From NCBI RefSeq assembly GCF_006345805.1, contig NC_043002.1:120342001-120406000 (forward strand): a DNA stretch of 64,000 nucleotides, in the 5' to 3' direction. The notes beneath the pieces were generated by a model, which was not told the DNA's origin, did no database searches, and saw only the letters and a list, made by a program, of their open reading frames with translations. The DNA is from Octopus sinensis (Eukaryota). A program made the position numbers and the translations under genes. This document shows, piece by piece, positions 1 to 64,000 of this stretch (its first letter is position 1; each line of letters starts with the position of its first letter).

Positions 1-1045
1 TGTTAAATTACGTTTTACAAATACTTGAAAATATTGTCAAAGTGAACTTTTTTTTCAGTTGTATAGGCCTACGTATGTATACATGGAAAAATGGCCTTAG
101 ACGACGCTTACACGCTTATTTTTCTCCACAGCTCCTTTACAGCTATATATCAAACCAATATTTTTGATTGTCGATTCTGAAGTTGCATCGATACCTAAAT
201 TTTTGCTCCTTTATTTTTATTAGTTATCTTCTCCGGTTTCCATTTAAAAGTTCCTTTACTTCTTTATGATAATATCTTTAAGACAACCGTAAATATTTCC
301 CTACCTTCTCGTATTTTACTACTAATTTGGGTTTTTTTAAAGCTCACATTATTTTCTCGTCTTACACTTACGTAAGTACATACGCGCACGCATGTCCATG
401 CACTCACATCTGTACTTGTGTGTGTGTGAATGCACATGCATGTTTGCCTCTTCAAGTGTATAGCATTTATGAATGTATCATCAATTTATAAATGAATAGA
501 TATGGGGAATTAAAAGGCTTTTAACATAAATAAAAAAAGGTAGAAAAACGAAGATAATCCATTTAAGTTATCTTTATTTTAGTCTTTTAAAATATTTTAT
601 GGTGCGATTTATTGCCTCATATTTTGAATGTCTTGAAATGCCATTTTATAGCATGTAATGGTTATTGCCCTTCAGACTTTTGTTCAATATATCTAAAGGA
701 TGGAATCTATGTACATTGGAGATTTCTCTATACTTTCTGATTACAGTTTTCTTTTTACTAATATTAATTTTCCACGTATTATTAGTTTTATAGCTATATG
801 AATAGGTGTAAAGAGCTAATATTTTTATTTCACCTTTTTTTTAATTTATGGAGTTTATTCATTCGGATCAAGGCGATCAATTGCTGCTTACCGACAGACC
901 CAAGGATCTAATTCAGTACTTGTTGAGATGTCGGAGGAATTCTTGGTTGCAAATAATTTATGAAAAATATGGTTCATACCACGTATTTGTTAATTTATTA
1001 AGACTAACATTTGAGGTAGTAGCTGATTTCTAAAAAAACATAGAT

Positions 1046-1130
1046 ATGTAAGTCGGTAGGTCGGTAGGTAGGTAGTCAGGCAGGCAGACAGGCAAGCAAG
1101 CAAGCTAGCAGGCAGGTAGGTAGGTAGGTT

Positions 1131-1210
<80 letters not shown>

Positions 1211-1323
1211 TGTATGTAGGTAGGTAGGTAGGTAGGTAGGTAGGTAGGTAGGTAGGTAGGTAGGTAGGTAGATAGGCAGGTAGGTAGGTAGGCTGGCAGA
1301 CAGGCAAGCAAGCAGGCAGACAG
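1046..1323. repeat. Compound tetranucleotide array (TAGG/CAGG/CAAG/TAGA/TATG)
   Basis: Read directly from the sequence. Confidence 0.95.
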
Positions 1324-4277
1324 TTCTGTGATAATCCAAACCATCTATGAAGCGAAGCAGTTCTGAGGGTTGGAAAATTTATGGAGCTCTTAAAAATTAT
1401 CAAATTATCACCATCAATTATAAAGGAAACGAATAGATTTAAATATGTCCCCTACTTCGGTGAAGCACCGCAGAGATATTTATAGTTAAACTGTCCCTTA
1501 GTATTGTGGAAGAAATTAAACATCACCTCCATTGCACTGACTTTTCAAAATAAATTATTGACACCTTTAGACTGGACATAAAAGAACATTGAAAGCTCAG
1601 TTTATTAACGGGAAATAACTTACCAGCACTGCCTGTATGGAAAGAATGCTGAGAACATCTAGAACCATTTCTGCCAAATCAGCAATTATTATCCTTTTAA
1701 ATTATTGTCACTGATACGTGTTTGTGTACGTGTATGTTTGTGTGTGATAATTTGGATTTCGGCTACTTAAAGGCTCGACACTATTAAATGTTTCTCTTAG
1801 CATATATGTTACAAGTTGGCAGGTCTCTTTAGAAGTCTGTTATGCAACATAATACATGCATTATGTAGAATATTTCTAATATAATTTGATTGCTCCATTA
1901 GTAGCAATTTGTCATTGATTGACACATAGTTAATCTTGAATAATGATGTGAATACTGTTTCAGAAGCCACTGGTGATATGTAAATGACATCTAAATGTAT
2001 TATCATAACTTAAGCATAAGATCAGAACTTTGTGAAGATTGGTAGGGTTGCAGGTGATTACGCCAACCCAGCATTTGGCTGGTAATCTTTATTAACCCCG
2101 GAAGAAAGAAAAGCAAAGTGGTCCTCGGCAAGATTTAAACTAAGAATCTAAAGTGATATACCTCAAGAAATTTTCCACATCCCGCCACTCATATTGCTAA
2201 TCTATAATCTCTGTCAATCAAGTACACTTATCAAACTACTGCACTTGCAAGTCCACTACATCGTCAAACTACTATTTGTACCAATCCACCGCCCTTGCCA
2301 TCTATCGCAATTACAAATCCGCCGTGTACGCTGCTTCAAAAACCAACTTAGGGAGCATGCCGCTAGATCGGTATAACTTATGAGCAAGGAATGGAAGACT
2401 GGACTTTCTCAAAGTGTAAGTTCTCGAATACCACTTAGATATTTTTAACCGAGAATGAAACTGACTAGCCAACCCGGCTTTCCTTAAATCATTCAATATT
2501 TTGAAAATAGTATCCCACTAAAAATATGCCGTGTGGGGTATTATTGTTTTATGTATGGACACAATAAGCACCGATCATAGAGACTCAATTCGTCTGACTT
2601 GCTTTCATAGAATGTATCTACTGCAATTCGACGTAATAAAGCTGAGTTGTACAACGATGGATGTGTTTCGCTAATTGGGTCAGAATTGGACCAAAACAGT
2701 TAGGTTTCGTACTTGGCACGAAAAAATATATAACATAGACCACGGAGCAGCATAATTTATTATTTATAGCATATTTGTAATTAATTGTTTAATGTTCCAT
2801 GCAATAAACTTGTTAAAAACTATTACTGTTGAAAGTTTTACAAATTAACCGTATTCAGTTCCCTTCCAAGTAAGCACAGCTAGGTGAACTTATAGTTCTT
2901 AGTTATAGGAGTTTGACAAATACCTGGTAATTGCAACATAGTGCTGCAATAAGAAAAAACCATTGATATCAAAATACTTTTGAGAGACTTCATTGACAAC
3001 GCTATTCTCGTATACATTCTTCACAAAGTCAGTGTAATAACTTCAAAAAGGAATTGTAACTCAGACAACCGATTTGGCCAAACAGTATTTTGTCTCATTA
3101 TTCCTAAACCATCGACTTAAACATGTTAATATACTGAACTACTCCAAGTGCAGTTAAATATATTTCTTAGTAATGCATAACCTATTAAGAATAATGGTTT
3201 ACCTAGCCCCACTGATAAGTAAACATTTACATGGAAACAAGCAAACCACTGATCCAAGTTTATAATGATTAAGTTAGAATAATTCTTGCATTTGTCACGT
3301 GTTGTTTTACTCCAATGATTCCTTTACGTAGTTTTTTCGATAAATTCTTCAAAAGTCAGTTATTATTATTTTTCATAATATAAGCGTAGCGATTCTACAT
3401 TCTAGTTGCTGTACTAAGCAGGATAGCATTAATCAATTATCCGATTCTTCTCTTTGTTTATTTATAATTTTGTATTTCATACATTTTACAAAACCATTTT
3501 GTTATTAAAATACTGCAATGCAACACACGTAGAATTTCCTATATTTCAAAATCCAGAGCCACTACAACATGCTGAGACAATCGAACAATATTTATAGTTT
3601 GCGCTGAATCGTCAACATAAACGTTTATAGTAATAAACTTTAAAAACATTTCTAAAGAAGTACATATTTACCAACCCAATCGTCACAAAAAAGCAGCACA
3701 AATTTAGTAGATAGAAAAATAGCTACGATTTTAGTTCTATGCATTATATTCCATTATCCGTCGCTGAGAAACGAATTATATCCGTGTTTGTCAGTGTTTG
3801 CCAAACATCAGTCTGTTCTTACACCTACCTCCTTGCTTGATTCCAGGTTATTGAATCAGGACTTCGGCGTGTTCGACCACATTTTATTTCAGTTGTGCCC
3901 CACCCTTTTTCCCATTAGATTAAGCATTATTCATCAATGTTTACATCTCTTCGATACAGATATAATCTCGACAGATTGAATTATTATACTTACCATATTA
4001 AGTACCTACTTACTTACTTCATTATATCCAATATAATTTAGACAGCAGATGACAGTCCCTAACCAGCTACTTACGATGCATGGGCCCACTGATTTACAAT
4101 GTAAGATAATTTAAATTTTACAATCTAAAATCGAAATGAGAACATAAACTTGGTACACTTTATGTCATAATCTGTGAAATTCTCACGCAATTTTCATCAA
4201 ACATTCATAAATTTATTTTTATGAATCTGCGTATCTTTAATAATAGTTCGTGTGCATGTAGCGCAAGATTGTGTATG

Positions 4278-4322
<45 letters not shown>

Positions 4323-4685
4323 AGCAGAATGTACAATATGTAGGAATGTTTTCCTTAAAAATCTGAAATAGAAAAGCATTGGGATATTTGCCATCAGTTG
4401 TTCGCTAGCACAAATATAAACTGCTTTTATTCCGTTTAACAAAGCCCAATATATTTGCTTATCAGTAATCGTCAAGAAAGACATTTTAGCAACTCGTATG
4501 CAACTTATGCAACACGCAGTTTTTTTATGTATAGAGTTTTCTGCTTTCAACTATTTGTTTACGCTATGCAATGGCTAGCCGAACTGCTACCTCAAAATAA
4601 CAGTCAACGGGAAACTTAGGTAATTACCCTGAAACAGCTACTTCATTGTTAAGTACTCGACTGCATATATTGCATATATATATAT

Positions 4686-4911
4686 ATATTGTTATATTTC
4701 GGAATGGTCATATTGCCAGTTTAGCCAATAAAAACACACGCACTTTATATTTGGTGTTACTTTGCTTCAGTGTTATTTATTTTTTACATTAATCTTAATC
4801 TTATTTCGGCCAGAGTTCTTTCGTCACACTCCTGTGACCGCATCAGTGGTCCTTTGTTTTCTTCTTTATTGGCTAAACTGGCAATATGACCATTCCGAAA
4901 TATAACAATAT
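4686..4911. repeat. 47-bp perfect inverted repeat with 132-bp spacer
   Basis: 4686-4732 is the exact reverse complement of 4865-4911; (TA)n lies nearby on both sides. Confidence 0.9.
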
Positions 4912-5050
4912 CTGTTTCAACACACGACTTCACATAAAAATTCTTGCACAACAAATATTTAAACGTATATATAATATATATATATAATATATATATATAA
5001 ACCAGCTTAGAGAAGAAGAGGAAACGAAACGAAAACAACGAATCGAATCG

Positions 5051-5100
<50 letters not shown>

Positions 5101-5544
5101 TTATACATATAGTTGTATACCTACGCATTTATAGTAGATGTGATATATACATACTTTATAAGCGAGGTATAACTATATTCACACACAGCTATATTCATTA
5201 GAGATGTTTCGAAGATTCAGTAACTGGGTAATGCAATCATATGTTTTACACAAAAGGGTCTGCTTGCTCATGTAATAATAAACATGAAGCAAATAGAACT
5301 CAGTATGAACACATGAACATAAAGCAGAAGTGCAAAATTTCTGAATTTTTTTCTTCAGAAAGCGCGGGAAATCTTCGATTCATCTCGTCACACATTGGCA
5401 TTTAAGAGTGACGAGATAATAAAGGAACCGGAAAAGAACTTAAACTGGTGAGGTAGGAAAACGGATAAGAATGAAGGTTGTAAGATATATAGCGATAATA
5501 TATAAGGCAAGTTAGGAAAGGAGAGAAAAGAAGAAAGATCCATC

Positions 5545-6275
5545 CAACTATCTTCTCCGCCATCCATGACATTCCCTCCATTGTGCCCTATCACAAGCAA
5601 CCGTCTTTAAACTTTCTGGCTGAATTCCCAAGCGTTATCAACTGTTGCAATGGATATTATCCAGTCACGTCGTTCTTTGTCTGTCCTGAGCTCTTCGGAT
5701 TGGTTCAGCTTCGAAAATATGTCTTACGAGTGTTTCCAACACATTCCAATTTCTATGACTGTAGTACCGAAGCTGTAACCTCTCAATATGGAGACGTAGC
5801 AACTCAACCGCGAGAGACACTCTCATACCCAAGCTACGCATCCTGTTGAGTAGCGGTACTCCAAAGGATTCTTCGGAGGGATCCCATTTTGGCTACTTGT
5901 TTTTGCGATCGTACTCTGTCGATCATTACCCAACAGTTATGACCAGAGGGGAGGATAGCGAGTTTTGCGTTTTTACCAACATCTACACTTCTGATGATCG
6001 AATGCTGGAGGTGGTGCATTATTGTGCTAGCAACTGCAATCCTAGCAGCCAGTTCCAGCCTCTAATCCCCCTCTAATCAAATTCATCGAATGCAATGTCA
6101 TCCGTAAATATGGCCCTGAGATACTTCAATGTCTCTATTTGTCTTAGTAATTCTACAGACAAAGAGAGTGCACGGCACTCGACAACTAACCCATTTTCTG
6201 AACATCAGCTTCTCGTGTGCCGATAAGCACCATGTCATCTGCAAATATCAGCCGACTGATTTTATGCTCACTGTT
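5545..6275 (-). mobile_element. RTE-clade LINE, 3' fragment (decayed)
   Basis: Minus-strand translation gives LIFADDMVL (RT core), ETLKYL, RIAVASTIMHHLQHSI..AKLAI..GHNCWVMIDRVRSQ..MGSLRRIL and the C-terminal LDNI..RLGIQPESLKTVACDRAQWRE. Stops and frameshifts are present. Confidence 0.85.
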
Positions 6276-7149
6276 TGTGATGAAGAATAGGGAAGGGGGT
6301 GGGGAACGAGAACGAAAAGTAGAGAAAAGATTAAATTCAGACTAACCAAGGCATTAAGTCAAAGTCTCAGGAGGAAATGTTTATAGAATTCATAAAAGAA
6401 ATAAATAAGCAATCCAGGCATCCCTTTCAAAGTGGGTGGCAAGTCGCTTTTGTTTTAATAGTGGCAGGAGACGCGATAGGAAGGAAGCTAGAATATTAAT
6501 CAGTGAGAAACAAGAAAATAATAAAATAGAGAGAAAATGAAGGAGAATAAGCAGAATAAAAAGTAAAAGTGCGAAAATAGGAAGAGGGACAAGCATGAAT
6601 ATTACACAAATATAAAGAGAATTTAAAATACTTTGAACTGTCCTACGAATAAAAGTATATCGAAATTCTAATTAAGCCTAAATTATATACATAAAACAGA
6701 TATAAATAGCTTGGATGCGGATGTTCGGTTGAAATATAGATGAATAGTTTCTAAGGAGTTTTGGAGCGTATTAATCACTCGAAAAAATAAGGGGTAAAGA
6801 TTGTAATCACATCTAGCTACGCGTTAGGTTGAAAATCATGTTTCCAGAGATTTACTGTTGCACGGATATCAAGACACCGCGACCAGGTCTTTCAGTTCCA
6901 ATATTATAGGTAATTTTTTTAAACCTTGCTGTTATAGATGTTATTTTAGAAATAATGCATGAGATTTACGTATATCATTAGTTTCAAATTTTGGCACAGC
7001 AATTTCAAGGGAGGCATTAAGTCAAATTCATCGAACGCAATGCTCAACTGGTACGTATTTTATCGCTTTAAATTTGTTGCACTTTTCGTTTCAAATTTTT
7101 GGCACAAGGTCAGCAACTTTCGGGTTGCGAGTAGACGATTATATTAACT

Positions 7150-7690
7150 TCATTGGTCAACTGATATTTATTTTATCGACCCCGAGAGGGTGGAAAGCAA
7201 ACTCGACCTCGGCGGAATTTGAAATTTGCATGTAATATTAGAAAGTAGGAGAAGGCGACGAGATGGCAGAATTGTTAGCACAACGAACGAAATGCTTAGC
7301 GGCATTTCGCCGTCTCATCGTTCTCAGCTCAAATTCCGCCGAGGCCGACTTTACCTTTCATCCTTTCGGAGTCGATAAAATGAGTACCAGTTAAGTCCAG
7401 GGATCGATGCAAACGTCTTGCTTTCTTCCTCGAACCTGCTGGTTTTGTGCCGAAATTTAATATCAATATTAGAAAGTGAGCTAAGGCGGTGAGCTGGCAA
7501 ACCGTTAGCACGACGGGCGAAATGCTTCGTGGCATTACGTCCATCTTTACTTCCTGAATTCAAAATCGGCCGAGGTGAACTTTGCTTTTCATCATTTCGG
7601 GGCCAATAAAATAAGTATCACTTCAGTAATTGGGCCGATCTAATAAACTTAGCCCCTTTCCCTAAATTGCTGTTCTTGTGCCAATGTTTA
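7150..7690. mobile_element. Cluster of three partial SINE family B copies
   Basis: The core TTCAAATTCCGCCGAGGTCGACTTTGCCTTTCATCCTTTCGGGGTCGATAAA recurs in both orientations. Confidence 0.75.
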
Positions 7691-7999
7691 AAACGAAGAA
7701 CAACATTAATATCATTGTTACAATTACTATATTCAGTGTTCGTAGAATTACTGTTATAAGATACTCCAAAGCATGTACGGATGAAGCTTAGTTTTTGTCA
7801 GTTAGAAACCGTGATTAGGGGTAGGAGAGTAACAGAACCTATAAGGTAAGTGTTCAATATAGAGTGGTACATGATAGGACGGGAAATTTGACTTTAGAAT
7901 ATTAAAGAAGAGTTTAGGCTGATATTTTTTTCTAAGTCACAGACTACGGGATGCATACACACACACTCACACGCCCGCATACATGCACACACATACACA

Positions 8000-8224
8000 C
8001 GAGCTGGCAGAAACGTTAGCGCGCCGGGCGAAATGCGTAGCCGTATTTCGTCTGTCGTTACGTTCTGAGTTCAAATTCCACCGAGGTCGACTTTACCTTT
8101 CATCCTTTCAGGGTCAATAAATTAAGTACCAGTTACGCACTGGAGTCGATGTAATCGACTTAATCCCTTTGTCTGTCCTTGTTTGTCCCCTCTGTGTTTA
8201 GCCCCTTGTGGGCAGTAAAGAAAT
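8000..8224 (+). mobile_element. SINE family B (tRNA-like head)
   Basis: GAGCTGGCAGAAACGTTAGC..GAGTTCAAATTCC..GTAAAGAAATA; nearly identical to the 21357 and 57223 copies. Confidence 0.9.
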
Positions 8225-9367
8225 ATATATATATTCACAACACGCGTGTCACGCATAAGTAGTGCCATTTCATTTTACCCCAGTTGATTGAATTGAGATC
8301 ATAAAGCAAGGTAAGTTATAGAAAAATCTCGTATAGTCCGCTCACGATTTCATACAAGCTGCATTTTAAATGCTTAATAGGGGATGATGAAGACGTACTG
8401 AGATGAATTGAATAAATGGATTACTTCTGCAACAAACATACTAACAATATCACTTCAGGTGGTAAATTTGGCTTCAGAACGGGGACAAACATGCACACAC
8501 ACACACGCACGCACGCACGCGCACGCGCGCATACGCAAACATACACATGCGAGCACACACACGCACACACACACACACGCACACATTGGATGTGGGAAAT
8601 TTTGAAACGGTTTTCATTAAGGTAATAAACCGTAAGATTTACTAATTATATCCGAACCATCCAAAACAGAACAAAACAAGAATTTATTACTCCGCTTAAA
8701 GTAATCAATATATACGCGAAAGCCGACAAAAATCAGAAAAACAATTATTCACCAAATAGCAGTGCTTGCAATAGATTATTTTCAAATAATGAGACGGAAA
8801 TGTGCTAGAAAGCGAGCCATGTTGTATAGAACATAATTACCGAGGGAGTTGCCTTAATTCACGTTGACCTTACATAACTGTAAATGACCGTACGGAAAAT
8901 TAGCAGCTAATGCAATTTACAGAATATTGAATGTGGATGGCTGTAAAGCACATTTTAGGTTCTTTAAATACAAAACTACGATCGATAAAACGTGTAACAG
9001 AATGGAACTCGAGAGGGTCACTAAGTAATCTATCATCGAAATTAAATGCAATTCTTAGATTTACCCAATTCGATATTGTACAATTTTGAAAAGCATAAGA
9101 CTGACATAACCCACATTTATATCTATAATAAAGATAAGAAAATCTGTACTTTATAGCAGTTTCTTCTCATTTGAGTAAGACAAAAATTAATTTAAGGTGA
9201 ACCATAGGTAATTATGATGGAACAGTTATTCGGTTTATATACTAATCTCACTAAAAAGACTGAACAAATTCACTTGGCAAGGACTTTATACACAGGTTGG
9301 ACAGAAACATTGCATAATACGGTTTAGCATGTCATGCAAATCTAAGATAAATAAACAATTTTCTTAG

Positions 9368-9553
9368 AGGCGCAGGAGTGGTTGTGTGGTAAGTAGCTTG
9401 CTAACCAACCACATGGTTCCGGGTTCAGTCCCACTGCGTGGCATCTTAGGCGAGTGTCTTCTGGTATAGCCCCGGGCCGACCAATGCCTTGTGAGTGGAT
9501 TTTGTAGACGGAAACTCAAAGGAGCCTGTCGTATACATGTATATATGTATATA

Positions 9554-9591
<38 letters not shown>

Positions 9592-9800
9592 TGTGCCTGT
9601 GTTTGTCCCCCTAGCATCGCTTGACAACCGATGCTGATGTGTTTACGTCCCCGTCACCTAGCGGTTCGGCAAAAGAGACCGATAGAATAAGTACTGGGCT
9701 TACAAAGAATAAGTCCCGGGGTCGATTTGCTCGACTAAAGGCGGTGCTCCAGCATAGCCGCAGTCAAATGACTGAAACAAGTAAAAGAGTGAAAGAGAGT
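9368..9800 (+). mobile_element. SINE family A (tRNA-derived head, CORE-like box, internal microsatellite)
   Basis: Head AGGCGCAGGAGTGG..GGTTCAGTCCC with Pol III A/B-box-like motifs; CCTT(A/G)GGC(A/G)AGTGTCTTC resembles the CORE box; (TA/TG)n insert; GTAAAAGA tail repeats; nine copies in the window. Confidence 0.9.
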
Positions 9801-10040
9801 ATTTAAACTTTTAACTAATTTAATTAAAAAGATGCGATAAATACAACAATTCGCCGAAAACTAATGAACAACATCATTACGTTAATCCAACTATGAAATT
9901 ATACATTTACATACATTCAGATATATGTGTATATGTATATATGTTTGTATTTATGTATTACGTGCGTGTGCGTTCATGAGTGTACAAGAGCTCTAAATTA
10001 CCCGCCCACTACAGCGTATTATTGACAACTGGAAGCGTAT

Positions 10041-10424
10041 GGAAGCACTCCGTCGGTTACGACGACGAGGGTTCCGGTTGATCCGAATCAACGGAACAGC
10101 CTGCTCGTGAAATTAACGTGTAAGTGGCTGAGCACTCCACAGACACGTGTACCCTTAACGTAGTTCTCGCGGATATTCAGCGTGACACAGAGAGTGACAA
10201 GGCCGGCCCCTTGAAATACAGGTACAACAGAAACAGGAAGTAAGAGTGAGAGAAAGTTGTGGTGAAAGAGTACAGCAGGGATCACCACCATCCCCTGCCG
10301 GAGCCTCGTGAAGCTTTAGGTGTTTTCGCTCAATAAACACTCACAACGCCCGGTCTGGGAATCGAAACCGCGATCCTATGACCGCGAGTCCGCTGCCCTA
10401 ACCACTGGGCCATTGCGCCTCCAC
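10041..10424 (-). mobile_element. SINE family C (tRNA-derived head) with 18-bp TSD
   Basis: Minus-strand head GGCGCAATGGCCCAGTGGTTAGGGCAGCGGACTCGCGGTCATAGGATCGCGGTTTCGATTCCC; TSD TGACAAC(T/A)GGAAGCGTAT at 10023-10040 and 10428-10445. Confidence 0.92.
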
Positions 10425-10709
10425 AACTGACAACAGGAAGCGTATACCTAAACCATTGAACAGGGAAATATTCAAGAAGACTCATTTAAATTAGCTCTGT
10501 TTTTCTGCTAATTAATGAGCATTTCTCCGCTTCGTGCAAATATTACAAGATCTCCATAAAACCTTTTTTGATGCCAGTTATGATTGCATAGGGATCAAAG
10601 GATTAAACATATTTAAACATAAACGCAACAAACATCCCTAACTGACTTTAATTTAGTAGATATAGCTAGGGGTCAATTCAATTGAAAATGCCTATAAATG
10701 GAAATGTTA

Positions 10710-11130
10710 CTCTCTTTACTCTTTTACTCCTTTACTCTTTTACTTGTTTCAGTCATTTGACTGCGGCCATGCTGGAGCACCACCTTTAGTCGAGCAAATC
10801 GACCCCAGGACTTATTCTTTTGTAAGCCCAGTACTTATTCTATCGGTCTCTTTTGCCGAACCGCTAAGTGATGGGGACGTAAACACACCAGCATCGGTTG
10901 TCAAGCGATGTTGGGGGGGGGGGACAAACACAGACACACAAACACACACACACTCATACATATATACGACAGGCTTCTTTCAGTTTCCGTCTACCAAATC
11001 CACTCACAAGGCATTGGTCGGCCCGGGGCTATAGCAGAAGACACTTGCCCAAGATGCCACGCAGTGGGACTGAACTCGGAACCTTGTGGTTGGTTAGCAA
11101 ACTACTTACCACACATCCACTCCTGCGCTT
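10710..11130 (-). mobile_element. SINE family A
   Basis: Full-length reverse copy of 9368-9800. Confidence 0.9.
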
Positions 11131-12539
11131 ATTATGTTATATAGTGTAGATGTAGAATAGGGAGACAGAAGTGTAAATAGTCTACCGGGTTGGCTGAAAA
11201 TACCTTGAGGCTAGATTTACATCAGTCATGCATTCCTTTATGTTCCGAATAAGTGTAAGAAAACGTTCCTTCCGAAATATATGACTAAAAGTTTTGAAAG
11301 ACGGATGAGAGAAAGAAATCAATCCCAGAGAGATGAACCCACAACCTACTCATTGGTGGATAATTAAGCAACAAAAGATCGGGCATATAAAATCAAGTTA
11401 AAATTAATCTAATTACATTCACTTTCACCATGAGATCGCGCAGAATTAATTTTTGCTCCTAGAATTTTATCTTCAAAGTCAATAATACATCACTGAAACA
11501 AAAAAAATGCTTTTTCTCCCGTGTGTTGCTGTTCCTTAACCGTCACTATTGTCGTATAAGTTAGCCAAAGCTACAGGTGAGATAATGTTACTGTTTAGTA
11601 TAAAGAAACGTTTTGTATAGCACCATATGTTAGTTTATGGAAAACTGAGAGTATTGGCAAAATACTTCGACTGAATAAATATAAAATACTTTACAACTTG
11701 TAATAAAAGAATCAATTGGCAATTTAATTTTGAAAACGCAATTTTAGCCTCACTTCAAAATTCAAAATTAGAGGATGCACTCGAGACAGTTTTATCTCCT
11801 TCTAAGAAGGAAAATTACTTGTTTCTAGTCTTCAGAAACTTTCATCAGAGAAAAATACCCGTTTTTATCCATGGAAAAATTTGTATCATATGACTATAAA
11901 CTGAAAACGTATTTAGTTAACCAATTATGTACTACAGAACGAGCTTCAGATAATTTGAAATATGCTGCAAGATATAAGATTTGTTTTAAAGTAAGCAAAG
12001 TGATTACACCATAAACATTTTATTTCAACATAGGCAAAGCATTTCCAGAGAGCTGGAACAAATACTGAAAGTTATTCTATCGACCGCTTTAACAACGTTA
12101 ATATCTACTGCTGAAGTGTATTAAGAATTTGCTAAATCAGTTTCATTTGTGCAATAGAACTTTTCTTAGCAACGATGACAATTAACTAATTAATGCCAAC
12201 CTTCCATGATCTTCTATCCATCTATAGTTAAGTAGCTTAAATTTATTTCTAGTTTGTATAATTTCGGACTCGCCAAAACTGGTCTGCTTATTTTGCATAA
12301 CAGTGCTAGAACATAATTAATTAATAGATAATAAATTCCTTGAATTGTTTCTACACAAACAAACACCTCACTGGCAGAAAACAACCGTACAAAGCTTTAT
12401 TTACAAAACCACTAAATTTAATGCTGATTTATCTTAATTTCTTTAAGAAAAAATGGAGCAAGAGACGGAATTGGCATGTGGGCGCAAGAAATTTAAAATT
12501 TCACCGCAATCCTGAATGTAAAGTGTGCTGCACCACTAC

Positions 12540-14070
12540 AACACAAGGCCTCAATCAACCAGCAAGCGCTAAGGAGAGTAAGGTTTTATTTCAAACAGGC
12601 CACATCCGCCAGGTATAAGAGGCGATTAATACGGTCACCAGCTCAAGTCGAGTGACACAGCATCACCGAAAATCATAGCAGGCGAGATCATCCCCGACAA
12701 AGGCAAACATATGAAAAGTTGAGTGACGTACTACTCCTGCTCTTTTTCAGGGAAGACGATATTCCCCTCAACGCGTTAGATTCAGTGGAACGCTTTCCTG
12801 CCATGGAAAAATATGATCCATTGCCGATTATCGAAGAGCTCAGAAAAGTTATTGATATTTTTTCCACTGGCAAAATCCTAGGATGCAATGGCATTCCACC
12901 ATTTATACAAAGAATTTCCTGTTAAGTCACTTGTAAAAAGTACTGCATCTGTACAAGAAAGAAGAACCAGTACAATAATAGAGCTAAAACTGAACATTGT
13001 CACTCTATAACAAGTCCATCACTTTGCTGAACATAGTTGAGAAAATCTTAAGTGTATAGTTCTGAACAAACAATTGCCAGAAAGCTATATCTCGTGCTTC
13101 AGTGTGGTTTCAGATCAGAAAGGTCTACCACTAATATTGTTTCTCGATAACTATAAGAAAGGCAGAAAATAAAGACAACCATTTCGTTGTTTTCGCAAAG
13201 GCATTCAATCTTGTGAGGTGAGAAGATTTTTTCAAAAAATCCTCGCGAGGAATGGTTGTTCTCCGAGGCATAAAGGTGCCGTGCAATTTGATAGCTCTTC
13301 TTCATGTGCCTACAGTTTTCAAATATGGTTGTATCCTTGCCCCTACTCATGTAGGTGTCTTCGCGGTCACACTCAAGCGGACTTTAGAACACCAAGTGAT
13401 GATATCTATCTTCACACCCCATAGGACAAGGAGACTGCTGTGAAGGCAATCTGCAGTTGCTAAGCTGGAGGAGAAAAAAGTACATTAGTTACACATCCAA
13501 TACATATTGTTTGCAAACAGTATGACACTCGTAACACACACTGAGGACAAATGGATCGTTTTATGAACATTAGACAGAAGAAAATAAAATGATTTGATTA
13601 CTACAATGAGCATAATACCCCTCCTCCCATTTAGCCAGTATTGTCGATAATTACAACCTAAACGTAATCGCTGGATTCACAGATCTTAGCTCTTTCCCCA
13701 ATGGTAAACTCTGCCTATAGTATGAGAAAAGAAGAAATGGGTTAACAGAGTAGCCTCAGTACTTATCAGGCTGACAGAAAGAGCATAATGATTTCTTGAT
13801 AATAGCGAGCTAACGATGAACACCAGGGTTGTAAGTTACTGAAACTCAGCACATTTCTTAACAGTAGTGCCACATGTAGACTGATAACTCGGCAAGGAGT
13901 TTAGAAGATAAAAGTAGAGATTTGCTGCTGTAGGGCAATCTTGGCAGAGGCGACCTTCCAACGCCTTCTCTGTAGCTGGAACTATCACTACTGTATGGAC
14001 ATTTACAGCTAAAGCAAGATTTACCTGAGAGATTCAATGATCTCGAGAGTCTAGCAGATGACACACGTAT
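12540..14070 (+). mobile_element. RTE-BovB-like LINE fragment (decayed)
   Basis: Pieces EELRKVIDIFSTGKILGCNGIPP, FRSERST, FQKILARNGCS, KYGCILAPT and KQDL..LESLADD follow the RTE ORF order, with many disruptions. Confidence 0.75.
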
Positions 14071-14989
14071 ATAAATATAAATGTATGTCATTATTGATAA
14101 ACATACAAAAATAAGTCCCCCTGCGAAAAGTCAACAAAATGATTATTAGACAAGACTCATTTATATCTCCATGAATATGAAAATGGTTTAAGGATGCGAC
14201 TAATTTTTAGTCCTCTTAGGCCTTTATCAGAGATTAATTCATTAATTAATCAATCAATCAATCAATCAATTAATTAGCTACATCGTCAGTGCATGTACAT
14301 TTATGCCAGTGTGACAATTCAGTTCAGCTGTTCAAGTTAGCATGCTATACAAATAAATTGAAGCAAAGTGGACCAAAGAGAGTAATCCTTCTTTGGTAAT
14401 ACTATTAACAAGCCAGATTGATTCCCGCTTCACTGAGCGTGGAGAAATAAACAGAAACAACCTTGTGATGTAATCAGTTTGTTTATGCAGCGAGATTAAG
14501 TGTGTGTTTTATGAAGAGAACTACACTGTGTATCTCATTTCACAACAAATTATATAAAAACACTGGTATGCATATTTGACTATACGTGTATGTGTGTGCG
14601 TATGTGTGTCTATATTTGTACATTGTATTATGTCCGTTTATGAATGTCTGAAAGCGGAACAATCTGTGCATGTATTTGAGAAAGTGAGTTTGAGTGTGTG
14701 TGCATGCGTGCGTCAATGAGTGTGTTTACTTAGTTAATCTAAAATATTTGGAATTAAATTTTTTCTAAATTATTGTTGAGTGATTCTAAGTATTTACTCC
14801 AGCGTTTTGTTTATTAGGATTAGTATGTAGTAAGTCTCATAAGTTATTCAGTAAAAATAAAACAGTTGAGAAATTGATTTATCTGCTACCAATAAAATAT
14901 TGCCAAGATAATTGGGTAAATATTAGAAAATTACTCTCACGGAAAATATTTAGTGAAAAACATATAATAATCTAGACTTCAATGTGTAT

Positions 14990-15135
14990 ACATTCATACA
15001 TGCATACATACAGACATACATACATGCATAAATACATACATACATATATACATACATGCATACATACATACATACATACATACATACATACATACATACA
15101 TACATACATACATACATACATACATACATACATAC
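14990..15135. repeat. (CATA)n microsatellite
   Basis: Read directly. Confidence 0.95.
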
Positions 15136-15911
15136 GCGCATATGTATATGTGTGAGTATTTCATATTTGAATGAAATAATTATTTAATGTACAGCCAAAG
15201 AAATATACATCGATATGTGTGTACGTATGTGTCGAATAAAATCATACATGTAATAAGAGATATGTGAATTTTGTGTGTTTAAGTTTATCTAGAAGTTGTT
15301 TATATATGTCTGCGCGCGACTATTTCTAGGAAGAAGTGTGGTACATGTTTACGTATATATGTGTGGTAAGTGTATACGAGTATATGTGTGTTTGTGTATG
15401 TAGCTTACTGTGGTATGTGTGTGTGTGTTACTATGTTATGTATCCTTGGTGCTGTGTATATGTTTGATATTCGAATTATGTATATGTAATATTAGCTGTG
15501 TACGAGTGTGTGCTTGACTAACATCTATGTAAATAACATATTGCCTTATTTCAAACATATCGCTTAATGTGTTTCGGGGTATTGTTCTGTCCTACATATT
15601 GAAGAATTGGTTTTATACACAGAATACGATTTTCTTTAGGATATAAATATTTAATTTCAGATGTTATTACTTGGAATGATTTCTTGCTTATTTTTGTTCT
15701 GAGGTTATGTATTTGCGCTTTTGTCTGCGGAGAGGCCTCAATTAACTGAACCGTATCATTGCAAATTTAAGTCTTGCCCTTCCTTCTCAGTCTTTCCGGA
15801 GAAATTGAGTTGCATACCATCTTAGTTCACAAACCAATGTGTAGACCTCATTCATTAGTAATACAGAGTTTAATTGTTAACGAAATTATCAATTGCTGAG
15901 ATATGTTAGTG

Positions 15912-16298
15912 GATGGAAGCACTCCGTCGGTTACGACGACGAGGGTTCCGGTTGATCCGAATCAACGGAACAGCCTGCTCGTGAAATTAACGTGTAAGTG
16001 GCTGAGTACTCCACAGACACGTGTACCCTTAACGTAGTTCTCGGGGATATTCAGCGTGACACAGAGAGTGACAAGGTCGGCCCTTTGAAATACAGGTACA
16101 ACAGAAACAGGAAGTAAGAGTGAGAGAAAGTTGTGGTGAAAGAGTACAGCAGCGATCACCACCATCCCCTGCCGGAGCCTCGTGGAGCTTAAGGTGTTTT
16201 CGCTCAATAAACACTCACGACGCCTGGTCTGGGAATCGAAACCGCGATCCTATGACCGCGAGTCCGCTGCCCTAACCACTGGGCCATTGCGCCTCCAC
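15912..16298 (-). mobile_element. SINE family C with 11-bp TSD
   Basis: Near-identical to the 10041 copy; ATATGTTAGTG at 15901-15911 and 16301-16311. Confidence 0.92.
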
Positions 16299-17486
16299 TA
16301 ATATGTTAGTGAACTCAAGGGATCAAAGGTATCGAGAATGGATGTTAATTATTTATAAAAGTCAAGCTACCGATTGTGTTATACAATGTTAAAGCATTGA
16401 TTGATTTTGCCCTTATGTGTGTGCGTAATTTTAGGGGTTCAGTTATATGCTTAAGTAACTGATTCTATCTAAAGGGAATTCTTTGTCGACCACTTTAAGA
16501 AAATATTCCCACCATCATATCTAAGGTAATGCTTTAGAAAGTATCAAATATAAATTGGTCATTAAAATAGTAAACTTTTATGCAGAAAGTATGTTCCAAC
16601 TATCACAACAAGTGCCCTGTTTCTTGGGCGTAAGCCTGAAATAAGCAATGAAGTGATTAGCATTCTAAATTCAATAGTTTTTTCCAAGCTATCTATAATG
16701 TTGGCACGTTTCCCAAATAAATTCTGATTATTAGTGAAAAATTGCAACAGAAAATAGCACTAAAAAGTATAAAATAATATCAAATATGAATTATCACTGA
16801 ATTAAAATAACTATCTTTATAATAACAAATTCAACGTGAATGAATATATAGCTGCAAGCTTCAATTATATTCTTATATGGATTTTTTAATAAATTCAGAC
16901 TATATGCGTGTACAGTGATGTGTGTGCGTCTGTGTGTGTGCGTGTATGCGTGTGTGTGTGGGGGTGTGTGTCTTGTTTTGTATTTTAGTCCAGAAAGTAC
17001 AAGCTGTACCCATAATATTAGCCGAATAGTAAAATTAATGCGGTTGGCTTTTAGTCTGAGTTCTGCAGCTTGCTAAATCTTGTAGGGAAAATGTAGGAAA
17101 GAAGTTCCAGAGTATTACTCTGATATGAGTAAGGTCTTGATTAAATCATTGTCTAATGTAAAGTTTAAGGATAAGCTATATTACGGTGGCCGACTAGAAT
17201 GTATATATATCAAATATGTTTGGGCAGGTTTGATACACAGTTTGCGAGATCAGAGGAATAATACGAAAACGACATACATCTTGCTTCGAACAAATTACTC
17301 ATGTCATACATCTAGCGAATGGTTTGTGCGAATATTGTACTTCTCTACATTCTGATTTTTATACTTAGAATATATGCTTTATGCAACTTCCATGTGTCAA
17401 CTTTATGTCAGGAACAACGGCTTTCAGTTACTCTTGTTCGAAATATCTCTTTTCCATTGCATTAATTATATATGATATCTTTCTCT

Positions 17487-17608
<122 letters not shown>

Positions 17609-17892
17609 AGAAGTCTTAAAACCAACAATTATTCAAATATCTTTTCCCCTGCACTGTCACTATTTCAATTCGTTTCCCTAAAATCTTTATTAACGTTGGA
17701 TTCTATTTCCTTCGGCATTTACATTTCTGTTGCAGTAACACTGTAAGCGGAGAATAAATTCCTTCACACAGTAACTATAATAGTTAATGTCCTTCCGTAA
17801 TCATATCCTCAACCAACACAATCTCCAAAATCTTTGACTTCTTTCTCATTAAAGAAGAAACTACATTTTCCCTTGTTAACCGAGGCAATTCC

Positions 17893-17951
<59 letters not shown>

Positions 17952-17969
17952 TTATGATGTATGCATGTA

Positions 17970-18445
17970 TATATGTATGCCGGGTCACTTCTGAGGCTCT
18001 CATAAGTGCTACTGGTAACAGAATCTAGTACAACCTGTTGCATGGTCGGGTTGTCGGCGACTAAACCGGCAACCCCACTAGGCTACCCTACTGAGGAAGC
18101 TGGCTAGAAACCCAACAGGTTTAAAAACAAGACCTGTTGAAGGGTCGGATGAACCTAGTGCAGGCTCAACGGATATCTAGCAATAGCACGGGCACGCAAA
18201 AATTCCGTGATGGTGTCCGGCGTGCTAGAAGACCCCTGGGAGTGAGGCATCCCTAAGCTTCTGTTGAAACATGTCTCGAGGAGAAGGTCACTCTGATATA
18301 AAACCAGATAGGCTGAGAATGGCATTGAACATTTCGGAGTCTTTGGCTTGTGCTAGATATCATGACGCTCTCACCTCCCTGAGCTTGGAACTAATATTGA
18401 CACCGGTGTGCCCACGATTGAGTCAGCTCGCCTTACTACTACTAC
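17970..18445 (+). mobile_element. Short structured non-coding retroelement (probably RTE-derived) with (ACT/AAT)n tail
   Basis: A GC-rich island after (TA)n with several hairpins, the motif GGAGAAGGTCACTCTGATATAAAACC resembling RTE 5' UTRs (from memory) and a trinucleotide tail. Confidence 0.5.
17995..18160 (+). ncRNA. Degenerate HDV-like ribozyme fold
   Basis: P2 CACTAGG(18076-82)/CCTAGTG(18154-60) is perfect; P3 CT(A)C/GAG around L3 CCTACT; GG at 18102-03 for P1.1; P4 CAACAGGT/ACCTGTTG is perfect; J4/2 ATGAA. P1 is only tentative. Confidence 0.55.
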
Positions 18446-18465
18446 TAATAATAATGATGACAATG

Positions 18466-19620
18466 CATCGGGTGAGAAAAATATTGGCTTCAAAGCTCAA
18501 TTTGAGAAACATAAGTTCGGCAATAAACTCGCGCATAGTCGCAGTTGTTCGGTATGGCTCTGGAATCCTGAAGTGAACGGGAGAGGAGCTAAACGAGATG
18601 GACAGGCAAAAAGCAAAATGATGCAAGGATCCCATCTCATGAAGAGAGCAATTGGAGGAAAGGGACTGATAAGTATGGAAGTCTCCATACCTATCGAACT
18701 TGAGAGCTTAATGCGATACCTATCCCGAAGTAAGGAAACCTTACTAGTGTCAGTTAAGAATGTGGGAGTATTGAGAGCAGAGAAAAAAGGGAAAACAAAG
18801 GAAGAAGTACAAAAAGGACATGAAGAAGCATTACGCAAGGGACTACATAATCAATTCCATGTAACCACAAAAGACGTTGCTAGAAAACATAGGTAGGATT
18901 GGCTGAAAAAAGATGCAGTGAATAAAAACTAAGAGCACTACACTGGCAGCGCAAGACCAAGCTTTGGCCATGAATTGGAGGATAAACCTTAGGAATGAGC
19001 AAGTGTCTCCGCTGTGCCGCATCTGTAATAGAGTGGGTGAAAACATTGTCCATATCACGAGAGAATACCCTAGACTTGCCCAAAACCATTACAAGTTGTG
19101 GCGAGACGATAAAGCAGCGAAAGTGCTACAATGGAAACTGCGAAAAATAGGGGCTAGAGAGAGAGGTAAGACATGGTATAAACACAAGCCGCAGAGAGTG
19201 GTGGGGTTGTAGACTTGCAAAATTTTCTGGGAATGCCCAACATAAACATATCAGGTACCAGAGCATAACATACCGGACCTAGTGGTGGTCGACATGATGC
19301 GCCCCATGTGCTATATAGTTGATGTAGCGTGCACCTTTGACTCACGAATGATAAATACAACCCTCTTAAGTAGGAAATAGCCTGACTATGGAAAGTGAAG
19401 GAAGTGAAGATAGTGATAACTTTTGTTCAGTCCTTGGGAGCGGTATCAGAAGGCATCAAGAGGAATATAAACGAAATCGGAATAGAGTACCCAGTGGAAC
19501 TGTTACAAAAGCTTTGCCTCTTTGGCACCGTCAGAGCAATCAGGAAAGTATTAGGTAGATGAAAACAAACCCGTTTAGTATGCAAAACTCCAGGAGTTCC
19601 AACAAAACCTTTGACGAAAG
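18466..19620 (+). mobile_element. R4/Dong-clade non-LTR retrotransposon, 5'-truncated and decayed
   Basis: RVRKILASKLN..AINSR..VRYG, GGKGLISME, GLHNQF, the zinc-knuckle relic SPLCRIC..ENIVHI, KWY-type HKPQRV, RLE PDLVVVD..DVA and the terminal LLQK..GTVRAIRKVL. (AAT)n follows. Confidence 0.85.
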
Positions 19621-19621
19621 A

Positions 19622-19716
<95 letters not shown>

Positions 19717-19752
19717 CAACAGCAACAACAACAATAATAATAGCAATAATAA
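19622..19752. repeat. (AAT)n/(AAC)n array
   Basis: Read directly. Confidence 0.95.
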
Positions 19753-19757
19753 TGAGG

Positions 19758-20025
19758 AGGAAAAACTCAATATGTGATATGTGAGGTATACAGAAAATAG
19801 AGAGGTTATGGAAAGTACGGGTAAAATGTATCTCAGTAGCTCATTGGGAGCTATCGCTAAAGATTTGAACAGATGGATAAAGATGGAGAAAGGATAACAG
19901 ATGGATAAAGACGTAAAACACAGTTTAGTACAACTCCAGAAACAGTGTTATTAGGGAAAACTAGGATACTAAGAAGGGTTCTTCGCATCTAAGGTTACTT
20001 GTTGTACTCTAATCTGTTGTGTATA
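19758..20025 (+). mobile_element. Second R4/Dong-like 3' terminal fragment
   Basis: KIERLWKVRVKC..LGAIAKDLNRW..LVQLQK..TRILRRVL, between two (AAT)n arrays. Confidence 0.7.
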
Positions 20026-20042
20026 TGATAATAACAATAATA

Positions 20043-20107
<65 letters not shown>

Positions 20108-20110
<3 letters not shown>

Positions 20111-20664
20111 GCCCTGATGCAGTACCAGGCAGTGGCTCTCATGGCTTCTGATCTTAACTGATTGGAAGTGTTATCATGTACATTGTTTTGTCTTGGTATA
20201 AAAGATGGGCTACAGCAAATATTCTGCTCAATACCACAGATTTGCTTGTCAGTTGTTTGACCTTCACCAGTTGAGCATGTCCCTTAGTGGCTGACGATAT
20301 GTGCATCTCTGATCACAAGCAGAAGTAGTGGGGGAGCATCATAGCCATGTGTTGAGAAGAATTGTTTGGGGTTTGAATAATTCACCTCTGGAAACATGGG
20401 TGTTTCGTTCAACGTCCTTAAATAACCCTTATTCAGGAACCTTTTGAGCAGGATGGGTTACTCAACCTGAAGAAAATTCTAACTGGCCCCCACCTGCAAG
20501 GTCATGTGCTGTTTATCTTGATATGAGATCACCATGTCGCGCACATATGGTTGTGATGCATGTGCCTGGTGTACCTTTATCAGACGGGTAGTCATGATGG
20601 GTATATTGGGCTTCGTATATTTTACCCCAGTGTCACTTTGATGGCATGAACTGCTCTCTCACTC
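20108..20664. mobile_element. ~555 bp non-coding dispersed element embedded in (AAT)n, copy 1
   Basis: Highly similar to 41266-41821; both ends abut AAT repeats; no long ORF. Confidence 0.8.
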
Positions 20665-20719
<55 letters not shown>

Positions 20720-21203
20720 TCTAACGGTTATATTGTGTAAGATTTGTGTACTGAGTTCACCAGCAGCTATTGATGACATGGTGTATTGAAATATTACAAT
20801 CATATAAAGAATGTGCTAAGCAAAAGGGTTTAAGCAATCTCAATTTCATGTGAAATAAACTGTTATTTTTTCTTTCTAATATAATCAAAGGATATTTTGT
20901 GACTGTCAGTAAAACATATTTAAAGTCTGTGGTTTCTTCCCCCTAAAACACTATTTCTGTGCAAGAAAGTTCCAAAGAAAATCTTAAACCACGAAAGCAA
21001 AACAGAAACCTAAACATGATTTGAGCTTTATTTATACTTTAAGCTGTGTTTGAGAGCTTTGTAACTAATTATAACGTTGATAAAGTGTATCTGGATCACT
21101 TCACGATGATGGATGGATTTTTATCTCAATGATTACTCCTGAGAGTATTAGAACTTAATAATTTGAACCATGGTTATATTCCGTTAGTTCTAAATGATAT
21201 GTG

Positions 21204-21259
<56 letters not shown>

Positions 21260-21356
21260 TGTGTGTGTGTGTATGTATGAATAGGGACATAGACAATGTT
21301 ACAATGCTGTGCTGTGTATACAGATAGACGCAGCACCAGGTAGTATTACACAAATG

Positions 21357-21582
21357 CGAGCTGGCAGAAACGTTAGCATGCCGGGCGAAATGCTTAGCCG
21401 TATTTCGTCTGCCGTTACGTTCTGAGTTCAAATTCCGCCGAGGTCGACTTTGCCTTTCATCCTTTCGGGGTCGATAAATTAAGTACCAGTTACGCACTGG
21501 GGTCGATGTAATCGACTTAATCCGTTCGTCTATCCTTCTTTGTCCCCTCTGTGTTTAGCCTCTTGTGGGTAGTAAAGAAATA
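21357..21582 (+). mobile_element. SINE family B with 15-bp TSD
   Basis: AGTATTACACAAATG at 21342-21356 and 21583-21597. Confidence 0.92.
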
Positions 21583-23221
21583 AGTATTACACAAATGGCC
21601 ATATAAAAACTAATTAGATCCCTGAAAAATATTGTAAAATGGATATTAATAGAAGCGTGCTTACCATTGTGAGTAACACTACACCGGTAACCGAATATGA
21701 ATTGCTAATCATTCAACGGGTAGCTATTACTCTATACCATTGTTCGAAACTCAAGTCTTACTGTGTTTCTCTGTTACTCAGTTTCGCATCATTGTTACAG
21801 TCGAGTTTTTCCCATTATAAACGGACTTTCGTACAACATCGATGATGTCTCATTTGCAAACATTACCTTGAAACATTACCATACATGCAAACATTACCAT
21901 ACATGTGTGCGGGAGTGTGTATACTATCTTGTGCACTTCTAAGAATTGCATACTAAGTAAAACATTTCCTACAAAGAGCTCTATATAGATTATTTTCCAT
22001 TTCCAAGTTTACTTCAATCAACTTGGTAAATCTAAATAAAATTACAGGTCAGTGAATAAGCACCGTAGTTTACGTCAATATTGATATTTATTCTTGACCA
22101 TATTGTTCATGCAAAGAACATTTGCGAAAAACACAGAAAATGCTGTAGAAGACTAAAATACTCGTGGAAGTAATAACGAGTATACAAAACTATGGCATGG
22201 CCAATCGAAGCAGATTTGTGAATAGATTACATTATAAGCGAGACATATGGCCTGCCTTCAACTAAATGAATGAAATCAAATGTTATGGGTGAATCATCAA
22301 AAATGTAAAGTATTGATTATACTGCTTGGTTGTGTTGCTAAAATATTCTTTAGATTTTCTTTTTCTCGATAGTTTTATACTCTGGAATGAAAAGTCATTT
22401 ATAAAACATTTACGATAATTATGTTCTATTTTGTCCTTTCACAGACCTCCAATTACAGGCTAAGTTTCTGAGAGAGTAACTAAATTCTGCACAACAAGTA
22501 ACAAACCATTTGTCAATTTTAGAATACTACCGTTGTTTACATGTTACATTAGGCCATTTAATATTTAGAATTTATAGACAAGGCTGAACTATTGATGGTT
22601 ACGCAGTGTCCGTTAGGAAGCAGTAACCTCTGACCTCTCTTGTTATTACCTAGTAGCCTAAACACTCAGCTATTAATACACTTTTAACATTTCAAAAGCC
22701 TCTTATACTGAGAGAATAATTGAATAGATATACGTCTATCAAGGTCACTTATCCGTTTTGTTTTTGTTTGTAGACTTAACTCTGTTTGGTTAAGTAGACT
22801 CACAGTTGGTCAAATCGCTAAAATGCTCGGTTATCTGTCTACAGACCAGTTGATCTCATCATATCACTAATGTCGATCAAAGAGTTATTTAACTCAATAA
22901 ATAAAGGAACAACAAGCGTTAGCAAATCTCTCATATTACTGAACATCCCCGCTGTATATATAACAAATGATTTTCCTGATAACAAGATTTTGGGCGCAGT
23001 ACAGCAGCCAAGAAAATCTGATATTCAACCTGAAAAATGTCACTTATGATTTTGGCGATTATTATCGCTAGAACTGGTTGGTTTTGACTTGAACCTCATG
23101 TAATTGCTGAGCTGTAACAATGTATTTCATTAGAAATATTTAACAGCAAAAACTGAATATTTCATTACAGTAAAAAAAAGATGTCACCACAACTTGTCCT
23201 GAAAAAGAAATACACACACGC

Positions 23222-23267
<46 letters not shown>

Positions 23268-23274
23268 TGTGTCG

Positions 23275-23745
23275 TGGTGGATTTTTACCAACATGTCTCG
23301 AGACTAGCCATGGGAACGGGAACGGGCCCCGATTATGCGAACCCGTTCGTTGGCTGCGTTGAGGCCCAAATATTCTCACAATTCGCTGGTACTACTCCCA
23401 ATCCATACAGTCGTCATATTGATGATTGTATCGTTGCGACCTCACTCTCCCGCGAACGATTAGACTCCTTCTTCCCTCTTGTCAGCATACTCCACTCCAC
23501 TCTCACAACTACTATCCACTATAAACAAACTGATTAACACTCCTACCTTAACTTCTCCCACCTTAACTTCTCCCACCCTACCCACACCAGGCTCTCCAAC
23601 CCCTACTCGCAAATCCTCCATCTGCTTAAGCTATGCAGTGATAACCATGACTCAACTCATGGCTTGCCACTTCATCCTTTGTGGATATCCCCTCACCACT
23701 ATCCACAGAGCCCTTGCCAGGGTACATACCGGAAACCGTGCCTCT

Positions 23746-23784
<39 letters not shown>

Positions 23785-24135
23785 CTTTCTCCCCGCACCC
23801 TACTTTTCCAACACCACCATCCTCACAGGCACCCTTCATCGTCCCTAACATATCACCGACTCCTTTACCTGCACATCTAGCAGTGTCATTTACTGCATCT
23901 CCTGCTCATTCTGCTCTTCTCTCACCATCGGGCAAACGGGACGTCGCTTGGCTGACCGGTTCACGGAGCACCTCCGAGACATCAGACACGACAACGACTC
24001 CCCGGCCTCGCGCTATTTCCGCTCTACCGGTCATTCACTATAACACCTGTCTGCGTTCGGAATTTTGGGTTTTCTGTGCACAGGGGCCATCCGGGCTCTC
24101 GTCTTTGTCGTAGACAGGTTTTAATCTACTCTTCG
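23275..24135 (+). mobile_element. Penelope-like element fragment (RT C-terminal part + GIY-YIG endonuclease)
   Basis: FYQH..AMGTGTGPDYANPFVG..YSRHIDDC (PLE RT motifs) and FTCTSSSVIYCISCSFCSSLTIGQTGRRLADRFTEHLRDI (GIY-YIG). Frameshifted and preceded by (TG)n. Confidence 0.9.
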
Positions 24136-24788
24136 CTCCTTTACGACACATGGGCTCAACTCCCCTCTTCTCTTCATCTGACACCTACTTCCTCTCTTCA
24201 CTCATACCCACCTTCTCTCTTCATTGAAACCGCCACACACACCCTACCCCACGTCTCCATCCCCACACCCCTACCTCAAACTACCCCACCCCACCCCACC
24301 CCACACCACACCATATCACACCATCCTACACCACTCCACACACGCTAGCATTGACCACTTCCCGACATCTACATCGCATTGCATTGTCAGTACACCCATA
24401 CACTATCATCCACACACCCACACGTTATAGATGCACACACTTACACACGCACAAATCCACACACGTTAAAGTCACTACCTCCTATCTACACACACATCCT
24501 CACATAGACACACACGTACGCACACTTTCGTCTTGGGATCACCAATATTTTATTATCTCCCCTTCTTTCAACCTCTTCTGTCAGACTATTTTCCAATCAA
24601 TCATCATGCTTGACCGCTAAATCCACAAGTTATTTTTTATTCTCTTTCTCTTATTTTCTCTTAATTTTGTCTATTGAAGAGCGTAGGCTCGACACGTAAA
24701 AGACTTTTTCACTTTCCCGAGCGTCAAGCAAATACACCTGCTTGTTCATACACCTGTCTTCGTCTTTTGTCTTTCTATGAATTTCAAC

Positions 24789-24825
<37 letters not shown>

Positions 24826-24939
24826 CATATACGAAACGCCATAACTTGCAGTGTTGGCCCTTAATTCTTTAGAAAATCTGCAGAGATACACTTAATAGTG
24901 ACACACATATATACATATATACATACATACAAACAAAGA

Positions 24940-24991
<52 letters not shown>

Positions 24992-25000
24992 TATATATAG

Positions 25001-25031
<31 letters not shown>

Positions 25032-25171
25032 CATATATAATTAAATTATATAATTGCATTATTAAACTGCTGCCTAATTTAATTATTAGTATACATATTA
25101 GCGATCGCTAACTCGTCCATAGATTTTCATGGATTATACATATGTATTGAGGGCGGAACCTGGCGAGTTGC

Positions 25172-25262
25172 ACCGACTACTGAAGAGGTTTCAGTATCAA
25201 AGCCGAAACCGCCGAAGGTATAGCAATATTACGATTGCCGATTTCGGCCGTTTATCTGTCAG
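25172..25262 (+). ncRNA. Type I hammerhead motif with long stem III (partly decayed)
   Basis: CTGAAGA-GGTTT cagtatca AAGCC-GAAA. Stem III CCGCCGAAG/TTTCGGCCG has one C-C mismatch; GTT cleavage triplet; stem I is partial. Confidence 0.6.
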
Positions 25263-25348
25263 TATGTATGTATAAAATCAGGTGTGTTGACTGCAGCATC
25301 AGAGCACTTTAGCTCTTATTTCTACCATTATCGGTGTCAATTTTAATG

Positions 25349-25394
<46 letters not shown>

Positions 25395-25447
25395 ATATTT
25401 ATGTATGTCTGTATCTATGTATGTATGTATGTATGTATGTATGTATG

Positions 25448-25481
<34 letters not shown>

Positions 25482-26484
25482 TGTATGTATGTATGTATGT
25501 ATGTATATACGACCTATTTATAACAGCTCTAACAATTCTTCCTTAGTCGATTCTAGATTATCTAAGTGCTTAAGTAAAATGCGATAAAAATAAATCTTCC
25601 AATTTAATTCATTTTAAATACAGTGTTATATTGTGCATATATTTCAGTTATAAATTGCACTATAAATATCTAAATACAGAACTGAGAAATAATTTCTGAT
25701 TGCTTGAGATATTTTGAAGATCAATACAGGTGAGCTTCTGCTGTCAGCTTAAATATGGCTCACTATGAAAGAGAAAAAATGGCTGCTAGTGTCAAATGCA
25801 ATTTAATTTTCGAAGCATGAAGGGGAACACCAAATGTAATATCTTCAGTGATGTTGAAAAACTGTTGAAATTCTGAATTTATTCAGCATCAGTATATAGG
25901 TGTTGTTGATGTTGAATTTCCAGACATATATATGTATGTGTATGCCTATATGCTCGCCATACGTATCAGCAATTTGTTTTTATACACGGTGCATTTCTGT
26001 AAAAGCTTACATTTCGAAGCTGAGATGACTGTCTGAGAATCGTAAATAGATTCTTGAAGAACAAGAAACACCAGTCTGAATGGATATCGACCTGATCTGT
26101 AGCAATTTTGATGGCTTACAAATAGATCCTTCAAGTGATATTATGATGACGTCTACAAGATCTGTCTCTCTTTTAATTAGTCTCTTCATTCTAGCCAGTA
26201 TATTCACTCTACTATTTTATGTATTTCCTATTTATTTCGTCATTTTGACTTTTAATTAGAATCACAGTATTTACTTCTTGTTTCTTTAAACAAATACATA
26301 TTTTAAATTGTTTATTTCATTCATTCTATTGTTTCTTAACATTTCAAAATTATGTTTCTGTAGCATTTATAATGATTTTCTTTAATTGTTTTCTTTGACA
26401 AGAATTGTTCAGTATGGTAGGTTTGCTTTCTAGCAAGCTGACCAAATCTATGTTGTAAAACATGAAAAGTCTGAATAGAAGAAA

Positions 26485-26579
26485 TTCATCATCATCATAA
26501 TTATCATCATCATCATCATCATCAACTTCTTCTTCTTCTTCTTCTTCTTCTTATTATTATTATTATTATTATTATTGAC

Positions 26580-26629
<50 letters not shown>

Positions 26630-26645
26630 CCATCATCATCATCAT
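26485..26645. repeat. Compound trinucleotide array (ATC)n(TTC)n(TTA)n(ATC)n
   Basis: Read directly. Confidence 0.95.
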
Positions 26646-27278
26646 CTCCTTCATTTTTTTTAATTCTCTTCATCTTCTTCCAACTTCCTTTCTTTCGGCT
26701 TACAACATCCACATTTTACAACCCTTAGGCCATCATCTTACATTCGACATAATGGCATAGTACCCTAACAGGTCTCAGCTCTACCGATGACATGGAACTG
26801 CCTGGCTGTCACGTATATTGACCAGACAGAACACAGGGCACTTAGTACCTCTTACATTCTGGACACTATTCCCCCATGTTTTCCTGGCGAAATACTAGTG
26901 AAATATAGAAATATAAGTGGAAACTTTCTTTTTTCTCTACCCTATTCCCCTTTTAAGTCCTATATCATAATTTGCATTTACAAGATTTCGAACACTTTCA
27001 AGCGAAAATTTACATGCATGCATACACACTTATATATATATATATGCACACACATTTAAATACATGTACATGTATATGTGTGTATGTGCGTGCGTGTATG
27101 TGTGCGCACGCGTGGGGGTGTATGTACTATGTATGTATGTGTGTCTGCATGTATGCACAGCGGTATGTATAGCTCGACAAAGATGAGACGTCAAAAGTGA
27201 GACGTACATGTTATATACGCATGTAGTACACACAGACACTCACATACACATACATATACATAAATATGCGCAGGCGTC

Positions 27279-27319
<41 letters not shown>

Positions 27320-27355
27320 TTCTATATTTTAGATAGATATGTTTCATATACATAC

Positions 27356-27427
<72 letters not shown>

Positions 27428-28431
27428 TGTATTATATTATCTCATATATCTACAGGCATGCAAACACACACACACACAAACGGATGAAGGAATTATTTAT
27501 TGATTCCTTCTATTGTATTAAGCAGTAATAGGAATCTGTTATTGGATATCCCTCGCGAGAAATATATGAATTGGTTTATATATATATATATATGTGAGTG
27601 TGCGTGTGTGTAAACATGCAAACACGCGATGGTATAAAAGTGTGAAAAGATTTTCATTTGTGTATTTCTAACAGTCAAGTTCCTTCATAAATACAGGCAG
27701 ACAATTTCTTGTATAAAAGCGTTCCATTCCGATCTTCTGAGTGAAAATATCTTGGCATCTGATCGTAAATCAATGGTTTTCTGTTTTTCTATAAACGTAA
27801 AACGATATAAGGATACTTGCGAAGGAATAGGCAAAAGTAAGGATTCCAATTAAGAACTGATACGTTACACGTATTTCATTGACTAGATCATCAATGCGTG
27901 TTAGATTAATCTGTTATACAGAAAATTTGGTGAAGCACAAATACAGTATTCAAAGAAAGTCGAGAGCGGTTTCAAGTGAGGATAGCAAAATTGCATTGCG
28001 AACATTACATGGCAGCAATGCCGGTCGTCTTCCCATACTGCTTTTTTTTTCATGCCTAAATTTAATACGTTCATATGAAATAACTCTGCTTTGGGTACAT
28101 TGCTTTAAACAGACAAGCTAGGGTGTCGCATTCAATATTTGGCATTTTATCGATCAGGAAGGAAGAAAGTCAAGTCGACATAACTGTGTAGAGAGCAAAG
28201 TACTTTTTCGACGCGCCGATTATCAACTATCAAAACCACACATATAAATATACAAGACAATAGGCTTCCGCACATGCTTCGTCAATAAAATTTCACTCAA
28301 AACGGAACAAACTAGGACCCACTTTGTTGTGAAAAGAACATCTTACTCGCACTCAGATACGGAAGGAAAAAATTGCTCATTTTTAATTCAATGTATTATT
28401 ACATTTTCGGTATTTCTATCCCTAAAACTAA

Positions 28432-28822
28432 ATTTTCGGTGCCGTTTGTATGTTAAGAAGCTTACTTTTCAACCACATTGTTTCGGGTTTAGTTCCACTT
28501 TGTGACACCTTAGGCAGGTGACTTCTACTATAGCCTCAGGTCGACTAAAGACTTGTTAGTGGATTTGGTAGACGGAACGTGTGTGTGAGAAAGTGTGTGT
28601 ATGTCTTTGTTTCTGTGTTTGTCCCCCTCCCCATCACCGCTTGACAACCGGTGTTGGTCTGTTTTAGTCCCTGTAACTTAGCGATTTGGCCAAAGACATT
28701 GATAGAATAAGTAGTAGGCTTAAAAATTAAGTCCTTAGGTCGATTTGTTCCACTAAAATTAATCAAAGCAGTGCTCCAGCATGGCCGAAGTCGAATGACT
28801 GGAACAAATAAAAGAACAAAAG
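28432..28822 (+). mobile_element. SINE family A, diverged
   Basis: Same module order with many substitutions. Confidence 0.75.
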
Positions 28823-28981
28823 AATATTTATATGATTTTAAAGCAAGTATGAATTTAATTTCCCAAAGCTTATTTCGTTATGTCTATTTATGGATAGAAA
28901 GTTTCTAATATGCACATATAAAGCTGGTTTGGCGGGCAGGCTGAATATCATAAGGTATCTTTGACATTTGTAAACGATATA

Positions 28982-30980
28982 TATTTCTTTACTACCCACA
29001 AGGAGCTAAACACAGAGGGGACAAACAAGGACAGACAAACGGATTAAGTCGATTACATCGACCCCAGTGAACTGGTACTTAATTTATCAACCCCGAAAGG
29101 ATGAAAGGCAAAGTCGACCTCGGCGGAATTTGAACCCAGAACGTAACTGCAGACGAAATACGGCTATGCATTTCGCCCGGCATGCTAACGTTTCTGCCAG
29201 CTCGCCGCCTTCATATATATTGTATACGATATAGTAAGAGTTGATAAGGCGGTGAACTAGCAGAACCGTTAGGTACATCGGGCAAAATGCTTAGCGGCAT
29301 TTCGTCCGTCTTTACATTCTGAGATCAAATTCCACCTTTTCTCCTTTCGTCGTTGATAAAATAAGTACCAGTTGATCACTGGGGTCAGTGCAAGTAACTT
29401 ACCTCGTCCCTCGAATTTGCTGGCCTAGTGTCAGAATTTGAAACCAATATAGCTGGAGTTGCAAATATTGTTTCCCGTACATCAGTTGGTGATGACTTGC
29501 TCCTTACTCGTGAATACCTTTGCACGTTATTCCATTCAGGCTGCATTTACGCATTGTTACCAGAATTATTTTTTTAATTTACAATTGTGGTATCCAGTCT
29601 GATTACTACATATGAATGCATGACTTTATCCTTATTCTTTTCTACTCTAGGCACAAGGCCAGAAATTTGGGGGGAGGGGGCAGTCGATTAGATCGATTCC
29701 AGTAAGCAAGTGGTACTTAATTTATCGACCCCGAAAGGATGAAAGTCGACCTCGGCGGAATTTGAACTCAGAGCGTAAAGACAGACGAAACACCTATTTC
29801 TTTACTACCCACAAGGGACTAAACACAAAGAAGACAAACAAGGATAGACAAACGGATTAAGTCGATTATATCGACCCCAGTGCGTAACTGGTACTTATTT
29901 AATCGATCCCGAAAAGATGAAAGGTAAAGTCGACCTCGGCGGAATTTGAACTCAGAACCTAGCGGCAGACGAAATGCCGCTAAGCATTTCGCCCGGCGTG
30001 CTAACGTTTCTGCCGCCTAAATGATGAATTTGTCGTTATTACCTATAGCAGGTTTTATGTATCATCAGTACATCCTCTCCGTCTTTCTCTCTTCGTATGT
30101 CAGATTTATTGTATAGTGTCTGCTGTCACTTTCACTAAAAAGTTTCTCATACATTGTAGCCTATTGAGTCTATGTCTGTACCAAAGTGTTGGCAATGCAA
30201 ATATTTTGGTGGTGCATACAGTATTCCTCATACTCAGTTAAGCTTTTTTTTAAATTTATTCCACTGTTTAAACATGTATTTTTGATTTACACTCGTCAAC
30301 TTTCCCACATACACCCAGTTGTATTTTTAACAGCTGGGAACCATTTACAGCGTACAATTTTATGCGGCGAACTGGCTGAACAGTTAGCACGCCGGATAAA
30401 ATTATCGGCATGTCTTCCTGCTTTTTATGTCCCGATTCAAAATTCCGTCATGGTCTACTTTGTCTTCCATCCTTTCGGGATCGATAAAATAAGTACCAGT
30501 TGAGCAATAAGGTCGATGTAATTGACTTCACACTCCACTCAGAATTGTTAGTCTTGTGCCAAAATTACAATGAATTATCATGAAGGGGGCGAGTTGGCAA
30601 ACTCATTAGCGCGTCGAACAAAATGCTTAACAGCATTTCTTCTGGCTATTTATGCTTTTAGTTCCAATTTGTCTTTCATCTTTTCTAGGTCGATAAAATA
30701 ATTACCATTTGAGCCCTGGGGTCCCTATAATCGATGAACCTATCTTCCTGAAATCGCTGGCCAAGTGTTAAAATATGGCAACAAGCTAACAGGATCGTTC
30801 GTGCGACAGACAAAATGCTTCGTAATTCTTCATGTCCTGAGTTCAAGCTCCGCTAAAGTCGGGTTTGCATTTCATTCTATCGGGAGCTGATAAAATAAGA
30901 TCCAGTTGAGCACTAGGATCGATATAATCGATTAATCAATTCCTCCTACAATTGCTGACTTTCTGCCAAAATTTGAAATC
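28982..30980. mobile_element. Dense cluster of ~7 SINE family B copies of differing age and orientation
   Basis: Copies at about 28982-29210(-), 29267-29445(+), two overlapping at 29645-30018(-), 30364-30560(+), 30586-30770(+) and 30785-30980(+). Confidence 0.8.
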
Positions 30981-32762
30981 ATTGTTATCGGAAGAATGAA
31001 AGCTGTAACAGAAGTTATAGAACCTGACTTAATACTCTGGGAAATTTTGTTGTCTCTTTATTTACCGAGTTGAAATATCTCTAGCCTCAGATTTTCATTT
31101 CATCATTGTAGTGTCGACAAAGCGGTTGAAATTTGCCTAGTGGTTTCGGTTTTTCAACAGTCCGTTACCCGAAAGCATTTGAACAAGCATCAATTCAAGA
31201 AATCCCCATTCTTGCTGCAGATGTTTTTGTTGTTAATATCTTTAGGAACCATTACTTAAGAATTATATGAAATAGAGAATTGCTCATAATATTCAGATAT
31301 TATGTTTTAACATTTTTATTCGATAAATTTGGACTGTTTTCTAGAAAAGGAATATAAAAGAGTGCTTATAAAATAGCTTCATGACCTCAAAACATATTGC
31401 TTTTCAACATTTCGACTGACTTTCAAGAATTCTCTAACCTTGAACTAATGCTTTAATTTTCTCAAAAGATGGTTTCCGTTCTTGTGTAAAATCTAATACA
31501 TTTTAATAATACCGAGGATCTTATTTCCATGAAAATGTAAAACGATGAGTTAAAAATCAAGTCATGAGAGTACTTTATTTACTAGTGCCTTTAGTTGTTT
31601 TATTTTGTAAATCAAGGCATGAATATATAACATATATTTACAATAAAATATAAAAGAATAATTTCACATAAAACGTTATTTCACTCTATGCAATGTTTCT
31701 CGAAACATAACAATCGATAGACTTTCTGTGTGTTGCACAAATTAAAATGGACAGCATCTTACAAAGCAAAACTTAGTGCTATCTAAGTTTTTCGAAGCAT
31801 TCTTGTGTATATAGATTGTAGGCAGACGAATTAGATATATTGCTAAAGTGTACCAAGACGGTTCAATATCAATTTATCACAAAGTCTTGCTTTAAGCATG
31901 CAAGTTTACGCCATAACACTAATTTTGTTCGGAGATACGTAAAACATTCATCTGATGAGTAAGCGTAGACCAAACTTTTATTTTTAGTTTTGATAGTATT
32001 TTCAATATGGGTGCTCTGCTTATCAATAATTACTTATCAAAATGCATCGAAATAACAGGTTCACTGCCTTTAAATATATTTAACTTTTCTAATTGATAGT
32101 TCTGAATCGATAGATGCATCAGTTTAGGTTTGAAATATGCTCTTCACTCCCTCTATGAATGCTACATAAACAGTTCAATTTAAGTATAGGTTTTCTTTTG
32201 CCACAAATATATCTTATTGTGTGAGATATGTACTTGACACTTTCCAGATATAAAGGTTTTTTTCTCTCATGGTCAAGTTGAAATATGCTTCAGAAATCTA
32301 TATTTATGAAAGTCAGTAAACATTCTTACAGTTTCAACGTCATTCTGTCTGTAGACAAGACATTGACGGTCTTAATTTGTTACAATGTACGTCATAAAGT
32401 GACTCAAACATGACATTAGTATAACTTGAATAAACTAAGGGAGCTGTCAGTAAGTCCCATTTAAATATATTACTACTACTGCTGATACCCTTTTTTTCCT
32501 GGTTTTGCCCTGTATATATTGACGTAACCCTCAGAAGGTTGATTTTCTTTAATATTTATTTCCCAAACATTTTTATTTACATAAGGTTTAAGAAAAACAG
32601 ACTTTTAATAAAGAGTGTGGAAGTGTTTATGATACACAAATTATAATGATACTTGCTTATGCTATTTCAAATTTATACCACTGGCCACCAAGAGTTATTT
32701 CTCTTCATTCATGCTCATACGTGTGTGTGTTATATTATAGTATATCACATGATATTATATAT

Positions 32763-33130
32763 AGGTGCAGCGTGGTTGTGTGGCAAGAAGCTTGTTTCAC
32801 AACCACTTGGTTCCAGGTTCAGTCTCACTGCGTTGCACCTTGGTCTTGTGGCTTCCACTATAGCCTCGGGCCGATTAAAGCCTTGTGAATGGATTTGATA
32901 GACGGAAACTGAAAGAAGCCCACCGCATGTATATTTATGTGTGTGTGTGTTCCGCCCAGCACCACCACACATACATACATACTACCACTCCTCAACCAAT
33001 GTTGATGTGTTTAGGTCGCCGTGACTTAGCGGTTCAGCAAAAGAAGCCCTGGGGTCGATATGTTTGACTAAAATCGTTCAAGGCGGTGCTCCAGCATGGC
33101 TGTACTAAGTTGACTGAAACAAGTAAAAAA
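32763..33130 (+). mobile_element. SINE family A, diverged
   Basis: Head, CORE-like box and tail are recognisable. Confidence 0.85.
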
Positions 33131-33230
33131 ATAGAATAACACATATATCTTTAATATATATGTATACATATATACATTTGGTATCTTTTTTTCCTCCGTC
33201 TTCCGTTCTCTGGATCTTTCCTTTTCCTAT

Positions 33231-33265
33231 GTTTCTGACGAAGAGCTCCGCTCGAAACGTTAAGC
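33231..33265 (+). ncRNA. Minimal type I hammerhead ribozyme motif (Penelope-type)
   Basis: GTTT-CTGACGA-A-GAGC tcc GCTC-GAAA-CGTT-AAGC: intact core, stem II, palindromic AACGTT stem III and stem I GTTT/AAGC. Confidence 0.7.
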
Positions 33266-33473
33266 CCTACTTCTTCCCTTCCTTCCTGAGCGTCCAATAA
33301 TACTATATTTGTTCCACGTCCTCGAGTTGTTCTGCTTTCTCTTTGTTGTGTTTTTTGTGTTTTTTTGTGTTTTCTTGTTTGGATTAACTATATATATATA
33401 CATATATTCTTTTTTCTCTCATATTTTGTCTCCTTTTTTCTCTCCTTGTTTCTCTCCTTGTTTTTTTCTGTGT

Positions 33474-33513
33474 CTCTCTCTGTCGAAGAGCGTAGGCTCG
33501 AAACGTAAAAGAC
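33474..33513 (+). ncRNA. Minimal hammerhead-like motif with CTGTCGA core variant
   Basis: CTGTCGA-A-GAGC gtag GCTC-GAAA-CGTA-AAAGAC; the A6 position is T and stem I is imperfect. Confidence 0.55.
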
Positions 33514-33604
33514 TTTTTCTATTCCTGAGCGCTATACTAATACATTTGTTTGCTTGTACTCCACCTGCCTTCGTCTTTTGTTTATTTTCGTAAACTTTCC
33601 CTTT

Positions 33605-33672
<68 letters not shown>

Positions 33673-34431
33673 GTATGCATGCATGTATGTATACATGTGT
33701 GTATATATGTATGTATAGTGTACGTATATCTAATTCCATGTTAAATTAGTTAAATAAAACAATATAGACACAGTTACATATAAATAACAATTGTCTGCTT
33801 TATACAAATAAATTCTAAGAGAACTTTACGTGATGACTCGACTTGTTTGAAACTGCAGATAAACCAAGTGGAAATCTACCATCTTTCAAAAATAAGGAGA
33901 AAAACATCCTTACTTCAGTAATGCTAAATACCCATGACGCTTTTATAACCCATTCGTTGTTACATTGGAGCTAATAGATACTAACACCGCAAAAGAACTA
34001 ATTTTCAATCATTTTTTTTTCTTTGAGAGACAGACAGAAAGAATATTTTCAAAGTTAATTCTACATTTTCATAAATAAAACAAAAGAAAGTACTGACTAA
34101 ATTTTGTAAATAATGTCTCTCGATACAGTATGTCCGCTAATTTCTAGGTTCTTTCATAAGAGAGTGTGGTGCTCCTTGTTCTCCATAAAAAAAAAACTAA
34201 CCATGAAAGAAGAGTGAAATAACTCCATTAGGAATTGAAATAAAGTCATGGACTATGTTTGCAAGACTTACATTAAAAGTGAGTGAGCTCTCGAATTTTG
34301 GTACAATCAAAATACAGATGTGCCATATTAACACATTACAAGTTTGTAAGGAAGGAGTATAATTTATTAACTAATCAGTATATAATTGGTAGTTAATTTC
34401 TTACTAATAGTGATATTAGAAGAATTCTTCT

Positions 34432-34628
34432 TTTCTTCTATTTGTTTCAGTCATTTGACTGCGGCCATGCTGGAGCACCGCCTTTAGTCGAACAAATCGA
34501 CCCCAGGACTTATTTTTTGTAAGCCTAGTACTCAATCTATCGCTTACTTTTGTCGAACCGCTAAGTTAAGGTGACGTAAACACACCAACATCGGTTGTCA
34601 TGCGATGGTGGGGACAAACACAGACACA

Positions 34629-34671
<43 letters not shown>

Positions 34672-34856
34672 CACACACACACACCACACACACACACACA
34701 CACATATATATATGTTTCCGTCTACCAAATCCACTCTCAAGGCTTTGGGTGGGCCCGAGGCTATAGTAGAAGACACTTGCCCAAGGTTCCACGCAGTGGG
34801 ACTGAACTCGGAACCATGTGGTTGGTAAGCAAGCTACTTCCCACACAGCCACTCCT
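34432..34856 (-). mobile_element. SINE family A
   Basis: Reverse copy with a long internal (CA)n. Confidence 0.88.
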
Positions 34857-34994
34857 TTCAAGGAAAGATGTACTTAAATACTAGATTTTCGCAGTTCCAC
34901 AAGTTTCATCATTCATCAGTACAAACAAAAATCATCTTCACAAACTACTAATTTTAACAAACTAGAATTTCAAATGCAATTAAATATAAAAATA

Positions 34995-35378
34995 TCTTTT
35001 TACTTGCTCCAGTCATTAGACAACGGCTAATGTTTTAGTCGAACGAATCATCACCCACTACTCATATTTTTTCAAAGTCTCATGCTTATCCTATCGGTGT
35101 TTTTTGCCGAACCGTTAGGTTACAGAGACGCAAACACACTGGTACCAGCTGTCACGTAATTGTGGGGTACAAATACGGACACAAAAACACACACAAAAAC
35201 ATACAGAAATAGATGCATTCACACATATACATACACGGCGGACTGCTTTCACTTTCAATCTAACCAAATCCACTTACAAGGTATTTGTCGGTCCTAGGTT
35301 ATAGTAAAAGACAACTCGCCGCCTAAGGTGCCATGTGGTCGGGAAGCAAACCACTTACCACACAACCAAGCCCACACC
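34995..35378 (-). mobile_element. SINE family A, old diverged copy
   Basis: Degenerate match to the same modules. Confidence 0.65.
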
Positions 35379-35990
35379 TATATATTTACACCTATAATTT
35401 AGCTGCCTCCGAAATCCCTAAAAATAGAGTATTCCTTTAGTATTACACGTACACACACACACACACACAGAAGCATACATTGTTCGTTTATTTTCTTGTG
35501 CATTCGACTGTCCTACGTTTTCAATATTATCTTAGCCACCCAAACCCTTAAGCAATACAACTAAATATGTTTCAGTACATATGCTTTATATATGACAGAA
35601 TTTACAAGAAATCGTCGCCTATTCTAGTCGTATTTTGTTTCGTTAATTTCTTTCAATGTATTTTATTTATTTCGGAACAATTGTAAGTTATCAGATATAA
35701 TATTTAAAAGCAAATAATAGAACACAGATTCTATAAGATCATTATTACATGTTACTGTATATCATGCACCTTACAATGATTTTCAATAGATTATTATTTT
35801 TTTACGTATCTTCATAGTTACATTTATTTATTTATTTATATATATAATCTATCTTTACCTAAATATTACATGCCAATATCAATATCACAATATAACTATG
35901 TATGGGATGTATAAATATGCGGCTTTACATATACGTGTATCTGCATGCATATAGTTATATAGCTGTGTACACTTATAAATGCAGGTTCTA

Positions 35991-35991
<1 letters not shown>

Positions 35992-36041
<50 letters not shown>

Positions 36042-36048
36042 ATATGTA

Positions 36049-36107
<59 letters not shown>

Positions 36108-36240
36108 GTATATATGTATGCATATATATATACATGTATATATATATAAAGATATGTAGGTATGTATGTATATATATGTATGCATATATATATACCTATA
36201 TGCACATTGATACATGCATATAAACATACGTACATACATA
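35992..36240. repeat. Compound (TA)n/(TATG)n array with higher-order units
   Basis: Read directly. Confidence 0.9.
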
Positions 36241-36412
36241 TATACTTAAATGACAAATACCTAAATAGGTATCAAAGTATATATTGCAAAGTGTTTGTAA
36301 TCTGTGTGTGTGTGTGTGTGTGTGTGCATTCGTGTGAAGTGAGGGGTTACATAAAAAGCTTTAATCCTATCAACAAGTATAAATATACATCCGATTTACA
36401 GAAATTCACAGA

Positions 36413-36453
<41 letters not shown>

Positions 36454-38249
36454 CTTTATTTATTTCTCTTACTCCCTCCTCGTAGACGTGTGTGTATAGA
36501 AAATCAGATACCGAGAGAGAGGGAGAAAGAAAAGCAAGCAGACAGATCGATATACAGACAGATAGATAGACAAGCATATTGATAAATGGGTGAAAGGTTG
36601 GATAATTGTACAAAGATCCCACATTTAGGGTATAAACCTATATTTAAGCAGAAATGTAGTCTTTAATCATTTTATTTCCATAACTTACGCAGGATCAATG
36701 CTTTGTTCTTTGTATATATATCATTCACCAGTAAATCATAGATTAGTGCAGGTTTTTGTTATATAGTTGTAATAATGATAGCATAGATTTACTGAATAAG
36801 ACACAACATGACGCTGATACACCACATTTATTATAGATGAGATACTGAATAAATGGGGGAACACGAAATGTTTTCGAATTTCAGTGAGAAAAATTAGAGT
36901 TCCCAGTCGTGCTGGGAAAAAAGAGAAAACAACAGAGATCAAAACTGAATTAAACATTAAAAGCCATTTCGAAAAGAGAAAAATTATATTTTTAAGCAGG
37001 AGTTCCTTGAAACGAAATTCTAAAAATCCCATTCAATGTACACGTTCTTTGCATGTCATCACTACAATCTTTGACAATTAATTTGAGATGAATTTAAATG
37101 TTCATTGTCTACCGTTCGGTGTTTTTTAATCTCTCATTCTCCTTCCCTCTCTGTCTCTCCCCCTCTCTCTCTCACTCACTCTCATCTTATTGTTATGTAT
37201 TTTCTCTTTTACTATCATTACAGTATTATTTACTTTTTCGGTTTTTAGAATCTCTACAAATTTTTTTAAATAAATTTTACAATGTATTCTATCATCACCA
37301 CCATGTATTAATATCTTTATCAACTGTTATTTTTCATCACTCTCATGTTTATTTTATTTATTCATATTTATAAATTTCTATTTATCATTACTTTTTTTCA
37401 GCCTTCACTCTATCTCCTAGTCTCTCTCCCCTCTTTGTCTCTCACTCTCTCACTCTACCCCTTTCTCTCTTTCTCTTTATATCTATTTAGTCTCTAAATC
37501 AAAATTAAGTATTGTCTTCGTGCTACGTTTAGTCAAATTGAATTATTTTCTGGACAGTTAATATTCGGTGCTTTACAGAGAAGAAATATTCTGACATGTA
37601 GGTTCACCAACTATTAACTTTGGTTGTGCTAAAAGAAAAAAAAACACAATACATGCTTATAATAGGGAGAAGGAAATATCAGACAGAAATAATGAAGATT
37701 ATATCAAGGAAATTGGAAGGAAATGAAAGGAAAAATGAAAATAATTTTGCCTTAACAATAAAAATTGAATTAATGTATATATTCTCTAAGAAGAGAAGTG
37801 GATGTTGCGATAATCTGCAATTTCTAAAGGAAATATTCATGTTAATAATACTTATTATAAATGAAAATAGAAAATGAAGCCTTGCATGATTTCTTACGTC
37901 CTTCATCGCAGTGTCTACCACTACAACAATAATAACGTATTAAAGTAAATTATACGTAACCATTTATGTACAGTGGATTCAATAATTACACATCAAGCAC
38001 TGCACGTTCCGGTAGGAAGGATCAAAATTATCATTTCTAAAATAGAAGCAAGGACACAAATTTTCAATGAGAGTTTAGTTGATAAAAAACTCGCAAGTAA
38101 GTTTAATGGTAATAAATTACCATCGTATCGTCCCTAGAAAATGAAAGAAGTTGAACTTGGTAGCACTTGAAATGTAGCAGGTTTGGTCCCTATTGCTGCA
38201 TCTATTGTTGCTGATAGAATTGTGGTCGGGGTTTTAGCATCAAAGGGAT

Positions 38250-38700
38250 TTTCACACTCCTTCCATAACTACAGAAAGACCTGAGCTTATTGCCTTCAGC
38301 CACGACCCTCATTTTTCTCCAGTTGTTAACTTAATGGTCGCGGACCATTTGGAAGCATACAGATATAAACAACATCTAAGCTCGAACTGAACTTCAGACC
38401 AGTTTTAGAGCGTTAAAATTTTTACCTCTGTTGCACCTCCGTGTTCCTTCAACATTACGTCTACGTTCTAGACCTCTGTACGGAACGAAATATGGATAAT
38501 GAACTTGGTCACATGCTTCTCCGTGTATTTTTGTATCCAGGTGTAATTATTTAAGGTGCATACCTTTATCGATAACTCGTTAGTCTCTTCATAGATGCTT
38601 AATATACCAGGGCTCAGTCTCTGATTTTCCCTAATTAAATGCCATATTACGCTTCAAAATTCTTTTATCTACTTTTCCGCTTGTATCGCCATAAGATTGT
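38250..38700 (-). mobile_element. Highly decayed RTE-like LINE relic
   Basis: Faint pieces VDKRILKRNMAF, TWIQKY, RNTEV and LPKW in shifting frames. Confidence 0.35.
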
Positions 38701-39304
38701 TCACTTCCTAGTCTTACATCTGGTACATTTGTAAATTATTGGGTGTTTCGCTGTACTTCTTGCGTCAGTGCTACAATGTCTGCTGCAACCGAACATTCAT
38801 TTCTTTTGTGTGTGTGTGTGTGTGTGTTTTGTTTTGTTTGTTTTTCTAAAAGCTGACTTGTCCTTGGTCTCTTTTGCGATTCAGAACTAAGTGTTGGCGT
38901 TTGCAAGGGAAGCGTGTTTGCTTTCACTGACAGTGTTGGTAAAATCGAGTTCCATGTGACATTGGCGACTAGCATGGCAGCTTTGCTGTTTGTAATGATG
39001 ATGGTGGTAGTGGTGGTAGTAGATCTCTTGTTCCTCCTCTTTACTGCCATATTGTTGTTGTTGTTCTCATTTCCAGTTTTCTCGTTCCTGTTGCTGTTCT
39101 TTTCTTTACTTATCTTGTCGCTGTCATTGGTGAACCGTCCTTACAATTTGTTGTTGCAGTGGTGATGCTTGTCGCGCTTCTGGCTGGTGGCAAGAGTGGT
39201 GCAGTCAGTGTGGTCGTCAATTCTTTTGTTTCTTGTCGTCATCGTTGTTGCTCTCGGCTCCAAGTGTAGAGCGTCACTTTGATGTCATGCGTTCATCTCT
39301 CATT

Positions 39305-39350
39305 CAACAACAACAACGACAACTACAACAGCAACAACAACAACAATAAC

Positions 39351-39409
<59 letters not shown>

Positions 39410-39443
39410 TAACAATAATAATAATAATAATAACAATAACAAC

Positions 39444-39515
<72 letters not shown>

Positions 39516-39520
39516 TAATA
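39305..39520. repeat. (AAC)n/(AAT)n array
   Basis: Read directly. Confidence 0.95.
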
Positions 39521-39532
39521 GTAATGGTTTCC

Positions 39533-39981
39533 AATTTTGCCACAACTTCAACAGTTTTAGAGGCGGAGACGAGTCGATTACATCAACCCCAGTTTTCAAC
39601 TCGTACTTATTCTATCGACCCCGAAAAGATGGAAGGCAAGGTTAACCTCGGCTGCATTTGAACTCAGAATGTAGCAACGGGCGAAATACTGCTAAGCATT
39701 TCGGCCAGCGAACGAACGAATCTGCCAGCTCGTCGCCTAAATAATAATAATAACAATAATAATAATCCTTTCTACTGAAAGCACGAGGCCTTGAAATTTG
39801 GTGGGGAAGGGACTAATCGATTACATTGACCCCAGTATTTCACTGGTATTTAATTTATCGACCCCGAAAACATGAAAGGCAAAATCAACTTCTGCGGTAT
39901 TTGAACTCACAACATAGCGGCAGACGGAATACCGCTAAGCGTTTCGCCCGGCATGCTAACGATTCTGCTAGTTCGCTGCCT
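39533..39981 (-). mobile_element. Two tandem SINE family B copies separated by (AAT)n
   Basis: Reverse-strand core and head occur twice. Confidence 0.8.
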
Positions 39982-39983
39982 TA

Positions 39984-40210
39984 ATCATCATCATTGTTCG
40001 ACCGTGGTCGAGACAATGGAATTTACCATGCTACGCCAGACTTCACGGTCCATCATGGCATTACGGAGGTCCTGTTACTGGATGCCTGTATCCCTGGAGA
40101 TTACATCAGAGTAGGAGAGTGTGCGCCCTCTGGTATTGCGAGTAGATGGCTTCCAGAGGAGAAGAGTAGAAATTACCTCTTTTTCAGCTCTACAACAATG
40201 TCCAGCTGCC

Positions 40211-40212
<2 letters not shown>
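39984..40212 (-). mobile_element. RTE/RTEX-type LINE 3' end with (TGA)n tail
   Basis: AGHCCRAEKEVISTLLLWKPSTRNTRGRTLSYSDVISRDTGIQ*QDLRNAMMDREVWRSMV, followed by short TGA repeats. Confidence 0.7.
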
Positions 40213-41071
<859 letters not shown>

Positions 41072-41089
41072 TTAATAATAATAATAATA

Positions 41090-41166
<77 letters not shown>

Positions 41167-41821
41167 TTGCTTGTCAGTTGTTTGACCTTAATCAGTTGAG
41201 CATGTCCCTCAGTGGCTGACGATATGTGCATCTCTGATCATGAGCAGAAGTAGTGGGGGAGCATCAATGCCCTGATGCAGTACCAAGCAGCGACTCTCAT
41301 GGCTTCTGATCTTAACTGATTGCAAGTGTTATCATGTACATTGTTTTGTCTTGGTATAAAAGATGGGCTACAGCAAATATTCTGCTCAATACCACAGATT
41401 TGCTTGTCAGTTGTTTGACCTTAATCAGTAGAGCATGTTCCTCAGTGGCTGACGATATGTGCATCTCTGATCATGAGCAGAAGTAGTGGGGAGCATCATA
41501 GCCTTGTGTTGAGAGGGATTCTTTGGGGTTTGAATAATTCACCTCTGGAAACATGGGTATTTCATTGAACATCCTTAGACAACCCTTAATCAGGGACCTT
41601 TTGAGTGGGATGGGTTACCCGACCAGAAGAAAATTCTAACTGGGCCCCAACCGCAAGGTCATGCGCTATTTATCTTGTTATGAGATCACCATGTTGCGCA
41701 CATATGGTTGTGATGCATGTGCCTAGTGTACCCTTATCAGACGGGTAGTCATGATGGGTATACTGGGCTTCGCATATTTTACCCCAGTGTCACTTTGATG
41801 ACATGCACTGCTCTCTCACTC
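41167..41821. mobile_element. Same (AAT)n-embedded element, copy 2, preceded by a ~100 bp internal duplication
   Basis: 41266-41821 matches 20108-20664; 41167-41265 repeats 41399-41498. Confidence 0.8.
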
Positions 41822-41831
41822 AATAATAATG

Positions 41832-41887
<56 letters not shown>

Positions 41888-41889
41888 CA

Positions 41890-42099
41890 TTTCTACTATG
41901 GGCACAATGCTTGAAATTTGGGAGAAGGGGACGAGTCGTTTATATTGACCCCAGTGCTTCACTGTTACTTGATTTATCGATCCCGAAAGAATGAAAGATA
42001 AAGTCGACCTCAGCAGAATTTAAACTCAGAACGTGGCGACGGACGAAATACCGCCAAGCATTTCGCCCGGCATGCTAACGTCTCTGCTAGCTCACCGCC

Positions 42100-42100
<1 letters not shown>
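41890..42100 (-). mobile_element. SINE family B between (AAT)n arrays
   Basis: Reverse-strand core and head. Confidence 0.82.
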
Positions 42101-42101
<1 letters not shown>

Positions 42102-42169
<68 letters not shown>

Positions 42170-42192
42170 TAATAATAATAATAATAGAGAGT

Positions 42193-42244
<52 letters not shown>

Positions 42245-42257
42245 CAGACAGATAGAC

Positions 42258-42320
<63 letters not shown>
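42102..42320. repeat. (AAT)n followed by (GATA)n/(GACA)n
   Basis: Read directly. Confidence 0.95.
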
Positions 42321-42321
<1 letters not shown>

Positions 42322-43698
42322 CTAAGAGACTGAGATCAAATTATGGAGCATGACCACTACTTTCCAATAATAAACCTGGAATGTATGTATGTTGAACCTG
42401 AATGCGTAAAAATACTGACATTTCTGATGACAGGTGCCTCATTTCTAGTCTTTACTTGATTCATGAATGCAGCTCTTTCTAAGCAACCTATGGCGTGAAC
42501 TTATGCCTGACAAATGAACTACATTTCCACCATCTTGGAATCCTTCTAGACTCAAAGGACTGTTAGAGACGATTTACACAGAGTCATTCAGGCTCTGTTG
42601 TTATCTGATTCGTAGACATTACAAACTTGTCAGATGAAAAATCTGTTAAGGCACAAAAATGGATATATTCAATATATTATATGATTTATTGGTGGAACTG
42701 GAGGTTGCCGTGGATAGATCTTTCAATAATGGCACATTTACTCGCTTTTAAGTACACATTCAACGATAAGGCATAAACTGCGGTCAAAGCCTTCACTATT
42801 CTTATAGTATCGGCAACTGAGGAAAATTTTTGCTGAAGTAAAGTTTGCCCGGAATCGGTCAGATAAAGGACAAGCCAAATACTGGGTTGATATAATTGAC
42901 TAACTCATTCCCCCTAACGTTGCTGGGCTTGTGCTAAAATTTTCAACCATAATTATTATTTACTTTCTTGTAAAAAAGATCCGTGCAATATTTAGGTCAG
43001 AAGATATTACAAATAAGGAAGAAATTCAGAGACAGTTCGAGTTTTTGTCCATCAAACAGTTTTTGAAAGAGGCCAATCACTTTATCAACTAGAAAAACGT
43101 AATGTCGAAATTCGATAGATCTATAAATATATCAATTATATCAGGTTTAAATAAAATTCAAAACAAAACCTTGTAACCTTTTATAAAATGCAGCTTTTAT
43201 ACTGTTTGATGTATGGGCAATTTTTTGAAAAATAATATAATTACAGAAGTTATGAATATTAAAAGTAATTTATAAAAACTATCGCATATTAATTAAAATC
43301 ATTTACAGTAGTTTAAAATGTTATTTGCGATGTTCAAAGAAGGCGTTGCTCTATAATAGCGCGGAGATAATTTGTTTTATATTGAAATACGTTTGAAGTA
43401 GCATAGATTAGAATAATTACTTGGTGTTTTGGTATAAACATTACAGCATGATGGTTGGATAAATTGTACAGGGAGCGGAAAAATAACCTCGCAGAATCGT
43501 TCTCGATAAAACTAATTTACTCCCCCAGGTTGTTTGTAGCTTTTTCTACTTCGAGTTCGACGGTTAAAAACAATTTATTTTGTGAAGTTTCCCAAATTTT
43601 ATGGCGTAAGCAATATACCACACACGCACACACACACACACATACATATATACATACATACAACATTCACACACACTCACACACACAAACACACACAA

Positions 43699-43729
<31 letters not shown>

Positions 43730-43730
43730 C

Positions 43731-43798
<68 letters not shown>

Positions 43799-44954
43799 AA
43801 CATAGTAAAATAAACAAAACGAGTATTGTGAACTTGGTATGGGTAGTGGAAAATTCAACGTCTCGAACCGAGTCCTTCTTCAGGGAATTGTTAACAGAAA
43901 AGAAAGTAAAAGATTAAATGTTTGAGTTGGCGTATTTCGCTGACTTGAATAAGAATTCTAATTTTCGCAAGGATGAGTATGTAAAATCGCCACGAGATGA
44001 CCTCTGTGATGGTGAAGCCTATCATTTATAATCCTAATTTTAAGGGGGGATACGATATTTTTCCTAATGCGTGTAACGATTTAGTCACAGGAAACAAGAT
44101 TAGCAGAATCTTATTGAAAAATACTTTCGATGTCAGTTCATGAGGTCTAACTTTTACATACTCTGGATTCTTAGTTGAAGACTTAGCTATCGACCATGAA
44201 AGGAATCGATTTTGTAAGATTTTAAAATTTAAAATTTAGGAAATATCGTATTAAAGATTTTTTCTCACCCAAAAAAAAAAATCAAAAGATAATTTTGTGT
44301 GATATGTGTCAGATAGTTCTGTGCCGTGTTTGTTTCTATCCTTAATTAATATGTGCGTAATTTACTTTTTTACCAATCTCAGTCACTTTAATATCGGAAT
44401 AAAATAATGTTCTGATTAATGTCCAGTTTTATTTAATGTAACTATAGTACTGTTTCCATAATCTAACGTGATTTCATGTATTCCATAATATAAATATATG
44501 TCGTAAAGTAACGGCGGTCATTTGAGATGATTACTTTTACAAGATATACGATAATAAACAGTAAAGAAGCTGAGAAACATAGATACTAAGTTAGCTACTA
44601 ATTAGTGTAATTTTGGTAGTAATGACTTATGTCCCTCTTAGTGTGAGGCATTTATGTGTAATAATACCCTCTATACAATATAAATATAATTAATATGTTT
44701 AAAAGGAAAAAAATTATTTTCGAATTCTTTTCTCTTATGAGGTTTTTCACGCTAACTACCTGATGATTTCTTGTTAAGATTCCTTATTAAGAAGTTATCC
44801 TTAATTGTTAAATTTAGCTACTAATTAGATATACAACTTTGTGACAAATAGAAATACATAATTACATATAACGATTGACTAATATTTGATTTATTAGTGA
44901 AATTACGGTAAGAGATAAGAGAATAACTACAAAAAGCTCAGTTGTACTTTGAAT

Positions 44955-45000
44955 CTTTCTATTCGCTTATCTTATGTTTTCTTGTTCTTTTTCTTTTTAG
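44955..45000 (+). promoter_or_regulatory. 3' splice site (polypyrimidine tract + TAG acceptor)
   Basis: CTTATGTTTTCTTGTTCTTTTTCTTTTTAG lies immediately before the GC-richer open frame. Confidence 0.8.
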
Positions 45001-45494
45001 GTGTATGCCTTACGATGTTCCTGGTTATCAGTACAGCCACTGTGTGGATATCAGCTATCCAGCTGCGCATCATGCATTCGAAATCATCATTTCCAAGTAG
45101 CTTCAGTAAGTCTGGTCTGAGTACAAGCAGTTTCAACGACGAAACCAGTCTAACAGTGCCATTAGACGCAACACTTAGTACTGGAGCCAGTTGCTCAGGG
45201 ACCGCAGGCACCAGTGCAGACAAGCTCGAGAGCTATGTCATGGTAGACTACCTTCGGCACCAACAAAGTAGTTCGGGTGAAGAAGGGTGTGCCGGTGGAA
45301 TTCCCCCTGCTGGTATGGAGAACTTCATTAATGCCATTGTGTCGCAACGTGAACAGAGGAAATTCCAGCATCGAAGATTAGAAGGGAAGCGTCGTAAATT
45401 TTTCCTATCCAAAAATCTCGGATGTTGGTTTTCCCTCATTGCTACTCTACTGACTATACTGACGGCACTTGCACCACTTTTTGTCATCACCTAA
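45001..45494 (+). CDS. Terminal coding exon of a probable Cys-loop ligand-gated ion channel subunit (nAChR-like; M3, intracellular loop, M4)
   Basis: A long polypyrimidine tract ends TTTTTAG at 45000, giving a phase-1 entry (G|GT). The frame is open for 164 aa to TAA at 45492-45494 and is GC-richer than the flanks. GVCLTMFLVISTATVWISAIQLRIMH matches the register of nAChR M3 (GxYLTxxMxxSxxSVxxTVxVLxLHH). It is followed by a Ser/Gly-rich loop, a basic stretch KRRK and a C-terminal hydrophobic helix LGCWFSLIATLLTILTALAPLFVIT. That this is an exon is more certain than the family call. Confidence 0.62.
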
Positions 45495-45558
45495 AATACA
45501 ATTCATAAGCTTGATGCGCCGACAATGGCGACACAAATGTGAAAGAAAAATTAACAGC

Positions 45559-45564
45559 AATAAA
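45559..45564 (+). promoter_or_regulatory. Candidate polyadenylation signal AATAAA
   Basis: First AATAAA after the stop codon; another lies at 45681. Such hexamers are common by chance in AT-rich DNA. Confidence 0.25.
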
Positions 45565-46462
45565 CCCATAAACATAAGAGACAATATTGAATACAAAATA
45601 CTTAACAACAATTCATACAATAAGATAAATTCCATGATTTACTTTATAAAACAAAATGATAATATAACAGTTCTGAAGAGAATAAAAACACGATAAACAA
45701 TGTGGTGAAATATCAAACTGCCTAAACACACAAAGGGAAAAACTATAATCTGAGAAAGAGACCAAGTTTAAGAATGCCTTCATTGAAATAAACTACTGCT
45801 TTTGAAACAATATTCCCTTTGTATGATAAAAACAACAAAGAGAAAAGATGAGAACAATAGAAATGGAAAAGGGAAATTGATAGAAGGGTTTAGTGTCATA
45901 ATGTTATACATAGTTTGTCAGAATCGGACTCATACCAATTAATGGAACGCTTTACAAGTTGTAAATGTAAAAATTATTTTCTCTTGTTTAATTCCATAAT
46001 TTCTCAGATTCAAAAATATGATATTCTTCTATGTCTGGTGTAAAATATAATAGAGGTAATTTCGTTTTTGATTTCTATTTACATCTCTCAAATATATTTC
46101 CAAACAAAACGTGAAGAATAATTGACAAATTGATTTTATAAAACAATAGGCATTTATTTTCACCTTGGAAACGGGATGAGTTTAAAGTGAATTAAAGCAG
46201 GAACAAAAATACACAAATTGAAACCGCGCATACATATACTGATGAATATTTATATGTACACAGGAACCTGTGCACATAAATACGTATTTATACATAAAGC
46301 AAGCAACCTAAGTAGAGCACATAGGGTTTGAGTAATTCAATAAGTTTATTTATGCATGTATGTGTATACATTATATACAGATATAATCATAATTACAACT
46401 GCATATATATATATATATATAATATATATATATAAACAAATATATGTGTGTATATGTGTGTT

Positions 46463-46556
<94 letters not shown>

Positions 46557-46622
46557 AGCAAATATATGTGTGTTTGTATGTACACTTGTATATATATGTA
46601 TATATATATGTATATATATATA

Positions 46623-46671
<49 letters not shown>

Positions 46672-47861
46672 CCTACCATAATCAAGAAACTAGTTTTTCA
46701 GAGTTTCATACCTTGATTAAATTCCCGATAATCAGCATCATGAAGGAATTACGGTTATAGGGCTCAAGAGAGATTACTATATATAAGCAGATTTGTTTAT
46801 AGAGTAGTTAGATGGGTGGTTACCACTCTGGGCGTAGGGTCGCTCTCATGAATAGAGTGTTACTACGGTATTTTCGAGAACACATCTCTAGAACAGAACG
46901 TAAAAGTCATAACTAATGTAGATGAATGAAGGCTATTACTGGCCTGCAGAGTTGATGCCATAACGGGAATGAGTAATAGCAATGGAGAGAAAAATTGGAA
47001 CAGAGCAAGACTATATCATGTATATAAAGCATGGAAGATATGAATATGACAAACGAAACTTCGAATTTAATATGTTGTATTGTCAATAATATGCCAATTG
47101 CTGCAGCGAGTCTTAAATTACAGGAAAATAAAGATGATATGATAAAACGCTGGCCGAGAATAGTCAAGAGAGATTCTTGAGTCGACACAAAAAGAAAGTT
47201 CGGGGCGGTAGTTCAACAATATAATGTCAAATGACAAGTAGAAGAAATTCAAAGTGAGTCAGGTCAAAACGCGTGTGTTTCTGATAAGTGAATGAGTTGG
47301 TGGTGTGAGGGATACCATGTGAAGAGCAATGATTCAAGCTTTAGGAAATTAATACAAAACATCGATATTACGTTGTTTTAAGCTCTACATGTACTTTGAC
47401 AAAGGAGTAATACTTTGTTTTCACCATGCCTGAATAGCAATATATCGTGGAAGTTTCGTTATTGGAATCTGTCTTTTACATTTACCATGCATTTGTTTAC
47501 GCACTAGCAATTGGTTAAATCTGGTAGAAATAACAATAATTTCGTATATTATCGATTCTGTATTGCATTAAAAGTAAAAAGGAATTGTAGCTTACTGCAT
47601 GAGTTTTAGAACTTTATTTCCAATGAGCCTGTCATTTCGAAAATCATCAATCTACATAAATTATTCACAAAATATCAGTTAGTAGTTTGACTGGCACGAA
47701 ATATAATCATGTATCAAGCTCAGTTTTATTATGGTCTAAATTGGATCAGCATTTTGTCCCTAAATTTCAAGATTATCTACATGAGTGTTGCGTACGCCAT
47801 TTTATTGCAAATTCTTTTACACAAACGCACACACACAGATATATATACAAATACACACGCA

Positions 47862-47938
<77 letters not shown>

Positions 47939-48039
47939 ATACATATATACTTAAAAGAAAACGCAAGCATATCTACAGGCATGTCACACATTGTTTTCAT
48001 TTATCATGTTTTCTTTTAGATAAATTTTGCGTACATCCA

Positions 48040-48068
48040 TACATCCATACATCCATATATGTATATAT

Positions 48069-48104
<36 letters not shown>

Positions 48105-48364
48105 CTTGCCTCGCACTACATGATACAAGGGTATTTCAAAGGTTTAGACATGTGCCCAATCATATAGAAATATCTTGTAATCTAATATATACATTGCGTT
48201 TGTATTGTATTGAATTTGTTTGTTGACTCCAATCTATTGTTCTATTAAAACTACGAACAAATTTCACGCGCAAATCACACATACACACACACACAAGCAT
48301 GCACAGACACACACACATAAACATGTAACGTGTATAATAATGTAAGCATGTATATTAATATATG

Positions 48365-48409
<45 letters not shown>

Positions 48410-48507
48410 ATATATATATGTATGTATATATATATATGTATATATATATATACATATGTGTGTGTATATATATATATGTATATATATATATGTATATATA
48501 TATATAC

Positions 48508-48571
<64 letters not shown>

Positions 48572-48607
48572 TATATATATGCAGAGACGTGCACACACAG
48601 AGACATG

Positions 48608-48665
<58 letters not shown>
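48040..48665. repeat. Large compound (TA)n/(CA)n/(TG)n region
   Basis: Read directly; similar blocks at 46400-46670, 50773-51600, 55141-55500, 56214-56520 and 61770-62476. Confidence 0.95.
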
Positions 48666-48668
<3 letters not shown>

Positions 48669-49140
48669 CTAGAAGATAACATTTTGTTTGAAGCTCATCG
48701 CTTTAACTTTTGTTGTTATAGCTGTGAATAATTTCGTTAGATTTTATAAGCCTGTTTTTTTTTTTTAATCGCTTTTTGTAAATTATGTTTATGTTCATAA
48801 GAACACAGGAACATTTTCTCAGCCGCATACAAGTAAAATGTGAGTATGTATGTGTGTAAGTTCTATTTACGCTTTTTCGTATTTCATAATAAGCCGAGAA
48901 TAAAACATTAATGACTTCGGCCTGATTACTTTCCTGGCCGAATCTTTACCATTCACCCATTAAATTTCCACTCAATCTTCAGAAACTGAAATATGTAACT
49001 GAGTACATTAAACTCCACTGAGTGAAACCATTTGTATTTCTAACAATACAGGTCAGCTGTAGATGACGATATTTCCATATTGCAGCATCTTTCATACTCT
49101 TGCCTATTAAGTGTTGGAATATACTTTTCTTCATCACGTT

Positions 49141-49556
49141 ATTCTTTTACTCTTTACTCTTTTACTTGTTTCAGTCATTTGACTGTGACCATGCTGGAGC
49201 ACCGCCTTTAGTCGAGCAAATCGACCCCGGGACTTATTCTTTGTAAGCCCAGTACTTTTTCTATCGGTCTCTTTTGCCGAACCGCTAAGTGACGGGGACG
49301 TAAACACACCAGCATCGGTTGTCAAGCAATGCTAGGGGGACAAACACCGACACACAAACACATATACACACACATATATATATACATATATACGACAGGC
49401 TTCTTTCAGTTTCCGTCTACCAAATCCACTCACAAGGCTTTGGTCGGCCCGGGGCTATAGCAGAAGACACTTGCCCAAGATGCCACGCAGTGGGACTGAA
49501 CCCGGAACCATGTGGTTGGTTAGCAAGCTACTTACCACACAGCCACTCCTGCGCCT
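49141..49556 (-). mobile_element. SINE family A
   Basis: Full-length reverse copy with little divergence. Confidence 0.9.
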
Positions 49557-50767
49557 ATTGTTTATATAATTTCTTTATAACGATGGATAATGGATTTACT
49601 TAGGATTATATACGAAGATTATGAATATTCTACTGGACTCTTAAGTTAAACAAAGCAAGGTTTTCTTATCGGTACTCAGCCTTGGAATGAATATTCTCTT
49701 AGAAGTATTTTAACAGTCTTCAAACACAATTGATTTTACGTAGAATGGCTAAATAAAGATTTATAAGAATTAAAAACTTAGGGAGATCCCTAGCGATTGC
49801 TCTCTGTTACATAATGCAATAAAAATGCCATGATCGATATAATAGCAATGATATCTCCAAACAGTCGAAGAGATTTCGTGACTTTCAGAGTGAAACAATG
49901 CAAAGTTTTAAAATGTTCCCAAATTATATTTAATACAACTACTTTATCGGTTATTACAACATTACGTTGTGTCATACCTGCTTCCCAAGATGATTCGTGT
50001 TATTAAAAGCTGTTCACCTAAGGAAGTGTTACGGTGCTTTTACAATCTATTTTATATGGAACATACGTATATATAAACTAAAATATTTTACGCAGAGAAA
50101 CAATGATTGAATAGTATTCACGAAATTTCATTAGCAAATAGTTAATATAAGAGATTATTACCACGTCTCAATCATTGTGCTAATTTATATAGTGCATTTA
50201 AATATAATTTCATGGTGATTAATATTATGCTATGGAATCAATAGAAAATATATTATTTCGTATATATGGTAAAGAAATTAAATAATTCTTTTTCCCTTAT
50301 TTGGGAAGCTCTATAATTGGTATTTCTGACGAGAGTAATAACATAATTATGAACAAATTGTCGATAACGGTCTTTAGTTATTGAGCATCGATCCATGGAA
50401 AGTGAAATGCAATTTTATGTTTAATTCGATGTTTTATAGTAAAATTGCATATTCGGTTATTCCACAAAATTTTGGGGAAGATGATAAAATGTACCAATTA
50501 TTTATACAGGTATCTGTCAAAATACATTTGAAATTGTACTGATATCATGAAAGTTATTTTGTACAACAGATGGTGCATAGAATATCTCAAATTTACACCT
50601 CAGTCTACTGCATATTTTATGGAATATAACCTTCTTTGTATATTCACGTATGAAAAATACGTTACAGCGCATAATATTTACTGTTATATAATAAGTATTG
50701 TTAGCACCAAAGCATTTATACGGATTCATATAGATATATACGCACATATCTAAAGAAACAATGAAAG

Positions 50768-50810
<43 letters not shown>

Positions 50811-50822
50811 ACCTTTATATAT

Positions 50823-50856
<34 letters not shown>

Positions 50857-50927
50857 GTATATGTGGTGTGTATGTGTGGTGTGTGTGTGTGGTGTGTGTG
50901 GTGTGTGTGTGTGTGTATGTATGTATT

Positions 50928-50968
<41 letters not shown>

Positions 50969-51338
50969 TTATATATATATATATATACACATACGTACAA
51001 CACATACATACATGTGTGTGTGTACACACGCATACATATGCATATATATAAGTGTGTGGAGACCAACGGGAAATGACGCAGGGTTTGAAGGGCATTCACT
51101 GCGTAACGGAATGACTTAACGGTTCGTGACACAAAACACATGAAACAAATATGAACAGCTCTCGGCCATTCGAAAACAATCTTTCGTATTCCCGAAGATG
51201 TGGCCGAGTAGGATTTCACGTCCACTAAACTTTAAGTAACATGTTAGTTAATTTATAATAATACACACACACACAAAATATATATATATATATAATATAA
51301 TATATATATATATACATACATACATCATATATACATAC

Positions 51339-51371
<33 letters not shown>

Positions 51372-51546
51372 TATACAATATTTATATACATGTATATATA
51401 TATATGTATATATGTATATGTGTATATATGTATGTAGATATATATTATATATATAATATATATAATATATATATATATATATGTATGTATGTATATATTA
51501 TGTATGATATATAATTTACGCAAATTATCATATGCACCTATATCTT

Positions 51547-51577
<31 letters not shown>

Positions 51578-52458
51578 CTCTCTCTCTCTATATATATATA
51601 TATGATAATTTGCGTAAATTTTTAGATTGTATATACTTACTTATTTAAGCTCCGAACATACACAGTAACATACACCACCAGAAGCATTTATAGATACAAG
51701 TATACATATGTATGCGTGTGTTTCGTACTATTATTGTTATTTAATAACTCCTGACCCGCTTACAAATATTATGCAAATTATCCAATTTCTTTTTTAAGAG
51801 AATTTCCTAGATGATGAAATTTAGTTACGTCTGATTTCTGTCTTATCCGAAGCAATTCAGGTGCAATTACTTATATCATTTTATTTATTTAATTAGTTAT
51901 TTAAAGACATATAACTATTTGTGTATCTGAACTTTGTATTACTTATACAGCCCTATTAGAAAATTCTTATAGCACCCTTTCATGAAGAGAATATATATTG
52001 AAGGAAACATTTTTCTATCCCATTGTGTATGGCAAACAAATAAAGTATGCTATTTTTGTAGTAAATTCTCAATCTAGCCTGCTTTTTGATATATGTTAAT
52101 ATGACATCAGAATGTTAAAGGATACATCCAAGTATGTATTTAAAAAAATGTGCTAAACTTAAGTGTAATTATAATTATCAAGAAGACGAAGAAAGGGTTA
52201 ATCTAGTTCAGCAAATCGTGTACGGTGCATCAAAACACAATCACGTCTTCGTTTTCAGTTAGAACACATTCAAATTTGCTAACATTGATAATGTCTTCGG
52301 AAAAGCTATGAGATGCTAATTATTCTAATTATCGTCTTTAAAAAGTATAAAATTGTAAGCAAAAATCCATTAAATTAATGAGCGTTATTATAATTAAGGA
52401 AATTATGTTATGAAGTTCCATAAATCAGTGAGGCACCGATTTGGCATAATTGTTGTAG

Positions 52459-52936
52459 AGGCACAGGAGTGGGTGTGTAGTTTAGTAGCTTGCTTACCAA
52501 CCACATGGTTCCGGGTTCATTTTCACTGCATGGCACCTTGGGCAAGTATCTTCTACTATAGCTCTGGGCCAACCAAAGCCTTGTGAGTGGATTTGGTAGA
52601 CGGAAACTGAAAGAGACCCGTCGTATATATATTTATATATATATATATTATATATATGTGTGTGTGTGTGGTGTGTTGTGTGTGTGTGTGGTGTGTGTGT
52701 GTGTGGTGTGTGTGTTGTGTGATGTGCGTGCGTGTTGCGTGCGCGTGTGGTGTGTTGCTGCGGAGGTCGGTATTGTTCCCCCAACATCGTTTGACAACCG
52801 ATGCTGCTGCGTTTACGTCCCCGTAACTTAGCGGTTCGGCAAAAGTAACCGATAGAATAAGTCCTGGGGTCGATTTGCACGACTAAAGACAGTGCCCTAA
52901 CATGACTCCAGTCAAATGACTGGAATAAGTAAAAGA
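52459..52936 (+). mobile_element. SINE family A
   Basis: Full-length, with an expanded compound internal microsatellite. Confidence 0.88.
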
Positions 52937-55226
52937 ATGTCTTAGCATTCATTAGTTATCTTCGAGAGGCCCACATTGAACTTAAGGGATGATTTGAAGA
53001 AGCAGACATTACAATTCAGCGAAACTCGTGTCAGGTATACGGTACTCTCTCCATATAGAGTTAAGATGTAACTTATATTTGTACCTATTTACAGGTGAGT
53101 GTATCTAATTATTGAAATAAGACGTTTCCCTACAATTTAATAAGTGCGATGTCTTCAATCAACAGACTTCCCTAACTGTAACTCGTTAGACAATCCGAAA
53201 CGAATGTCAGTCTTTAGTCATTAGAATGAGTAACCTCAATGCGATCAGCTGAAGAGGCTCCCTAGCTGCTATATAATGGCTCAGATGAAAGTAGTATTAA
53301 TATGGGGTCGTTCAATTTTCGTCAGCTGATCAATTGAGCAATTGAGTAAACCTGTAAGTAACGTACTTATAATGACCACTAGAAACAGCTGTAAGTCAAA
53401 TATACTCTACTAAAGGAAAAATATGTAATGACCATTATTTATACCTTGCCTTATATATGTGTGTGTATACGTGTGTGTGTATGTATGTATGTATGTATGT
53501 ATGTATGTATGTATGTATGTATCTATCTATCTATCTATCTATACATACATACATATATATGTGTGTGTGTATGTGTATGAGTGTGTGTGTGTATAGTTTT
53601 GTGGTTCATTTGATTATATTAACAGATATGTTTGTTTTCTTTATATTTGTATTATCTACAGCTTTGGAGATTTAGCACGAACAGATTTTTTCTTTGTATG
53701 TCGTGTAAATGGCAATAATAACGATCAAGAAGCGAAACAATTACTAAATATATTCGAGGAAAATCCTACTTTTTTTACTCCTAGAATTCTAGAATTGCTT
53801 TTTCTTCCCTGAAGAAAATATAACTAAGGCTTTCAATTTTGCGTTTTTCAACTGCAATCAAATCACAAGTGTTATTCGGAGCAAACTTTATTTTTGCAAC
53901 ATATTGTTTAGACAAGTCTGAAAGGTATTGAGTAAACAACTGTTATTATTCGTTTATTTCACTGAACGACTTACACACAAAATAGCCTTCTAGTCTATCT
54001 AATTCACTAAGATAGAAGCTAGATAGATTGGCGGGAATACCGTGAATGTCCGCGCACTGTGGTTTTCTATGATTTGTATAAAGCAAATAGAAGCCTGAAA
54101 ATTATCGAAAACAAAGAGTATCTAAATTTAAGGAAGATATTATTAAATGCTACAATTTTCATTGCTTGTCCACCATAAACGAGGGAAAAAATTATTCTAA
54201 AATGCATGGCGTTTTATCTTTATCTTACAATTAGAACTTTTGCTTAACCGCGTATTGTTTCAAAACTGTGTTTGAGGTTTTGGGGCGACATAATTTATGA
54301 CTAGTTGAGCTAACCTCATTACAGCTTGCTCAACTCTGGCTTATGTTTATTTTTGTTTCAGAGATTCTGTTTTAGTAATCTCGTTATCATTATCTTTATT
54401 TTCTACATACTGGTGAGTGTTATGAAGGTAATGGAAAGAATTGATGAAGGTGAGAGAAAACTGTATTTACCTTTCACTTGCTTCAGTCATTAGACTGCGA
54501 CCATGCTAGGTAACCGCATTGTATATGTATATTTATGCTCATTTTTTCAACAAATGTCAATCCTTCCCATCAACATCATTTGAGGCGCTTAGCATAAGAT
54601 TTGCTGCACCTGTCTTATTTAATACAAAGACATATACATACACGTCTACATATGGTTTTAAGATTGACCCTTCCCATCTACACTTCTTGCTCTTTTCAAA
54701 CACATCAATCCCAATTCTATCAGAGGACACTGCCTCATACACCTTGATGGTTCTACCTGAGCCTAATGTAACGGGCATAACTCGAACGAAGAAAAACAAT
54801 CCCTGACTTGGCTTCTTCCCCACTTTGAACGAAGACAAACACTTCCTCTCTTGACTTCTTCCCCGCTTTTCTTTTTGATCCGATTCCTTAGACACCATCC
54901 GACCGGATAACACGCTTTCTGACCTCCAGTGGTATAAACCCGCGTAATCCTATTTTTACCAGCTCTCCTTAAGAGTGCCTAGAATGATTTTCCACACTCA
55001 TGCACAAACTGGATTTGCAGAAATTCGGCTACAATGGAGCTGTATAAAAATACTGTATAAAAACATTAATATAACCACTCTATTGACGAATATATGAGAT
55101 CCAATTTACTGTTAATTTTTTACTCATGGACATTTTAGATGACTATACATACATACATACATACATACATACATACATACATACATACATACATACATAC
55201 ATACATACATACATACATAAATTCAT

Positions 55227-55306
<80 letters not shown>

Positions 55307-55420
55307 CGTTGACGGCCGTCCACTTGTGACCAAGGAAGACCATTGCTGACATTCAGGATCATTGTGCGCTCTAGGACTAACTTCTATTTTACATTTGCGG
55401 CATTCTTGGTGGCTAAATGA

Positions 55421-55477
<57 letters not shown>

Positions 55478-55790
55478 GGTATGCATGTATGTATGTATGT
55501 ATTTTGCTTTAGTAATGAAGGTACTTGTTCAATAGTTGCAATCGCTGTATTCCGTACGAGACAAAACCTCGTTTATAAAATCATCTGAACATATTTTGCG
55601 CTTCACGGAGTTTCTTCATTATCAAATCCATGTCTTGACTGCCACAGATATGAAAACTAATAAAACTGACCAGAAGGCTAAACATGATTATTATGTACAA
55701 GAATCATTTCACCCTACCTTACTTATTGTGCACTATTATTTTGCTTGTGAAGTTACTCTTGCAACTTAAAGACACATACTTGTGCATGTG

Positions 55791-55833
<43 letters not shown>

Positions 55834-55839
55834 TATGTC

Positions 55840-56213
55840 GTGGCACTCCATCGGTTACACGACGAGGGTTTCTAGTTGATGCAATCAACCGAACAGCCTG
55901 CTCGTGAAATTAACGTGGAAGTGGCTGAGCACTCCACAGACACGTGTACCCTTAACGTAGTTCTCGTGGAGATTCAACGGGACACAGAGTGTGACAAGGC
56001 TGGCGTTTTGAAATACAGGAACAGCAGAAACAGGAAGAAAGAAAGAAGGTTATAGTGAAAGAGTACAGCAGGGTTCGGCACCCCCTCCCTGCCGGAGCCT
56101 CGTGGAGCTTTACGTGTTTTCGCTCAATGAACACTCACAATGCCCGGTCTGGGAATCGAAACCGCAATCCTACGACCGCGAGACCGCTGCCCTAACCACT
56201 GAAACATTGCGCC
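55840..56213 (-). mobile_element. SINE family C, diverged, in (TA)n
   Basis: Same body as the other two copies, with (TA)n flanks. Confidence 0.88.
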
Positions 56214-56225
56214 TATATATATACA

Positions 56226-56376
<151 letters not shown>

Positions 56377-56639
56377 TATATTATATATATAATGTTGAGA
56401 TATAGACGTATGCTTGTGTGTATATATATATATGTGTGTGTATACAAGCATATATATATATATATGTGTGTGTATATATGTATGTATGTGTGTATGTATG
56501 TACGTATGGACCCATATACATATACTCTTAGACTTAGTATGCGGAGAAAACATTTTTTGCAGAATAAGCAGGATTTAGAAGAAAAAGGAGTACAAGGTGG
56601 CATATATTTAAAGCCAGGTTAATGTTACAGAAGCTTCTC

Positions 56640-57830
56640 GAACAACAATGCAATTTCTAACAGAACTTCATTGATTTCAAAACCGAGCCTCATTTTACAC
56701 TAACTTATTTAGCAGTTGTCGTTGGACTCCCAGTTAGACATATACAAGTGATTAAAACACTGAATGCAATTTCCCACGATACAGCTTTCCTGAAAAACAA
56801 CGCAGATTTCTTTAGATCAAAAGTCCGTCAAGATTGTCTCCTTTTCCATCAAGTAGGCTGTTATTTCTACATTTTCATTTTATATCGGACAGCTCCTCTG
56901 TTGTCGGTATGAACCTTCTACGAGGCAGCGAAGTAAAACTTGGCTAATCATCACAAAAGTGAATGGAAAGATTATGAGCCACGTACAGAATGGAGATTGT
57001 TGAAGAGAAGAGCAAGATTTTGACCGATGGCTACAAGTAGAATGTGCCAAGGAACATGTGTGAAACGGACATAACTTAAAATGAATAATTTTAAAAAACA
57101 TGTTCCACATTCAGCTGGACAACAACTCAGTAAAGACAGTAAAATCAACATACTGTCTGACTTCAGTTGCCATGATAATGCTGAGCATCATATGGGCAGC
57201 CAGTATATTTTCAATGTTTTCAAAGGCGACGAGCTGGCAGAAACGTTAGCACGCTGGGCGAAATGCTTAGCGGTATTTCGTCTGCCGCTGCGTTCTGAGT
57301 TCAAATTCCGCCGAGGTCGACTTTGCCTTTCATCCTTTCGGGGTCGATTAAATAAGTACCAGTTGCGCACTGGGGTCGATATAATCGACTTAATCCGTTA
57401 GTCTGTCCTTGTTTGTCCTCTCTGTGTTTAGCCCCTTGTGGGTAGTAAAGAAATAAGTATATTTTCAATGTTTTCACGAAGCTAAACTGTACATGTTCTT
57501 AACAACATCGATCATTCTCTATGGTTGCAAAAACTGGATACTTGTGACTGTCACGAAATAATACAGAGATTCGTGCAAAAGAACTTCACAAATCTGTTAT
57601 GCATGTGCATATAAAGTACAAGAACAATAGATTTGTAAAGCAGCAAAAGATTACCAAATATACTGGCAAACAAGAATCAGCCATTTCTACAATAAAAAAT
57701 TTGGTGCGGACATATACCCTGCATTGGCTCCTTCACCAAAACCATCGAATGAACAGCTGAAAGAGGATAAAGTGGAAGCAATCAGAGAAAATATTGTCTA
57801 AAAACATCAAAACTGGTCCGATCTCATTAC
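56640..57830 (+). mobile_element. RTE-clade LINE relic interrupted by a SINE
   Basis: Pieces FFRSKVRQDCLL, MEIVEEKSKIL, SIILYGCKNW, GKQESAISTIK and TKTIE occur in RTE order and are split by the SINE at 57223-57455. Confidence 0.65.
57223..57455 (+). mobile_element. SINE family B with 21-bp TSD
   Basis: AGTATATTTTCAATGTTTTCA at 57202-57222 and 57456-57476. Confidence 0.93.
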
Positions 57831-58291
57831 CGTTTTCCTTCTGGGTAGGATAGAGGAAAGGAGTGACAAGTAATTGAGGGCTGCTAAGTCGATTACGGGA
57901 AGATGGTGATCATGATATACGCAAAAATGATAAAATACTTTGATTGCTGCAAAAGAAAACAGTTATTTTTAGAGTTACTTCACGTAACGTTTCAGACAAG
58001 CATTTAAAATTCTAAACAATAGTGACATTCATATATTCCTCGTGAATTGAATTTCTTTATGAAGGTTTTACTGGTTCTATGCAATGCCATAGATACAAAT
58101 ATTATTTTCACAATAAATGATCTTCGTAATCAGAACACTAACAGTAGTTACAGTTTGGAAATGACATTCTTTCATCTCATCATAACTCTTCAGAATTTCT
58201 CTAAAGAATGCAGCCAAGCAAAAGAAATTACAACAGTAAAGCAGACTTAATGTTTAAATAATATAACTTAATAAAGATATATATATATATA

Positions 58292-58348
<57 letters not shown>

Positions 58349-58370
58349 TAATATATATATATATATATAT

Positions 58371-58551
58371 AGGCGCAGGAGTGGCTGTGTGTTAAGTAGC
58401 TTGCTAACCAACCAAATGGTTCCGGGTTCAGTCACACTGCGTGGCATCTTGGGCAAGTGTCTTCTGCTATAGCCTCGGGCCGACCAAAGCCTTGTGAGTG
58501 GATTTGGTAGACGGAAACTGAAAGAAGCCCGTCGTATATATGTATGTATAT

Positions 58552-58590
<39 letters not shown>

Positions 58591-58782
58591 TTGTCCCTCT
58601 AGCATTGCTTGACAACCGATGCTGGTGTGTTTACCTCCCCGTCACTTAGCGGTTCGGCAAAAGAACCGATAGAATAAGTACTGAGCTTACAAATAATAAG
58701 TCCCGGGGTCGATTTGGTCGACTAAAGGCGGTGCTCCAGCATGGCCGCAGTCAAATGACTGAAACAAGTAAAAGAGCAAAAG
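58371..58782 (+). mobile_element. SINE family A inserted in (TA)n
   Basis: Full-length, with (TA)n on both sides. Confidence 0.9.
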
Positions 58783-58799
58783 ATATATATATATTATAA

Positions 58800-58844
<45 letters not shown>

Positions 58845-59104
58845 AATGTATATGTGTATATATGTATGTATTTATGTATGCATGTACATGTATGTTTATA
58901 TATGTGTTTGTATGTATGTAAATACGTATTTATATTCATATAAAAATATATGTGTGTAAGGCGGTCATTAGAGCAACAAACTTTCTTTCGCTATCTGTTT
59001 CTGCTCTCTGAATAAAAATGGCGCAGAGGTCGACATTTGCCTTATGGGTCGATAAAAAAAGTACCAGACATGCACGGTGTAAGTTATTTAATCACACATA
59101 AAGA

Positions 59105-59155
<51 letters not shown>

Positions 59156-60456
59156 TATATATATATATATACGCAGACGGTTTTATACACACACTCCCTC
59201 TCTCTCGATGACATTTTCTTGTTTTCTCTCTATCTTTCTCTCTTTGTCTCTCTTTCTCTCTCTCTCTCTCGTTCTCGGAATCGGCAAAGTTATAGTGTGA
59301 GAACAGACCTTGAGATCACTTGTAACCTCCCTTTCTCTCAGACTGTATTAATATGTGACATGTGTATATATTTACAAATATATGCATGTATATATGAAAA
59401 TATGTGTGTGCATGTGCGATGATGCATATATACTGATGTACTGCAGTAAATATATAGCGCAGCATTTTCAATAACATTACTTTAGGTCTAAGATCGACCC
59501 TTGATAAATATTGCAAAAGAATACGCATAGTTATTGATCATATGAAGTATTCAAAACTGAGCAGGGATACATACGTACGTGCTGATATACATATGTATCT
59601 GTATGCGTATAAATGTATGTGTGCGTGTATATGTTTGTCATTTATGCTTATTTGTGTTTATTTGTGTGTGTGTGTATGTGAGTGGAAGAGAGGACGGTTT
59701 CTTCTAATATCAAATGTTATTGCCTTGATTGACTAATTAAGCGTAATGAAATAGAAAGGTCAACAACATTAGTCTAAGTTCAAAGCTGTGTACTTTACTG
59801 AAAATCAGAAGTAACAATTTATCTGCTTGTGTGTACCACATATGTGCATGCATGGATATATATGAAGAGGTAGACATACACCATTCTGCACACACACATA
59901 TACACACATGCTCACGCATGCGCACGTACTTATACTGCCGCACACCCTTACACACAATTGCATGCATATATGCGTTTATATACGCATGTGCATGCAATCC
60001 TTTCATAATGCAACATATATAGTTATTCGCCTAGTTAGATTTATTTCTCCTGAGTCTGTAACTGTATACCTTCTGGTGAAACGTAAATACATATATCAAC
60101 ATGACCCTTCGAATTCATAAAAGATAATATATATCATTAACTTAATGTTGTATATGCTCCTTTACAAGAACCTGTAACAATCCTCAATATTTACGACAGT
60201 CATGTTATAAGTCTATATCACTTGACATTCTTATAAATGTTGGTGCCTTTGTATACATATATACCCGTGTGCGTTTAACTGTCCAGTTTGAGTGAAAGAG
60301 AAAAAGGGATGCATTCTGTTCCTACACATTTATTTGGTTGTTTATGTTTTGTGCGGGAAGGATTTTTTATTTGCAATTACATATTGCATATTGTCTATAG
60401 AATATTAAGTGTAGTACTTTTAATCACTTCCTAAATGCATATGAATATATATGTAT

Positions 60457-60497
<41 letters not shown>

Positions 60498-60517
60498 TGC
60501 ACACACACACACAAACA

Positions 60518-60570
<53 letters not shown>

Positions 60571-61807
60571 GTGTGTGTGTGTGTCTTTTACACATATCTT
60601 CATATCATACTGATCATGAAATAGCAACAACAAGAACTAACATATATATACTTTGATATAACGTTTCTAAATTTTACAGTTTATAAATATTTCTATAAAA
60701 TAATTAATCCTGGTATGAACACAATTCTTGAATCCCACAACAACTGCTGTTAACGTTGTTAGATTATCGGTAATATTCGATAACAGTTTATAATACATAT
60801 GTACTATATTTTCCAATCGCAAGAACAAGTTTTTATTACTTTAGATTGTTAACATCTTCGATAATTTTTCTTCTACATTATAAGAAAACATTTTCTCCTC
60901 CCTTAATTATTCTACACAATTAATGATTGAAGAATAGTTAATTCTTTGACCAAGAATCGTTATTTTCATTGTTTTTGTTAGGTTTATATCTTTGCTAGTT
61001 ACGTTCCAGACATCACCAGTTCTGAGGTGATGCAATTGTTTCCTAGCAATTGACTTCTATTTGCAACTATTATATTTCAGAATGTTATATTATATTCAAC
61101 GGTTGTTGCTCCTTTTATCTTTTGTTGTTAAAACTGTTGGAGATTTCCAGTTATTCTTATAAATACTATTGTTGAGTCTTTTACAAAACCTATGATGTTT
61201 TCTGACCGACCAAATCACCTTTTAGTGCAATTAATATTTATATTATATGATCAATAGATTGATACACATAATTATACCTACAAAATTCTTCCTATTTTCC
61301 GACCTGTTTTTTGTAATATATTTATAAATACTAACTTGGTTACTGTCAAGTGAATATTGTCAAAAATTCAGTTTTATAGATGTTTTGGCCTCTTTCTATC
61401 CAGTAGCTTGCACATTATATAGAATCATCCAATATTTCTACTATGTTTTGTTATAGTCACATGAGTGAAAGAAAAAATAACCATTGCAGACGCCTTTAGG
61501 GTTTTACTTTATAATTAACTTATTTTTAAAATAAATTTCGTATTTTACACAAAATGCATTAACCAAATAGTTTACATGACAATAATTGTTTTTTCTCCTT
61601 CTGTCTACTTGTATGGCTGTAATACTTCCTGGATGTAACTGCCATATACATAGAAACTTTACACAGAAATTGCCTTCAACAGTTTAAGAAAACAAATATG
61701 AATAACACAATATACTTACGTACTGAATGAATTCAGAGGAGACGGTAAATGAAACCAACCAATCAGTAATTGATATATATCTATATCTATATTTATATAT
61801 CCATCTT

Positions 61808-61871
<64 letters not shown>

Positions 61872-62414
61872 CATATGTATATGCATATAAATACATATAT
61901 ATATATGTACGTATATGCATATATATATACATATATATATATATTTAAATATATATGCATATATGTATTTATCCATATATGTATATATATCCACCAAACA
62001 TGATGTTGAGCACTCATTCTCACTGTCTGATACTGTGCATGCATATATTTACAGATGGTTGTGTGTGTATATATATATATATATATATTAAAAAATACCA
62101 AACATTATAGACATGTAACAAAAGAGAGGGAAATATGTTAAGTATCAATGTAACATGGTTTCTTGATAAGAGATGGACACGTTGTTCGGTTTCTGTGGTT
62201 GAGATTTTTAAATGTATTCGATCTCTTCATGAAAATAATCTTCACCATCGTTAACATCAAACATCAACCGTTTATACACACACACACACACACACAAACA
62301 TCTATATGTACATATTTATTATATATAATATATATATACATGTATATATATATACATATTCAGTATATATATATACGCATATATGCATGTTTGTGTGCGA
62401 GTGTGTATGTATGC

Positions 62415-62480
<66 letters not shown>

Positions 62481-64000
62481 CTGACACATTTAGTTGTGAT
62501 CTTTACTCTTTCTCTTTTACAGTTTTTGGATAATAGAAGTTTCAATAAAAATCAATTGATAAAGCTATAAACTGTGTTTGAAATGTTATTTATTTCTAAA
62601 GATGTTATGATTCCCAGTGTGCAGATCTTCACAATGTGGCGAAATTCTAGTGCCGTTTGTGACACTTTGAATTAACCACCTTCATATTGTATGTATGTTA
62701 GTCTAAGTAAAGTATTATTTGGTTCATAGTCTATTTAAAACTGCTAGCAAAACTGTTGTTTGAAATTTTGTAAAAATGTTTTGATCAAAACAGTCTGACT
62801 TCACATGTTATATGTGCTAAGTAATACTAACTTTAGTAATCTGCTTTCCGATTTAAATGCTTTTACAATGTTGTTAAATAAAATAAATGCATTTTTAAAT
62901 GGCCGAATTGAGATTTAGCACTCGTCAGAATTGCGTGTCAAATAATTCCGATGAGGAAATTTTCCTGATAATATGTATGACATCAGTGCAATCCAATTAT
63001 GCCCAATTGTATCAAAACATATTACACCAACATCAAATTTCGAAAACTCTTTCCCATAGTTCTTATTCCCCGACATATATTTAAATCTATATTATACAGC
63101 ATTATAAGGTGCTTTCCAGGCACCGCACACGATGTATGTATACTGCTGGTTCTCTCCAGCATGTATATTGTATATTTCTGTGTATGTATTAGTAATTGTA
63201 TAAAAATGCTATACAGGTGCAATGTTGTGTTTTTTGGAAACAGAGAGATGGAATAAAAGAATGAGTGTGTGTATGTGTGTGTGAGTATGCGTGTGTCTAT
63301 ATATGCATTAAGCAGAGTTGAATGTAATACTAAAAAAGATATTTAGTTAGAGATGATCTGAGTATTGCTTAAATTAAAAACTTCATCTAAGGCAAGGAAT
63401 GAGATCAAAAGGAAACTGCTTTCCTTATATCCCGGCAATGGATTGAATATCTCCTGGAGTTTAATTCTTTCTGTTTATGTGAAGTTCAAACCATACTAAG
63501 ATGTTTTTATAACCCCAAGAATTGACAAAATTGATAATTCATTATTAATGTAATTTCTGATTAACATCCAGCGGTGGTGCCCCAGCATGGCCGCGGCCTT
63601 CGGCCTAAAACATTTTTAAGGATTTTAAGGATCCCTCTAAATGTAAGAAATCACTTCTTTCATTTTTTTGCTAGAAACTAAATAAGATTTTGTATTTGTT
63701 GTCTACGTGTTATCCAGTATCCGTGTACCATGTATTAACTGTGAAAATAGTGAAACAGACAATGCAACAGAAAAAGAAGTCTAAGTTTGTGTGTTGCTGT
63801 CAGGTTATTACAAAATCGATTGTTTTGTTACATTTCCTGTTAATTACTTCTTGTATGGAATTAATATGGAATTAATTTTCCATTAAGCAATCTCTAGTTA
63901 ACTCCTTCATTAAAATAGTAATTAAAACTGGTGAAGGGAGACACCGGGATGTAAATAAGATACCATTGAGGTATATAATCGATAAATGTTTTGACCCCAA

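What the first reader, a model, noticed from the sequence alone, without database searches (positions are those of the whole stretch)
45001..45494. Orphan terminal exon of a divergent, intron-containing Cys-loop receptor-like gene
Seen: a strong acceptor, phase-1 entry, and a 164-aa frame with two hydrophobic helices, the second ending at the stop. Knowledge: alpha7-type nAChR genes have a phase-1 intron just before M3, and their last exon carries M3-loop-M4; cephalopods have expanded atypical nAChR-like genes. As I recall, chemotactile receptor coding regions are intronless, so this would be a different, spliced lineage. Unusual features are a Gln and Trp late in M3, a Ser-rich loop with DYLR, a basic KRRK before M4, and no extracellular C-tail. 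The family call is inferred from helix register only.
Basis: partly seen in the sequence, partly recalled or inferred. Interest (0 to 1): 0.7.

Follow-up and report, generated by a model that had tools for sequence, protein, structure and literature searches.

The report
Last exon of octopus nicotinic-receptor gene
This stretch is the real, conserved last coding exon of an octopus nicotinic-acetylcholine-receptor-family subunit gene that public annotation already contains; it looks orphaned only because the intron in front of it is about 65 kb long, so the finding is correct but ordinary.

Summary
Window 45001-45494 (+) follows a polypyrimidine tract and an AG. It enters in phase 1, reads 163 codons and ends at TAA, with hydrophobic helices at both ends.

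It is a genuine coding exon. It is the only part of a 12.5-kb contig from a distant cephalopod that aligns to the window. The differences fall 17/13/101 by codon position (pN 0.09, pS 0.85). It is 494/494 identical to Octopus vulgaris, while the surrounding intron is about 97.5% identical.

The peptide alone matches nothing in Pfam or the PDB. An exhaustive search found a 468-aa transcript-derived protein carrying it as its C-terminus. That protein has Neur_chan_LBD (1.5e-55) and Neur_chan_memb.

The peptide is 100% identical to the C-terminus of RefSeq XP_036360202.1, "neuronal acetylcholine receptor subunit beta-3 isoform X2" of Octopus sinensis. The O. bimaculoides model has the same C-terminus, and Argonauta hians has a 96% identical ortholog.

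No upstream exon lies in the window. The gene spans 357 kb in O. sinensis, and the last intron is about 65 kb in O. vulgaris.

The exon is already annotated, so interest is low.

The parts
44960..45000 (+). 3' splice site: polypyrimidine tract ending in AG (44999-45000)
   Evidence: Read directly. AG and pyrimidine tract are conserved in the distant cephalopod contig L001. Transcript contig L002 stops matching genomic DNA at this point.
45001..45494 (+). Last coding exon (phase-1 entry, 163 codons plus split Gly, TAA stop) of the nAChR-family subunit gene annotated as 'neuronal acetylcholine receptor subunit beta-3' in Octopus
   Evidence: 100% identity to XP_036360202.1 residues 317-481. Purifying selection. 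494/494 identical to O. vulgaris.
45003..45074 (+). M3 transmembrane helix (VCLTMFLVISTATVWISAIQLRIM)
   Evidence: Hydropathy. The Pfam Neur_chan_memb match on the full protein extends to residue 345, which is peptide residue 28. HMMER alignments to nAChR alpha1 and alpha6 M3. Aligned with M3 of a sea-cucumber nAChR.
45075..45317 (+). Intracellular M3-M4 loop: a Ser/Thr-rich variable part, then a conserved block DKLESYVMVDYLRHQQSS (45219-45272)
   Evidence: Translation. The variable part has pN 0.17 and the later part pN 0.07. A low-confidence AlphaFold helix covers P0004 residues 390-407.
45318..45416 (+). Putative MA (membrane-associated) amphipathic helix, rich in Arg/Lys (QREQRKFQHRRLEGKRRK), leading into M4
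   Evidence: AlphaFold predicts one continuous helix over P0004 residues 423-480, at low pLDDT. The position matches the pre-M4 segment of other nAChRs in alignment A2. The MA assignment is inferred.
45417..45491 (+). M4 transmembrane helix (LGCWFSLIATLLTILTALAPLFVIT), ending at the C-terminus
   Evidence: Hydropathy. Aligned with M4 of other nAChR-like proteins. It is the fourth and last hydrophobic segment of a protein with M1-M3 matched by Pfam. Pfam and PDB alignments do not reach it, so the assignment rests on topology.
45492..45494 (+). TAA stop codon
   Evidence: The distant ortholog stops one codon later (VITY-TGA).

Best explanation
Window 45001-45494 is the constitutive last coding exon of a multi-exon, very long nicotinic-acetylcholine-receptor-family (Cys-loop, pentameric ligand-gated channel) subunit gene of an Octopus species. 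The species is most likely O. sinensis. The gene is annotated in RefSeq as 'neuronal acetylcholine receptor subunit beta-3'.

The exon is spliced in phase 1 onto an upstream exon or an optional 24-nt microexon, completing a Gly codon. It encodes M3, the intracellular M3-M4 domain (a variable Ser-rich linker, a conserved helix, a basic MA-like helix) and M4, with no extracellular tail.

The complete subunit has a canonical Cys-loop. Its M2 has Glu at -1' and Leu at 9'. It has no vicinal cysteines in loop C, so it is a non-alpha subunit. It most likely co-assembles with alpha-type subunits into a cation-selective heteropentamer (inferred). In such a channel M3 and M4 form the outer, lipid-facing ring, and the basic MA helix lines the cytoplasmic exits of the pore (inferred).

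Shown here: exon boundaries, coding constraint, identity with the annotated protein, and family membership of that protein. Inferred: assembly partners, ligand, and the roles of the loop.
For: - Identity to the annotated protein: P0004 (XP_036360202.1, O. sinensis) residues 317-481 match window 44997-45491 at 100%.
- Domains: Neur_chan_LBD 2e-55 and Neur_chan_memb 4.3e-9, 37.4 bits against a cutoff of 28.1. The second match reaches into the exon. The relative P0002 gives the same domains.
- Best solved relatives are nAChR alpha1 (2.5e-49), alpha6, alpha7 and beta subunits, with alignment through M3 to RIMH.
- Cys-loop C170...C184, the GEK motif and the M2 leucines are invariant in alignment A2.
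- Splice use: similarity of transcript contig L002 (continuous CDS 918-2324) to the window and to L001 genomic DNA begins exactly at the Gly-303 codon.
- Selection: pN 0.092, pS 0.85, differences 17/13/101 by codon position. The conservation island is limited to the exon. Zero differences in 494 nt against O. vulgaris, where flanks are about 97.5% identical.
- Gene size: 356,897 bp in O. sinensis and 144,484 bp in Argonauta. The last intron is 64,903 nt in O. vulgaris, and the window is collinear with L003 from 20810 onward.
- Non-alpha status: in the HMMER alignment to human alpha1, Tyr190 aligns with Ile, Cys192-Cys193 with Lys-Gly, and the loop A Tyr93 with Asp (Gly in Octopus). The loop B Trp is kept.
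Against: - The exon peptide on its own matches no Pfam family and no PDB chain at E<=10.
- The M4 and MA assignments rest on position, hydropathy and a low-confidence model (mean pLDDT 50.4).
- No RNA-seq reads from the window's own species were examined. Splice use is shown in a relative and implied by the RefSeq models.
- Several canonical acetylcholine-contact residues are missing, so the ligand and even cholinergic function are unproven.
- RefSeq names for isoforms of this one gene disagree (beta-3, alpha-5, alpha-6, eat-2). The 'beta-3' label is a best-hit name, not established orthology.
Confidence: 0.95

Rival explanations
1. It belongs to the cephalopod chemotactile receptor (CR) family, the sucker chemosensors that diverged from nAChRs, rather than being a conventional nAChR subunit.
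For: The full protein lacks several acetylcholine-contact residues. The loop A Tyr is Asp or Gly, loop C Tyr190 and the Cys pair are absent, and the loop D Trp is Tyr. CRs are also described as lacking such residues. Outside cephalopods, the best hit returned by the word-index search was only 30% identical, among the 8000 candidates it scored.
Against: CRs are reported to be intronless (PMC11526382). This gene spans 144-357 kb and has a last intron of about 65 kb. It has orthologs with 80-83% identity to the decapod-like transcript protein P0002. That is the opposite of the diversifying selection reported at binding-pocket sites of octopus CRs. The 60 best PDB matches are all nAChR or 5-HT3A chains, and no chemotactile receptor is among them. 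No formal phylogeny with CR sequences was made.
Confidence: 0.03
2. It is a decaying exon relic (pseudogene fragment) left behind after gene rearrangement, not part of a working gene.
For: No other exon of the gene lies in the 64-kb window. O. vulgaris annotation has it as a 'hypothetical predicted protein, partial' made of only the last two coding pieces.
Against: There is strong purifying selection across deep cephalopod divergence. Acceptor and stop are intact and conserved. Full-length transcript-derived proteins in two relatives contain the exon. RefSeq models in O. sinensis and O. bimaculoides join it to the LBD exons. Its absence of company in the window is explained by a 65-kb intron.
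Confidence: 0.01
3. It is a terminal exon of some other two-helix membrane protein family, and the resemblance to M3-loop-M4 is coincidental.
For: The peptide alone gives no Pfam or PDB hit.
Against: The only protein cluster in 1.84 billion representatives that matches it is a Cys-loop receptor. It is 100% identical to the C-terminus of an annotated nAChR-family protein.
Confidence: 0.01

Closest known systems
RefSeq gene model 'neuronal acetylcholine receptor subunit beta-3' of Octopus sinensis (XP_036360202.1 isoform X2, XP_029637862.2 isoform X1), with the O. bimaculoides (XP_052824798-800) and Argonauta hians orthologs
   Same: The window peptide is identical over all 163 codons plus the split Gly. 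The O. bimaculoides model has the same C-terminus, and Argonauta is 96% identical. It is the same gene.
   Different: Nothing at protein level. The window is about 97.5% identical in DNA to the O. vulgaris locus, so it comes from a sister genome, most likely O. sinensis itself. O. vulgaris annotates only the last two coding pieces, as a partial hypothetical protein (CAI9723745.1). The 2015-era O. bimaculoides models (XP_014770912.1, A0A0L8HPK5) lack this exon.
Vertebrate non-alpha or accessory nAChR subunits (beta3/alpha5 type) and nAChR subunits in general (Pfam PF02931 + PF02932)
   Same: Same domain architecture, a 13-residue-spaced Cys-loop, and an M2 of the same length with -1' Glu, 9' Leu and 23' Pro. 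M3, a variable loop and M4 sit at the C-terminus. There are no vicinal cysteines in loop C, as in beta subunits.
   Different: Only about 30% identity to non-cephalopod nAChRs. The loop A Tyr is lost, the loop D Trp is Tyr, and 20' is Arg. M4 ends the protein with no extracellular tail. The 'beta-3' name is a best-hit label and orthology is not shown.
Cephalopod chemotactile receptors (CRT1, CRB1 and relatives)
   Same: They are nAChR-derived cephalopod pentameric channel subunits with altered acetylcholine-binding residues.
   Different: CRs are reported as intronless (PMC11526382), with binding-pocket sites under strong diversifying selection. This gene is intron-rich, 357 kb long, and highly conserved from octopods to decapod-like relatives. 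No CR chain is among its 60 best PDB matches.
Human alpha7 nAChR (CHRNA7)
   Same: Among the best solved relatives (E about 3e-43). From my recalled sequence, it also has a Gln late in M3, so that feature is not unusual.
   Different: It is an alpha subunit with a Cys pair and a full aromatic box. Its sequence does not detect the exon by tblastn.

Membership tests
Cys-loop / pentameric ligand-gated ion channel, nAChR family | N-terminal neurotransmitter-gated channel ligand-binding domain (Pfam PF02931) in the protein that carries this exon | tested here: met
   P0004: 2e-55, 188 bits, residues 46-253. P0002: 1.5e-55. This domain lies outside the window.
Cys-loop / pentameric ligand-gated ion channel, nAChR family | Signature disulphide loop, Cys-x13-Cys with FPFD | tested here: met
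   CRLNITSFPFDRQTC in P0004. C170 and C184 are invariant in A2. It lies outside the window.
Cys-loop / pentameric ligand-gated ion channel, nAChR family | Transmembrane region M1-M3 matching Pfam PF02932, with M3 encoded by this exon | tested here: met
   37.4 bits against a cutoff of 28.1, residues 261-345 of P0004. Residues 318-345 are the first 28 residues of the exon. HMMER alignments to alpha1 and alpha6 M3. The exon alone is below detection.
Cys-loop / pentameric ligand-gated ion channel, nAChR family | Fourth transmembrane helix M4 after a variable intracellular loop | tested here: inconclusive
   A hydrophobic 25-residue C-terminal segment aligns with M4 of three other nAChR-like proteins in A2. 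AlphaFold gives a helix over 423-480 but at mean pLDDT 50. No profile or PDB alignment reaches it.
Cys-loop / pentameric ligand-gated ion channel, nAChR family | Forms a ligand-gated cation channel | not testable with these tools
   Only sequence hints: M2 with -1' Glu and 9' Leu.
nAChR alpha subunits | Vicinal cysteines in loop C (Cys192-Cys193 of alpha1) | tested here: not met
   They align with Lys-Gly in P0002. There is no CC in the corresponding region of P0004. The subunit is non-alpha.
Cephalopod chemotactile receptors | Intronless coding region (retrogene-like) | tested here: not met
   Phase-1 intron in front of this exon. No upstream exon in the 45 kb of window before it. Last intron 64,903 nt in O. 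vulgaris. Gene span 357 kb. The CR property is taken from PMC11526382.
Cephalopod chemotactile receptors | Placement inside the CR clade in a phylogeny; expression in sucker sensory epithelium | not tested
None is among the 60 best PDB matches. No expression data were available.
   The phase and position in this gene are established. The alpha7 intron map was not retrieved (one search failed on term length and was not repeated).

The most novel reading that the evidence does not exclude
The gene carrying this exon could be a cephalopod-wide, slowly evolving non-alpha subunit whose acetylcholine-contact residues have degenerated. It might then represent an intron-bearing lineage close to the parent of the intronless chemotactile receptors, or a subunit of a non-cholinergic receptor. 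An alternatively spliced 8-residue insert (DWSFWTSQ) in the M2-M3 gating linker might tune it. Nothing here excludes this. Nothing specifically supports it beyond the altered binding-site residues and the lack of close non-cephalopod relatives in the searches made.
Probability: 0.07. Interest if true: 0.4.

Novelty: already known. Interest (0 to 1): 0.08.

Why it matters
It matters little beyond annotation quality. The exon is already part of RefSeq models in O. sinensis and O. bimaculoides.

Three points are useful:
- A terminal M3-loop-M4 exon of a Cys-loop receptor cannot be recognised by Pfam or PDB searches when taken alone. It needs its full-length context.
- Cephalopod nAChR genes can have introns of about 65 kb and spans of 357 kb. 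Windows of 64 kb, and some annotations, show them as orphan pieces. Examples are the O. vulgaris 'hypothetical protein, partial' and the truncated 2015 O. bimaculoides models.
- The gene is a conserved, intron-rich contrast to the intronless chemotactile receptors.

Tried and rejected
- Pfam and PDB phmmer on the 163-aa peptide gave no hits at E<=10.
- The word-index protein search with the peptide returned only a metagenome-called protein, P0001. For a while this suggested an unannotated exon. The exhaustive HMMER search and a search with the full-length relative showed that the RefSeq proteins had simply been missed.
- GC-content peaks as an exon finder were useless. Interspersed repeats give the same GC content.
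- Searches for upstream exons in the window all came back negative or at chance level. These were tblastn with P0002 to P0005 at word size 2, 7-mers of P0004 residues 1-316 with one mismatch allowed, and exact-string searches in the six-frame translation for the microexon peptide and the alternative tails.
- The AlphaFold model of P0004 from a 7-sequence alignment had mean pLDDT 50.4. It was used only for secondary structure, and no fold search was run on it.
- The AATAAA scan for a poly(A) signal is uninformative in this AT-rich DNA: 159 found against 142 expected.
- A literature search on alpha7 exon structure failed on a term-length rule and was not repeated.

Full report
**Observation.**
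Window 44960-45000 is a pyrimidine-rich tract ending in AG (44999-45000). From 45001 an open frame runs to TAA at 45492-45494. Bases 45001-45002 (GT) complete a split codon. From 45003 there are 163 codons: VCLTMFLVISTATVWISAIQLRIMHSK ... KRRKFFLSKNLGCWFSLIATLLTILTALAPLFVIT.

Hydropathy windows above 1.4 occur only at residues 1-24 and 135-163, and the second block ends at the stop. The enclosing stop-free run is 191 codons. That is longer than the maximum of each of 100 Markov simulations of the window (mean 131, largest 185). The window itself is AT-rich (about 34% GC) eukaryotic DNA, full of microsatellites and interspersed repeats.

**Is it a real exon?**
The first protein search found one relative, P0001, called on a 17-kb contig of an ENA 'metagenome' assembly. 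In 12.5 kb of that contig (L001), the only non-repeat similarity to the window is L001 1888-2395 = window 44989-45493. That runs from just before the acceptor to the stop, at 73% nucleotide identity.

The alignment shows a conserved CAG/TAG acceptor. The stop is displaced by one codon (VIT-TAA against VITY-TGA). The longer tail of P0001 arises because its gene caller read TGA as Trp.

Differences fall 17/13/101 on codon positions 1/2/3. pN is 0.092 and pS is 0.85, which is saturated. M3 differs at one residue in 27.

Against O. vulgaris the exon is 494/494 identical, while the surrounding intron is about 97.5% identical. This is a coding exon under strong purifying selection.

**What is it?**
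The peptice alone matches no Pfam family and no PDB chain at E<=10.

An exhaustive HMMER search of 1.84 billion cluster representatives found exactly one hit. P0002 is a 468-aa protein from a 2.5-kb Logan contig, and its residues 304-467 are this peptide at 85% identity. P0002 has Neur_chan_LBD (1.5e-55) and Neur_chan_memb (2.9e-7, M1-M3). Its best solved relatives are nAChR alpha1 (2.5e-49), alpha6, alpha7 and beta chains, followed by 5-HT3A. The alignments run through M3 to RIMH.

Searching with P0002 returned P0004, which is XP_036360202.1, 'neuronal acetylcholine receptor subunit beta-3 isoform X2 [Octopus sinensis]'. It also returned an Argonauta hians ortholog. P0004 residues 317-481 equal window 44997-45491 at 100%.

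On P0004, the Neur_chan_memb match (37.4 bits, cutoff 28.1) covers residues 261-345. It therefore extends 28 residues into this exon, which fixes the first helix as M3. The last helix aligns with M4 of other nAChR-like proteins. It is part of one long predicted helix over residues 423-480, in a low-confidence AlphaFold model with mean pLDDT 50.4.

**Splicing.**
Residue 317 of P0004 (303 of P0002) is Gly.

A transcript contig from a relative (L002, run SRR8281678) has a continuous CDS at 918-2324. It matches both the window and L001 genomic DNA only from the first base of that Gly codon onward. Upstream, the transcript encodes PGNSATTSVL, while the genomes have the pyrimidine tract. The acceptor is therefore used in a relative, and the RefSeq models use it in Octopus.

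**Why it looks orphaned.**
No other piece of P0002 to P0005 is found anywhere in the window on either strand. The alternative pieces seen in other isoforms are absent too.

The gene spans 356,897 bp in O. sinensis and 144,484 bp in Argonauta. In O. vulgaris (L003, OX597819.1) a 24-nt microexon (cag|ATTGGTCTTTCTGGACATCACAAG|gtaggt, encoding DWSFWTSQ) lies 64,903 nt upstream of the terminal exon. The window is collinear with L003 from position 20810, so the microexon lies about 19.8 kb before the window start.

The window is about 97.5% identical to O. vulgaris DNA and 100% identical to the O. sinensis protein. It most likely comes from O. sinensis.

**Annotation status.**
The 90% cluster of P0004 contains O. 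sinensis isoforms X1-X5 and O. bimaculoides isoforms X1-X3. It also contains O. vulgaris CAI9723745.1, a 'hypothetical predicted protein, partial' of 172 aa made of the microexon plus this exon only. Older O. bimaculoides models that lack this exon are in the cluster as well.

The names given to isoforms of this one gene vary (beta-3, alpha-5, alpha-6, eat-2). The 'beta-3' label is therefore a best-hit name. The exon itself is already known.

**How it probably works.**
The complete subunit has these features:
- A canonical Cys-loop (CRLNITSFPFDRQTC).
- An M2 of standard length with Glu at -1', Leu at 9' and Pro at 23'.
- No vicinal cysteines in loop C, so it is a non-alpha subunit.
- Loop A Tyr replaced by Gly (Asp in the decapod-like relatives), and loop C Tyr190 replaced by Ile in P0002.
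- Loop B Trp kept, and loop D Trp replaced by Tyr.

By established knowledge of nAChRs, such a subunit would sit in a heteropentamer with alpha-type partners in a cation channel. The exon would contribute the outer lipid-facing helices M3 and M4, and the intracellular domain between them. In other family members, that domain's basic MA helix lines the cytoplasmic portals and binds trafficking and clustering partners. These functional statements are inferences.

**Relation to chemotactile receptors.**
A review states that CRs are intronless and derive from nAChRs (PMC11526382). Intronless nAChR-like genes in molluscs are described as retroposed copies of intron-rich ones (PMC6896357).

This gene is intron-rich and huge, and it is conserved at 80-83% identity between octopods and the decapod-like transcripts. 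No phylogeny with CR sequences was made. None appears among the 60 best PDB matches.

**Verdict.**
The exon is an already annotated part of a known kind of gene. It is 'orphan' only because of a 65-kb intron. Interest is low.

Noticed in passing
L003 1001-1024 (O. vulgaris OX597819.1); about 19.8 kb upstream of window position 1: A 24-nt, phase 1-1 alternative microexon encoding DWSFWTSQ is inserted in the M2-M3 linker just before M3 in RefSeq isoform X1. It is absent from isoform X2 and from the two decapod-like transcripts. Isoform X5 ends after it with a short alternative tail and would lack M3 and M4.
   Followed up: partly
window 9370-9797(-), 10661-11150(+), 28447-28826(-), 32752-33128(-), 34434-34856(+), 35034-35313(+), 49139-49568(+), 52461-52936(-), 58356-58783(-): At least nine copies (69-91% identical) of an interspersed repeat of about 430 bp, SINE-like with an internal (CA)n tract. 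It accounts for many of the GC-richer patches and for recurring pseudo-ORFs such as ...QIHSQGFGRPGAIAEDTCPRCHAVGLNPEP....
   Followed up: partly
window 18366-19209 (+), 23849-24040 (+), 40402-40850 (+): Long stop-free stretches that look like decayed retrotransposon ORFs. Only 18922-19209 gave a weak, sub-threshold Pfam hit (zf-RVT, E 0.0059, 17.7 bits against a cutoff of 27.5). The others gave nothing.
   Followed up: partly
window 40075-40500, 40979-41231, 41717-42203, 43455-43917, 46346-46681, 47687-48731: Dense microsatellites (AAT/ATT-type runs, (CA)n, (TA)n-like) create many long spurious ORFs on both strands close to the exon.
   Followed up: no
L001 (ENA ERZ21867824, ctg55245l) 1899-2399: Cephalopod nuclear DNA sits in an assembly filed as a metagenome. 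Its called protein P0001 starts at an internal Met and reads two TGA codons as Trp, giving a false 27-residue tail. The true ortholog ends VITY-TGA.
   Followed up: yes
protein cluster of P0004 (not in the window): Isoforms of this one gene carry four different RefSeq names (beta-3, alpha-5, alpha-6, eat-2). O. vulgaris annotates only the last two coding pieces, as a partial hypothetical protein. The 2015 O. bimaculoides models stop at, or read through, the donor before this exon.
   Followed up: yes
The word-index protein search with the exact exon peptide did not return the RefSeq proteins that contain it at 100% identity. Only the exhaustive search led to them. A negative from the word-index tool should not be read as 'unannotated'.
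   Followed up: yes
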